DNA from: Dimorphilus gyrociliatus | Taxonomy: Eukaryota > Animalia > Annelida | Assembly: GCA_904063045.1 (NCBI GenBank) | Contig: CAJFCJ010000009.1 | Location: forward strand, 538,942-602,941 | Direction of reading: 5' to 3' | Length of the DNA: 64,000 nt | Translations under genes and position numbers: made by a program | Notes under the pieces: model-generated | What the model saw: the letters and a program-made list of their open reading frames with translations, nothing else | Told to the model about the DNA's origin: nothing | The model's database searches: none | In this document: in pieces, positions 1 to 64,000 of the stretch | How positions within the stretch are numbered: the first letter of the stretch is position 1 | Layout: every line of letters starts with the position of its first letter

Positions 1-135
1 GCTCCGGAACAATTGAATACTCCTCATAATTCTTCAAATATATCGGCGCCTGCAGCAACTTTACCTCGTCGTCCTGTAGTTGAAACACAGCCAAATTTTC
101 AATCACTCACTATTATACAAGAATCTTCCGTCTAA
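1..135 (+). CDS. 3' end of an upstream gene (partial, unidentified)
   Basis: Frame 1 is open from base 1 (APEQLNTPHNSSNISAPAATLPRRPVVETQPNFQSLTIIQESSV) to TAA at 133-135. It is GC-richer than the sequence that follows, and there is an AATAAA near 306. Confidence 0.4.
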   Translation, partial: APEQLNTPHNSSNISAPAATLPRRPVVETQPNFQSLTIIQESSV

Positions 136-850
136 CAACTTAAACTTTTCCTGTGCCATTTTTCCTGCAGCTAAATTCATTTGTAGATATATCATATTTT
201 CTAATTTTGCAGAACGTTTCAAACAGATTGATTTTGACTTGAACGTTAATCTTAGATTATTTTCGTACTTGAATATTTCGTGTTTAATATTGTTACCCTT
301 TTACTAATAAAAATTTTTTGTTTAAAAAATAATCCTCAATTAAATAATGTTGTTCTTGTTTCTTTATTTATAATCGTATGTTAGCGCCATCTCTTGTTTG
401 TCAAGAAAAATCAATAGTTTTGTAGCTTTGTAGCATAAACAGGGATTTAGAGTGAATGGAGAGAATTTGACAATAATAAGTTAATAAGGTTCTATTTAAA
501 GTGAAATTGATCTAATTTAGTCACTGACAAATTGATAGCGGATGAAGTTTTTAAATATCAACTTTTATCATATTCTTATATAATAAGAACAATACTATTT
601 GTGTTGCACCTAATACAAGCCAGATTCAATTCTCTGTTGACGCCTTACTTTTTGGATATTCTCTACAAAAAACTATTTACCCATAGTCGTTATGTAATTT
701 ATAAATTAACTACTTTTTCACGGAGTCTGTCAAGTGATTAAACGAATAATTTCTTCTTTTCTTTACATTGAGTGCAAACGCGCATCATGCAGCAATTTTA
801 AACTTTTAAAATAATTAATAATTAGTAATTAACATTTTATTTTAAAAAAA

Positions 851-1961
851 ATGACCTCTCAATCAATATTAATATGTGTTAATGTCTGTTTAATCTTTAT
901 TGCATCTGGGGCTGTAGTAATTTCCATTTTCTTAGCTAATACCTCTTCGTATGATTTTCTATATAGAGCAGCTGAGTACCAAAGGCATAAACATCCTGAC
1001 AGAAAAGAGAGTGTGAATGTCATTCAAGTGGCAGTTTTTTCTCTAGTTTCTCTTTTTTCGATTGTATATATCACTGGGATTATAGGTCTATCTGGAGCAG
1101 TAACAAGAGAATCCTTAGCAGTTACAATTTACATGAGTCTTCTTGGATGCCTTTTATTTATAAAGGTTTAACCTGAAATTTAAATAGACACAAACCATAA
1201 ACGTAATTACTTTTCAGATAGCTCTTGTGATTTATATATCTATGGCAAGTCCTTTAGCATCATTTAGCGACACAATTGTAGAAATTTTTAAGAGAAGCTT
1301 CTCTCCAGAGGAAGTTGAAGCAGATCAAGATCCAAAGCTTTTTGATTTAAGGAAAATAATCAATAGATTACAAATTAATTTTGAATGTTGTGGTTATGAA
1401 AATATCACTGACTTTCTGGAGATTACAACTATAACTTATAAAGATGACAAAACAGTTTATCCAAAGTCCTGTTGCTACTCTTACAAAAGGAAAAAGTATA
1501 GATTTTCCAGTAGACACTGCTTTCAGCAACTGAAAAACCATATAAGTAGGTTGTAGGCAATTTATTTTGTATTTCTATAATTATTATTTCCAACAGTGTA
1601 TTTAAACGGAAGTGATACGAGAAATGAAACAAAATATGTAGTTGAAACAATTCATAATAAAACTTGTGGGCCTTTATTTGAGAAATATTTTAATGATAAT
1701 AAGCATTTTATTGTCATTCTATTATCAATTTTCCCAATATTCATATCGGCTTTTCTGATATGTTCATATGTTATTCATAGAGAAGGAAAAACTATTGAAG
1801 AAGAGGAAAAAATGATGATTTCAGCTCAAGTTTCACGTTTCTCAACGGCAGCACTGAATATGAAGAGATCAAGTAAGAAACGACCAGTTGAAAAGCTTTT
1901 GGAAAAATTCGATGGACTGAGGAAATTAGACATAAACCATGCAGAAGAAGATTTCATCTAA
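851..1961 (+). CDS. Tetraspanin-family protein, join(851..1165,1218..1545,1597..1961)
   Basis: Three ORFs are joined in phase by 52 and 51 bp GT-AG introns. Three N-terminal hydrophobic helices are followed by a large loop with the tetraspanin CCG (FECCGY) and PxSCC (YPKSCC) motifs, a further Cys, a fourth TM helix and a cytoplasmic tail. Confidence 0.88.
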
Positions 1962-3292
1962 TTAAAATGTTATTTATTTCTATTCTCCGAGCCTCTCTTT
2001 CTGTTTTTCTGTATCTCCCTTCGCCCCTTTCTCCCTGTCTCTTTGTCTTTCTCTGCATCTCTCTCTGTCTCTCTGATGAAAGAGAACCTTTCCGATTTAA
2101 TTAACATACTTATTATTGTTTATTAATTAATGCGATATTCTCTATATTCATTATAAAATATAAATGAGAAAAAGTAGAATTGTTTCAACATTGTCCTACA
2201 ATTGAAAGGAAATATAAAAAATAATGCTCTAGGTAGCGAGTCAACGTGCTTCCTTTATACATCAGCTAAAGAGTCATATCTTATATTGTTTGTTTTTTTT
2301 CCTTCTGTAAATATACAATTACAATTAATGAAATAGGAAGTTCGTTAAACAATTTTTTAATAAGGATGCGTAAGAAACCATAGGAGAATTACCAGGAAAT
2401 TTGTCGGGTAAAACCCATTTATAAGTCATATTGTAATATGTCTAATTAATGTAATTTTCAAACTGAGATAAAAGTAGTTGACCAAGTCTCCAACAAACAT
2501 AAACTATTCAGGTGAAACAGTCAGACATCCATTAACACAGGTGACATTTCATTCTCTCTTCACAGCTGATGTCTTTTTTCGTAATTTAGATAAATTAGAA
2601 ACTGAACTAATTGAACAGATGTCAATGAACCTGATTGATATAATTTTTATATATTTGAAAGAAGTAGAAGTTATTCCGTTTTTCGCTTTTCGTTAAATCA
2701 GCACAGTCTTATATTCAGTTTGAAAGTTAATATCTTGGATATTCTTTTCAATGGCCCATTTTCTCCTATCTCTTTTTTTACCCTTTCTTACTTAAAATAT
2801 TGGCTCAATTCTTAATACGTTTCACACCATTCTATAATGGTGTTATCAAGATTAAACATTAAATTAGGTTTAAAAAAAGAGTTTGTAGTTACTGAATGGG
2901 TTACATTTTAGCGTAATAAGGGCTATGAATGGCTATTCTATCTTATTCTCATTTTTTTTAAAAATATACGAAGACTATAAATAAGTCTTTTAGTAAATTT
3001 TTTCCAGAGCTTTAATTTATTACAAGAATGAATGATCAAAGATACTCTTTTCCTTTCTTTTTCATTTATTTAAAAGCTTAAAAGATCTGATTTTTAATAA
3101 TAATTGAAATTTTTTTATGGAATAGAAATACTGGCACAATCCTTTGTATATAAAACTTATCTATAGTTAAGCTTTTTGAAATAATTTCTTTTCCCCATTT
3201 CATATTTTTTTATTTGGAGAAAATCATTTTTCAATAGTTGCAAATCGAAAATAAATATAAAACAAAAGTTATCGATGAATCATGTTTCTCCA

Positions 3293-3311
3293 TCACGTGA
3301 CGATCGATTGG
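3293..3311. promoter_or_regulatory. E-box (TCACGTGA) and CCAAT box upstream of the NAD synthetase gene
   Basis: TCACGTGAC at 3293-3301, followed by ATTGG, about 100 bp upstream of the ATG at 3398. Confidence 0.5.
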
Positions 3312-3397
3312 TGCCAAGCAATATCCTTCGAACGTTCCATAAATACAGAGATATTAAATTGAAGCACAACAACTGAAAATATTAAAAGATTATAAAA

Positions 3398-6300
3398 ATG
3401 GGACGTAAAGTTACTTTAGCAACTTGTACATTGAACCAATGGGCAATGGATTTTGAAGGAAATTACAACAGAATATTAGAAAGTATGTTTTTATTATTGT
3501 ATTATCGCTCAATATTAAGTACTAATAGACTATTTAGCGTGTAATTAATTTAATAATTATAAAAGACTATGTGTCGACAACGTTCTAAATAGCTATTCAT
3601 CGTTCTCTAAATGTGTATATCTGGAAAACTCAGATCCATATTTTATTGATTAGAAAGATATTTAAAAGTCAATATTTAGGTTCATAGAATAAATACTGAT
3701 TTATTCGTTAAACTAGTGAAATGATTGTTTCTTAAGGTATAAAAAAGGCAAAAGAGGCGGGAGCAACGTATCGTCTTGGACCAGAGTTGGAAATTCCGTA
3801 AGAATGTTAATTTTCTCGGTAATCCAAATAATCATACTTTTGTTTATAGTGGTTATGGATGCGCTGATCATTTTTATGAGAGCGATACATTTCTACATTC
3901 TTGGCAGGTTTTAGCCAAGCTCCTAAACTCTCCTGATTGTCAAGACATCATTTGTGATGTTGGAATGTAAGTGAAATATATCTTTATTATATTTAAAGAA
4001 TATTTTTCTTTTTATTCGTCTTTAAGCAAGGAAAACAATGCGGAGAATAATTTAGTAGTTAATTTCCGTTATTGATTGAATTGATTTAGCAGGGGGCCAT
4101 AAACATTATTGGCATATCAAAAATGTTCCTGACAAGCATTTCTCAATTATTTAGAGCAAGTTTTGTATATATTTAAAAGAGAAATCTCTCCAACTTAGTT
4201 CAGATTAAGTTTAATACTAAATGCAGCTACACTAAATCGTATGCTTAGCAGAAATTGTCCTTGTGAAAAACCACTTGCAAGTTAAATTACTATTTCTTGT
4301 AACATTCTATTAGATAATAAGGAATTTGTATTACTATAAGGAATGGTATAATGAGTATTTCGTCAAATTTACGTTCCAAGGAATAAGATTGTTACGCTTA
4401 ATTCGTTTCTAAAGAGAATAGAATTTTCTAAGACATGTTCTTGAAATGGAATACCTAATTGCTTTTTTTTAATGAAAATTTTTTTTTTTGCGATTCCTTC
4501 AATAAAAAATACTTGCACTTCCTCTTAAATAAATATTTTAGCTATAGAATTTACGGTTATTTGATAGGTTTTTACTATTCAATAAGTAAAAAAAAAATTA
4601 AGAATTAGAAGTAATAATAGTAATTTAAATTAAAATAATAAAGTTAAATATGTTGCCCATTCGTAAAAATAGTCATGTTGTCTAATTTTATATAGGTATT
4701 TTTAGAAAGAACTGACATGGAAACAAACTAAACCTCTTGAACAAAAATAATGCTGAAAACAGGCTTATCATTAAAATAGCTAATCCCTACAAATTATTTT
4801 GTCTAGATTAAAAAGGCTATGCGGATTATATATTTGTTTGACAAACTTCACTCTTAAAATTTTATATATATATTTGTCCAGACAAATTACAGGGACTTTT
4901 TTTTATAGCCAAGTCCTTTTTTATTATCACTTTTTACTCATAAGCCTTTTTTTTTAAGTGTATCTTTTATCTTTATTCGAGTCACTCTTAAATTTTTAGC
5001 TGTGCAAAAAAGTATAATAATTTTCTGAAAAAATACGGCTTCTTTTTAATTATACAAACGATTTTTTATCCATAATTATTAATTAGTTTTAGATAATAAA
5101 CTATGGTGTTGCAAGTATAATCTTCTACTTAAATGATTAAAATGGTTGCGTGTAAAAGAAAGTAACTTTAGAAAGACATGTATTTAAAGAATTAGGCGTA
5201 TTGTGAAGCTTGACAAATATCTTTAGTGACTTGTTATCCATCTTTTAATGAGTTGGTATGAGAATAAAAAGTGAGCCCACCCTAAGAATTTCCTCTGGGA
5301 TGAGGGATAAAGTTAACCTTTTATAATTTAGCAAAAGTCTAAAAAAAAATTGTCATCAGTCGTGCTTCCTAACCCAAAGATGACACTGATTGTTTAATAT
5401 GGATATTTTAATTGAAGAGTGACCGCATTTTTATTTAACGAAAAATTACGCTTACGTTCAGTACGTAGACTTTGTTCTACAGTGTAATTTATCCGAAGTA
5501 ATCATTTGCTCCACTTGTACATTCGGCGTACTTGTTATACAGATCCATAAGTTTTTTATAATTTTCATTATCGATTTGCTTCATAGCATTCAGAATGAAA
5601 TCAACAGGTTTTCCTGTAAAAATAATTAGGTTTTCATAATTAATAAGTGTTAATTTTTATATAAGCGCCATCTTCCGTTTCATAGGCCGGAAGGAAAGTA
5701 TATTTTTTTGGCGTGAAAATGTCTTAAGTTTTTATTAAATCCAAATGTTCTACAGGTGTAACTTGAACTGATGATCATGTTTTGATTCTATTGATTTGAT
5801 TTTTCGTTTTCTATATTTCTCAGAGTAAATACATAATAATAATAGTAAAAACCTGTTAATGAGCTCCATTCCTCAACTTTCTTGAGCGGATAAGACCCAC
5901 AAACTGCTAAAATAGCTTTGTCTTCGCTGTAGGCGCTTCCAAAAAGAAAGACGCAAACGACGGCCATGAGGAGAAAAATTCGCATTTTAAACCGAGTTGG
6001 CGTCGCGATCTGAAATGTTGCAATTGTTTTTGTAGAATCAACAGCAATAATCGTTTTTACTTTGACAACAAGGTTGGCACTTTATTAGGGTCACTAGAAA
6101 AGTAATTTGTTTTTTTTCATAAAGTAAAAACTCACATTAATCCATAAATTTATACCTAAATTTTTTACCTAAAACATTTCTCTCAGTGTACTGGAAATCC
6201 CTTTTTTTTATCTATCAGATCTGTGTACTCCTTATTATATTTATTCAATTTTTGCCATAAGCAAATTGTCAATAATGAAAATTGTCATAATGGCTCATTG

Positions 6301-9300
6301 ACTAGAGATATTCTCTATTAATTTTACAAAAAATAGACCGAAGTATCTTACCTGTAGACTGACCAGTTTTACGTACGTTTGACGTCGTCGACGACTTGAT
6401 CGTTACTACTTCGTAGTGTTGTGACGTCTAACTACAGGAGGTGATTTATGCGAAGAAAGCGGGAAATGGCAACGCATTGTTTTGAGATTCTCAGTTTCTT
6501 CGTTTTCAATTTAAGTTTCTCTATTCAATCTTTTTTTTAAACAGGCCAGTAATGCATAAAAATGTTGCGTACAACTGTCGAGTGTATTTTCTCAACAAGT
6601 ATGTATTGTTTTGCACTTTTAGCTTATTTTAAAAAATTTTATTTATCTAGAAAACTTCTCCTAATCCGTCCAAAACTACGATTATGTAATGACGGAAATT
6701 ACAGAGAGGGACGATGGTTTACTCCTTGGATGAAGTTCCGGCAAGTAGAAGATTTTCATTTACCACGGTTAATTCGGGACATTACTGGACAAAGCCTTAT
6801 ATCAATAGGAGACGCTGTTATTTCCACAATTGATACTTGTATAGGAAGTGAAATATGCGAGGAAATGTGGCACACTGCTTCTAGTCATATAGAAATGGGT
6901 TTAGATGGTGTCGAGATATTTACTAATTCAAGTGGAAGTCACCATCAACTGAGGAAGGCCTATATTAGAGTAGACCTCATTAATTCTGCTACATCAAAAG
7001 GTGGTGGTATCTATATGTTTTCAAACCATCAAGGATGTGATGGTGAGAGGGTGTATTATGATGGGTGTTCGATGATATCTATAAATGGGCATACAGTTGC
7101 ACAAGGCTCACAATTTTCTCTTGATGATGTCGTAAGTATTTGTTTTAATTCTTGAGGAATTATGGAAATTGTACTCTTTAAATATGTATATACTTTCCTA
7201 TAAAACAAAGATAAGATTACGTTAGTAAAAATCCAAACTTCTTAACATGAAAAACCCTACGAGCAGTAAAAATCTATGTTACAAATATTTAGAAAATGAG
7301 AACAGAGAGTACATTTTCAAAGGGTGTGACTTTACAAATAAAAAATATATATTCTTCATATCTTTAATGGTATTCGTAACAGAATAATTTTTATCAGCAT
7401 CTTAATGAGTTGCTCGTAATGTCTCTAACGTTTTATATTTCCTAACCATTTAGTTAAGGTGAAATGCAGAAACAGAACTTCTATATTTAGTATATTACAT
7501 GTTATTGTCCGAAGAGACAGACTATTTCGCTCAAAAAAAATTGTCTCTACAACTTTGACTCTTCCCACTCTCAAGTTTTTAAACCTTTATTATTCGTCAG
7601 TTTTATACTCGCACATAACAGACTCTCTCTCCCTTCGGTAAATTGTTCAATCGCATTTCTTATATAAAAGGTGACTTATAAACAAGTCCAGTGAGAATAT
7701 TATGATGACTAATAGGCAAATTCTTACTTTAGATATTCATAATAGAATAGTACTTCATAAATATTATTTTAAGGGATCGGTATTCATATCGACTAGTATT
7801 TTTTAGGATTAAGCTCTCAATCAAAAGTCTAATTTAAATAAGTCTTTTTTTTACCATTCCTTAGGCTTTATATAGATTTACCCTTTTCTTAGTCAAATAA
7901 TGTTCTCAAGAGTAAACAGAAGAGATTCTATAAAGTTTTTTGTTTAAATTTTATCATTTTTAAATTAATCTAATTATATTTTTTATTTTTAGCAAGTCCT
8001 GACTGCTACCCTTGACTTGGAGGATGTTCGAAGCTATAGAAATACTATGAGAAGCCGGAATGAGGCGGTAAAACTATAATAACTTATAAGTAGCCATATC
8101 AAAAGAAAAAATATTTTTCGACAGGCTGCATGTGCATCTCCTTACCCCAGAATTATATGCGACTTTAGCTGTTCTTCTGACGATTTATGTCTGCCGTCGT
8201 ATCAGCCAGTCCAATGGCAGTATCATTTGGCCGAGGAAGAAATTGCACTTGGACCAGCCTGCTGGCTGTGGGATTATTTAAGAAGATCTAGACAAGGAGG
8301 CTACTTCTTGCCGCTGTCAGGTAACAGCAAATGGCAACTGATTAATATTTTCCTTTGTTCACTTACACCCAGCACTATCCATAATGATAAGTACTCGTTT
8401 GAACTAAAACGAAAGTACTTTTCTATGTCTTTCTGCTAATATAGAGATTCAAAATTAAACAATAGGTCTTTGTCTTCTGTAGGAGGAATTGACAGTTCAT
8501 CTACTGCTGCAATAGTTGGTTCTATGTGTCACTTGGTATGCGATGCTGTCAAAAGGGTAAAGACTGTTTCCTCTTATTTTTTCCTCTTAATTGAGTTTTG
8601 CTGGCATATCCTCAAAGGGCAATGAACGTGTGATCGCAGATTCTAGAAATATTGTTGGTGATTCAAACTACATACCTACCGACCCCAAAGAGCTATGCAA
8701 CAGAATTTTTACTACCTGCTATATGGGTAGTGATCAGAGTTCGAAAGACACGAAGAAGCGAGCCTCGGCTCTAGCTGCAGAACTTGGAAGCTATCATTTG
8801 GAAATTAATATTGAAACTGCAGTAAAGGCAGTTATTGGAATATTTACCACTGCTTTTTCGCTAATACCCAAGTTTAGAGCTTACGGGGGTTCAGATAGGG
8901 AAAATTTAGCTTTGCAGAACATTCAAGCAAGGTTGAGAATGGTTCTTGCTTACCTATTTGCACAGCTTTCTTTATGGGCCAGAGGGAAACCAGGAGGCTT
9001 GCTTGTCTTAGGTTCGGCTAATGTCGACGAATGCTTAAGAGGATATATGACCAAATATGATTGCTCCAGTGCTGATATTAATCCTATTGGTGGAATAAGC
9101 AAGACTGATTTAAAGTCATTTATCCGCTACTGTGTCGACCATTTCAAATGGACCAGCTTAAATTCGTAAGTCAACGCTAATATTCTCAAATCTGCAATAA
9201 TCTCTCTATATGAACTAGAAAAGTTTATATATTCATGATAATTTATATAATAGTCATTATTTGTAATTAAAAGTCTTCCAATTTATTTCTATTATTAAAA

Positions 9301-10019
9301 TCAAAATACAAATTTAAATTAAGTTTTCTCATCCAGAATTTACGCAGCACCACCAACAGCTGAACTGGAGCCTTTAAAAGACGGAGAATTAAGTCAGACA
9401 GACGAGGTGGTTGTAAAAAATTATTGTTATTTATAGTTTTTTATTATTAATTATTCAACAGCAAGATATGGGTATGACGTATGATGAATTGTCGATATAT
9501 GGTAAATTACGAAAGCAAGCAATGTGTGGTCCATATTCTATGTTCTGCAAACTATATGGTCTATGGTCAGATAAATTTTCTCATATCCAGGTTTATAAAT
9601 GACTCTTCATTTTCTATTTTATAGACATTATTACTTTTTTTGTCTCTTAGATTGGGACCAAAGTGAAATATTTCTTTAGATGCTATGCAATTAATAGACA
9701 TAAAATGACTGTTGCCACTCCGTCCTATCACGCTGAATCTTATAGCCCGGATGATAATCGTTTCGATCAGAGGCCGTTTCTATATCCAGCTGATTTTACC
9801 TGGCAGTTTAGAGCCATCGATGAAGAGGTAGATATAAAAGAAATTATTAATTCATTTTAGAATAACTTCTCCGAAATATAGCTATTTTTCAAAGTCGAGA
9901 GATTTATATTATCATGAAAATTGACTTGTAATTTATCCTAGGTTGGCAATATCGACAGGAAACGAAACTTAGAAAAGAAAGCAAAAACAACTGAGAAAAC
10001 TATTGGAGTAGTTGTGTAA
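3398..10019 (+). CDS. NADSYN1: Glutamine-dependent NAD(+) synthetase, 13 exons (3398-3482, 3737-3797, 3850-3966, 6545-6598, 6651-7131, 7993-8067, 8125-8320, 8483-8556, 8618-9165, 9337-9406, 9462-9590, 9651-9827, 9942-10019)
   Basis: N-terminus [21 protein letters not shown]. The nitrilase-like glutaminase domain includes [29 protein letters not shown] and EICEEMW. The synthetase domain includes [48 protein letters not shown] and [29 protein letters not shown]. Phases I checked are consistent across the GT-AG introns. Confidence 0.97.
5489..5985 (-). CDS. Nested small secreted peptide precursor (85 aa), complement(join(5489..5613,5853..5985)), inside NADSYN1 intron 3
   Basis: ATG in a TTTAAAATG context and the signal peptide [21 protein letters not shown] phase-1 donor (ACAG|GTTTT) joins in frame to the acceptor TTTTTACAG|GA, giving ...[45 protein letters not shown]. 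There is an AATAAA about 55 bp after the stop and a probable 5' UTR exon ending at 6352. Confidence 0.75.
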
Positions 10020-10500
10020 AATGGATTTTAATGGTGAATACTACGCATCACTGAGCCTGCTTCCTCACGTCACATTGCTATTTAAATTAGAGATAAATTA
10101 TGTCATAGTATCAAATAATGTTTGTTAATCAAATCAAATTAAAAAATTCATTATACTATAAATGCATTAATGATTGATTGTTGGCTACTTCACAATGTTA
10201 TTGGATGGAATAGTTAATTTTGAAAGGAAGATTGTCATATATCTTGTTAATATGTATAATATAAAAAAAGTATGCTTCAGAATTATCTAAACAAAAGAAA
10301 AACTGTGCGTGCTCGATTGAATATTTTAGGCTACTTGTTACAAGTCTATCAACTGTGTTTCCTTGAAATTTCAATATTGGACGAAAAATACATCATTAGA
10401 GAAAACGTATTTTGTATTTAAATCTTTTGAAGAATGATAACGTGTAAATAATACTGAATTTTTGCAAGTTGATTGTGTCGAATGGTTATTTGTTTGGATG

Positions 10501-13500
10501 TTAAGGTTTTCGAGTTGGACTGGTTGCATAGATTTGAGCCAGTTGTTTCTCTCTCATTAACGTGGTTGGTGGGACAGATTTTGATGGACTAGAAGTTCGC
10601 ACTGATTTCAAGATTTTCTCCTCCCGTCTGCCTCTTTCCTCTGAACTATTTGATTCCTTTACTTCTCTTGGCGAAGGTGTAACTTTTTCTTCCTTCTCTT
10701 CCTTTTCTTCTATTATTTTTTCTGATGGTTTTTGATCGGTAGTTTCCAATTGATCTTTTTTCTTCTTATGACGCTCTTCCTTTTGTTTTTCTTTCTTTGT
10801 AAAGTAAGCATCAAATGCCATGTAACGCTGAAATAAAATACATATTAGTCTTCAAACTAGGCCGTTTGAAAGGAGAATAAATGTAAGTGTCTAAGCCTAT
10901 ATTGGAAGCTATTTCTGCTACTTAATACTTTGTGAAAAATATCCTCTGGCGTTTAAGTGCTCAATAGGTGGCGAAAGTAAGAATTAAAAACTTGGCATTA
11001 TTTAAGAAATACTTACGCTAAGGTCAATCCTTCTAATTTTTTGACCTGCTAGACTCATTTTCGGATCAACACATCGTGGCTGACAAACGTATTGGTCTCT
11101 GAACGCCAGTTCAAATTTACCTGTTGAGCAATTCTTATCTTCTCTCTTATCAATTACAACTAATTAAAAACAAAAAAAAATATAAGTTTTATATTACAGC
11201 TCTTATCGATTAGCTTTACCCTTGATAGTATCGTCAATAACTGATTGGCACAATCTCATTTTTTCTAAACAAGTAGGCGCCATACCAGGAGAAGAGTTTA
11301 TTTCTAAAAGCCACGGTTTGAAATCCTCATCTAGTATAAAATCAGCCCCGTAGAGTTCAAATGCAGATTTTCTCATCTCCGGAACATCTTGGGTCGCCAT
11401 TAAACAGTTTATAACTGCTTTCTTCATTCCAGGAAAAACTATATTATCCCAAGCTTCCGTATGTCCAATATGTGTTAAATACTCTTTAAAGCTAGTGGAG
11501 CTCATAAAATTATTTTCAGGTAAATTTTTAGATCTATCCCTAGAATTTTCATAGAATTGTTGAACGGCTACATTTGATAAGTGTATTGATTCATGCATAT
11601 TTTCGCTGTCATAAGGTTGACTACAAATTCGAAGATAAGAATCAGCATAAAACCAAACAGTTAATGGATTCCAATCAGTCACTAAGAACCATTGACGCAT
11701 ATCAAATTTACAACCATGAATTAAAAGTGGCGTTTCTACATACTTTTGAACGACATACGTTCCGGAAGTTGTTGAATTATTTACATATTTTAGCATATCT
11801 GATAGTTTTGATGTAAATTCTATACCGATACCCTTACTCTTGTCTCCTGGTTTAATGATCCAAATATTCTTCGATCCATCCAATTCGAATTGAGGCCAAA
11901 TTTTTTTGAATTTCTTCAACACATCTCCAATTTCTTTTAAGATTGACTCTGTTACGGGCACAATGGCACCTTCTATTTGAACTCTATAAGACCAATCTAA
12001 TAGATTATTCCATTGAGATTTTGTTAAATTTTTATTCGATAAATTTTGTTCAACGTCGTCATGATTCTTCGATCTACAATAGTTTTGAAGATATTGCAAG
12101 GCAAGCTCCACAGCTTGCTGAGGAATTTGACCTCCAGTCTTTGGTTTCCTAGTTTCAGATAAATTGGGTAAAGTCTTTTGACGATCTTCAGGGCTTGCTG
12201 CTACCTCTCTATCAGGTTCTTTGACCTCATCTTCTTCAACATTACATATACTAGACGTATCGGTCTCCTTTATAGGGTTTTTTGTTAATTCTACCCTTGG
12301 CGAACTTATTTTAAGCTTTGTGTCCTCAGTAGAGAAAGGTTCTAAATCTACGTGTCGGACCTCTTCATACTTTGAGTTTTCCCTTCGAAGTGAAGTTTCT
12401 GAACTTCTCCTATCTTGACAGTAAAATCTTAAAATGCATTTGAGCATACAAATACAAGACGTAATACGAAAATCATCGACTAAATCCTCTTTGTCGTCGT
12501 CATTTAATATGTAGCTTCGCGGGAAGAATGATTGTGAATCGACGCTATTGATCCATACTAAATCCTTAAGCGAATTTGTAAGGCCAACTTTAGAGGAAAA
12601 GTAGCGACCTTTTTGAAAATGATTGACGAGCTGTTCATGACGAACGACCATCTCACAAACTCGACTTTTACACGCCCAAACGAATCGAGGCGGAACGGAT
12701 CGAATGATTCTTGCAGCGAGAGCATATACTCCATTCTCTTCTTCCCACGCAGGAGGCAAATTCTGATTTTGAATGCTTAGAAAATCTGTAAATTTCATAA
12801 TAGAGATACGTGGGAAGCTGATATAGAAGGGAGAGAGAAGAGTATAGAAAAATGAGAAACCAAACAATAAGCGAGAAAAGATTAACTAGATAAATCTCTC
12901 TTATAATTAAATACACCCTTATAAATATAAATAAATGAATAAAAAGGATTTTCTGATTGTCATGTCACGTGACAAATGATATTTAAAAGACGATATCATA
13001 ATCCATCAAAGCTATGGTAAATAGACTAAAACTAACTACTGAGTTGCTATAAGAAACGATAGCGGGGCGTTATATATTCAAGAGCGTGCCGCCATTAATT
13101 GAATTGCTTATCATGAATAAGCATGAATTTTTAAAGAGGAATCTTACTTTTATAGACCATATATGAATAACAAATCAAATATTTATCTGAGTTACTTTCC
13201 CAGTTAATGAGGCCTACTTCGAAAGAATAAAAGTTGCACTATCAATTTAAATATACAGTAAATATTTTGCTTTTATCAAATGTAAATATGAATAGGATTT
13301 TAAACTCCTAGCCAACTTTAAATATAGTTGATAATTTGATAGATCATTCACGATCAATGTCTAATCTATTATTTTATAAATACCTTCGTCGGTTTCGCAT
13401 CCTAACTTTAAATTATTATTGGATTTGTAATTGATTTGTTGCATCATTCTCTGACTTGTAAATTTTTCAACCCAACCCCTTTTTCTTAAACTTGCCCTAA

Positions 13501-14148
13501 CGAACACATCGACTGGATAAGGACCTTCGACAAAAAAGATCTTTTGATTCTGAAACAGATAATCACAGTTTTGAAACAAGGATTTTTTTTTACTTCGTTT
13601 TATTTTACCTTTAAAGCTCGTTTTGTCATGCTTTTAGCTCTTCTTTCTATTTCTGTCGGTAGACTAGGCATTTTCTTTGAGTGTTTTATGCTGTCGACCA
13701 ACGGACTATCGACCATTGACTTTTTAATCACAGGAGCAGAGAGCTCTAATTTTTTCGCCACTGTTTTAACTTTAGTCTTTTCTGGAAGATCATTCTTTCT
13801 TTTTGGTTTGTCAGCTTTAATTTCGATACGATGATCTCTTATTTGTTGCAAATAAGGCGAGTTGGCTAACTCAGGTGGTAAACTAAGTTTCGAGACTGCT
13901 GATGTAGGTCGAATAGGCGCACTCTTCGATGGAAGAGACAAGAAAACTTTTTCCTTATCCTTTCTGTCCTTTTCAGGCGTACCACCACCTCCTGGCTTCC
14001 ATATATGGTTAAATAATTTGTTTATCCATGTATCTTTTGAAGATTGTCCTAAATCTCTAATCTTCTGGGCATAATGTCTAGAGTAAGGAAGACCTAACTC
14101 AGGGGTGGTTTCGGTCTTCATATCAGGACTAGCTGCCGTTGCCGCCAT
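10501..14148 (-). CDS. TTLL3: Tubulin monoglycylase of the TTLL3/TTLL8 type, complement(join(10501..10827,11017..11159,11220..12785,13384..13549,13609..14148))
   Basis: Glycylase-type segments: KIFFVEGPY..VRASLRKRGWVEK, IWIIKPGDKSKGIGI, VVQKYVETPLLI, KFDMRQWFLVTDWNPLTVWFY, FELYGADF, WLLEINSSP and VVIDKREDKNCSTGKFEL. All five exons join in phase. TTLL3 and TTLL8 cannot be separated by eye. Confidence 0.88.
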
Positions 14149-14601
14149 GGTAAAGTTTGCTAGATATAATACGTTAATCTCTGGCCAATGATAGGCCGTT
14201 TGATTTAAACAATTTTATAACACAAACCTAATTGTATATACACCGTTGCTAGGGTATACTCCAATCAACTAGATGGCGTACATGCTTATGCTTAGGGTGA
14301 ATATAACAAAACCTATAACCACAGGTCATTGGTTTTATCAAATTATGTACGTATTGATAAATAATATTAAGTTAAATTCAAAGCAAGCACATAACAAAAC
14401 TTAAAACAGAATACATTTAACACTCAAAAGTTGAACGCTTTGGTAAGTAATTATTGAAAAGAAAGCTAAATCTTGTTTTATTTTGTCATAAGGAGAGCAA
14501 ACATAATCTTTTAAATATTTTTGTCCATGTTTAGCAATGTTCATTATAATAAAATTACTATAATTTGAATGTTACGGTAGCCATTTTGTTCATCTAGATA
14601 G

Positions 14602-14611
14602 GTCACGTGAC
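14602..14611. promoter_or_regulatory. Palindromic E-box GTCACGTGAC in the divergent TTLL3/oxidase promoter
   Basis: Perfect 10-bp palindrome 100 bp upstream of the oxidase ATG at 14711. Confidence 0.5.
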
Positions 14612-14710
14612 ACAGTTTACATTATCAAGCTATTTTGAAGATATTGATTTTTTGTAACAAATCCTCAACAGTGCAAAGTTTAATAAAAGGAAAAATAAAA
14701 TTGAAAAATA

Positions 14711-16242
14711 ATGGAACGGAGAGGAAATTTAAAAGTTAAAGTAATTGGAGCTGGAGTAATCGGATTGTCTACTGCTCTCCGAATTCAACAAATCCTACCA
14801 CATGCAAAGGTCACGGTTCTCGCCGATAAGTTTGGTCTAGAAACAACTAGTGACGGCGCTGCAGGAATTTATAGACCTACACTAAGTTTGATGAAAGGGA
14901 ACGATTTGAATAAAGTAAAGTTAGAAAATTCTATTAATCTCACTATTTAAGCATTAAATAACTATAAATTAATATGGTGCGGTGGTCCAAAGTCTAAAAT
15001 TAAAAGAAATCAATATTACTCATCAATAGACGATGGTGTAAAGATTCTTGGAATAGATACGATCAATTAGCGAGAAGTAAGGAAGCTAGAGAAGCCGGAC
15101 TCTCGACTATAAGTGGTTATCATTTTTATGATGAAGAATACGCCAAAAACTATGTATTGTATTAAGGGTTATATTACACTCCGGTACTTGAATAAATTGC
15201 CATTTTCCTCCTTTACAGGACTTTTTCTACAAAGATATAGTTTATCAATTTAGACAATGTACACCTAAAGAAATGAGTATGTTTGGCAATTCTCAACCGT
15301 TAGTATTCCTTTCATAACAGTAAATTTTGTTTCTTATCTTAACTTTTACCATCAAATTATCTTGTATATAGTTGTGGAGTTGCTTATACAACAAACCTAA
15401 TTGAATGCCGATGGTATCTACCCTTTTTAGCTAAACAGTAAGGATTTTATATATTTATTTAAATACGTTCCAGTATTTATTTTCTCTTTATAGTATTAAG
15501 GGTTTTTCTTTTAGATTTTTCTTTTTATTCTTTTATCTTTCATGATCTTTTTTTTTCTTTCATTACGAAAAGATTTACAGCGAATGGCGGAAAAATCGTA
15601 AAGCGTCGATTAAGTTCCTTGTCAGAAGTAGCTGACGATAGCGATATTATCGTTAATTGTTCGGGATTTGGGAGTAGGGATTTAATTGGAGATAAGACGA
15701 TGGTTCCGATAAGAGGTCAAATGATCCGAGCTAAAGCACCTTGGATAAAGAACTTTGTTTTTTCTGGGCATACCTCATGGGTCATTCCAGGGTTGGTAGA
15801 ATTTGTATCTCTTTACAATCCCAACTAAAATCAGGTATTTTGGTTTGTTATAGAAGGGAAACTGTTATTGTTGGAGGCACAAGACAAGTAAACGATACAG
15901 ATTTTACAATAAGAGCAGAAGATACAGATTCTTTATGGGAAAATGGTGTAAAATTGGTACCATCCTTGGCAGGCGGCCAAAAAGAATGGGTTTGGGTTGG
16001 GTTTCGACCTCATAGGTCTCCAATTAGGCTGGAGAGAGATACATATAAACATGGCAATAAACAAATTCCCGTAAGCAATTCTACTTATTATATTTAAATG
16101 ATTATAGTTGAATAATATTTCAATTATGAAACAGTTGATCCACAATTATGGACACGGGGGAAATGGCGTAAGTCTAAGCTGGGGATGCGCAATTGAAGCA
16201 GCAGAACTAGTTGCAAACTGCGTAACCGAATCCAAACTTTGA
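14711..16242 (+). CDS. DDO: D-aspartate oxidase / D-amino-acid oxidase family flavoenzyme, peroxisomal (multi-exon)
   Basis: FAD-binding [12 protein letters not shown], then [42 protein letters not shown] and [17 protein letters not shown]. The C-terminus is the PTS1 signal SKL (stop at 16240-16242). GGTRQ is closer to DDO than to DAO. Confidence 0.85.
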
Positions 16243-16455
16243 GGCAATTTAATTCGTTATAAAACATCTTGAGAAATACAGTTATGTAAATTCAACCACA
16301 AAAAATTTATACTAATTCACGCATGAATGAAATATTACACGCACCGTTTATTTTATATAATAGGCCTTTTTCACATGTCACGGCTATACTGAAATTTTCC
16401 CTGCCGACAATTTTCTTCCTAAGGTTTTCCTGACTTTGTTATTAAGGAAAACTAG

Positions 16456-17793
16456 ATGTATGCAATGGCACTAAGAGGAAAATTCAATGCGATAAATATA
16501 GTTTGTTTTATTTGCTGTATATGTTGTTTGTTTCTTGTTTTCTTCAAGTGCAGCAGGCCGGTTAATATTGAGAAATCGTCGGTAAATGACGGTAGTGAGC
16601 GATTAATTTTGGGAAGCATTGAGAGAAAAGTGATGCATCCCGTTAAAAATATTGATCTCTTTCTTCATGGAGCCTTTCTTGATGAACGATACTCATCAAA
16701 TATTATTAGGATCTTTGGCGTCCAAAGAACAGAGAGCTTATACTTGGGGGTGAAATATTATTGTGTTATTGATACCAGTCGTGGCCAAATGAAAATAAGG
16801 GGTAAAAAGTATCTTGTAGACGAATGGCCCGAACATGGGAAAGCGAAAGCTGTTCAGATAGAGTGCAATGTTACCGAAGCAGTCGATACAATGAGATTAG
16901 AAATGATAACAAGAAGTAAAAAGATATATGAAGTTTTTTTACCGGTTGAGAGAGCAAGCGAACCGAATCCTTCAGTGGGACAACAAGACTTAGCTGTCTG
17001 CGTTAAGAATATGAACGGTGCTTTTCCCATTGAAAGGACAGTCGAATGGATAGAAACGCTCAAAGCTGCCGGTGTACAGCATTTTTACATTTATGATAGC
17101 GGTTTAGACAGTAGCTCAAGATACGTTTTCGATTATTACTCTGATTTAGTGGAAGTCACAAACTTTCCCTATTCATCAGCCTTGTTAAGACTTTCAAATA
17201 TACGTTACAAAATAGATTCTGTAGAACGATATTCCCTTCTTCAACACATTTATCTAATATCGTTTAACGATTGTTTATACAGGCACTATAAACAATACAA
17301 ATACCTTATGATAATCGATTTAGATGAAATGATACTGCCCACTAAAGGTTTATCAATTGTTAGAATTGTTCAGGATCTGGCCAAGAATTATAAAAGGAAT
17401 ACAGGTTTTACTTTTCTAACTGCATGGCATTTTGAAGATATGGGCATGGTACAAGGGATAACTTCCCAATTATATTTTCAACGATTCTCTAAATCCAGCC
17501 CTCCATTAGATAATCAGCCAAAGTCGATTATCTGTACCAGAAATGCTGAATTGATTCAATGGCATGCAGTATCGAAGCCCGCTAATCGTAATTTAAAAAT
17601 ATCATGGCAAGAACATGGCTATACTCATCACTTTAGAGGGAAATGCTCAAGCAAATTTAATAAAAAAACGTGCAACGAAATGCTCTCATCATACAGGATT
17701 GACCCGGCAATTTCTCGTTATAAAATGGTAATTAAAGAGCGAGTAAAGAGAACTTTGGAACAATTGCAATTAATTCCTAATGGTGGTAATTAG
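16456..17793 (+). CDS. Glycosyltransferase family 92 (DUF23/GALT-1-like), type II membrane protein, single exon
   Basis: 445-aa uninterrupted ORF with an N-terminal TM anchor, LAVCVK..., EWIETLKAAGVQHFYIYD, NDCLYRH and a DxD motif in IIDLDEMILP, followed by PKSI and HH.RG.C. Confidence 0.85.
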   Translation: MYAMALRGKFNAINIVCFICCICCLFLVFFKCSRPVNIEKSSVNDGSERLILGSIERKVMHPVKNIDLFLHGAFLDERYSSNIIRIFGVQRTESLYLGVKYYCVIDTSRGQMKIRGKKYLVDEWPEHGKAKAVQIECNVTEAVDTMRLEMITRSKKIYEVFLPVERASEPNPSVGQQDLAVCVKNMNGAFPIERTVEWIETLKAAGVQHFYIYDSGLDSSSRYVFDYYSDLVEVTNFPYSSALLRLSNIRYKIDSVERYSLLQHIYLISFNDCLYRHYKQYKYLMIIDLDEMILPTKGLSIVRIVQDLAKNYKRNTGFTFLTAWHFEDMGMVQGITSQLYFQRFSKSSPPLDNQPKSIICTRNAELIQWHAVSKPANRNLKISWQEHGYTHHFRGKCSSKFNKKTCNEMLSSYRIDPAISRYKMVIKERVKRTLEQLQLIPNGGN

Positions 17794-18352
17794 ATTAGAA
17801 TATAGTTCTTTTTAAATGGTTATAGACCTCAATCCGTAACTAATTGACTTTTGTTAAGAGTACATAATAGGTATATAACTTGTTTCAATAGATTATAATA
17901 TAACAAATAAATGTGAGTTTTGAACTTGTATTTATTATCTGTTTTGATCTATATAAAGCAAACTTATCGATAAGGATTATAAATGAAATATATCTCAGAC
18001 AAAAGAGAGAGATAGAGGAGGAAGGAGGAAGAATGTAATATAAGATAAATGGAGTGAAAAGGCAAATGCATCCTGGGGTGGGGGGGGGGGGGAATGAGGG
18101 GGTGAGGCGGCAAAAGAGATGGGAGGATTAGCGAAGGAAGAGAAGGAGATACTTTAAATGAAGAGAATAGTATTCTTTTGATTTATTTTTGATCAAAAAA
18201 ATTTACTATATGATAAATGGCTCGTAAAAATAGCAGAAAAATGACATAAATAAATTGCAATCCAACACTAGACCAAAGTATATCTTGGCAACAGGCCATG
18301 GTAACAGTCAATCAATATTGTCTGATTTATTTTAGTCAGAAGGCCAAAACTC

Positions 18353-19288
18353 TTGCATGTATTAGATATTATTTTACAGTATTTTTACAGAGCTTTACAG
18401 TTTCTTACGATAATCTTAGAGTGCTTGTTAATTTTGTTTGAATATTGCATTTATATTGCTACTATGACATCCATTAAGGCAAAAGATGGATTTGAGTTGG
18501 ACTGCTCCCATATTATCGACATGAAAATGAGCAAGAAAAATTTGTTTATTTTGATGAGCTGCAAAGGTGAAGGAAAGGAGTCTATCCGCACCGAATTAAA
18601 GAAATTTACCTTATTGGGGGAGTTAATTGAGACGATAATTTCAATGAATGGATTCATTAGTTTAACTGGTTTTGCAATAGATGAAAAAGATGAAATTTTC
18701 ACTTGTGATAAGGAAAATATATATAGAAATTCGGAAGATGGTACTAAGAACTCATTCTTTAATACAAAATTGGGACTGATCTCAGCATTATCTGTTGATG
18801 AAACAGGTGTTTATTTTGCAATCGATGAATGTAAGAACGAGACAAGTATTGTTCAATATTTATCCTTTAGCGAATCGAAAGATAATTGGGAGATAACGCG
18901 GTTAGGTAAGGTCCTGTCTATGAGTGTCGGAACGAAGAATTTATATGCATCACTACAATATTGCATTGATGAAAATATATTAATAATGGACAAAAATGAT
19001 AAGTCGGTTCTAACGGAGGTCAGCTTAGCTCAGCATACAAATCCGATAGGTTTGTGTATTTTACCAGGAAATGAGTTTGCTGTTGCCTGCTTTAAACAAT
19101 GGAAAATATTACTTTTTCAATCTAATTTTAAGGCAAAAGGTGCTCTAAGGGTATTGGGAAGACCCAGTTTTGTGTGCTTTAATCGAGATACTGAAACCTG
19201 CAGTAACGTTCTTTACATAGCCACCGTAACCGGTGGACCTTCGGAATGCTCAGATGCAAAATGGCAAATTGAAATAAAAAAACTATAA
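18353..19288 (+). CDS. NHL/SMP-30-like beta-propeller protein (true start uncertain, possibly the MTSIK Met near 18465)
   Basis: 311-aa ORF with repeated propeller-blade-like segments: LTGFAIDEKDEIFTCD, ISALSVDETGVYFA, NPIGLCILPGNEFAVAC and RPSFVCFN..LYIAT. Confidence 0.6.
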   Translation: MHVLDIILQYFYRALQFLTIILECLLILFEYCIYIATMTSIKAKDGFELDCSHIIDMKMSKKNLFILMSCKGEGKESIRTELKKFTLLGELIETIISMNGFISLTGFAIDEKDEIFTCDKENIYRNSEDGTKNSFFNTKLGLISALSVDETGVYFAIDECKNETSIVQYLSFSESKDNWEITRLGKVLSMSVGTKNLYASLQYCIDENILIMDKNDKSVLTEVSLAQHTNPIGLCILPGNEFAVACFKQWKILLFQSNFKAKGALRVLGRPSFVCFNRDTETCSNVLYIATVTGGPSECSDAKWQIEIKKL

Positions 19289-22200
19289 ATAAGTAAAGTA
19301 AATTAATAACATCTATGGAATCTTATTTATTTACTTAATTCATCAAACAATTATTCTATCGAATGCTTCCTCATAAATCAATGTTCCTTAACGATTTCTG
19401 CTGGTATAGAAAAAAAAAAGTATATTTAAATAAGAATTCGAAACAGATCGTGCTTACTATTTTTCTCTTACGATCTAAAATACAATTTTCTAACCCTATT
19501 TATCTCTCGGAGAGTGGCGAAAATAGACTTTTCGTACAAAGATGTACAAATTTTCTTTTCAATTACGAGAGAATCCGTAAGATGTCGCTTGAGAAAGTAG
19601 GTAATAAGCGCCAACTACCGAAGAAGGTAATCAGATATTCCAATTGGTTTTTATACTATATTTGTTCACAGAGCATACGGAAAATAAATCAAATATTAAT
19701 AAAATACAAAAACATAAGATAAATACGAAACTGGGAGAATGAAAAAGAAAAAATGGGTTTTTTAGACAAGAAATCGAAAGAAAAGTCCTTTCGAAGTCAA
19801 TTGTTCTCAAATACAAAAAGAACATAGCAGAATATAAAAGAGAAAATCAAGAGGCTATTCTCTTCCTCAAATTGTGTTTATATGGCAAATGCACTAATTC
19901 CATTCAATCTTTTTGTAACTTTACGATATCCCCTCATTTCCCTACTTTAGTCAATGTAGTGGCTGTTCTTATTGGGCTTCCTATAACCCAGTTTATTACT
20001 CACTAATGCCATCTAGAATCTTGGAAAAAGCCATCGAATTTTATCAAAATCATAAAAAACATGAGCAGGTGCATACACTATTTAATGATACGTAGATTTT
20101 CGTTCTTGTCAATTATGAGAGATAGAACACTTCTACATAAGACATTTAATATTGATTAATCACTTATAACAAGGAGATAGTAAAACTTGAGGAAGACTCT
20201 TCGCTGTTGGTGTTAGAACTGAAATGAAAACTTTTTTCCTAATCATTCGTTCATTTTTTTCTCTTCTCCTCTTTCTAGTTTTCTTGTCAAAGATTTCACT
20301 TTTATTGTAAAGCTATCATTGTTTCGATTATATAAAGGCCTATATACCAAGTGGGTTCGTTTAGAAATTGGGTTAATTAGTGGGAGAAAATGCAAGAGCT
20401 ACTCTTGCTTCAATAAAGTACTGCAACGTTATTTATGCATATATATTGACAATTTACTTTTCGTGGTTCAAAGCTGATTAATCGATAAAAGATTGTCGCA
20501 CACTATCACTGAAAAAAAGCTTGTTGTTTCGATCTCGGGGAAAAACGACGCAGTAAGCGAAAAGATGAAATTGATCAGTGAAGCTCATCAATCATTTATT
20601 GCACGAATACTCTTAGGCATATAAGAACAATGATTTCATTCATTTACTCAATTTATGAAAGTCTTTTTATGCTTTGGAATTGATACGCACTTAACAGACA
20701 AATACAAATGGGTGTAGGATTTAAATATAGCAACCGCAAACCTTTTAAGCCCTTATTGTAAGGTATGAGAGATGGCAAAATATTAAAGACAGACGGTAGA
20801 GGAGTTAAATAAGAGCGGCAGTTCAAATTTCTACCCAAATTAAATAGCCTCAATCGATTTCGAATTCCGCACGGACTAAAGATTGGCCGATTTCTCAGGC
20901 GCGTATCTTTCATTGAAAATCGTTAAAAGGTCAGTATGAGAAAATTTCTTCCAGAAGCTGAATTTTTTTCTTTTTCTTTCGATCGTAGTCTTTCTCTTTC
21001 CTTTCAACTTCAACCCTGGTGGTAATCCAGTAGCGTAAGCAATTTTTTGGGAGGTGTTTCTAATCGAAATCGACACGCTTTTATTGTGGCACGAAATGTA
21101 GGCGTCTAACTAAAAAATTGTAGACGGATGTAATAAATGTTGGAGAGGAAGAAATTAATTATTGCGTTAAATCGTCGATTATTCGGGGCGTCACGTTCCT
21201 TTAGCTTCAGCCCTTTCATTTTAAACTTATTTTCAACTATTTCTCCTTTACAATAGTCATTTCCGTGTATGCTCTTATTTTAAGGGACTGCAATGCGATA
21301 CTCGAGCGATCAACCAGCAAATATTCATATCAAATATTTACTGTATTTATCGATTTGTAAAAAGTCTTTTTTTTCAGCTGTAAAGATAGATGAAAGAAAG
21401 TATGGTATTATGGAGAAGTTTCAAGCGGTCACGAACCCGGCCTTTGATGGAATGGTCGTAAATACTCGTAAAATGGAGTAACTAGAGCAAACTTTTCATT
21501 TGGCTGGCTATTGATGGGTTTGCAAATGCTATATTGTGGGACAAATTGATTATTTTTTATAAGGCTACGCACTCCACATGCTTCTCTACCAAATTGTATT
21601 TATACACACGTAATGGATAATCTACGTAGTCTGGGGAACGATTAAACTCAAGCCCAATGAGTACATCCTTTTTCATTGTCTAATTACCATATTGAAAAGA
21701 GTATTTTCGGCGAAAAACTTATTAAATGAGATGTGAAATACATGCATAAATTTATTTTTATGTTAGTCGGTCTTAATCAAATATTTAGACCGCTTATCTT
21801 AGGATTCCCCAATGGAGATCATTTTTCGTTTATACAGGAGGCGATTAATCCAAATATATCTGTGTAATTGACTGCGTACGAAATATACAACTGGGCTCAT
21901 CCACTGTCGAAATGAAATTGCTGAAACGAAAACGGCGTTACGCGGTCTACTGCAATGCTCTAGATAACGATCATAATGAGCGAAGTTTCTTGGCAGCCGA
22001 CCCGTCCAATGTATCGTTTGATATCTTTTCTATTTAGCAAACGGGAATCTACTCAATCAAATAGTTTTATTGACCCCGCCCTCACCTTCACTCTTCTATT
22101 GAATGGATTTATAACAAGTGCTCTACAGAACAAATTGTAAAGTTTACAGTTTATAATTTGCATTATTACACCAGAAGCTAACAATGGCGATTCGTTTCAA

Positions 22201-22996
22201 TATTTTCTGGTGGATGGTTATATAATGGTCTATCTAATAAATAATATAGAATCGACGTATGTCGATTTAATTGTTTTTACTTCGATGAATGTATATTTAT
22301 TAAGCATTAAACGGTTTGCTCTTAGTTAGTTCGTATATTGTGGATAAATATTTACATATTGACGTTTTGTCATTGAAAGTTAGAGAGGGTTTGTGTTGTA
22401 TTCCAATTGTATTTCTTTCTTTCATTCTCTCGCACATATACTTTTAATATTTCTATACTTTTCCTGTCTTTCTCTCTCGTCAATCTTTCTAACTCTCGCC
22501 CTCTTTCCTTTGTATTATATCTCTTTCTTTTCTCTTCCTATAACTTAACATGCTTACTAACTCTTAATGCTCTCCCAACAACACTCTTTCATCCATTTTC
22601 TCCTCCCTTTTTCCCCTTCACTCAATCTCTCTCTCATACCCTTCAACACATCCAAAGTAATGTTTTTTTTATTTGATAAAAAATAGACAACGCCTGAAAA
22701 ACGCTTATTTTTTAATAGATAACTCGTTTCCCTCTCTTCCTCTCCTTTCTTAGGGCGCCAATTCGGTAAAAATAACAAAAGTAGCGCTTCCAAAGAAGTA
22801 ATTAGGCGAAGTAGAGGTCGCTGAAGAGAGAAAGTAGAATATCCGCTTTTTAAAGACTTTATTCTCAGGTCATATTGTCTGCGTTACCCGTTAAGAACAA
22901 AATGAGTAAAGTAGTAAAGTAGGAGATAACGCCAATAGTGAAAAAGGAGAAAGAAATAACATCTTGGAAGAAGATTGAGAAGGAATAAAATAGCAT

Positions 22997-24800
22997 TTAG
23001 TTCAGGCGCATCAAGAAAGTGAATATCACAGTCCAAACCATTATCGAAACCGTAAATTTGTCGATTTTTGAGGCGTGGTTAACGTTCGTCGGACAAGTTC
23101 CGACGTATCCATGAATTATAATCCTATATGAGATATCTAGTCCCTTAGGCAAACCACAGCTACTTACAGCAATCGACCAGCGCAAAGTCAGAGCCGACGA
23201 CAGTTTCCTTCCGCTCTTACAATCGATCATCTCTCTTCCATTTCTCACAGTTTCATTGCTGGTACAGCCGGAAGATTCAGTGGTTGGTGACAAGGTTATA
23301 ACCTGGTTGCTTCGAGGGTCGAGAACTCCCAGTTTTTGTAAACAGTTCATGTGAGCTCTCATCTTGTCTACGTCATCATGTAAATAAAGAAGTAATTTTA
23401 TACAGCAATCCTTCTTTGCATATGATATTTGATATTGTAAAATCCCACTATGAGGTGCCATATCGAATTCGGCTATATAGCCAAACCAGTTAACTGGCCT
23501 TTTTAATTTACCTTCGAAAGTACATGGTTCCGTAGATAAAACAGGGTTTTTCTTTTTCTCCTCATCGCAGCTGTTTTCATTCAGCAGGGGAAAATAAAAA
23601 GTAATATACAGTATAAATTTATAAGGAATGAATTAGCATGTTTACCAAATAAAAGACTTAGAAAGTAAATAATATGAATTTAGACTATAGGAAAAGATGC
23701 TAGGCGCGTTCCGTCCTACGCCAATTAACGAACGGCCACTTAACGCACTTTCATTTCCTGCACCACCTGTCATTTTCAAAAGCTTTTCTACCCTTACCGA
23801 TAAATCGATCGGTACCAACCCTCCTCTAATACAAAAATGCTAAATTCTTGTCGTCACCTTCTTCAAATTATTCGATTCATGCGTGCTCATTATTGCAGAA
23901 CCGTCTTAAAAGGCGTCCGAAAGTTAAATAGACGCGAAAATATGGCGGCTTGTGCGTGAGGCGAATTTCTATCGCCCCGGGAATTTTCCTCTAATAATCG
24001 GCTTTTGCTTTTCGTCTGGCGGTTCAATTCGGAAGTGGAAGACAACTTTTGCAACTTGTTGGCCGAAATATTGATCCTTATGATAATTAATAACCGTGAT
24101 AAGTAAGGAAGGGGGTAGCCCGCCGACGGTGCTTTTTATACTTATTTGTTCGGCGGATCTATTTTTTTGCTAGTTTCTTTATTGATTCTGTGGCTAATGT
24201 ATTCGTTATTCTCGCAAAGAAAAAAATCGAATTGTTCCCCTTAAAGTTATCTACCTCTTCCCTTTTGACGAAATGAATAGACGAATTAATACAGGACATT
24301 AAGCTGGAACGTTACTCGAGATTTTTTCAATTACTGTGCAATCCAGAAGTTGTCATTTACACTCTGAGTTGATCAGTTTGTCGTTTGATTCGATATTGGC
24401 TGTAGCTATTTATCTCTCGAACGTGTTAATAAATTATAAGTTACAGTAAAAGGAAGCTAACAGTTTTAAGCTATCCTCACGAGTTTAAAAAGTGATAAGA
24501 CGACACCGTTTTTAAGGATTTAACGCCCCACAGAATCGTAAAAGTCTTGCGATAGGCGATGGGAGTTAAAAACACCAAATATATCGAATTATTTACGATC
24601 TTTTATATCCTTATTCGATTTCGAAGATCCTTTAATCTTCGATGTAGATTTTCGTCTTTTTCAACTTACCAGTTTCCACCATCGGTGACCGTTGGCGAAA
24701 TTCCATAATAGTCATAAACGTCCGAACTTTTATATGTAGAATTCTCTCGCCAACCCGAGGCCAAAGTGAATAGGCCTAAAAAATGCCAAACACCCAGCAT
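22997..24800 (-). CDS. TMEM145/GPR180-type luminal (GOLD-like) domain protein, 234 aa, complement(join(22997..23570,24670..24800))
   Basis: Signal peptide MLGVWHFLGLFTLASG; the phase-2 donor TG|GTAAGT joins the acceptor AACAG|C in frame. The core GILQYQISYAKKDCCIKLLLY..CLQKLGVLDPRSNQVITL..SGC..IDCKSGRKL..WSIAVSSCG..GLDISY follows the TMEM145 N-terminal pattern as I recall it ([66 protein letters not shown]). Confidence 0.72.
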
Positions 24801-26077
24801 TTTTTAGAACTGGTCGTCATTTCACCATCTTCCCATTATTCCGTTTGCCAACCGAACAAGAATGTGCCCGCCGCTAGATGGTGTTCAAATCGACAATCTC
24901 TAACGAGCCCTAGTTTGTCCAGGACGGTTGTCGATTAACGAGATGGGTTTTTTTTCTCCTCCCTCCTTTTCCTAATAATTGTTCGTTTTTTCTCTCTTAG
25001 CAGGCCAATGGGCTGGGGAGAGAAATTTCGGTTTTTTGTTTGGATAGGGGAATTTTTCGGGAGATCGAATTCTCTTCCGTCGAGCGGAAAAGGAGAATTC
25101 GAATAAAATCTATGGGGAATCGCCCATCTCCTCCCCTTTTCTTTCACATTTTTCATATAGTTTTTAACACACTTAGCATGCAATCACTTACTCTTCTCGA
25201 TTGAGATATACTGCACATTCTTTTTTATAGATCTAATCTCTTCTCCTGTCGTAAAATTCACGCAACTAACGGTTAATTCGTTTAGATGGAAAAATAAACC
25301 TTCTAAATTGGGTAATACTATATGTGGCATATCTTTTTCATTACCCAAATTCAGAACAAACAAACCATATCGTTTTCAGGTGGATTATATATAGGCTAAA
25401 CTGGGAATTAGTAATAATGCAAGGCGTCAGAAATTGGAAGCTACATATTTGCTGGATAAACTTTGCCAAAGTTCTATTATCTCGTATGATTCATTCCAGT
25501 GCGTCTTTTAGCTATTATTCAATAAGCGCTGGAATTCTTGCCGCAACTTATAAAAACGACAAAAAAAAATTATGGCATACTGATTATTTATAGGAGTACA
25601 TCAAATGTATATTAAATTTTCATTCGGTGGTAGCTCCATCTATCTTTTCAGGAGATTATTAACTCATTGTTTACTGTGTCGACCGTATACTTAAAAGGTA
25701 TTGAAGAGTGTTTTTCAGCTATAGAGCTTTTATAATGTAACTTACACAAATACGATAGGAAAATAGTCGATTCTACTTGATAATATAGTATTTCGCATTA
25801 AAATGGTTGGAAAAATTCAATATTAGTAGTTGAATTTGGGTGGAAGAGAACCGGAAGTTTGGGAGTCATTTGTGATTGCAGGAAATGAGGAAGTGAAGTT
25901 TTGTCAGCTCCGGATGAAATCTCACTAATATTTCCCCCAAAATACGAGAGCTGTCTGATTACAAGTCAGATTGAGTTCTAGTTGATGGCGATGGAATGTT
26001 TTCCTTCAATCGAAACGAATACAGCCCATATAAGAAACGCCTTACTCATTTTTCAATTAGGATCATATCTCTTACGC

Positions 26078-26205
26078 CTCTTTCTTTCTCTGTCTCTGTC
26101 TCTGTCCCTGTCTATGTCTCTCTTACTCTCACTCTCTTTCTCTCTTTCCCCCTCTCTGTCTCCAGCAATCTCTCCCTCTTTCTCTCAATCTCTACTTTCT
26201 TTCTA
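26078..26205. repeat. CT/CTGT-rich low-complexity tract
   Basis: Imperfect (CT)n/(CTGTCT)n run. It generates the spurious ORFs 25982..26206 and 25996..26214. Confidence 0.8.
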
Positions 26206-27561
26206 ATTAGATAAACTCTACAGAGCAGTGAAAGATGATAGCATTTCTAAAACGGCTGAATACGTTCTTCCTTTTTGTTCCATTCTTTGGTTATCCTTTG
26301 ATAATTATTGATAGAAATATTGACGTTTTATTTAAAAAGGAATAAGACGAATAGGAAATGATAAATGTAATAATTATTTATTACCTTTCAATAAAATTAT
26401 AATACTTGTTATAAGAACATGAGTTCGGTTACTGCAATAAAAGAGCGAATGTAATAAAATAGACGTTGTTTAATTCAATGTAAATCGATCTTTTGAAGAA
26501 TATTTAATCAGTCATTCACTATAATAAAAGATTATTTCATCCAGTTCAGATACTTCTACTAGAGATGGCGCTCTAATAACATTGCAATCAGTAGCTAACT
26601 AAGGTTGAAATGAGATTTACTCCTGGGATAATTAAGTCTGAGCATGTACATAAAAAATATTAAATAATTGGATGGGAAAAAACGTATGCGTTAAACGTTT
26701 ATGTGACTCACCGGTATCATTATTAACCTTTAATAATGCCTTCTAAAATTTACTTGCCATTTGCACTCTACTTTCGTCGAAAAGTGGAGAAAATTAAAAA
26801 AGACCCTTAACAAAAGATCATTATTAATTCGAAGTAGAAATTCGAATTATTGTCACATTTTGCTGTTTCTTTCATGCTTTCTTGACATATAATTTATTTT
26901 AACATTAATATCAATGAATATTAAATAAGTGCTTTCAATCTTCCACCTTACAATTGACTACTACTTCTCCCACAAAAATAAAAAACAAATTCCCAACAAA
27001 ATAGTATTTTCTTAAGGAGATAAGAGATGAGAGCATAAAGGCTAAGATAGGATTGAGAAAACTTTACTTTCTATATATATCTTGTAGTTCTTATGTAAGG
27101 ATAAAGCTAAAGAAATCTTTTAACCTTGTAGAATTAGGTAAAAGTACTTGAGAGAGAAAAAGAGAATGAGAAGAGGAAAAGAAGGGTAAAAGAAATGAAT
27201 GGAAAAGAAGTGACAACTATAGTAAAAGTAGTAAACTTTTGTAGTAGATATGAAGCCTCATTTAATTAAGTATATGGAAATGTTTATAAATGTCATACTA
27301 GCAAATTCCGTACATTTAAAGAAACAATGATATATATATATATAGTATATATATATCTAACAGTATATATACATATATATATATATATATATCTAACAGT
27401 ATATTTATACACCAGACAGCGCTGCAACGAAAAAAAAATCAATCAATCGACGCCGCCTTTCTTCACTCGATTCGTGACGTCAACAGCAACGTTTCGACGT
27501 CCATGTTGATTGTTTACATCAGTTAATCCTGACTATACGAAAAAGAGAGGACCTATTAGGA

Positions 27562-29894
27562 ATGCCCTCATTACTCCACAAGCTATTTAGAACACAGAGG
27601 AACCCGCTCTCAGGACAAACGTCCCCGACAGCGCCAAATTGGATAGACGTTTCCTACATAGGCCTCAAATACACATTTGGCCTCGCTATTTACATCGTGT
27701 CTTGTGCTATTGTGCAAAAGATTTCCGGAAGCGCATTTATCTTATCAATATGTCTGGCTACTTTACTAGCTACCCTATTGGGTAAGTAAATTAGGTCTAT
27801 AACACTGAAAAAATCAGTGCTGACCATGTATTTAAATAAACTAGAGGTAAATTGGTCAATAATTGACTAGGTGACAAAGTTTACTGTAATCGATGTTCAT
27901 AAGCAAGCAATGTTACTAGGTATGTACAACAGAAAACCCGATAAGTAAATGCTATATATAACGTTTAATATATTAAATTCTTATAGTTTATTATACAAAT
28001 AACCATCCTTTTGTCAATTATTGGCTATTTATAGAAGGTTGTAAAGTTCACTTTTCTTTTGATACTTTATGACTAAGTGAAACATAATTACCTCAACTGA
28101 CTATTAAATTTTCGGTTCTTTTCCCTATCAGCAATAAATTTCATCGAAATACGAACAAGATCATCATCATTCGTTGGAACTGCTTATGAATATGTCTACA
28201 GGACTATTGGTGAACTTCCGGCCTTCATCGTCGGCTGGTCGACGATTCTCCAGCATACTGCAGTTGCCTCTTTGCTGGCTCGCTCAATTTCTCAGAATTT
28301 TGACTTTCTAATTGGAAGTCCGATACTCAATTTTACTATTACGACCTTTCATTCAAACGGGGATCGTCATTTGGGTGATAGACCAGATTTTCTTGCTCTC
28401 GGAATATTGCTCATCGTTGGAAGTTTACTAGTTGCCGGTGTCAAACAACCTAAACTAGCTTTATTAATTGTTAATTGCGCAGCCTTTCTACTTTTAACTT
28501 TCGTATGTGTTGTTGCTTTATTCCACTTGGATTGGAACATTTGGAAGAAACATTTCTTTTTAGATGGATTTGGAGGAGTAAGTGTAGTTCTTATTCATTC
28601 AATTTATCTTTTCTTATATACTAATATATACATATTTTAAATAATTCAGGTTTTGGAGGGAACATCGAGCTCGATGATTCTTTTTGTGGGAATAATACCT
28701 ATGTCTTCTTCAATAAATCCAACACTTTCTTCCTCCAGATCAACCTTTCCATTAGCTCTCTTTTCAAAGCTCTTTGTCAGCTTACTAAGCTTTGGGGCTA
28801 TTGCCCTGACCTTTAGTCTCTTAGCAGATCCTGACATCTACTTAACTGAAACCGTCCTTCCTGAAGGATTTGCTTTGAGGCACATGTCTTGGATACGATA
28901 TATCTTCTGTTTCCTGGCTGTAATCTATTGCACTATCCTTTTAAGGATTTACATCCGCTTTGGTTCCAAACTTCTTACGAAAATGTCTTCGCATGGCCTC
29001 TGTTTCAATATATTTAAGTTTCAAGATGGGCGAACTAATGCCTTTGTATTTTCAACAATCTTCATATGTGTAATTGGATGTGTGTTAACTGGTGTATTTG
29101 AAACAATCCACCTTATTCAACTGGCTAGTTTTAACTTTCTGTTTTGTCAGTCAATTTGTGTTATTGGTCTACTGTGTCTGAAGTACTATCCTGTTGAAAG
29201 CTTTAGCTTACCTCCAAGGCGATTGACAACACACAATGGAAAAATTTATGGTTCAGTTGATAGCGAGACAACTCCTGAACAGAACGAAGAAGGAGATATA
29301 GATAGAGTTGTCGAAGATTACCTTACAGAGCAAAGTCAGAGAAGATTTTGTTCTTTAGGTTTGGCGGTACACTTGTCTTCCTTTGCATCTGCAGCTTCGT
29401 TCAAAAGAGTTGTCTTCTCGTCCGCCATGTTTATCATAGTTAGTTTCGTTGGTTGTACAATCCTAACTATATTCTATAGCAAATTAGCAGCAGGAAATGG
29501 GTTTTTAATTTTCACATTATGCGTCCTACTCTTGGTCCTCTTTGGTTTTATGGGAACAATAGCAACCCAATCTCAAGCAGAGGAGGGTTTATGCTATAAT
29601 AGTTCGTACATTATAAAGGCTCCTTTGACGCCATGGTTAAACTTATTAACCTTAGAATTAATTGTCATCCTCCTTGTACGATTCAGGGCACTATATTGGA
29701 TTTTTTGCAGCGTCTGGATACTAATAGGCCTTATTATATACGCTTTCTATGGCTATAGAAACAGTGAAGAAGCATCCAGAGTTTCGATTGTGGACGAAGA
29801 AGAACAACTGTTGCAGGCGACACCCAGCGAACCTCCAAGCGAAGTAATTAATAGCACAAGCGATGACGAAGAGCTATTAATACCGGACGATTGA
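27562..29894 (+). CDS. Cationic amino-acid transporter-like (SLC7/CAT, APC superfamily), join(27562..27781,28131..28577,28650..29894)
   Basis: Multi-pass membrane protein. GTAYEYVYRTIGELPAFIVGW matches the CAT segment [21 protein letters not shown]. It also has RPDFLA, a CAT C-terminal KAPLTPWL segment and IGLIIYAFYGYRNSEE. Exons join in phase. Confidence 0.8.
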
Positions 29895-31526
29895 TTAATA
29901 ATCCATACGTAAACGTGGACGCTCACCACTGAAAATTCACCGTTTTTCTTTTCTCTTTTCTATTTAAAATAATTTATTTAGATAAAAAATTACTCTTCTA
30001 TGTTTATCATTCATCTTGTTCATCTCTCTCGGAAATAGGCTACAACAGATGAAGAGATAGAAAGGAAGAAAGAAGAAAAAAATCCATAAAAAAGAAAAAA
30101 AGGATATTTTAATACTTCGAAATTTTTGTTCTTTTTTTGTCAAAAGAAATCGTTATCTATCGTATTCTAAGTGATTTTTACGTATAATCGTATCAACTGT
30201 ATAAAATATGTATGTTTTCTAATAGAATAAACTGGTGTAAAAGCAACAAAAACAAAAGCAAAAAAAAGAAACACAAGCAAGTACACTAATTCTTTGATTG
30301 AAGGAAGAGAGAAGAAAGAAAAGAAAGGGAAAGGAGAGAAGCATGGTCCGTTTGTTTGATCGATCCTTTTTTCTCTTTATTATAAATTCTGTCGGCAGAG
30401 AGAAGACTTTTTGTAGGCATATTACAGGGCTAAGTTAGCTTAATAAACATTAAGCGAGCTATTAATGTTGGTATTGATCTCTAATAAAACAGTACTAAAG
30501 TAAAAGAGAATGAGCCGTTTACTCAGGCATAGAAAATAATTAACACACACTAATTAGTATCGCAATTTGTAAGAGAATAAATAAACTATTATATATTATT
30601 TAGCGAAAGGATATATTCACTTAACGTATTACGTATTTCATTATTCAGTTTGTAATACGAAAATGTCCAAAAAAAGATGATTTATAGACTTTTAATTCGT
30701 TTATGTGGGCCAGCAAATAGTATTAAAAATAACGTTGTAACTTGTTTTCTCTATTCTCCTCTTCTCTTGCGTTTCTTTTTCTTTCCACTTGTCCCGCATG
30801 AAATGAACCTTTTGAAAAAAACATTACATTCACTTTTATATATCCTTCGAGTTTTATTATCAGCTATTCAACAAGCTTTTATGAGCACTAAAGAGGACAG
30901 AGGCGAGAGACGCCTTTAGAATAGTCATAAAACGCTGTTTAAATCAAGAAGAAACATTTTGTGAATATTTCGACAGATGGCGCCTTCTGTCTATATAAAA
31001 AAGAAGAAAGAGAATAAAGTTTTTATCCCAAGTCGTTTAAAACCTGTTGCAACTGATATAGCTGATAGCAAACTAAATAATGGTGTTAGTATAAGAAATT
31101 AACAAAAACAAAATATATCAAAAAAGAAGAGGGAGATTGGACAGACAGAGAGAGAGAAAGTGGAAGCGGAAAGAAAGAGTATGGGTTTGGGGGGGGGGAG
31201 GACGGGGGGAATAAAGAAAACGGTAGGAGGGGTTAAAAGTAAAGATGACCGCTTAAAAGGAGAAACTGTAATATATACAGAGGATTACTTTATCGATGCA
31301 TCTGGTAATCTTTTGACTGAAAAATTAATAATATGGCTACTAATATAGTCTGCGCTCACGTACTTATTCACTTTTTAGAGGCAGGACTCGTGTAACATTT
31401 GGTGTTGTATTGATTTGATGCGTGGTGAGACGAACAATATACAAATATGTTGCATTTTAAATATGGTATAACAATTAATAAAACTAAAATCGTAGAAGTT
31501 AAAGGTCAAGCGTTTTTAGATTAGTT

Positions 31527-31529
<3 letters not shown>

Positions 31530-31560
<31 letters not shown>
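31530..31560. repeat. (TA)n microsatellite
   Basis: Perfect TA run of about 15 units. Confidence 0.9.
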
Positions 31561-31563
<3 letters not shown>

Positions 31564-32664
31564 GCGTATAAACGATACTGAAGATCTCTTTACATCCTTT
31601 ATAGATATCAATTAATATGAAATTTATTGTAAAAATGTTCAGAGACCGGTAAATGTATGTTTAATTATTACCGTATTGAACGCTATGTAAACACTGAACG
31701 GTTTTTCTCTTTTAATCTTACAAATAGTATAGCAGTTAATAATTAAGACTCTATTGTTGAAAGGTAATTCTCTGACATTGAAAAGGAGAAAAGAGTGGAA
31801 TTTTGAGTACATAAGAGTGTAAGTAAAGTTAGTAGTCCGCGCACGGTTTTCCGTCGAAACGTCGACTTAACCGACAATTAAAACGAGTGGCGTCGAGTGA
31901 CGTTGAGAAGTAGGATTTTTTAACACCGTCAACTTTTCTCTCTCTCTTCGTCTCTCTACAATCAATTCCGACGCGACCTCAACGTTACCAACAGATTAGA
32001 GGAGTGGGGAGAAAAAAAAAAGTGCTATAAAAAAAAAACTTTTCAAATCGTCTAATCAAAGGCGTCAATTAATTAGCATAAGCGTTTGAAGCTCCGTTGG
32101 TGTAACTTTTGTTTGCTTTAGCATATGATTATATTTCAAAAAAAGGAGAGATTGAGATTTTTTTTCTATTTTTTTATAATAGCAGCATGCTTGCATTCTC
32201 ACGAAGGTTTTTATATATATATTGGCATAAAACGCAAACAAATTGAATAGGCTTGTTTATATATTCAGAAAGTAATACCCGGGCAGGCGGCTTTTAATTC
32301 ATGCCAAATGTCAAGGCGTGTAAATAACATGGGCCGTTTCAGGAGGGAGTTGGGTGATATGGTTAAGCCTGTTCAAACTTAATAAAACATACATACTACG
32401 CGGATTAGTGTTCAACGGATCGTTTATTGAACGAAAGTCAATTCGAATAATTAGTTTTACAAACAGTTGCTTTTTAATATCCCGTTTAGGACGATTAGAC
32501 ATTTGAGTGGACTGGGAAATTGGTTGCTGCAAAAATCCATATTATTAATATATATATATATACTGTATTTACTGTATTTACTGCATATGATATTAATATA
32601 AGCACATGTAGTGCTATAGACATTTATAGAATTATATACAAAATATAAATCCAGATGAAAGTTC

Positions 32665-32667
<3 letters not shown>

Positions 32668-32713
<46 letters not shown>
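32668..32713. repeat. (TA)n microsatellite
   Basis: Perfect TA run of about 23 units. Similar runs occur near 27330-27395, 33790, 33905, 33990, 40425-40470, 63550-63590 and 63800. Confidence 0.9.
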
Positions 32714-32716
<3 letters not shown>

Positions 32717-33782
32717 CATATGGTTTATGCAGTAGAGCTATTTATCTTGAATTACCTGCACTTATACATTAATCTTTTGGTTTCATATATGCATGCCATT
32801 GTCTAAACATTTATCTATTCCATAAAGATGGTATATTGTAAGAGGAAATGCGACCGATCGTTACTAACTCGGAGACAAGTTGATAAGCGGGGAATATCAT
32901 CAATAAAAGCTGCATATGAAATTCGTGAACGGAATGAATTACGTTCGCTCCGCCACCCTTTTTATTTTCCTTCTTCACCATATTGCCCGATTCTCAGTGC
33001 CAGAATTCAATCTATAATATTTATTCTACGCGTCGTTTTTCCACCCATTTCTATTATTGTTCGTCATGTACCGTAATTGGCTTTTGCAATCCGAGTTTAT
33101 TTGAGCTAATTGCCCTCATTTTCCGAGATTATTTTCTCTTCTTATTATAATTTTTTACCTAATAGAACTGTTTTTTTTCCGCATAACCCTTGTGTTTATT
33201 CAACTTTGAATAAACGTCCTTTTTAGCATCTCTTTGAAAAAAATCCGTTTGCCTTTTCTCGTTCTCATTTACCCCTTTTCCAGTCGGCTATAAATTGACT
33301 GGTGGAACAGCTTGTGCTGACATAATACCGTTTTCAGCACCACGTGCGCCTTTTTCAATTTTGCGGCGGCGGAAAGTGAATTTTAATCTCACTGTTTGTA
33401 TGCTAAGACCGTTCACCGATTCGGCGCTACCTTTGATATTTCTCGTTTTGTTTGATATTGCTGGCGTCCTCCCGTCTGATCCGCTTTATGAATCGTGATT
33501 TTTATGTGTTATAGGCCATTTATGGCGTGAAAAGAGACATGAAAGCATTTTAATTGATTATTATTATGAATGTTAATATTATTATTATTATATTATTATA
33601 TAGAATATTTATTGATATAGAGTCTAAAGAGCTTGGTAGTGGTCTAGATAGGGAATAGAGAAAATCGTTAGAATAAACTCTAATCATTAAGTAATTATGT
33701 AAGAAATTTATTGCAATTATAGAGTTAATATATCTATATGATTTTCTAATACGAATTAATATACTTGTATATATATATACAG

Positions 33783-33820
<38 letters not shown>

Positions 33821-34503
33821 TTCTTTTATAAATCTATTTATTATTTACATATACAGTATAATAGTTAAACAAACATATATCTTTAAGTATATGTAGATGG
33901 ATTTATATATATATATATATATATATAAGCACTGTACTTTACATTCGTATGTCTGTACAATAATTTATATTTATCTATTTATATAGATATATATATATAT
34001 ATATAGAAAATCATTGACAAAGAGACGGTTCTTGAGATAGATTACATATAAACATACATGTATATTTTAATAAGCGAACACCGTACGCTACCAGTCCCGT
34101 GTTCAAACACATTCGAAATGTCAACAAAAGCGTCTTAAAGCTTGACACTAATGTCACAAGATAAACATTAATAATACGAAACGGTAGCTTGCTAAAGTTT
34201 ATGAAGATTTTTTCTTTTTTTTTTCCGTCCCTTAAATAAACGTTTTTTTCGAATTGTCGAAGAGCCAGAATAGCCTTAGGGTTTTGTCGACAGTTTCGAT
34301 CCGTGTAAATAAGAGTCGGATTAACCAATAAAGATCAATTAGGCGGATCGTATATCTAGCATTTATGGCATTTAGAAAATTCCCCAAGTTCGAGCACCAT
34401 CCAAAAAAAGAAAATCAGTCTCTTGTTCTTATTTTCTTTTTTTTATTTATTTATTCACTTCTCTCTATTTTTACAGAGCTTTTTCACTTTTCCTTCAAAT
34501 TTG

Positions 34504-36622
34504 TCATGACACCAAGTTAATTTCATCCTCATCGCTCTCTTCCGCGTTTATGGGTGATTGCGGTATTGTAGATGGTTTATCCCTGCCTGATGAAAGCATT
34601 TCTCTTTCTTTTGAATTTCTCCATTTCATTCTCCGATTTTGAAACCATATTTTTACCTGATGAATAAATAAACATAAAAAGAAATCAGTGAAATATATTT
34701 GCTAATCGAAATGAACAGGTGCCGTCTTTCGGTTGCTTGTAGCTAATTACCAACCAACACATACAATACCCGTATATAACCGGCACATATACATTTAACA
34801 CGTGTTTATACTCGAGTGGATATGTATATTGGACGTTTTTAAATATGTATTTATATACAAAATATATATTTATATATACCCAACATAGGGACGCCCGTAT
34901 GGTGCGTACCTTTATAAATAAACATATCTAAAAAGAAGCATGAAACATCTGTAGACTTAACCGTACGTTTTGTTTCTTTGTTGTTCCCGCACTATTATAA
35001 ATGAATGGAGTATTTATAAATCACTTTTTTTGCTTCGCTTTTAATAAAACTTTATCAGTTTACTTGATCTTATAGAAACCGACGCGAATAGATTAATACT
35101 TCAGCGTCGAAAAATTTGATTTGCGTAAATATTTTCCTAAGGGTTAAGGCTTTTAACAAAATTCTCGTATCGGCCATAAAACATCAATTATAGTTTAATC
35201 GGTGATTTTTCCGCTTTCTCTCCCTACCGCGCTCTCCTACCCTTTTTTAATATATGCCGAAAAATAGGGATTCTATAGAAATCGGATATTTTAAAAGAAC
35301 GTTTACCCAAAATTATATTTACCTTTTCACTTAAGAAAGAAATGCACGAGTTTTTATACTATATAATTAGATAATTATCATAATTATCTCAATGAATAAG
35401 TATATGGTAAATCGTTATGTGGCACAAATAGAGTACAACTTTCTTTTTAGCCACGCCTACTTGGTCTAGTTGTTTCTATTGATTAGTAATTTAAATTATT
35501 TTCTTATAGGGATATTTTTAATTTTCAATATATCAAACAATTTTTTTTACACATTGTAACAATTTCAATTCAATAAACAAGCGTCAAATGTTCTTTCAAG
35601 TATAATAAAAGTTTAACAGATGGAATTGGAAGGTGTCTTGACAAAAAGGTGTTAAAATAAAAAGTAAACTGTACGGTTCGGGTTAAAATTAAACAAAAGA
35701 TTATCTACGTGCACTGTATATAGATTTATATAGAATACAGAAAATTTATTTATTTACCTGTGAATCCTTTAGTCCCAATTTCTCTGCTAGATTTTTCCGA
35801 TCGGGTTTACTAATATATTTCTGTTTTTGGAATGTGTCCTCTAAACCCTTCCTCTGAGAATCGGAGAAAACAGCTCTCCTAAGCATTCCTCTCCTCGGTT
35901 TACCGCGCATATTATTCAATAAAGAGAATGCGTGATGAAGCGGGAGAACGGATGGCCCGCTGGCTGTAGAAACAACAAATTGTCTTTAGACGGTTTTAAA
36001 ACTCTTAAATAAATAAAGCTATTTCAAACCTGGCATATTGTAGTGGGGGTTCGGATTAGCTTGGGTTTGGCTAAAATGGAATGGGTCGAACATGTATGAA
36101 TTTGGGATTTCTGGGGAGTATGGAGGAGCTCGAATCGAATATCTGCGTGTAGGAGTTGCCACTGTTACAGAAGAAGAAGGGAAAAAACGGCACAATTATT
36201 AAAATTGCAGTTGAAGCATTTAAGCGTTAAACTGACACGCAATATTCTTTATTATTTTACTAGTCATAGTGATCGATAATAAAGCTTATAAAGTGGATAA
36301 AGGATTAAAATTCGATTTAGACAACCTCAAACTTTATATTAAAATATTTACAAAAAGATTTTTAACCTTTGTTTTCAGGAGAAGGCGTTTTTTTATAAGA
36401 CGGAGTATCTTTCGACAATATAGCGTTTATTCCAAACTTCAATTGACTAGAGGACGGCGTTGAGGCGTCACTTTCCGCCTTAGACGTCACCTTCAAAGTC
36501 GGTGACGGCGTTCTAGGAGGCGTCCGAGATTTTTCGTTGAATACGCAGAAAGGAAGTGAAAATGCTAGAGGAGGAACATGATGAAAGGGTCGTGGACAGA
36601 ATCCAGCATTTTGCGAGAACAT
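34504..36622 (-). CDS. DBX: Dbx homeobox transcription factor, complement(join(34504..34656,35758..35963,36030..36161,36367..36622))
   Basis: eh1 motif LKFGINAILS. The homeodomain RGKPRRGMLRRAVFSDSQRKGLEDTFQKQKYISKPDRKNLAEKLGLKDSQ|VKIWFQNRRMKWRNSKEREMLS is diagnostic for Dbx. All four exons are in phase. Confidence 0.95.
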
Positions 36623-36688
36623 GATGGCAGCTAGTAAGAGTTTAACGAATTAGTTCAATCGGTTTTATGCTACCGAAACCGTTGTTGA

Positions 36689-36735
36689 TCCCGCCCCCGC
36701 GACGGTGATTGGCTGTAACATTAAAATGGGCGGGG
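36689..36735. promoter_or_regulatory. Dbx proximal promoter: GC boxes and CCAAT box
   Basis: CCCGCCCCC, GATTGGC and GGGCGGGG lie within 70-115 bp upstream of the Dbx ATG. Confidence 0.55.
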
Positions 36736-39700
36736 TTAACCTTTTATTAAAAAGATAATGCCCCGTATGCGAATGCATGGTTTGCGTATGTATTTTTCAA
36801 ACGGGAAATTTGGAAATTGGAGAATTTGTTGGTTTTTCTAACGCCTTTCTGCCGGGCTAATAAGCGTATAAACATTAAATGTATAGAGAGCAGCAGTCAG
36901 AAAAACAATTAAGGCGAGCTGTCAAATGCAGACTGCAGCTCTCTTATGCGCCACAGATTAATTGGCTTTTATTGTCCTAGGCGTAAATCCGCTACATCTG
37001 TCAACAGCAATTACTGATCGACCTATACAGCTCAGGGTCCAGTAAAGCTTTGTCACCTCAAACAATGAAGCACGTAACAAGCCACACCCCCTGACCACCT
37101 GCGTCGTAATAATGCTCATTTCGAAGCCGATTATGGAAAACAACGGCAACCGAGCAAGATGAAATCGGGCGCAAAATACTGGCGCGTATCAATTGCTCAT
37201 TAATCGTCCAGTTTTGCGATTATTTGACACCGGGACATCGCGCCGCCGTCCGGAAGTATAAGGTGCAGAAGATCGCATTGTCCTAGACGAGTTTGGCACG
37301 TCATGCTTGCTTGAGCGTCTCATCAGCCGTTTCTTTTTTGTCAGCCTTATGTTGATTATTTTTCTCTTTCCCCTTTTCATTATGATATGCATACAAATCT
37401 GGCGGATATGCAACATTGTTACGGAACGTTGTTAGACTACTCAGTGTGTGCTCTCGGCAATGGGCGTTCTACTACGAAGGTGCGAACGTAAATTTTCCTT
37501 CTTTATAAATGGTTTAATGAATACGCACCAACTGCTGTCAAGGCGTATACAATTATACAGTGTCACGTTTCCTAACTCAACAGAAGGTAGACGCGTTTCA
37601 GGCGCGAGTGTCGGTGACAAGATAGCCTATTATAAAGTGAAGCGTTAACGCCTCACTCGATTACGTAATCGTTTTGCATAAAAACCAGCCCACTCTTCGT
37701 TTAATATTCGTCAAGAGAGGAATACGTTTTATTTCTTTCCTTTTTTAAATTAACTATAAGAATGTGGAAATGAGGGTAAAAAAGGAATTCATCATAGAAT
37801 TCGAAACAATTTGTCACAATCCACAAGGGGTGTAGTTAGCTGTTTTATTTCGTCACCTCAAAAAGGATAAAAAAAAGGTTAAATAGGGTGGTTTTCCAAT
37901 ATGCAAGACGCCCCTATAAAAGTAGTTGAAAAGAAAAAAAAACGGGGAATCGGAGAGACTGAATGAGAGAAGAAAGAAAAGTAGAAAACAGAAGAAATTA
38001 AGCAAACTACATATTTGTATATATTAGTATTTATTGTATATACTGTATATTAGAATGCTATATATATATAGACTGCATATAATTTCTGTTCGCTCCTCTT
38101 CATTCTCTTTCCCACTCTTCGTGTAGTATGGGGAATTTAATTAAAAGAGGACCTATATATATATAATTTAGTGGCTTTCTCATCGAAAAAATCTCATAGT
38201 GTATGCGCCGTATCAAATATCGAATGGTGCTCAAGGGGCGCTGACACGAGGCGCTCGGTGCTCGAGACCCATTCACGCAGTGCTAAGTGAGTGTTCTGAA
38301 TGAAAGAAAGTGATTGCTTCTTCTATACTCATTTCTGACCATGCCCGCAAGATACACCAGTCGCTTGTTATTCTTACTTTTCATTTACGTTCATTTCCCG
38401 TGAATTTTATTGAATATTTATGCGGCACCGATTAATTCGTATAAAAATAAAAAACCTCTTTCATAGAGACCCCGCTCTTTATCCCATTTTCTACAGTTTT
38501 TCTTTAACTCTTACTGTTTTGTTCCCTTTCTCTCTATCACTCCTCTTAACCAGCCTCGAGGTATGTATACTCTATTTATTAATTTAAATCCTATATATAA
38601 ACTATGTTCCGTACTGTAAAGGTGGCCGTTTTTTATTTATGCATGACCGAAAATTGAGTGAATGCAATTAAACTTTTATTTGAATGGCGAAAAGGGAGAA
38701 GGGAGAGTAAATCATTTAAGAATATACTTAATATTATCATAATAAGTTACAACTTTACTTGTCAGCTTAGTGGAAAAGGATCTTTATTATTATTCGCCAA
38801 AGATGGCGTCATATATGCTAAACACGTTATGATAAATAACCATCATTTATTATCTTTATGCATGCACGAATACGCTAAGTTGTGTTTTATATATGAATAA
38901 AGAAATATTTTAAGTAGTTTTACATAAATATATATATTACTTTTAGTTACCCCTATCGACATAGTAAACTTAGCCATAAAACCTATTAGCCAAATTGCTT
39001 ACATAATTTACTAATCCGCTTTGAAAGGGATTATATCTTGAAAATAGGAGATTATTGTATAGTTCTTAAAAAGAAAAGACATAGGAATTATCACCTATTC
39101 AATAAAAGTGAAACCCGGGGCGTCAACCATAGTTTTTCTTTCCTTATAACACTCCCTTACAGCCCTTCGTTACGTTGTTACCTTTATCAACAACCGTTTC
39201 GAAAGTACAATTTAGTTTCAACTATAAATACCAGATGGCGTACAAAGCCCTAACCGTATCTCTTTCTAAACTCTCTCGCCTGATATTAATTGAATAGAAT
39301 GCAAAACAATTTTATTTCAACTGATATTCTGTATGAAAACTGGAACATAAATATTAAATTTCTATTTGCATATTGCTCAAAGTAAAAAAAAAAAACAAAA
39401 CAAGGGGCAAAAAACAAAAGCACCATGTACCAGTTTGTAATTCTTTTTTCCCGGTATTTATGCATAATAAGTAAATTTTCTAAATTGCAAATTCTTTTAT
39501 TAATCTATTAAAAAAATATTCCAATTATGCCAGTTGTATATTCTTTACTATCATCTTATCACCCACCATCATCGTAATAATAATAATCATCATCATCGTC
39601 ATCATCATCATCGTCAAAAATTTTCATTATAGCATTAACATCATCAACATTATCATCATCTGAGTACATTTGAGTATATCAAAAAAAGAAGAAAAAAAGC

Positions 39701-40024
39701 TACTCAATTAATGATTATAGCAATTTTGCTGACTAATTTGTTTTTTCCTTGTTTTTTTATAGTAATTTTGTATCTCTGAATGTTTAATCATAGTTTTTTT
39801 TAAATAAAACAGCACCAATCGTTCAAAATCGATAATTATAAAAAAAAGGAAACTAGAGAGAAAAGATACTACAAAAAAGCCAGATTGAAAGAAACAGATA
39901 GGGAAGAGAAGAAGAGAGAGAAAGTGGGGGGAGAGAGAAATATAACAAATCTTTATCCATTTTGATTTTCTAATCCCGTTTTCTTAATCTGCATACTCCT
40001 TCTACTCTTCTCCTACTTTTTTCT

Positions 40025-43000
40025 TTATTTATTTAACAATCCTTTCTTAGCTAATTTATTCTTCTATTAAAGAGAAAATTAATTAATTAATTAATTAATT
40101 AATCATAAAATATTACCAAGGGAGCAACATTCTTTGTAATATTTGTTTTATTCGCTTGCGTTTTTCGTCCATCTCTAATTTTTTTCTCAGCTAATTTTGC
40201 TCTAGATTTAGGAAGAAAAATAAAAGACTATATATATAAAGAAATAAAGAAACACCAATTGAAAACAATTACTTTTCCTTAATAATATTCATTGTAATTT
40301 TTTTCCAAGTATCCTTAATAACATTGGAAAAATTTTTCCATAATTCGAAGAATTTTTCGGGATTTTTTTCCATATCAGTTTGTCCAATAATGTAAAAATC
40401 CACGCATTTGTCAAACCTATTAATGTATATATATATATATTAAATTATATATATATATATATATATATATACTATTACATACATTTCATTTGTTTCTTTT
40501 AAATTTTTCATTTGCTTCTCAATATCTTTTGCAGCTGCATTGGAAAGGAAAATAATTATCTCTTTCTCTTCCCAACTAGTTTTTTTATCTAATTTTTTTT
40601 TCTTTTTTTTTTTAAGAGAGAACTACCAACCTTCCTTTGCGAAGGACAACATAACTGATTTAAAAGGTTCTAGAACATCTTCAGAAGAGACATTTAATAC
40701 TTTTTCAACTTGTTTATTAAATTCTATAATAGGAAAAAAGGTAATTAGAGTATAACTCTCGCATCTTTTTCCCTTTTACTTATTTATAATGAAAAGAAGC
40801 TTTGAGGAGATACTCACGATTCAGGGAATTTTTAATATTATTAATTTGTTTATCAACATCCTCGAATTTAACTAGTGACGCCTTTTCAATTTCAGAGGAA
40901 TCAGGTATAGGACAAATATCTCCTTCGGAGTAATTGTGGAATTTTAAATATGTTGCTACAATATATTGTATTAGGTTGGATCTTTGATCTTTTGTTTTAA
41001 CATCTGCTAATTTAGACAAGATTTCCAATCCGAAAGCATCTGCCTGACCTCTCGCCGTACCTAAATCGAATTGTTTATACGATTAATTCGTCATTGTCAA
41101 CGAATGAGTTTGGCAAGTAACACTACCTAACATAGACATAATTTAATTCGTTTACATCGTGTTCTCTTCTCACAGATAGAAAATATTGTCAATAAGAAAG
41201 AACGACATATAGGAAATTTCATTTCGTATTGTATAGACAGCATATATAAATCATTTTAAAATCAACAAACCTCCATTCATATAATTTCCGCAGGCCAGAA
41301 TCAAACTTATAATAAAATGAACTTTATCACTTTCAAGTAGTGTCTAAACAAATAAATAGAATTAAATTAGAAATTGAATATAGATAGGAAAATAGAGGAG
41401 ATATTTTTTCTCTCGGATTGAAAATAGAAAAGTAATTTACCTGGCAAATATGTTTTAAATTATTCAAATCAGACTCGACGTTGGAAACCATTTCAATAAA
41501 CGTTGATTGAAAGATGAGCGAATTAGTTCTCTCTTTGAAGCAAGCTATTTTTGAGATGTTATAAACAAATCTGTTTTAATAAAGGAATTTCTTTTCAATT
41601 ATATGATAATGTCCAGAGTATTTATATATTATATATATATATATATTCAATTACTGGTCTGGCTTATCCAATGCAATATCTGGTTTAGATTTCATATGAT
41701 GTTCTAATAACTCTAATTCTTCGTTTGTACCTTTCTAAAAAAAAAGAAAAATCATTAATTAGATCTTGAGCCTAATCCAAAAAAAAAGAAAAGAAAGAAA
41801 ATAGAGAGATGAAGTATAACCAACCATATCGTATATAGCTTTCAAATGCTCAAGGCTTAAAACTGAATTATCAAGATCGATAACAGCTGTCAAAAGTAAT
41901 ATGAATATGGAATAAATAAAAGCGTTAAAGCGTTACAAACCCTTCTCGACAATATCAATTGATATGCGTTGACTTGATATGAAAATTCCTACTTCTCTAG
42001 ATCGTTTCTCATCTAATAACTTGGCAATTTCCTTCTTTTCCTTCTTTACTTCCTTCTTTTCGATTGTCTTCTGTTGACGTTTTACTTCGATTTTCGAAAA
42101 TAAATTATCTAATTCATCATAATCAATTTTCGGTTCTTTTAAACTCGTCCATAGATTTTTCTTTTTATTTTCACTTAATTTTGAATTAAATTCATCGAAA
42201 ATCCATTTAATCGAATACCATATCGAAAATAAATATACTATACACTAGAACCAACCTATTTAAAACTGGAATTTGACACAGTTGAATTCGTTTCCAAAAC
42301 AAAGGTTTCATTTTGGATTTCGGTGTTATTCGATCTCTTACTAGAGAAAAAAAAGATAATTGTTGCTTATTTACTCTTTTTTGTACGTTTTATATGATTT
42401 ACCTTTGACTGACGGAATGGATGGAGCGACGGGCATTGCAAATCCTGGTACTGGTGGAGCTGTTGAGTAAATAAAGGATGAAGAAAAAAGAATTAAGGAA
42501 GAGGGCAAATGCTAATGCCGTATTAACCTGGAGGCGGACCTGGTATTCCAGTTCCCGGGCAACCTGGTATTGGTGGAGCTGTAGACGATTTAAAAGCGTG
42601 AAGATATTATCTGTGACATTATTAGCTATTTTCTAAATTAACCTGGAGGTGGACAAGGTACAGATCCAGGAAGTGGAGGAGCTGGTTTTTTAATTGTTAA
42701 AAAAGGAAACTGTGAATAGACCTTAGGTATATATTTAAGTATACCTGGTGGCGGAGGAGGTGCCTGAGGCACAGATGAATTAGGAAAGGAAGCTGTAAAT
42801 GGATGTTAAAGATGACATTCTGTTTACAAAGAGCAGAAAATTATTCTTTGGTACTTACCAAGTGGGGGAGGAATGGGCGGGGCCGATGGAATCCCGCCGC
42901 TTGCTAACGGTGGACCTAAAAAAAAATTAATATATTTAATCAGGCAAACAACATACGTTTAGACACACTACCTGGTAATGGTGGTGCAGGAGGAATAGAA

Positions 43001-45427
43001 GCCCCGGGTAGAGGGGGGGCAGGAGGAATAGGAGCCCCGGGTAACGGGGGGGCAGGAGGAATAGGAGCCCCGGGTAACGGGGGGGCAGGAGGAATAGGAG
43101 CACCAGGTAATGGAGGGGCTAATGGTATTTGAGCTGCAGATAAGGGCGGAGGAGGTGGAATAGACATTCCAGACAGTGGAGGAGCTGCAGGTACATTGGA
43201 TGTAGGTGGTATGGGAGGAGGACAAGGGATACTATAAAATTGGGGAGGTGGCGGGGGAGCTGTTTGTAACAATTAATCTACATTGCATATTTAATTGGTG
43301 ACATTGATTGAACTTACGAGGTGGGGCTGGAATTGAGGACGGTTTTGGAGCTGCAGTATTTTTGGCTAGAGAGGCATTCGGTGCACAAGATAATTTAGCA
43401 TCGTAAATCCTTTCTTCCGTATTTGTACTTTTACTATAAAATTGGGGTAAATCCGCTTGCGTGAACATGTTTTTCGTAATCGGCTTAGTTTGTATGGAAG
43501 CATTTCCATTTGTCTTCACTGGAGTTTGCGTGCTAAAATTTGAACAGTTCTTTTTCATTCGTTCTTTTTCTAGTTTCTTTAATTTGGCTTCATATTCTCT
43601 CAATCGTGCAGAATACTGGCGTCGAATTAAATTGATGTGATGATCATGTGACTCCTTCAATCTGGTAACTTCGTCTTTTAACTCTCTTCTTATGTTGGAT
43701 ATAACGTAGCTTTGCTCTGAAATAGTTAGACTTGAAGAATGATGTATTATTAAAAATGAATATGAGAAATAAGACAAATCATAAAAATAATATTGGGAAA
43801 TGAATCATCGAGAAAAATTTCCTTCATTTCCTATGAATCATAAAATACGGAAAGAAATTACTCTACCTGATCGGGGTGAATGTGGACTAAGTTTTTCGAC
43901 TGATCGATCTTTCTGTTCCGAATTATTGATATTCTCCTGAGACCAGACAGAAGACGTTACTCGGCTCGGAATTACTTCTAAATGCTGCAACATTTTCTCT
44001 GAATGGGCCCAGTAATACATTCTGTCCGGTTTAAAAATCCCATTAAGCAGAACTTCATCGTCCTGCATAACTGGTTTTAGAACACCAATTGCTAATAAAT
44101 TTGTGCAGAACTGTAAAGCAAAATATTTTGCTTGAACGCTGTTTATTTCTAACTCGATAGATTCATCTTCAAAACTAGATTTTAACCAATTAACTAACAT
44201 AAAACCTATTGGTTGAAATAGAAAAGTAAACAATTATTTAATACTTTTGTTAATAATTGATCAATAATAATAAATTAAATTACCTTCGAATTTTTCTAAA
44301 TCCGTAAAATTTAATTTAGGTGGAATTTCATAGGGTTTTGAAATATGATGATCCGCACTTATACTACACGATCTTAACCATTTTTCCTCTTTTGTTAATT
44401 TAATTCCATCCTTCTCAAATTCATCAAGAGTAACATCGTTTGGTTGTATATTCTTTGAATCACCCTCGCTAAGATATCTACGCTTGTGCTTAAAAGTTGC
44501 ATCAAGTAATGAGGAAGCACTACTAATACTATTGGGAGGTGTTGATTTTCGTTTGCTTAAATCGCTTAAGGACTTAAAATGATCCCTTTTCGTTTTACGA
44601 ACGTATCTAGCTGGAGAAATTCGCCTGCAGCTATGTTCCATATTTTCGTCACTTATTGATTTATGCCTGGATAAGTTGGTTGGAAATTCTTTTCCTGGTG
44701 GTAATTTTGTAGTAATTGGACTGAACACTTCGTCAAACAAGCCATCGTTCAATTCTTCGTCGTGAAAAAGCTTTTCTATATGCATAACGGATTCCTGAGA
44801 AGAGTTCCTCCTCTCCTGTTCTTCACTTAAATGATCTATTATTTGCTTAATTTGATCAAGAGCGTCATTCGATTTCAAATCGGCCATTTGCTCATTGACT
44901 CTATTCGCTGCCGATGGTGATTGCTTATCGATTATTGCGCCCCGGAAATCATCGTTACGGGTTTCATTTACATATGGGTCGGCTGTTGATGCTAAATACT
45001 GCGAACTTTCTTTAGAAACAAGATAATCGGAAGACTGACTAGAAAGTGAATACCCTTCTTCAAACTTGTTATCACTCTCACTAATGACCGACGAGTAAGA
45101 TGACCGTTCGCTTTTCGTCGTTAAAAAATCTAATTTATCAACTGTACGGCATTTGGCAGCTCGCTGAGTGGTGTTCATTAGCGGATCATCGTCACTTTTA
45201 TCGATATTCGATAAACTACACCTACGCAGTCTATTGACATTAGGAGTATCAGGCAAGGGAATTCGACTTTCCGAGGGAGACAGAGATCGTCCTCGATTTT
45301 TAGTTGTTCTATGGCGGTGTAGTAGTTTATCTATTCGCCGCCTTGATTTACTCTTTCCCAATTCTCTTCGATCGCAAGCTGGTGTTCTCATCGAACTTGG
45401 AAACTGGCCTGATTCTTGATTTCCCAT
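40025..45427 (-). CDS. FMN2: Formin of the FMN/Cappuccino subfamily (N-terminal region, FH1, FH2, basic tail; many short exons)
   Basis: Starts MGNQESG, similar to FMN2 MGNQDG. Poly-proline FH1 at about 42450-43260. FH2 motifs [11 protein letters not shown]|[30 protein letters not shown] and [18 protein letters not shown]. Basic last exon [12 protein letters not shown] with the stop at 40025-40027. FMN1 versus FMN2 orthology does not apply to an invertebrate gene. Confidence 0.88.
42988..43119 (-). repeat. 33-bp coding tandem repeat (4 units) in the formin FH1 domain
   Basis: Plus-strand units of AGGAGGAATAGGAGCCCCGGGTAACGGGGGGGC start at 42988, 43021, 43054 and 43087 and encode (A)[10 protein letters not shown]. 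Confidence 0.9.
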
Positions 45428-46017
45428 GATTACCTAATCGGAAGTAGAATGAAAAAAAAAGCCAATAATATATCAATATGATATTTACTTTGCATTCTCA
45501 TAAAGTTTGAGTGAAAAGTGTTTTCCTAACTGCTCTTATTGAAATAGGATTTTGTTACTAATGTTTACACCCTTCAGCACTTTTAGATAAGCATATACTC
45601 ACCAAATACAAACAACAAAGAATTTAAAATCCTACCAACAGAGACATTATTCTTTTTTATATAGACCTATGCAGTATTGTACAGTGAGAGAAACATTGCA
45701 CAAATGAAGAGTGTTAAATATAACTGTTTCTAAATTACTTACGAATACGACCTCTCTCCAGTATTTATCTTACTCCTTTTAATTTTTAAATAACCATTTA
45801 TTACAACATGTAATTTAACGAAATCGCCGTAGTACTACATTTTATCGCAATCCAATTCGACTGTGGAGTCAAAACAAAATATACAATTAGTCTGGTATCC
45901 AGCTCCAGGTATAAAACACTAATGCCATCTCTTGTATAATTGTTAAATGATTACGTACCCCTACCAAATATACCAGGAGAACACATGTACTTCCGGGACA
46001 GACGATATTTTTAAAAT

Positions 46018-47972
46018 ATGTTATTTGTTCATTTTCTCTCGACTTTTTTAATATTATGTTTATCTTCGTCTTATGCAAAGGAAAAGTCGTACTCTCTTGA
46101 ACTCAATGAATATACATGGAGAGAAATTTTAACTGGTCATTGGATGGTTAAATTGTTTGTACCTTCTTCTTCGAGGAATTCCGTATATTCGCGTTTATCT
46201 AAATCATATTATTACTTCTACTTAGCTTTTGTCTCATCCGATTACTATTGAGACTTTGACTTGTCAGATTGAATTGGAATTTGTTAACTGAAAGGTTTTT
46301 CGATACAAAGTTATCATAGATAGGTGTATTCATTTCCCAATTTTTTATACAGCTGATGAAACAAATGAAGTAAACATTTATTGGGTTTATAAAACAGTAA
46401 TTGTATATTTATAATATTCAAACACATGTTTAACTGAATAGTATACATTCACGGATCAAATTGCTTTTTAATTGCTTTCATTCACAAAGAGTTATCATAC
46501 TTTAAGGAAAATATTTGTTGACGTAAGAGCATCCATTCAAAAATAACAAAATAAAGTAAAAGTGATGTTAAGTAGTCAAAGGCGATTTAACGCATTAAAG
46601 GGTTATTAATGAGGAGAAAGTAGGTAGAGGGGTGATTAAATTGTATTAAAAGTCTTTTATGATTTATGCTATGTAACATGAGGGATCTGAAATATATTTT
46701 ATTATCAAGGATACCATAATCTTCCACTAAAACAAATAGAAAGCGTCTAAAGTACCTTTAATGCTATTTTAAGTCATTTTTATAATTGCTATAATGTCCA
46801 TTCATTTCCATAGTTATGCTCCCTGGTGTCCAGCTTGCAAGAATAATGAAGAAGAGTGGAATAAATTTGCTGAATGGAGCAAAGATTTGGATGTTAAAGT
46901 CGCCCAAATTGATGTTAATGAGCATGCTGGTAAGCGTCTCAAATTTTCAATATATATATCACTTTGTTTTTTAATACATCGTAGATACAAATATATTTGA
47001 TATTTATTCCTATTTTACTATTATAGGATTAAGTGGCCGTTTTCTAATTACAAGACTTCCATCATTTTATCAGTAAGATTACTCATGTTCTCTAATTTCA
47101 GTCTATAATTTATTTGAAACTTGATACGAATAATTGATTATTTTTTTTTTTTTTGTTTTTTTTTTTTTACAATATCTAAACAACATTTAGTGTGAAAGAC
47201 GGCATCTTTCGATACTATCGTGGGGAGTCGCAGTCAGAGGATCTTATTGATTTTATAGACGAAAAAAAATACAATGATATAGAGCCAATGCCATGGTATC
47301 AAGATCCTAAAAGCGTTCAGTATGTAATAATTATTATTTAGAATATTTTATGTTTAATTAACGATCTATTTTATATTTCAAATAGTATGTCTGTCATATC
47401 TTCATTTTTTGAATTTTCTATGTTCATACGGGTAAGCTTGCAAAAATGATACGCTTTCCTATTTACATTTTATTATATTAATCGTTTACTTTTCCTAAGT
47501 GTATATACCTTCTTCCTTTTTTTATTTTACCAGTCTATACACGAAGAAATAACCACACGATATGGTATACCCGAATGGGGTTCTTTCGTTATATTTGCCG
47601 TGGCAACTATTCTAATTGGAATTATTGCTGGCATAGTATGAATTTTCTTTATTGTTTAAATTATGAAAGAGTTAATTATTATTTTTTTTTTGTCTTTCTT
47701 CTTCATAGGTACTCGTTATTATGTGTGATCATTTACCATTTTCTAATAGACCTTATGTAGACAAATCTGAAGTCAAGAGTACAACCCTTGAGACAGATCC
47801 GAAGCATGATCAAGTACGTTTGCTTAGTCGTTAAATAGTTCAATTATTAAATAAAGTCTTTAAATTTTTTATTAACTTTCAGGAAGAGGAATCGGATGTT
47901 ATTTTAGATGATACACAAGATAATAGCGAAGATAGACCTCGTCGAAGACGACCAAAAGCAACTACCGACTAA
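46018..47972 (+). CDS. TMX1: Thioredoxin-related transmembrane protein 1 (ER oxidoreductase), multi-exon
   Basis: Signal peptide, WMVKF|YAPWCPAC active site, LSGRFLITRLP, VKDGIFRYYRG, a TM helix WGSFVIFAVATILIGIIAG, and an acidic then basic tail ending RPRRRRPKATTD*. Confidence 0.93.
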
Positions 47973-48350
47973 AACATAAAACTGCTGGCATAACTACTAT
48001 TTTTAGTTGAGTATATCAACGTCAAGTTCATCTTATTAATTTATTTCCAATATTCGAGTCAAAAATATACTGTTATTAGACTTTTGTTCAGCTTGAAAAC
48101 AAAAAATAATCTGTATTTTAACAATATTTGCTCATTAATTTATGCATTTTTTTTCCTAAATGCTAAAATAAAACCTTTTTCATTGTGATTTAAAAAAAAT
48201 TTACAGTAACAATTTTCCTAAAAGATATGAAAAGATTAGCAAGTTTTTTTGAGCTTTAGTAATAAGATAGGAATATCAATAGCATCTAAAGTTTGTTATA
48301 ATACCAGTTCACCTGTATTCTGTAACTCTTTCTATAAATAGGGTATTAAA

Positions 48351-49760
48351 CTAGCTATCAATAAACTGAAGCTGCTGTAGGACGTGCTTAACGGAATGGG
48401 CAATCAACTGCTTATATTTGACTATTGTTAAATCTTTCTCAAAACCTGTTCTTAGCATATCGGAACAGGTTGCTGCATCAAATTTTTTGGTGCAGTTCCC
48501 CCTATAATGATGGGTGTATCCATAATTTTTCCAAGGTACTAGATTATTCTTAATGATGGGTTTCACTACACAATGCCATTGAATTAACTCTGCAAGATGA
48601 GAAGAAACAATCGACTTTGGTTGATTGTCTATTGGGCTACCAGATTTAGCGTATTTCTGAAAGTACAAGTAATTAGGTACATCATCATTTACAGGACCCA
48701 TATCTTCGAAGTGCCATGACGTCGGAAAGAGAAATCCAGGATTTTTCTTATCCTCATGTGCCAATCTTTTGACTACATCAACAATTGATAAACCTTCTGT
48801 TGGTAGTATCATTTCATCAAGATCAATTATCATGAAGAATTTATACTGTTTGTAATGCCTATACAAACAATCATTTAATGATAAAATGTAAAGATGCTGC
48901 ATTAAAGAGTAGTTTTCAACATTATCCGGATTGTATGAAAACTCTGATATCCTCATTAGAGCATTTGTAAATGGAAAGTATGTGACTTCAATGTCTTTTT
49001 GATAATAATCAAAAACATACCTAGATGAAACGTGTAAGCCACTGTCGTAGATGAAAAATTTCTCAACCCCCACCGCTTTAAGAGTTTCAATCCATTCAAC
49101 TAATCTCTCAGGGGGGAATTCGCCGTGTAAGCATTTTATACAAACTGCCAAGTCTTTTTGACCTTCAGCAGGGTCAGGCTTTTCAGCTTTCTCAATGGGC
49201 ATCTGAACTACATAAACTTCGCTCGTTTCTGTGACCATTTCAAGTTGAACCTTGTCAACTTCTTGAGTTATATTACATTCAACTTCAACTGAATATGCTA
49301 AGCCCCACGCTGGCCAAGTTTCAATCACGAATCTCTTCCCCTGAACTCGGCTCTCTTCTTGACCTACTTCAAGAATACAATAATAGTTAACCTCTAAGTA
49401 AAGTGAATCCTTTCTTTGAATTCCGAAAATTCTTAGCCTTCTAAAATTTTCACGATCATCAAAAAAGGCTGCATGAAAATAAAGATTTAAAGGTTTAACG
49501 ACATGCATAACTCTTCTATCCGAAGTTCCCATAATTAACTTAGTTATTAAATTTTGATTTAGAAGAGATGTTGTCGATAATATATTATTGAAGGTAGATA
49601 TTCCTACAATAACACCAGTAACTGTTAGTGTTGTTAAAAACGCTATCAACTTCAATCGTTTCATCATCAATTTCACAAATAATCCTAGAATTTTCCTCTT
49701 ACGATCAAATTTAGTACACTGCATGATCTTAAAGCTTAAACTCAAAAGATGTTGATTCAA
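48351..49760 (-). CDS. Second GT92 glycosyltransferase (paralog of 16456..17793), single exon; real start probably a downstream Met
   Basis: 469-aa ORF with a TM anchor, LAVCIK, EWIETLKAVGVEKFFIYD, NDCLYRHYKQYK, IIDLDEMILP, WHFEDMG, DNQPKSI and AELIQWH, all shared with the first copy. Confidence 0.85.
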   Translation of the reverse strand: MNQHLLSLSFKIMQCTKFDRKRKILGLFVKLMMKRLKLIAFLTTLTVTGVIVGISTFNNILSTTSLLNQNLITKLIMGTSDRRVMHVVKPLNLYFHAAFFDDRENFRRLRIFGIQRKDSLYLEVNYYCILEVGQEESRVQGKRFVIETWPAWGLAYSVEVECNITQEVDKVQLEMVTETSEVYVVQMPIEKAEKPDPAEGQKDLAVCIKCLHGEFPPERLVEWIETLKAVGVEKFFIYDSGLHVSSRYVFDYYQKDIEVTYFPFTNALMRISEFSYNPDNVENYSLMQHLYILSLNDCLYRHYKQYKFFMIIDLDEMILPTEGLSIVDVVKRLAHEDKKNPGFLFPTSWHFEDMGPVNDDVPNYLYFQKYAKSGSPIDNQPKSIVSSHLAELIQWHCVVKPIIKNNLVPWKNYGYTHHYRGNCTKKFDAATCSDMLRTGFEKDLTIVKYKQLIAHSVKHVLQQLQFIDS

Positions 49761-50139
49761 AAATATACGTATATTTACCCTTTTATACTATCGCATTCAA
49801 TAAAATGACTAACAGTTCGCTTCGTGTCTTGTCTTGCTGGTTCAGAAGAATGACTATAGTCTGAGAAAGTGGCCTATTTCCACGTTTCCCCTCTTCCTGA
49901 CCTCTTTCTCTGTTATGACTTCATTCTTAATGTTATTTTTACGTTTTTTTTATTATGTTATATTTCTAAATGGATTTAGTCTTAGTGCTTTCTTATTTTT
50001 ATTAAATAGGCCATAAATCATGATTTTTTTTGGCATATTTGTAATACAATTTATTCATGTGTTACCAGTTTTTATCACAGTTATTGTGCAGAATAAAAGG
50101 AGAAGGGATATTTTTCTTTAAGTTATATTATAGCCTTTT

Positions 50140-53100
50140 CTATGCAAGGTGATTGTAGTGGGGAATTATTTTTCGACTATTAAAACGCCATCTATTGCGT
50201 CTTGTTGAGTACTTGTCCCAAGTAGGTGTTTCATAATCATTTATCATCAAATTGTCAAGAATATCATAAACGCCGGATTTGGCGGCCACCTGTAACAACA
50301 AACGGCATAAAAAATGAATTTAATTACTTCTCTTCCCTGATAAAAGGAAGCGGGAGAGTAAAAAAATTTTTGACAAAAAGCTTACGTCAGACATCCAATT
50401 TTCAAAAGAGGTTTTCCATTTGAAGCGTCGTTCGCAATGCAAGTATGCATTGAAAAGAATCAGGTACATATATCTTTCTAAATGTTTAAGACTTCGAACA
50501 TATAACCGCTCTTTATCTTCTTCGCTTTTCGCTCCTTTGATCTGTAATACCGTTAACTTAGAAAACTGAGCAATTATAAGAAAAAACTTGGAAAACACAA
50601 TGCGCACCTTTTTAATCACAAAGAATATCACCTCCCTCATGTGGTAATGCATTGGAGTCATTGTATCGCTGCAGCTATCCAGAACAAAGTCAACTTCCCT
50701 TTTCATCTGATGGCCGTTGGGTATTTTGCGTAAAAGTTCCTGAACTACCTGTAAAAAGGAGAAAAATAGCTGACTAAAGAAATATAATTAGAAAATATGT
50801 ACTCGTTCTATCCTTACTTTATAATTTCCTTTTGTTAAATGAGCCCAGGGAATCGATACCCGCTCCTCCTCCCCGGGTTTTGTGCCGTAGGGGAATCCTC
50901 TTTTATGACAAACGATTAAACAAGTTATTGCCATTGCAGTTGTTGTTCTCCCCTTACCAGTTCGACATTGGAGTACAACAGCTGGTCCATCTTCATCTGT
51001 TGAAAATTCCTCATGGCTATTAACAGTTGTTAAAAGAAAATCAAAATCCTGTTCCCTTGGAGAGCAATAATCTCGAATTGGTGCTCGATAGTAAGCTAAG
51101 TCATCCCTACTAAACATTTCCGCCACTTGTCTTGGAGTTTTGACATCTGCAAAAGTTTTTTCCAAGCTGGGCTTTTTAATATCGTCAACAACTCGCACGG
51201 TTTTGGCTTGTTCAATCGTTTTTTTAAGGCTCATTTCTATCTCTTCCATAAATGTTCCAGTTGAATTTTTAATATCAACAGGTTCGTGTAAATTTTCTGG
51301 ATTGCGCCATGAATAGGTTTTTCCATCGCATTCAACAATAGGATCTTCTCTTAGATTTATTAATAAAACTTTAGGATGTTTATATTTATCCCCCTTTAGA
51401 ATACTGATAATTTGCTTTAATCCTTTGTGCGTACATTGTCCGCTCCCATATATAGGAAATCTTTGCAGTTTACGAACGTTTGGAGTAAAAAACTCACCTT
51501 CAGCACCTAACACATCTAAGCCAATGTAGTTGTCGCTCAGCAAAACTCGTTTATGATTCTCAATCACAGTTGGAGGCACTAACTTCTCCCTTATATCGAT
51601 ACTGTTGAGAATTTCATATAACCTAGACTGGCGTCTAGTCCACCTACTAAAAGATTCGCCAAATTGCCATCTATATTGACTATGAAGGTAGGCGTTAAAA
51701 ATTAGCACGAAGAGGTACCTTTCCAAATGGTATAAAGCAATATTAATTGCTTCTTCTGAAGTATTCAATGTTGAAGCTGCTTCAGCAGCATTTTTCAAAT
51801 TGTATAATTTGCTACATGTTCCAAGTGCCCAATCAACTTCATCTTTAACTCTCTGACCATTCGGAAGAACATCGACGAGTTGCTGTATATGCCAATAGTT
51901 GTCGTTTGAAGTTTTCTCCTTTGGAAACTTTAATGGAAATCCTGTTTTATGAGAAATAAGTAAAACAGCCAATATCTTTCCAAGTGTAGACCGATCGGAA
52001 CCAGTCCAGCAGGTGAATAGGATTGCAGGTGATTTCGAAGAAGAAGAAGCATCAAAGAAATTAGGGATTGTCTAAAATAAATTATTGATAAAAATCTATC
52101 GACCAAATGATATACAATAACAACACAAATAAGAGTTGAAAGAGAATATATGTAAAAAAATAGGGATAAAAAGAAACTCACTCGAAAAATATCGAGAAAA
52201 GAATCGATACTTGATTCTTTTGGAAACCCGATCACAGGAAAAGCAAGTCTTATATATCTATACAATAAAATTTTGAACAAGTTAATTGAAAGGCGTACAA
52301 AAGCATTCTTCACCTACCGAACTTGCCCTCTTTTATTGTTAAAAGTATGATCTGCATAGATTTCATCTGTAGTATATAAATCATCCTCGTAGGCGACCCT
52401 GCTAACCTTTTGATGGCTCTTTTCTAAATCGGTAGTTTTATCATAAAAGAAGAAAGTGTTATCTTCTCTTAAACTCGCTAAGTCAATCACCTGACAGGAA
52501 AAAAGCGGGGTTAGTCGATAAATTACATTCGCTATCATGTTTGCATGATTTAAAGTAACAGGGTAAATAGCATCGATTATAAGCTAATATTACACACCTC
52601 TTTCCTTATAGAATGTTCATCATCAACTGACAAATATGAAAGGCAATCTGTCGGCTTATCAAAACGTCTCATTGAATAGGGTATTGCGTCCTTCCCATTC
52701 TTTAAAAACAATATTGGCTCTGTCCTGAGATTTATGAGCAGGAGATCATCTAGATTATTATCTTTACGAATGTGATTGAGAATCTTTCGTAAACCCTGTT
52801 TTGTTGGCTGACCAGAAGAGTAAATGGGATAATCAAGATCCACTTTTAAGAAATTGGGAGATAGTAATTCTTTCATCGTATCACATTCGTCAATATTGTC
52901 CTGGATATCTCGCACCATAAAATAAAGGTTCTGTGAAATTATTGAGTAAAATAATTAAGTAGACGTCTCCTTTTATCCACCATTTAACTACTCTTACCTT
53001 GATCAAAGCATGTTCGTTCAGATTATCAGCAATTTTAGCAAAAACGAGTGGTTCTTTGAAGTCGGTTACATGCTGAAATTCCTCTCTACAATTCTTTATA

Positions 53101-53357
53101 ACAATGGGTGCCACTTGGCTTGTCCGGATCAAAGTTGTATTTTTACCATCGTTATCGAAACCTTTGTATCAAGTTGTTGAATTAGAAGTAAATGCAACAA
53201 ATACGAGAAGAAAACATTCAATTTAGAAACACTTACTTTTTGGCTTTGTCAAATGTACGTTCCTATTGGAGTTTGTACTGATATTACTACTTAGGGGTCT
53301 GTCAGTCGTCTTTTCAATTGTAAGCCCGCTTTCGGGCGAACTGGCCGCACTACCCAT
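50140..53357 (-). CDS. PALD1: Paladin (PTP-like phosphatase), multi-exon
   Basis: Myristoylation-type start MGSAAS at 53357. Paladin-like segments QVAPIVIKNCREEFQ, INLREDP, QCRTGKGRTTTAMAI, KREVDFVLDSCSDTMTPMHYHMREVI and LERYMYLILFNAYLH. Last exon VAAKSGVYDILDNL...RNRW ends with a stop at 50140-50142. Confidence 0.93.
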
Positions 53358-55189
53358 TTAAAAGAGATGTTTCTTATAGAAAAAAAAGATTACGGTATTT
53401 CGGATTGAAGCCTCTGAGACGGTTAAGAGAAACTACAAACCTTTTCCAATCTATTCGCCAGACGGCTATGAGCTCACATGATCCTATAGTTTCGGTTTTT
53501 TTTATAATCAGGTGTCGATAGTGCAACTGACGACAGGCGTTTGCGACGTAAGATATATAAAATGCATTGATTGTACGTTACCTAGGTAACGCTTCTAATA
53601 TAAAATACACAATTCTATTGTTGAAAATGCTCCTTTTTTCTCCCTCCACGTAATCTGTTGATAGCATGAAATAATTTACTTTAAGAAATATCTTGCGTGT
53701 TGTCTGATAATTGATTAAGGAAAGGTAATAATATTTTACTAATAAAAGTATTAACTTTTTCTTCTTGCTCTCTCTTTGCCTAGATGAAAAATAGATGAGT
53801 AAGATAAAAAAGACAAAGAGACTTTTTAAAAATCCTATATATAGTATGTATAGCAGTAAATACTGTCTATGTATACGTATATACTACATGTATAACAATA
53901 ATATAAGCAAATATTTTAATCATTCATAGATGTCTGTTTATAAGTGATTTTTTTTTCCCTTTGTATAAAAGACAACTAATTTGCCTTTTTTTTTCTTTTA
54001 CATTAGAAATACAATACGAAATGTAACGTATTGTACGAGTTTACAGATAAAGGGGTTAAATCGCCATTTACACGTCACAAGATCTACTTTCTTCTCTTCG
54101 TTTTTCTTTAAGTGAAAAGAAAATCTCTTAAAATAAAAATTTCCTTCTCTTCTTTTATTGTAGAAAAAAAAAATTCGACTTAGGCTGAAATTCTTTTCAT
54201 TTTTATGCTTTTTTTAACAGCAAATGGAGAGTACTTGATTATTTGATTGAAAGCAAAAAGGGCTGCTGTTAACTATTTGTTCCTGAGATTGAATTGACAT
54301 CTACCTCGTAATCTTATTATTTAGACTATTACAAAGAAATCTATTGATCATCTTTCTACCAAGATGCTTATTTACAGATGAATACAATATGGCTTTTACA
54401 CTTGCGTTAGTCTGAGTGTGTGTACACAGCTAGTGCTTATGAACTATATGCAGAGGGCGCAACCATACGGAAAAAGTAGCGTTATTCGATATATTTGCCT
54501 ATGTAAATAAATAAATAGTGTTTCTTTTATATAAAGTTTTAGCTTCTTTATTATTTTTGTCTTATAATCAGAGTGTTGAGTGATAGGTAAATTTCTGATA
54601 ATAAAAATATCTCTCTTCAATTTTCGTTGGTTCTTTGATTTCGACTTAACTTTTGTGTTTCACATTAGCTGTTTGTAGTTGATATGTAACTAAATGATCA
54701 AAGGAATTCAATGAGACAGATATCAATGTTCTATATACGCTTTCATCATAAATAGAAATACATTTTTCTTTATATTCATATAAATAACTTGTGTATTATA
54801 TATATATTTAAAAAAAAATTTTGGTTCATTTCATTATAGCACCACTCTCGAGAAATCTCACTGTACAAAATAAAAAACAAAAAAGAACAAGAAGCAAGTT
54901 GTAGAGTTGTTTGTTTTAAATTAACATTTACAAAGTTATGGAACATTTGTAAAAATTTTGAAAGGAAAAAAAAGGCACTTGTTGATTCTTTGATATATAA
55001 AAAATACGAAGGCGATTGTGTAATATCGCCCAAGAAACAAAACGTTCGCAGGGAGACCACTGGACCATAAAACGGCGGAATGGAGGAGCGAAAATAAAAC
55101 AACTTTTACTCGCACATATTATATATCAGGCGAGCGTTTGTTTATTCTATTTGTCAGATGCGCTTGTTGATATTGTGCGCACGCATTCC

Positions 55190-56281
55190 TTAGGGAGACC
55201 GCTTAACTCTATAGTAGTTATCAAAAGTCCTGGACCCGCCTCTTGGTCCGAGACGGTGAACAGCGGCTGGAGGTGACGAGTTTGACGAGGAGGATGGTAA
55301 TGGCGACGAGGTGAATAACGGACGGTTCGTTGTTGCCTCTGAAGAACTATAGCTGAACTTTCTTCTCGTTTCTTTCTCCGAAGAAATGTCGACTTCAGCA
55401 CGTTCTTTAACGGAGGTATTGCCACTGCTATCCACTAAACAAACATTCCGCCTTAAAGATGGTGGAAACTCGCCCGTATCTGCGGGGGGTTTTATTCTAA
55501 AGGGTCTGGAGTAAATGGGTTGTTGATCAGAATTATGATTTGAACCATTCCTGCTGGGTGGTAAAATATTGATATCTACATTATCCGCACTTTGATAATG
55601 AGTAATTGGGTCGTAGAAAAACGGTGATGGTGATCTTCTAACTGTTGACGGTTTAAAAAACCGATTTCGCCCAAGTTTTCTTTTATAACGTTTCTTTTGG
55701 CGGCTAAGACGGATGAGAAGGGTTAAGAGGAGAACTATGATGGCAGCAAATAAAGCAAGGATAACGTAAAGGATTAACCTTTCTTTATTGTCTGTTGAGT
55801 TGAAAAATGAGAAAATAATTAGTAACTTTTTAAGTCCTATTCAGTTCTTTTATCTACTTTCTACTTACCTCCAACGGTTACGTAATTGGAGAACTCTCGT
55901 ACGTCGGAGAGCATTTTAATTAAATTCGGGCGTTAGTAGGTGTATACCTTTTTTAAGCGTGTGTATGTGTACCGTGTCTGAGTCTGTGTCTGTGTGTGAG
56001 TGTGTGTGTATGTGGGTGTGTGTATATATATATATACATATGAGTGAGTGAGCGTGAGCACACTTGCATGCCCTAATGAATATTCATGTATAAAAGTATA
56101 TACGTTTATATGCGTATGCACGTGAACTTTAGTGGTCCGTCTATCTCAAAATATATAGCAACAATGGCGCTCTATGTCTTGTTTACTCACCTTCCAAAAA
56201 TCGCACAGTATCTAACCAATCGGCCACAAATCCCATGTACGGATGCAATGTGGAATTTGCCATAATACGTCCGACTGGCAT
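55190..56281 (-). CDS. Hypothetical Ser/Pro-rich protein, complement(join(55190..55641,56191..56281)); start uncertain
   Basis: A strong donor GAAG|GTGAGT at 56191/56190 is phase-compatible with the acceptor TCAACAG|TT at 55641. The spliced frame stays open for 150 codons to TAA at 55190. The frame is also open upstream to about 56530 without an ATG. No family recognised. Confidence 0.5.
55960..56056. repeat. (TG)n/(TA)n imperfect microsatellite
   Basis: Mixed TG, TGAG and TA repeats. It generates the spurious ORF 55933..56121. Confidence 0.8.
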
Positions 56282-57164
56282 AACAGGGCGGCCTGAACTT
56301 TCTTTTCTGTGTCCTTTATTCCTAAAGGAAGCCGCCCTTGCCAATAGTCTTGTTTTTCTTCGGACCTTCTCTCTATCTAATCCTTTCCCTTCTTTCTTTC
56401 TCTCTCTGTCTCTCACTCTACCAGTATACACACTAGCTAGCGCTACAGTCCCTTTAAAAAAAGAAGAGTAGCGATTGCCGCGCCACCTCAACCTCAAATA
56501 AACTTGGCAGAGAAATTGGAAAATCTGCGAATCATACTTTTCCCGCCTTTAGCCGGTAGTTTCGGGAAAATATGTACTAAACGTACTAAAGAAAGAAAAA
56601 TATCCATTCGTATCATATAAAGTATAAATCTGCAGCTGATTTCCAGACCAAGTATATTCCGACAAGGCCCGCCGGCATGTTTATAGCACGCAGTTAAACG
56701 TGTATAAAAGTGGGGATATACGAGCGGAATAGTTAATTGATTCGCCTTTTTTTCCTACCGATCCTTTTTTAACAGCTTGTACTATTTTTATATAAATATC
56801 ATATAAAATATTATAAAGAACCGGCCTAACTTTGCTTTGCATTACAGGCTCTGTGCCAAAATATCAACAAGGAAAAAAGTATGCACTTGGGCCTATGGTC
56901 GCCATTTCTGCTAATCGTTCTAGCGTTTTTAAGAACCTATTAAGAGGAACCGTGGTGCGACACTTGATAACGATTGCCAGTAGGAAAAGGCGGGCACTTT
57001 GCCAAGTGGAAGAACAAAGAAAAAAGGCGGCAAAGGAACGAATAATCTGCAGATGGCGCGATCGTTGTTTGTTGTAGCCGAAGACGGGGTTAGCTGCCCT
57101 GTTGAACAATGAACGCTACGCGATTCGATTTACAACTTATCTTTTTTGAGATAAAGGGAAAGTA

Positions 57165-58433
57165 ATGACAACCAGATGTACCACGAATGATCATTCAGCA
57201 TCGACGCAAAGACCTGTTAGGAGAGATCAAGTTCTGGCTAATCAACCACCCATTACTAGGGCTAGATATTTGAATATTATGGAGTCTTCACGTCCTGGCA
57301 GGAGAACAACTGCCCGATCTGCAAGTGAGAATCAATCAAGAGTTAGAATAGCTTCAAATTCGACAAGTCGACGAGAACGAAATGGAGAATCGACAAATCG
57401 TGTCACCGCTAGGCAACAATCAGACAATCCTGTTATCCTTGACGTTCAAATAGCTCAAAGTTCTCTGGAAAGGCATCAGCACATCCTTAGAGACGCCATC
57501 TTACAAAATACTCTCAGTGTTTCCGTTACCCCTAGTCCCGCATCGAACTCGGTTGTTCCGAATTTAGCCAATACTTCCGTCAACATTAATCAAACGACTG
57601 TCACCGAACCGACAGATACTTTGCCAGATATTATAAGTTCTAACTCCATGCGACGACCATCAATATCAATTGTCCATTCGTCGAGGACCGATGATAATCA
57701 GAACTTAGAGCGAGATTGCTCGGAATGCTGCGTTAGTTTAATTATTCTTTTTATAAGAGATTATTTTTTTCATTGAATATTTAATAATTAATCGTCTTTC
57801 TCCTTTAATCAGTTCTCATGTGTTACACTGGCAACTAGTCTGCGTTGGGTTTTAATAGGTTTGGCAATGTTTGGTGTTTGTTGTGTGGCGGCGGGAATTG
57901 TCCTAGGAAGTCTTCATGTGACTCTAAAGGAACAAAGTTTTCTAACACTATCTCTAATGTTTATAGGCCTAGGAATATTATTGGTTATTATTGTTGGTTT
58001 TGGTTGGAGGTGTTCAACAAATAGAGAAGAGCCTTGCCACGCGCTATTCGGATTAGGGGATTATGCAACCCCTGGTGGTCGCAGACGAAGGATGACCAGT
58101 AGGCCTGAAAGAAATCGTGGAGGCGGTAGTTTGCCCTCTAGGAGGCCTCATTTAGCACCGCCTACATACGAACAATCCCAGCTAGATCACATAGTTACTC
58201 AGATCCGCCTAGGGCAAACAGACCAAAGTCTCCCGTCGACGGCTCCACCTAGCTATAGGTCTAGAGTTTCGACTAGGCCACAAATAGTCACCAATCGATC
58301 GAATCCACCCAGTTATAGGTCAAGACAAAGTACAATTGAACGACCTTCCATCTTTACGACGACAACTGATGAGGCCCTTCGTCAGTTAGATGTTGTTATC
58401 GCAAGTCACGGCGTGCCAGATACGGCTTTGTAA
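57165..58433 (+). CDS. Two-TM membrane protein with three PPxY motifs, join(57165..57731,57813..58433)
   Basis: A phase-0 81-bp intron joins a long Ser/Thr/Arg-rich N-terminus to two hydrophobic helices (WVLIGLAMFGVCCVAAGIVLGSL and FLTLSLMFIGLGILLVIIVGFGW). The tail carries PPTY, PPSY and PPSY. Confidence 0.75.
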
Positions 58434-59599
58434 ATAAAAGGCCGAAATAACAGCATTTTATTTTATGATTTACATAATCTCTCTTCTTCCAAGTTTTATA
58501 TGCATAGATCATATATTCAGTATTATTTTCAGTTTTTTTTTCTCTGTTTTAAACCTTAGTTCAATAAAATAACAACAGATGGCGCTTTAACAAAAGAACG
58601 ACATCTGTTGAAAAAGTTCCTATACTCATATAACGTAGTCAAGTTTGTAGATTGTACATAAAGAGAGTAAGTAAATACAACAAAAAAAATAAAAATCTGT
58701 ATAAATAGGTATAATAACACATAATAATATAAATGAGAAACTTATGAAATATGGGTGCAAGACGAAATTGAAATAAAAGAGGTACTGCTCGAAATAAACT
58801 CTATATGACGCAAAAACCGTCCTTTTAATTGAGTATGATCAAAGTTGAGCGTTATAAAAGTTAGCGAGTTCAACAAACAATACACTACTCCTTCGCACTT
58901 GCTGGCGTAAGTATTAAGTGTAACTAAGCAGAAAAGAGAAGGAAAATTTAGTGTCAATTGTATCAACGGGCCGACTGTATCCTAGATAAATTCTATTTAC
59001 TGTTTTCAATCAACTGAGAATATTAGTGTCTATGAGGTTCCATAAGCGTAATTTGTTCTCAATTGAATGCTGTCTAACGGTCTAATTCACTTTTAGGCGG
59101 CGTCGCGCTTCTTACTCTTTCAACTTTCCTTCTCGAGTGACGTCCGTCTAATAAGCATAATGGAATTGAGTGGGTGACGAGTGTTTGCGTCGGCTTCCTA
59201 TGTCTATATTGTCTATGTACGACTATTATATATTAGATGCATTATCCACTGTTCAAAGGGATATACTGAGGATATATAAATATATGTATAGATATATATA
59301 TATATAAGCATATTAATAAATTAAAAACTTTATACGTTTAATTGAATGACTTGGAGAAATTTGAGACGATATTAATTTAAGAACAGAACGTAAGATGAGA
59401 AGAGAAAATGGAAGGTAAAACTAACACAGTACATACGTATACAGGGCACGTCAGAAAGTAATTGTAATCTGCAAATCTCCAATGCTAATCGCATCTTGTC
59501 ATGGCCTAACTGCATTACGGCGCATAATCTACGTTACTTTCCGTCTGGCGCGGCCATCAATTATTTAGCGCCACGCTTCTCGACTCTTCCCGTCACCGA

Positions 59600-59632
<33 letters not shown>

Positions 59633-61102
59633 GAAACCCCTTAAGCTTTCCACTTTCTTGATCAAAAGGAAAATACAGGAATATAAAACTCATGGCCCTT
59701 ATTATTATTATTTGTTGAACCTAATACGACGCCGACTAGTTGAGTTGGGATAAAGGCAGAAGGGGTATGGAAGAGGCTAGGATAAAGCGACTTTGAACGT
59801 AACGTATCTTTCAATAATACAAGATGTAGTGGGTATCTTAAGAGGTCTTCATATAATACAAGAAGCCCAAATGACTACTGTTCGTCCGTTCTTCATCTTT
59901 TTCGCGTTTAGTTTTCTTATTTTTCTAGTCCCTCCCATCATGTCGTCACGTGATCCTTTGAGATATTAATTTAACGAGGTGAAACCTTCGAAATGATTTG
60001 TCGGTGCGTAATTTTCTTTCTAAGTGGCTTTTTGCTAATGGAATAGCGCCATATTGCGTCGGCTTATAACGGGGCAGGGGTGAGGAGAGTTTTAGTATAA
60101 GAAAAATTTCGGCTAAGCCGCTAGACGGCGTCGGTATCGTAAATAAAGTTACATTATTGAGGGAAGGGAGAAAAATGCGTTAGACAGTGCTTGATTTGAT
60201 TTGCTGTTTGCAAGTTGTGCTCGAATTGTCAATGAAACATTGTTCGCCAATTTCCACCGCCCTATTATTTTATTCGGCCGCCAATTTCGACAATTTTCTC
60301 GGCGTAAACGCCCCAATTTTATTCCTTTATCAAACGCCATGGCACCAGACGACACTTACACAATGTACAGTTTTTTTTTTACTTTTACAAACTTCCTTTT
60401 GTTCTTTTTTTAACTATTTTTTTATAACACAACTTTTGTTTTTTTTTTTAATTCGATATACGAAGGCATAGGGAGAGAAAAGACTGGTCATTTTCTTACA
60501 AATTAAGCCTATTGTCCAGGTATTCGCAATCTCTTTTCTTTTTCAATAAATTTAATATAAGTAAATCTTCCTATTGTATAAAAAGAAGGTTTTATTTTTC
60601 AAAGTCGATTAATCGCCGGTAGTTATAAGGTAATTAAACGAATAACAGAGTACTTGTGTATTTTTTTTTTGTCTTCATCTTTCAAGTGCAAAAGCCGAAT
60701 GAAAACGTCAGAAAAAATTCTTCTATTTATCTATTCTACCTTTTATCACTTATTATAAACTAAGTAAATTCAACTTAATATATTTCACCTGTACAAGATG
60801 ACTTGTTTCTTAGAAAATTACCATCTTTTGTTAACCTTATGCCAACGATATATCTAACTCAATGGATGTTAAACACTCATCGACGTCAAAAGAGGCCGTC
60901 TTTAGGATAATTACAAACCGGTAAAATAGGTTTACAATGAAGTTATTTCATAACATACAAATGGGTGCGAATTATAAAATTATATAATTAATTATACAAT
61001 TTTGACACATTTTCTTTGCTTCTTCCGGTTCATAATTTCCGTGGAAAGAAATGAAAGGAAAAAAAATAGCTCATACCCGCAAACGTAGAAACATTCAATT
61101 AA

Positions 61103-63216
<2,114 letters not shown>

Positions 63217-63545
63217 TTTTGACGCCTGTTTTGATGAGAAAAAAGCTTGAGTAAAACCGCTATTAATTAGCAAAGCCGTCTTTTGAATAGCAGAGTGACG
63301 GCGGTTTCGGCACGTGCGACCTGTTCGACGTCAATTAAACGCCTCATCAGGTGACGCCCTGAATCGCATGCCAGTCCGTGACTCGTGACGTCGTCGACGC
63401 CCAAAGAAGTCCTTTGATCGAATAATGAGCAATAAAAATTTTTGTCATTATTGTAGTCACCAAATTTAACAGTTATTTTTTTTTATCGTCCATGTTTTTC
63501 AAAGTTCATTAATATTCATATTTGTGATGCGTCTGACTTGCTATA

Positions 63546-63602
<57 letters not shown>

Positions 63603-64000
63603 ATATAGACCTCATCACTTTATACGATACTTTAACAGAATAAAAAAAGGGAAAACAGTATTACATTGTTTCGTAACACACTTCTCGATGTTTTCGGCTA
63701 CTTAGAGCGCACGCAAAATATTTATACATTGTATTAATACTTAATACGTAAGAGATGCAATTGTTTTAAATATATTATGTTTCCCTACGTATACATTTAT
63801 ATATATATATATATATATATACTGTATGTGTACTTCGGTTAGAAACATGTCAAATATAGCCTTTCTTTCTTGGTTAGACGCTCGTTAGGGCAATTCCAAT
63901 TGAACAGAGGGCATGGCAAACCGCCCAGTCGGTCTGCCCCCGAAATATGACGTCACGCTTTCCACTAATTGTTGTGATTAAGCGTCAAATTGGATTAGTA

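Follow-up and report, generated by a model that had tools for sequence, protein, structure and literature searches.

The opposite-strand gene at intron 3 of the NAD synthetase gene NADSYN1 in the miniature worm Dimorphilus gyrociliatus is genuine, spliced, expressed and protein-coding. It was characterized in a 64,000-nucleotide stretch of DNA, referred to below as the window, in which its four exons, all on the minus strand, are interleaved with the 5' half of NADSYN1. The gene, already public as DgyrCDS7282, probably encodes a small, lineage-restricted and fast-evolving secreted protein that would act outside the cell in its intact form, with no cutting at its KK pairs. Such a pattern of restriction and rapid change, with a variable patch and a constant C-terminus, would be common among secreted ligands and among proteins that serve binding, defence or reproduction. 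The value of the case is modest but real: it documents a lineage-restricted secreted-protein gene interleaved with a housekeeping gene.

Gene structure and transcript evidence

An earlier note on this DNA had proposed an antisense, spliced, protein-coding gene, and the proposal is supported by splice joints in RNA-library contigs together with an intact reading frame. Both predicted minus-strand junctions, 6352 to 6009 and 5853 to 5613, were found: the joint 6009/6352 in a contig of run X1, and the joint 5612-5613/5852-5853 in contigs of the four runs X1, X2, X3 and X4, which come from three studies. Such contigs do not directly give strand, ends or expression level; the strand was read from the intron ends, which are CT..AC on the plus strand at both joints, that is, GT..AG on the minus strand. 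The splice signals read in the sequence are the donor CTACAG/GTAAGA at 6352/6351 with the acceptor TTTCAG ending at 6010, and the donor ACAG/GT at 5853/5852 with the acceptor TTTACAG ending at 5614. The coordinates of both genes are collected in Table 1.

Table 1. Exons, introns and coding features of the small minus-strand gene and of the NADSYN1 5' region (window positions).
Feature	Position	Strand	Basis or remark
Small gene, exon 1, non-coding 5' UTR	6352..6409	-	X1 contig covers 6409-6352 and joins 6009; shown extent 58 nt
Small gene, intron 1, 342 nt	6010..6351	-	GT..AG on minus strand; joint 6009/6352 in X1, CT..AC on plus strand
Small gene, exon 2, 24 nt of 5' UTR, then CDS	5853..6009	-	ATG at 5985; 5985-5853 = 44 codons + 1 base
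Signal-peptide-like first 20 codons	5985-5926	-	within exon 2
Small gene, intron 2, 239 nt, phase 1	5614..5852	-	GT..AG on minus strand; joint in X1, X2, X3 and X4
Small gene, exon 3, CDS 5613-5492, stop TAA 5491-5489, 33 nt of 3' UTR	5456..5613	-	GTAAGC donor at 5455
Small gene, intron 3, in 3' UTR, 2083 nt	3373..5455	-	loose ends at 5456; TTTTCAG acceptor ends at 3373
Small gene, exon 4, non-coding 3' UTR	3236..3372	-	extent at least 137 nt, inferred from loose-end length
NADSYN1 exon 1	3398-3482	+	sequence and frame reading
NADSYN1 exon 2	3737-3797	+	sequence and frame reading
NADSYN1 exon 3	3850-3966	+	sequence and frame reading
NADSYN1 intron 3	3967-6544	+	joint 3966 to 6545 in X4 contig
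NADSYN1 exon 4	6545-6598	+	joint 3966 to 6545 in X4 contig

Three exons had been described for the small gene; the contigs reveal a fourth. Contigs of X1, X3 and X4 leave the contiguous sequence at 5456 (GAAC/GTAAGC) and splice to 3372, with loose ends of 137, 104 and 30 nt, respectively. The placement of exon 4 rests on the first 30 letters of each loose end, and the 30-letter consensus matches the window only at 3372-3343, where it directly follows a TTTTCAG acceptor, and is found nowhere else in the genome. The AATAAA at 5430-5435, which the note had counted as part of the gene, is consequently intronic in the X1, X3 and X4 transcripts. Judging by the hexamer AATAAA at 3214-3209, exon 4 probably ends at about 3190. 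At the other end of the transcript, the non-coding first exon and its donor at 6352/6351 stand as described, and the extent of the exon is shown only from 6409, not from 6470. Transcription probably starts near 6410-6420, about 30 nt past a TATA-like ATAAAT at 6444-6449.

The resulting mRNA would be about 0.55 kb long. There is no ATG in 6470-6352, and the frame opens at the first ATG of the mRNA, with A at position -3. Translation of the coding exons 5985-5853 and 5613-5489 returns the 85-codon frame as it had been written. The stop codon lies less than 50 nt ahead of the last exon junction, so the usual rule for nonsense-mediated decay would not apply. An open frame of this kind arises by chance with a probability of about 8e-4, as estimated from shuffles of the two coding exons, and the GC content of the exons is 0.33-0.47 (0.45 in exon 2) vs 0.27 in the introns. 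A search of 2500-7500 against Rfam found no RNA family.

The public model DgyrCDS7282 (NCBI, UniRef) has the same spliced CDS and starts from the second Met, giving 79 aa. It is corrected here, the public start codon being the later one. The literature search found no paper that names DgyrCDS7282, and no record was found of contigs encoding exactly its product. For an entry designated 'DgyrG7282', expression in hatchling females exceeds that in late embryos by 4.7 log2-fold (baseMean 78); it represents the same gene only if the DgyrG and DgyrCDS numbers coincide.

Interleaving with NADSYN1

The host intron had been placed at 3967-6544, and the NADSYN1 contig of X4, which carries about 55 letters before the ATG, bears this out by joining 3966 to 6545. 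A CN_hydrolase domain is present in the following NADSYN1 exon. The unusual length attributed to intron 3 is likewise real, at about 40 times the median intron of the species, which is 66 bp (PMC7854359). The genome of Dimorphilus gyrociliatus is among the most compact annelid genomes and long introns are rare in it; the presence of the small gene inside intron 3 helps to account for the length that this intron has kept.

The claim that the gene is nested within intron 3 holds for exons 1-3. Exon 4 (at or below 3372) lies outside 3967-6544, beyond host exons 1-3. The intron thus does not hold all of the transcription unit, and the gene is not strictly nested in the sense of a whole unit within one host intron. 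The last intron of the small gene, in turn, holds NADSYN1 exons 1-3 on the plus strand as well as the AATAAA discussed above, which makes the two genes interleaved. Exon 4 starts 26 nt 5' of the NADSYN1 ATG and is antisense to the 5' end of that gene, and the two genes probably overlap as RNAs.

Genes on the opposite strand within host introns are known from classic animal cases, including OMG, EVI2A and EVI2B in NF1 and a cuticle protein gene in Drosophila Gart. Common to those cases and the present one is a small, independently promoted, opposite-strand gene in an unusually long host intron. In the present gene, by contrast, the 3'-UTR intron reaches across host exons 1-3, and the final exon is antisense to the host 5' end.

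Protein product and search for relatives

The product is an 85-aa precursor consisting of a putative signal peptide of about 20 aa and an acidic 65-aa chain with two Cys. By inspection, the N-terminus looks like the 20-aa signal peptide that had been proposed: a basic residue, a hydrophobic core of 13 residues and an A-x-S motif ahead of the putative cleavage point correspond to the n-, h- and c-regions. Removal of this segment after AYS would leave a protein of 65 aa, 7.4 kDa and pI 4.9. The single-sequence AlphaFold2 model has four helices, with a mean pLDDT of 68 and values of 81-85 in its central part; the mature chain is thus predicted to be helical, with moderate model confidence based on one sequence. 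The two Cys residues, at mature positions 9 and 56, could link the first and last helices to each other.

Searches for relatives were performed with the exon peptides one by one, while the full-length searches used the public 79-aa protein (P0001) rather than the joined 85-aa model. The earlier note had been unable to place the product in any family, and none was detected in Pfam, PHROGs, PDB, ESM Atlas, Foldseek, VIA or phmmer searches. Pfam, searched with each exon peptide and with the 79-aa protein, returned only a sub-threshold match to AbbA at 15-17 bits, and PHROGs gave nothing meaningful for P0001. The best PDB sequence match, a bromodomain at E 0.19, is noise, and ESM Atlas offered no lead, with feature scores up to 0.79 and TM values up to 0.51. 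Structure comparison by Foldseek against PDB found nothing below E=7, and a wide VIA search reached at best Z 5.1, to unrelated generic helices; since the model is of moderate confidence, both are weak evidence. A phmmer search of 1.84 billion representative proteins recovered the protein itself and long repeat proteins only, and a word search of 5.8 billion proteins recovered only the protein itself. The Dimorphilus gyrociliatus genome holds no paralogue, making the gene single-copy.

Among known classes, secretoglobins (PF01099) resemble the product in having a mature chain of about 65-70 aa, four helices (predicted here) and one Cys near each end. However, the small protein has neither a Pfam match nor a fold match, and the likeness is one of type, not of membership. 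Secretoglobins are not known outside mammals. Taxon-restricted ('orphan') secreted proteins of invertebrates resemble the product, with its putative signal peptide, in a short length, a single-copy gene, rapid amino-acid change and no homologue outside the lineage, as found here by exhaustive sequence search. No feature of the small protein sets it apart from this class, under which it is filed.

Sequence change in a close relative

The small-gene contig of X4 derives from a close relative and differs from the reference by S20C, K35E, Q57K, N60R, K64D, D68N and N71H, together with about two synonymous changes; the list of differences omits four that lie near the ends of pieces. The frame contains no stop or indel despite at least 11 substitutions. 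In this very small sample, amino-acid-changing differences stand to silent ones in a ratio close to 1 or higher, which also fits weak constraint. No difference is listed in the last 14 codons, nor anywhere in 5486-5535, whereas five replacements fall in the 15 codons just ahead. These positions suggest a variable patch at precursor residues 57-71, an apparently constant C-terminus and fast evolution.

The only basic pairs in the protein are the two KK sites that had been noted as dibasic, and neither is kept in X4 (K35E, K64D). Because each pair is changed in the relative, processing at them is unlikely. The final codon, directly ahead of the stop, encodes Gly and is unchanged in X4; the substrate motif for an amide donor is present, which does not by itself imply amidation.

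Possible roles of the gene

The most developed alternative to an intact secreted protein is a neuropeptide or hormone precursor that is amidated at its C-terminus (...DYF-amide after PAM removes Gly) and acts either as the whole 65-aa chain or as fragments cut at KK. With its putative signal peptide, its small size and Gly as the last residue, directly before the stop, the product resembles amidated neuropeptide and peptide-hormone precursors, and the quiet last 14 codons next to the five replacements in X4 fit such a role. Long amidated hormones also exist, as in the crustacean hyperglycaemic hormone family. Nevertheless, about 1 protein in 15 ends in Gly by chance alone, and convertases cut poorly at KK relative to KR or RR, quite apart from the loss of both pairs in the relative. 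Unlike neuropeptide precursors, the small protein lacks conserved basic cleavage sites and repeated peptide copies, and it has no family match, including to any neuropeptide family in Pfam. Its motifs are also absent from the FASTA of neuropeptide precursors of the species (PMC7854359 supplement), a list built by BLAST and a cleavage-pattern script (PMC7854359). A precursor of the neuropeptide or hormone type inferred in the earlier note is considered unlikely, though with some weight left to it. Amidation of the intact 65-aa protein would be possible, its terminal Gly and apparently its last 14 residues being unchanged in the relative. If its role did prove to be signalling, the small protein would represent a family missed by motif-based neuropeptide screens.

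The layout of the two genes raises another explanation, in which the transcript serves mainly as a regulatory antisense RNA of NADSYN1 and the frame is incidental or of weak function only, like that of a recently born de novo gene. Exon 4 begins only 26 nt from the NADSYN1 ATG, and the body of the transcript crosses NADSYN1 exons 1-3. Moreover, the small-gene contig of X4 ends exactly 30 letters into exon 4, which, together with the letters ahead of the ATG in the NADSYN1 contig, fits a stretch shared by both RNAs at 3343-3372, as suggested by contig breakage. Differences that mostly change amino acids and the lack of relatives anywhere searched would also agree with this explanation. Against an incidental frame stand its low probability by chance, the signal-peptide-like N-terminus, the first ATG in good context, coding exons that are richer in GC than the introns, and a frame intact in the relative despite its substitutions. 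Antisense and coding roles do not exclude each other, and a mainly regulatory transcript is judged improbable.

A more elaborate proposal combines several of these elements: the gene would have been born within the dinophilid NADSYN1 intron and would encode a new 65-aa amidated hormone or pheromone, with the constant C-terminus as its receptor-binding end, positive selection on residues 57-71 and an antisense last exon that couples the expression of both genes. Taken as a whole, this scenario has a distinctly small chance of being correct, and the preferred reading remains the intact secreted protein.

Similarity to tail-fibre repeats

The repeat proteins recovered by phmmer could be taken to mean that one unit of a tail-fibre repeat, from a phage or a bacterium, was gained by horizontal transfer and domesticated as the small protein. 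They are the only matches among the 1.84 billion proteins (E 1e-28 to 8e-4), they match tail-fibre PHROGs, collagen repeats and Lcl_C, and their units align to precursor residues 17-57 (11-51 of the 79-aa P0001), including a W-S-S-L-T-G-x-P-x-D-F stretch. However, the high total scores stem from 5-16 near-identical copies: a single unit matches the small protein at only 14.7 bits, and hhalign gives 56% probability (P=1e-4) with a profile picked after the fact. The alignment includes signal-peptide residues, and P0001 has no match to phrog_16348 at E<=0.1, whereas the repeat proteins score 1e-33 to 1e-55. As the small protein is also predicted to be helical, and as its gene is interrupted by three spliceosomal introns and encodes what looks like a typical animal signal peptide, such kinship is scarcely credible and was rejected as repeat-amplified chance. 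The case shows that repeat proteins can push E-values very low when the query is a small orphan protein.

Structure and Expression of the Minus-Strand Gene

The small gene DgyrCDS7282 is real, since minus-strand splice joints are present in contigs from RNA libraries. Four runs were compared with the window, all as Logan contigs, and the evidence consists of presence and joints. X1 and X3 are marine metatranscriptomes (study P1), X2 is an invertebrate RNA library (study P2) that is 100% identical to the window, and X4 comes from organism A (study P3), which is either a relative or a strain that has diverged. The joint from 5853 to 5613 was found in contigs of X1, X2, X3 and X4, and that from 6352 to 6009 in a contig of X1. 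Both skipped parts read CT..AC on the plus strand and are therefore minus-strand GT..AG introns. The earlier note had named a lack of minus-strand spliced reads as evidence against its gene; with these contig joints, that objection falls.

The minus-strand features and exon translations described there were confirmed when the sequence was read again. Translated exon by exon, the coding exons yield 44 and 40 residues, joined by a Gly from the split codon G/GA, for 85 codons overall. Neither 6470-6352 nor the 24 nt of exon 2 that lead up to 5985 contain an ATG. The ATG at 5985 is thus the first in the mRNA; it has A at -3 and is the start expected for scanning ribosomes. When the two coding exons were shuffled, a frame of the same length, running from the first ATG through both, arose with P ~8e-4. 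The GC content of the gene's exons is 0.33-0.47, compared with 0.26-0.28 in its three introns.

A word search with exon 3 returned one protein among 5.8 billion, the 79-aa DgyrCDS7282 of Dimorphilus gyrociliatus, which is 100% identical. This record is the identical spliced CDS begun at the second Met, and the choice between the two starts leaves the mature protein unaltered. The small gene is therefore an already annotated hypothetical protein, recorded without function. In the differential-expression table of the genome paper (PMC7854359), hatchling females exceed late embryos by 4.7 log2-fold for DgyrG7282, which may not be DgyrCDS7282; its mean count is low.

Interleaving with NADSYN1

Contigs of X1, X3 and X4 depart from exon 3 at 5456, where the minus strand reads GAAC/GTAAGC, and continue for 137, 104 and 30 letters, respectively. 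The continuation was placed by the consensus of its first 30 letters, which has its sole match in the window and the genome at 3372-3343 on the minus strand, immediately after a TTTTCAG acceptor. A contig of X4 also contains the NADSYN1 joint from 3966 to 6545. The gene had been described as nested and composed of three exons, but a fourth exon lies beyond NADSYN1 exons 1-3. Each gene's intron holds exons of the other, and the two are therefore interleaved. The original observation is largely right, with the gene structure corrected.

Features of the small gene and of the 5' part of NADSYN1
Feature	Position	Length	Strand	Basis or remark
Small gene, donor CTACAG/GTAAGA	6352/6351		minus	read in sequence
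Small gene, acceptor TTTCAG	ends at 6010		minus	read in sequence
Small gene, ATG	5985		minus	context TTTAAAATGC
Small gene, donor ACAG/GT	5853/5852		minus	read in sequence
Small gene, acceptor TTTACAG	ends at 5614		minus	read in sequence
Small gene, stop TAA	5491-5489		minus	read in sequence
Small gene, exon 3 part after stop		33 nt	minus	
Small gene, last intron (3' UTR)	5455-3373	2083 nt	minus	contig continuations and acceptor
Small gene, last exon, non-coding	from 3372 downward		minus	unique 30-letter match
AATAAA after last-exon start	3214-3209		minus	
NADSYN1, ATG	3398		plus	
NADSYN1, exons 1-3	3398-3482, 3737-3797, 3850-3966		plus	all within the small gene's 5455-3373 intron
NADSYN1, intron 3	3967-6544		plus	houses the small gene's exons 1-3

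The AATAAA at 5430-5435 that had been counted as part of the gene is present, but in each of the three informative runs (X1, X3 and X4) it falls within an intron. It lies 20 nt into the 3'-UTR intron and could serve a shorter, unspliced isoform; none of the X1-X4 contigs compared ends there. Fewer than 50 nt separate the stop codon from the last exon junction downstream of it, and under the usual rule nonsense-mediated decay would not be triggered.

In X4, the small-gene contig ends exactly 30 letters into exon 4, and the NADSYN1 contig holds about 55 letters 5' of the ATG. In a k=31 assembly, contigs break in this way at a stretch common to two transcripts. From these breaks we infer that the NADSYN1 5' UTR and small-gene exon 4 probably overlap as RNAs. 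Within exon 4, a palindromic E-box, CACGTG (3294-3299), precedes the NADSYN1 ATG by ~100 nt and could be part of that gene's promoter.

Predicted Protein and Divergence in X4

Judged by eye, the N-terminal 20 residues appear typical of a signal peptide: they hold a single Arg and a hydrophobic core of 13 residues, and A-Y-S precedes the proposed cut. The predicted mature chain comprises 65 aa (7.4 kDa, pI 4.9, 8 Lys, no Arg), with Cys at positions 9 and 56. AlphaFold2, run on the single sequence, gave four helices with a mean pLDDT of 68 (81-85 in the centre, low at both ends). No family match was obtained in Pfam or PHROGs, no sequence match in the PDB, no match in fold searches, no useful neighbour in the Atlas and no paralogue in the D. 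gyrociliatus genome. The proposal of a secreted orphan protein probably holds. The gene would then be of a familiar type, one that encodes a small secreted protein restricted to its lineage and that sits within a host gene and interleaves with it.

X1 and X3 differ from the window by two silent changes only. X4 has 11 listed coding differences: the replacements S20C, K35E, Q57K, N60R, K64D, D68N and N71H, and silent changes in one codon and one third base, with no indel or stop in the frame among them. Four further differences, ~30 nt or less from piece ends, are outside this list, which is therefore incomplete. Nine of the 11 fall within 43 nt (window 5534-5578, codons 57-71). The 50 nt after the cluster, which take in the last 14 codons and the stop and run slightly past it, carry no listed difference. 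Five of the clustered differences are charge-changing replacements. The replacement:silent ratio, about 1 or more in a very small sample of roughly 186 listed coding bases, would fit either positive selection on the patch or weak constraint.

Alternative Readings

The product had also been read as a possible neuropeptide, processed at two KK pairs and amidated. Both pairs are altered in X4 (K35E, K64D), which argues against their being processing sites and leaves dibasic processing unsupported. The terminal Gly is the sole supporting point; it is unchanged in X4, and amidation of the whole chain would be possible. The protein is, however, missing from the species' published neuropeptide precursor set, made by BLAST and a cleavage-pattern script (PMC7854359), and a neuropeptide is improbable.

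Horizontal origin from a tail-fibre-like repeat is scarcely credible. When 1.84 billion representatives were searched exhaustively with phmmer, with the public 79-aa protein as query, 12 matches emerged beyond the protein itself (E 1e-28 to 8e-4). All are to proteins 494-2586 aa long, each aligned over 4-16 separate stretches, that bear tandem units of two kinds; most also bear tail-fibre PHROGs, collagen repeats or an Lcl C-terminal domain. The first kind (46-53 aa, consensus start S-V-F-G-R-T-G-A-V-V-A) occurs in long phage tail-fibre-like proteins, and the second (W-S-x-L-x-G-x-P-A-D) in bacterial proteins. A 45-unit profile scored 14.7 bits against the worm protein, a score reached by 0 of 20,000 shuffled decoys; the HMMER per-sequence probability was ~1e-6, and hhalign gave 56% probability. 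However, with the very large number of repeat families in such a library, the top-scoring one will reach 1e-6 by chance, and the score is then multiplied by its near-identical copies. Signal-peptide residues also enter the alignment, and phrog_16348 itself has no match to the worm protein. The similarity was set aside as an artefact. Searches with orphan genes can be misled by such summation over repeats, which here lowered E to as little as 1e-28 for a query of 79 aa.

Host Gene and Surroundings

The host gene encodes a NAD synthetase of the glutamine-dependent type, with a CN_hydrolase domain in the following exon; we take its N-terminal exons to resemble NADSYN1. Its intron 3, at 2578 nt, is exceptional because the species median is 66 bp (PMC7854359). 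Housing a gene of this sort may often account for the length of long introns in the compact D. gyrociliatus genome. The exon after the long intron is short (54 nt, 6545-6598). The next intron (6599-6650, 52 nt, GT..AG) is skipped by the X4 contig; the contig comparison reported it as a skip of 55 with TAA between. At 851-1961 on the plus strand, open frames match the Tetraspanin family PF00335 (E=2.8e-10 and 0.0019) and point to a tetraspanin gene that precedes NADSYN1 in the same orientation.
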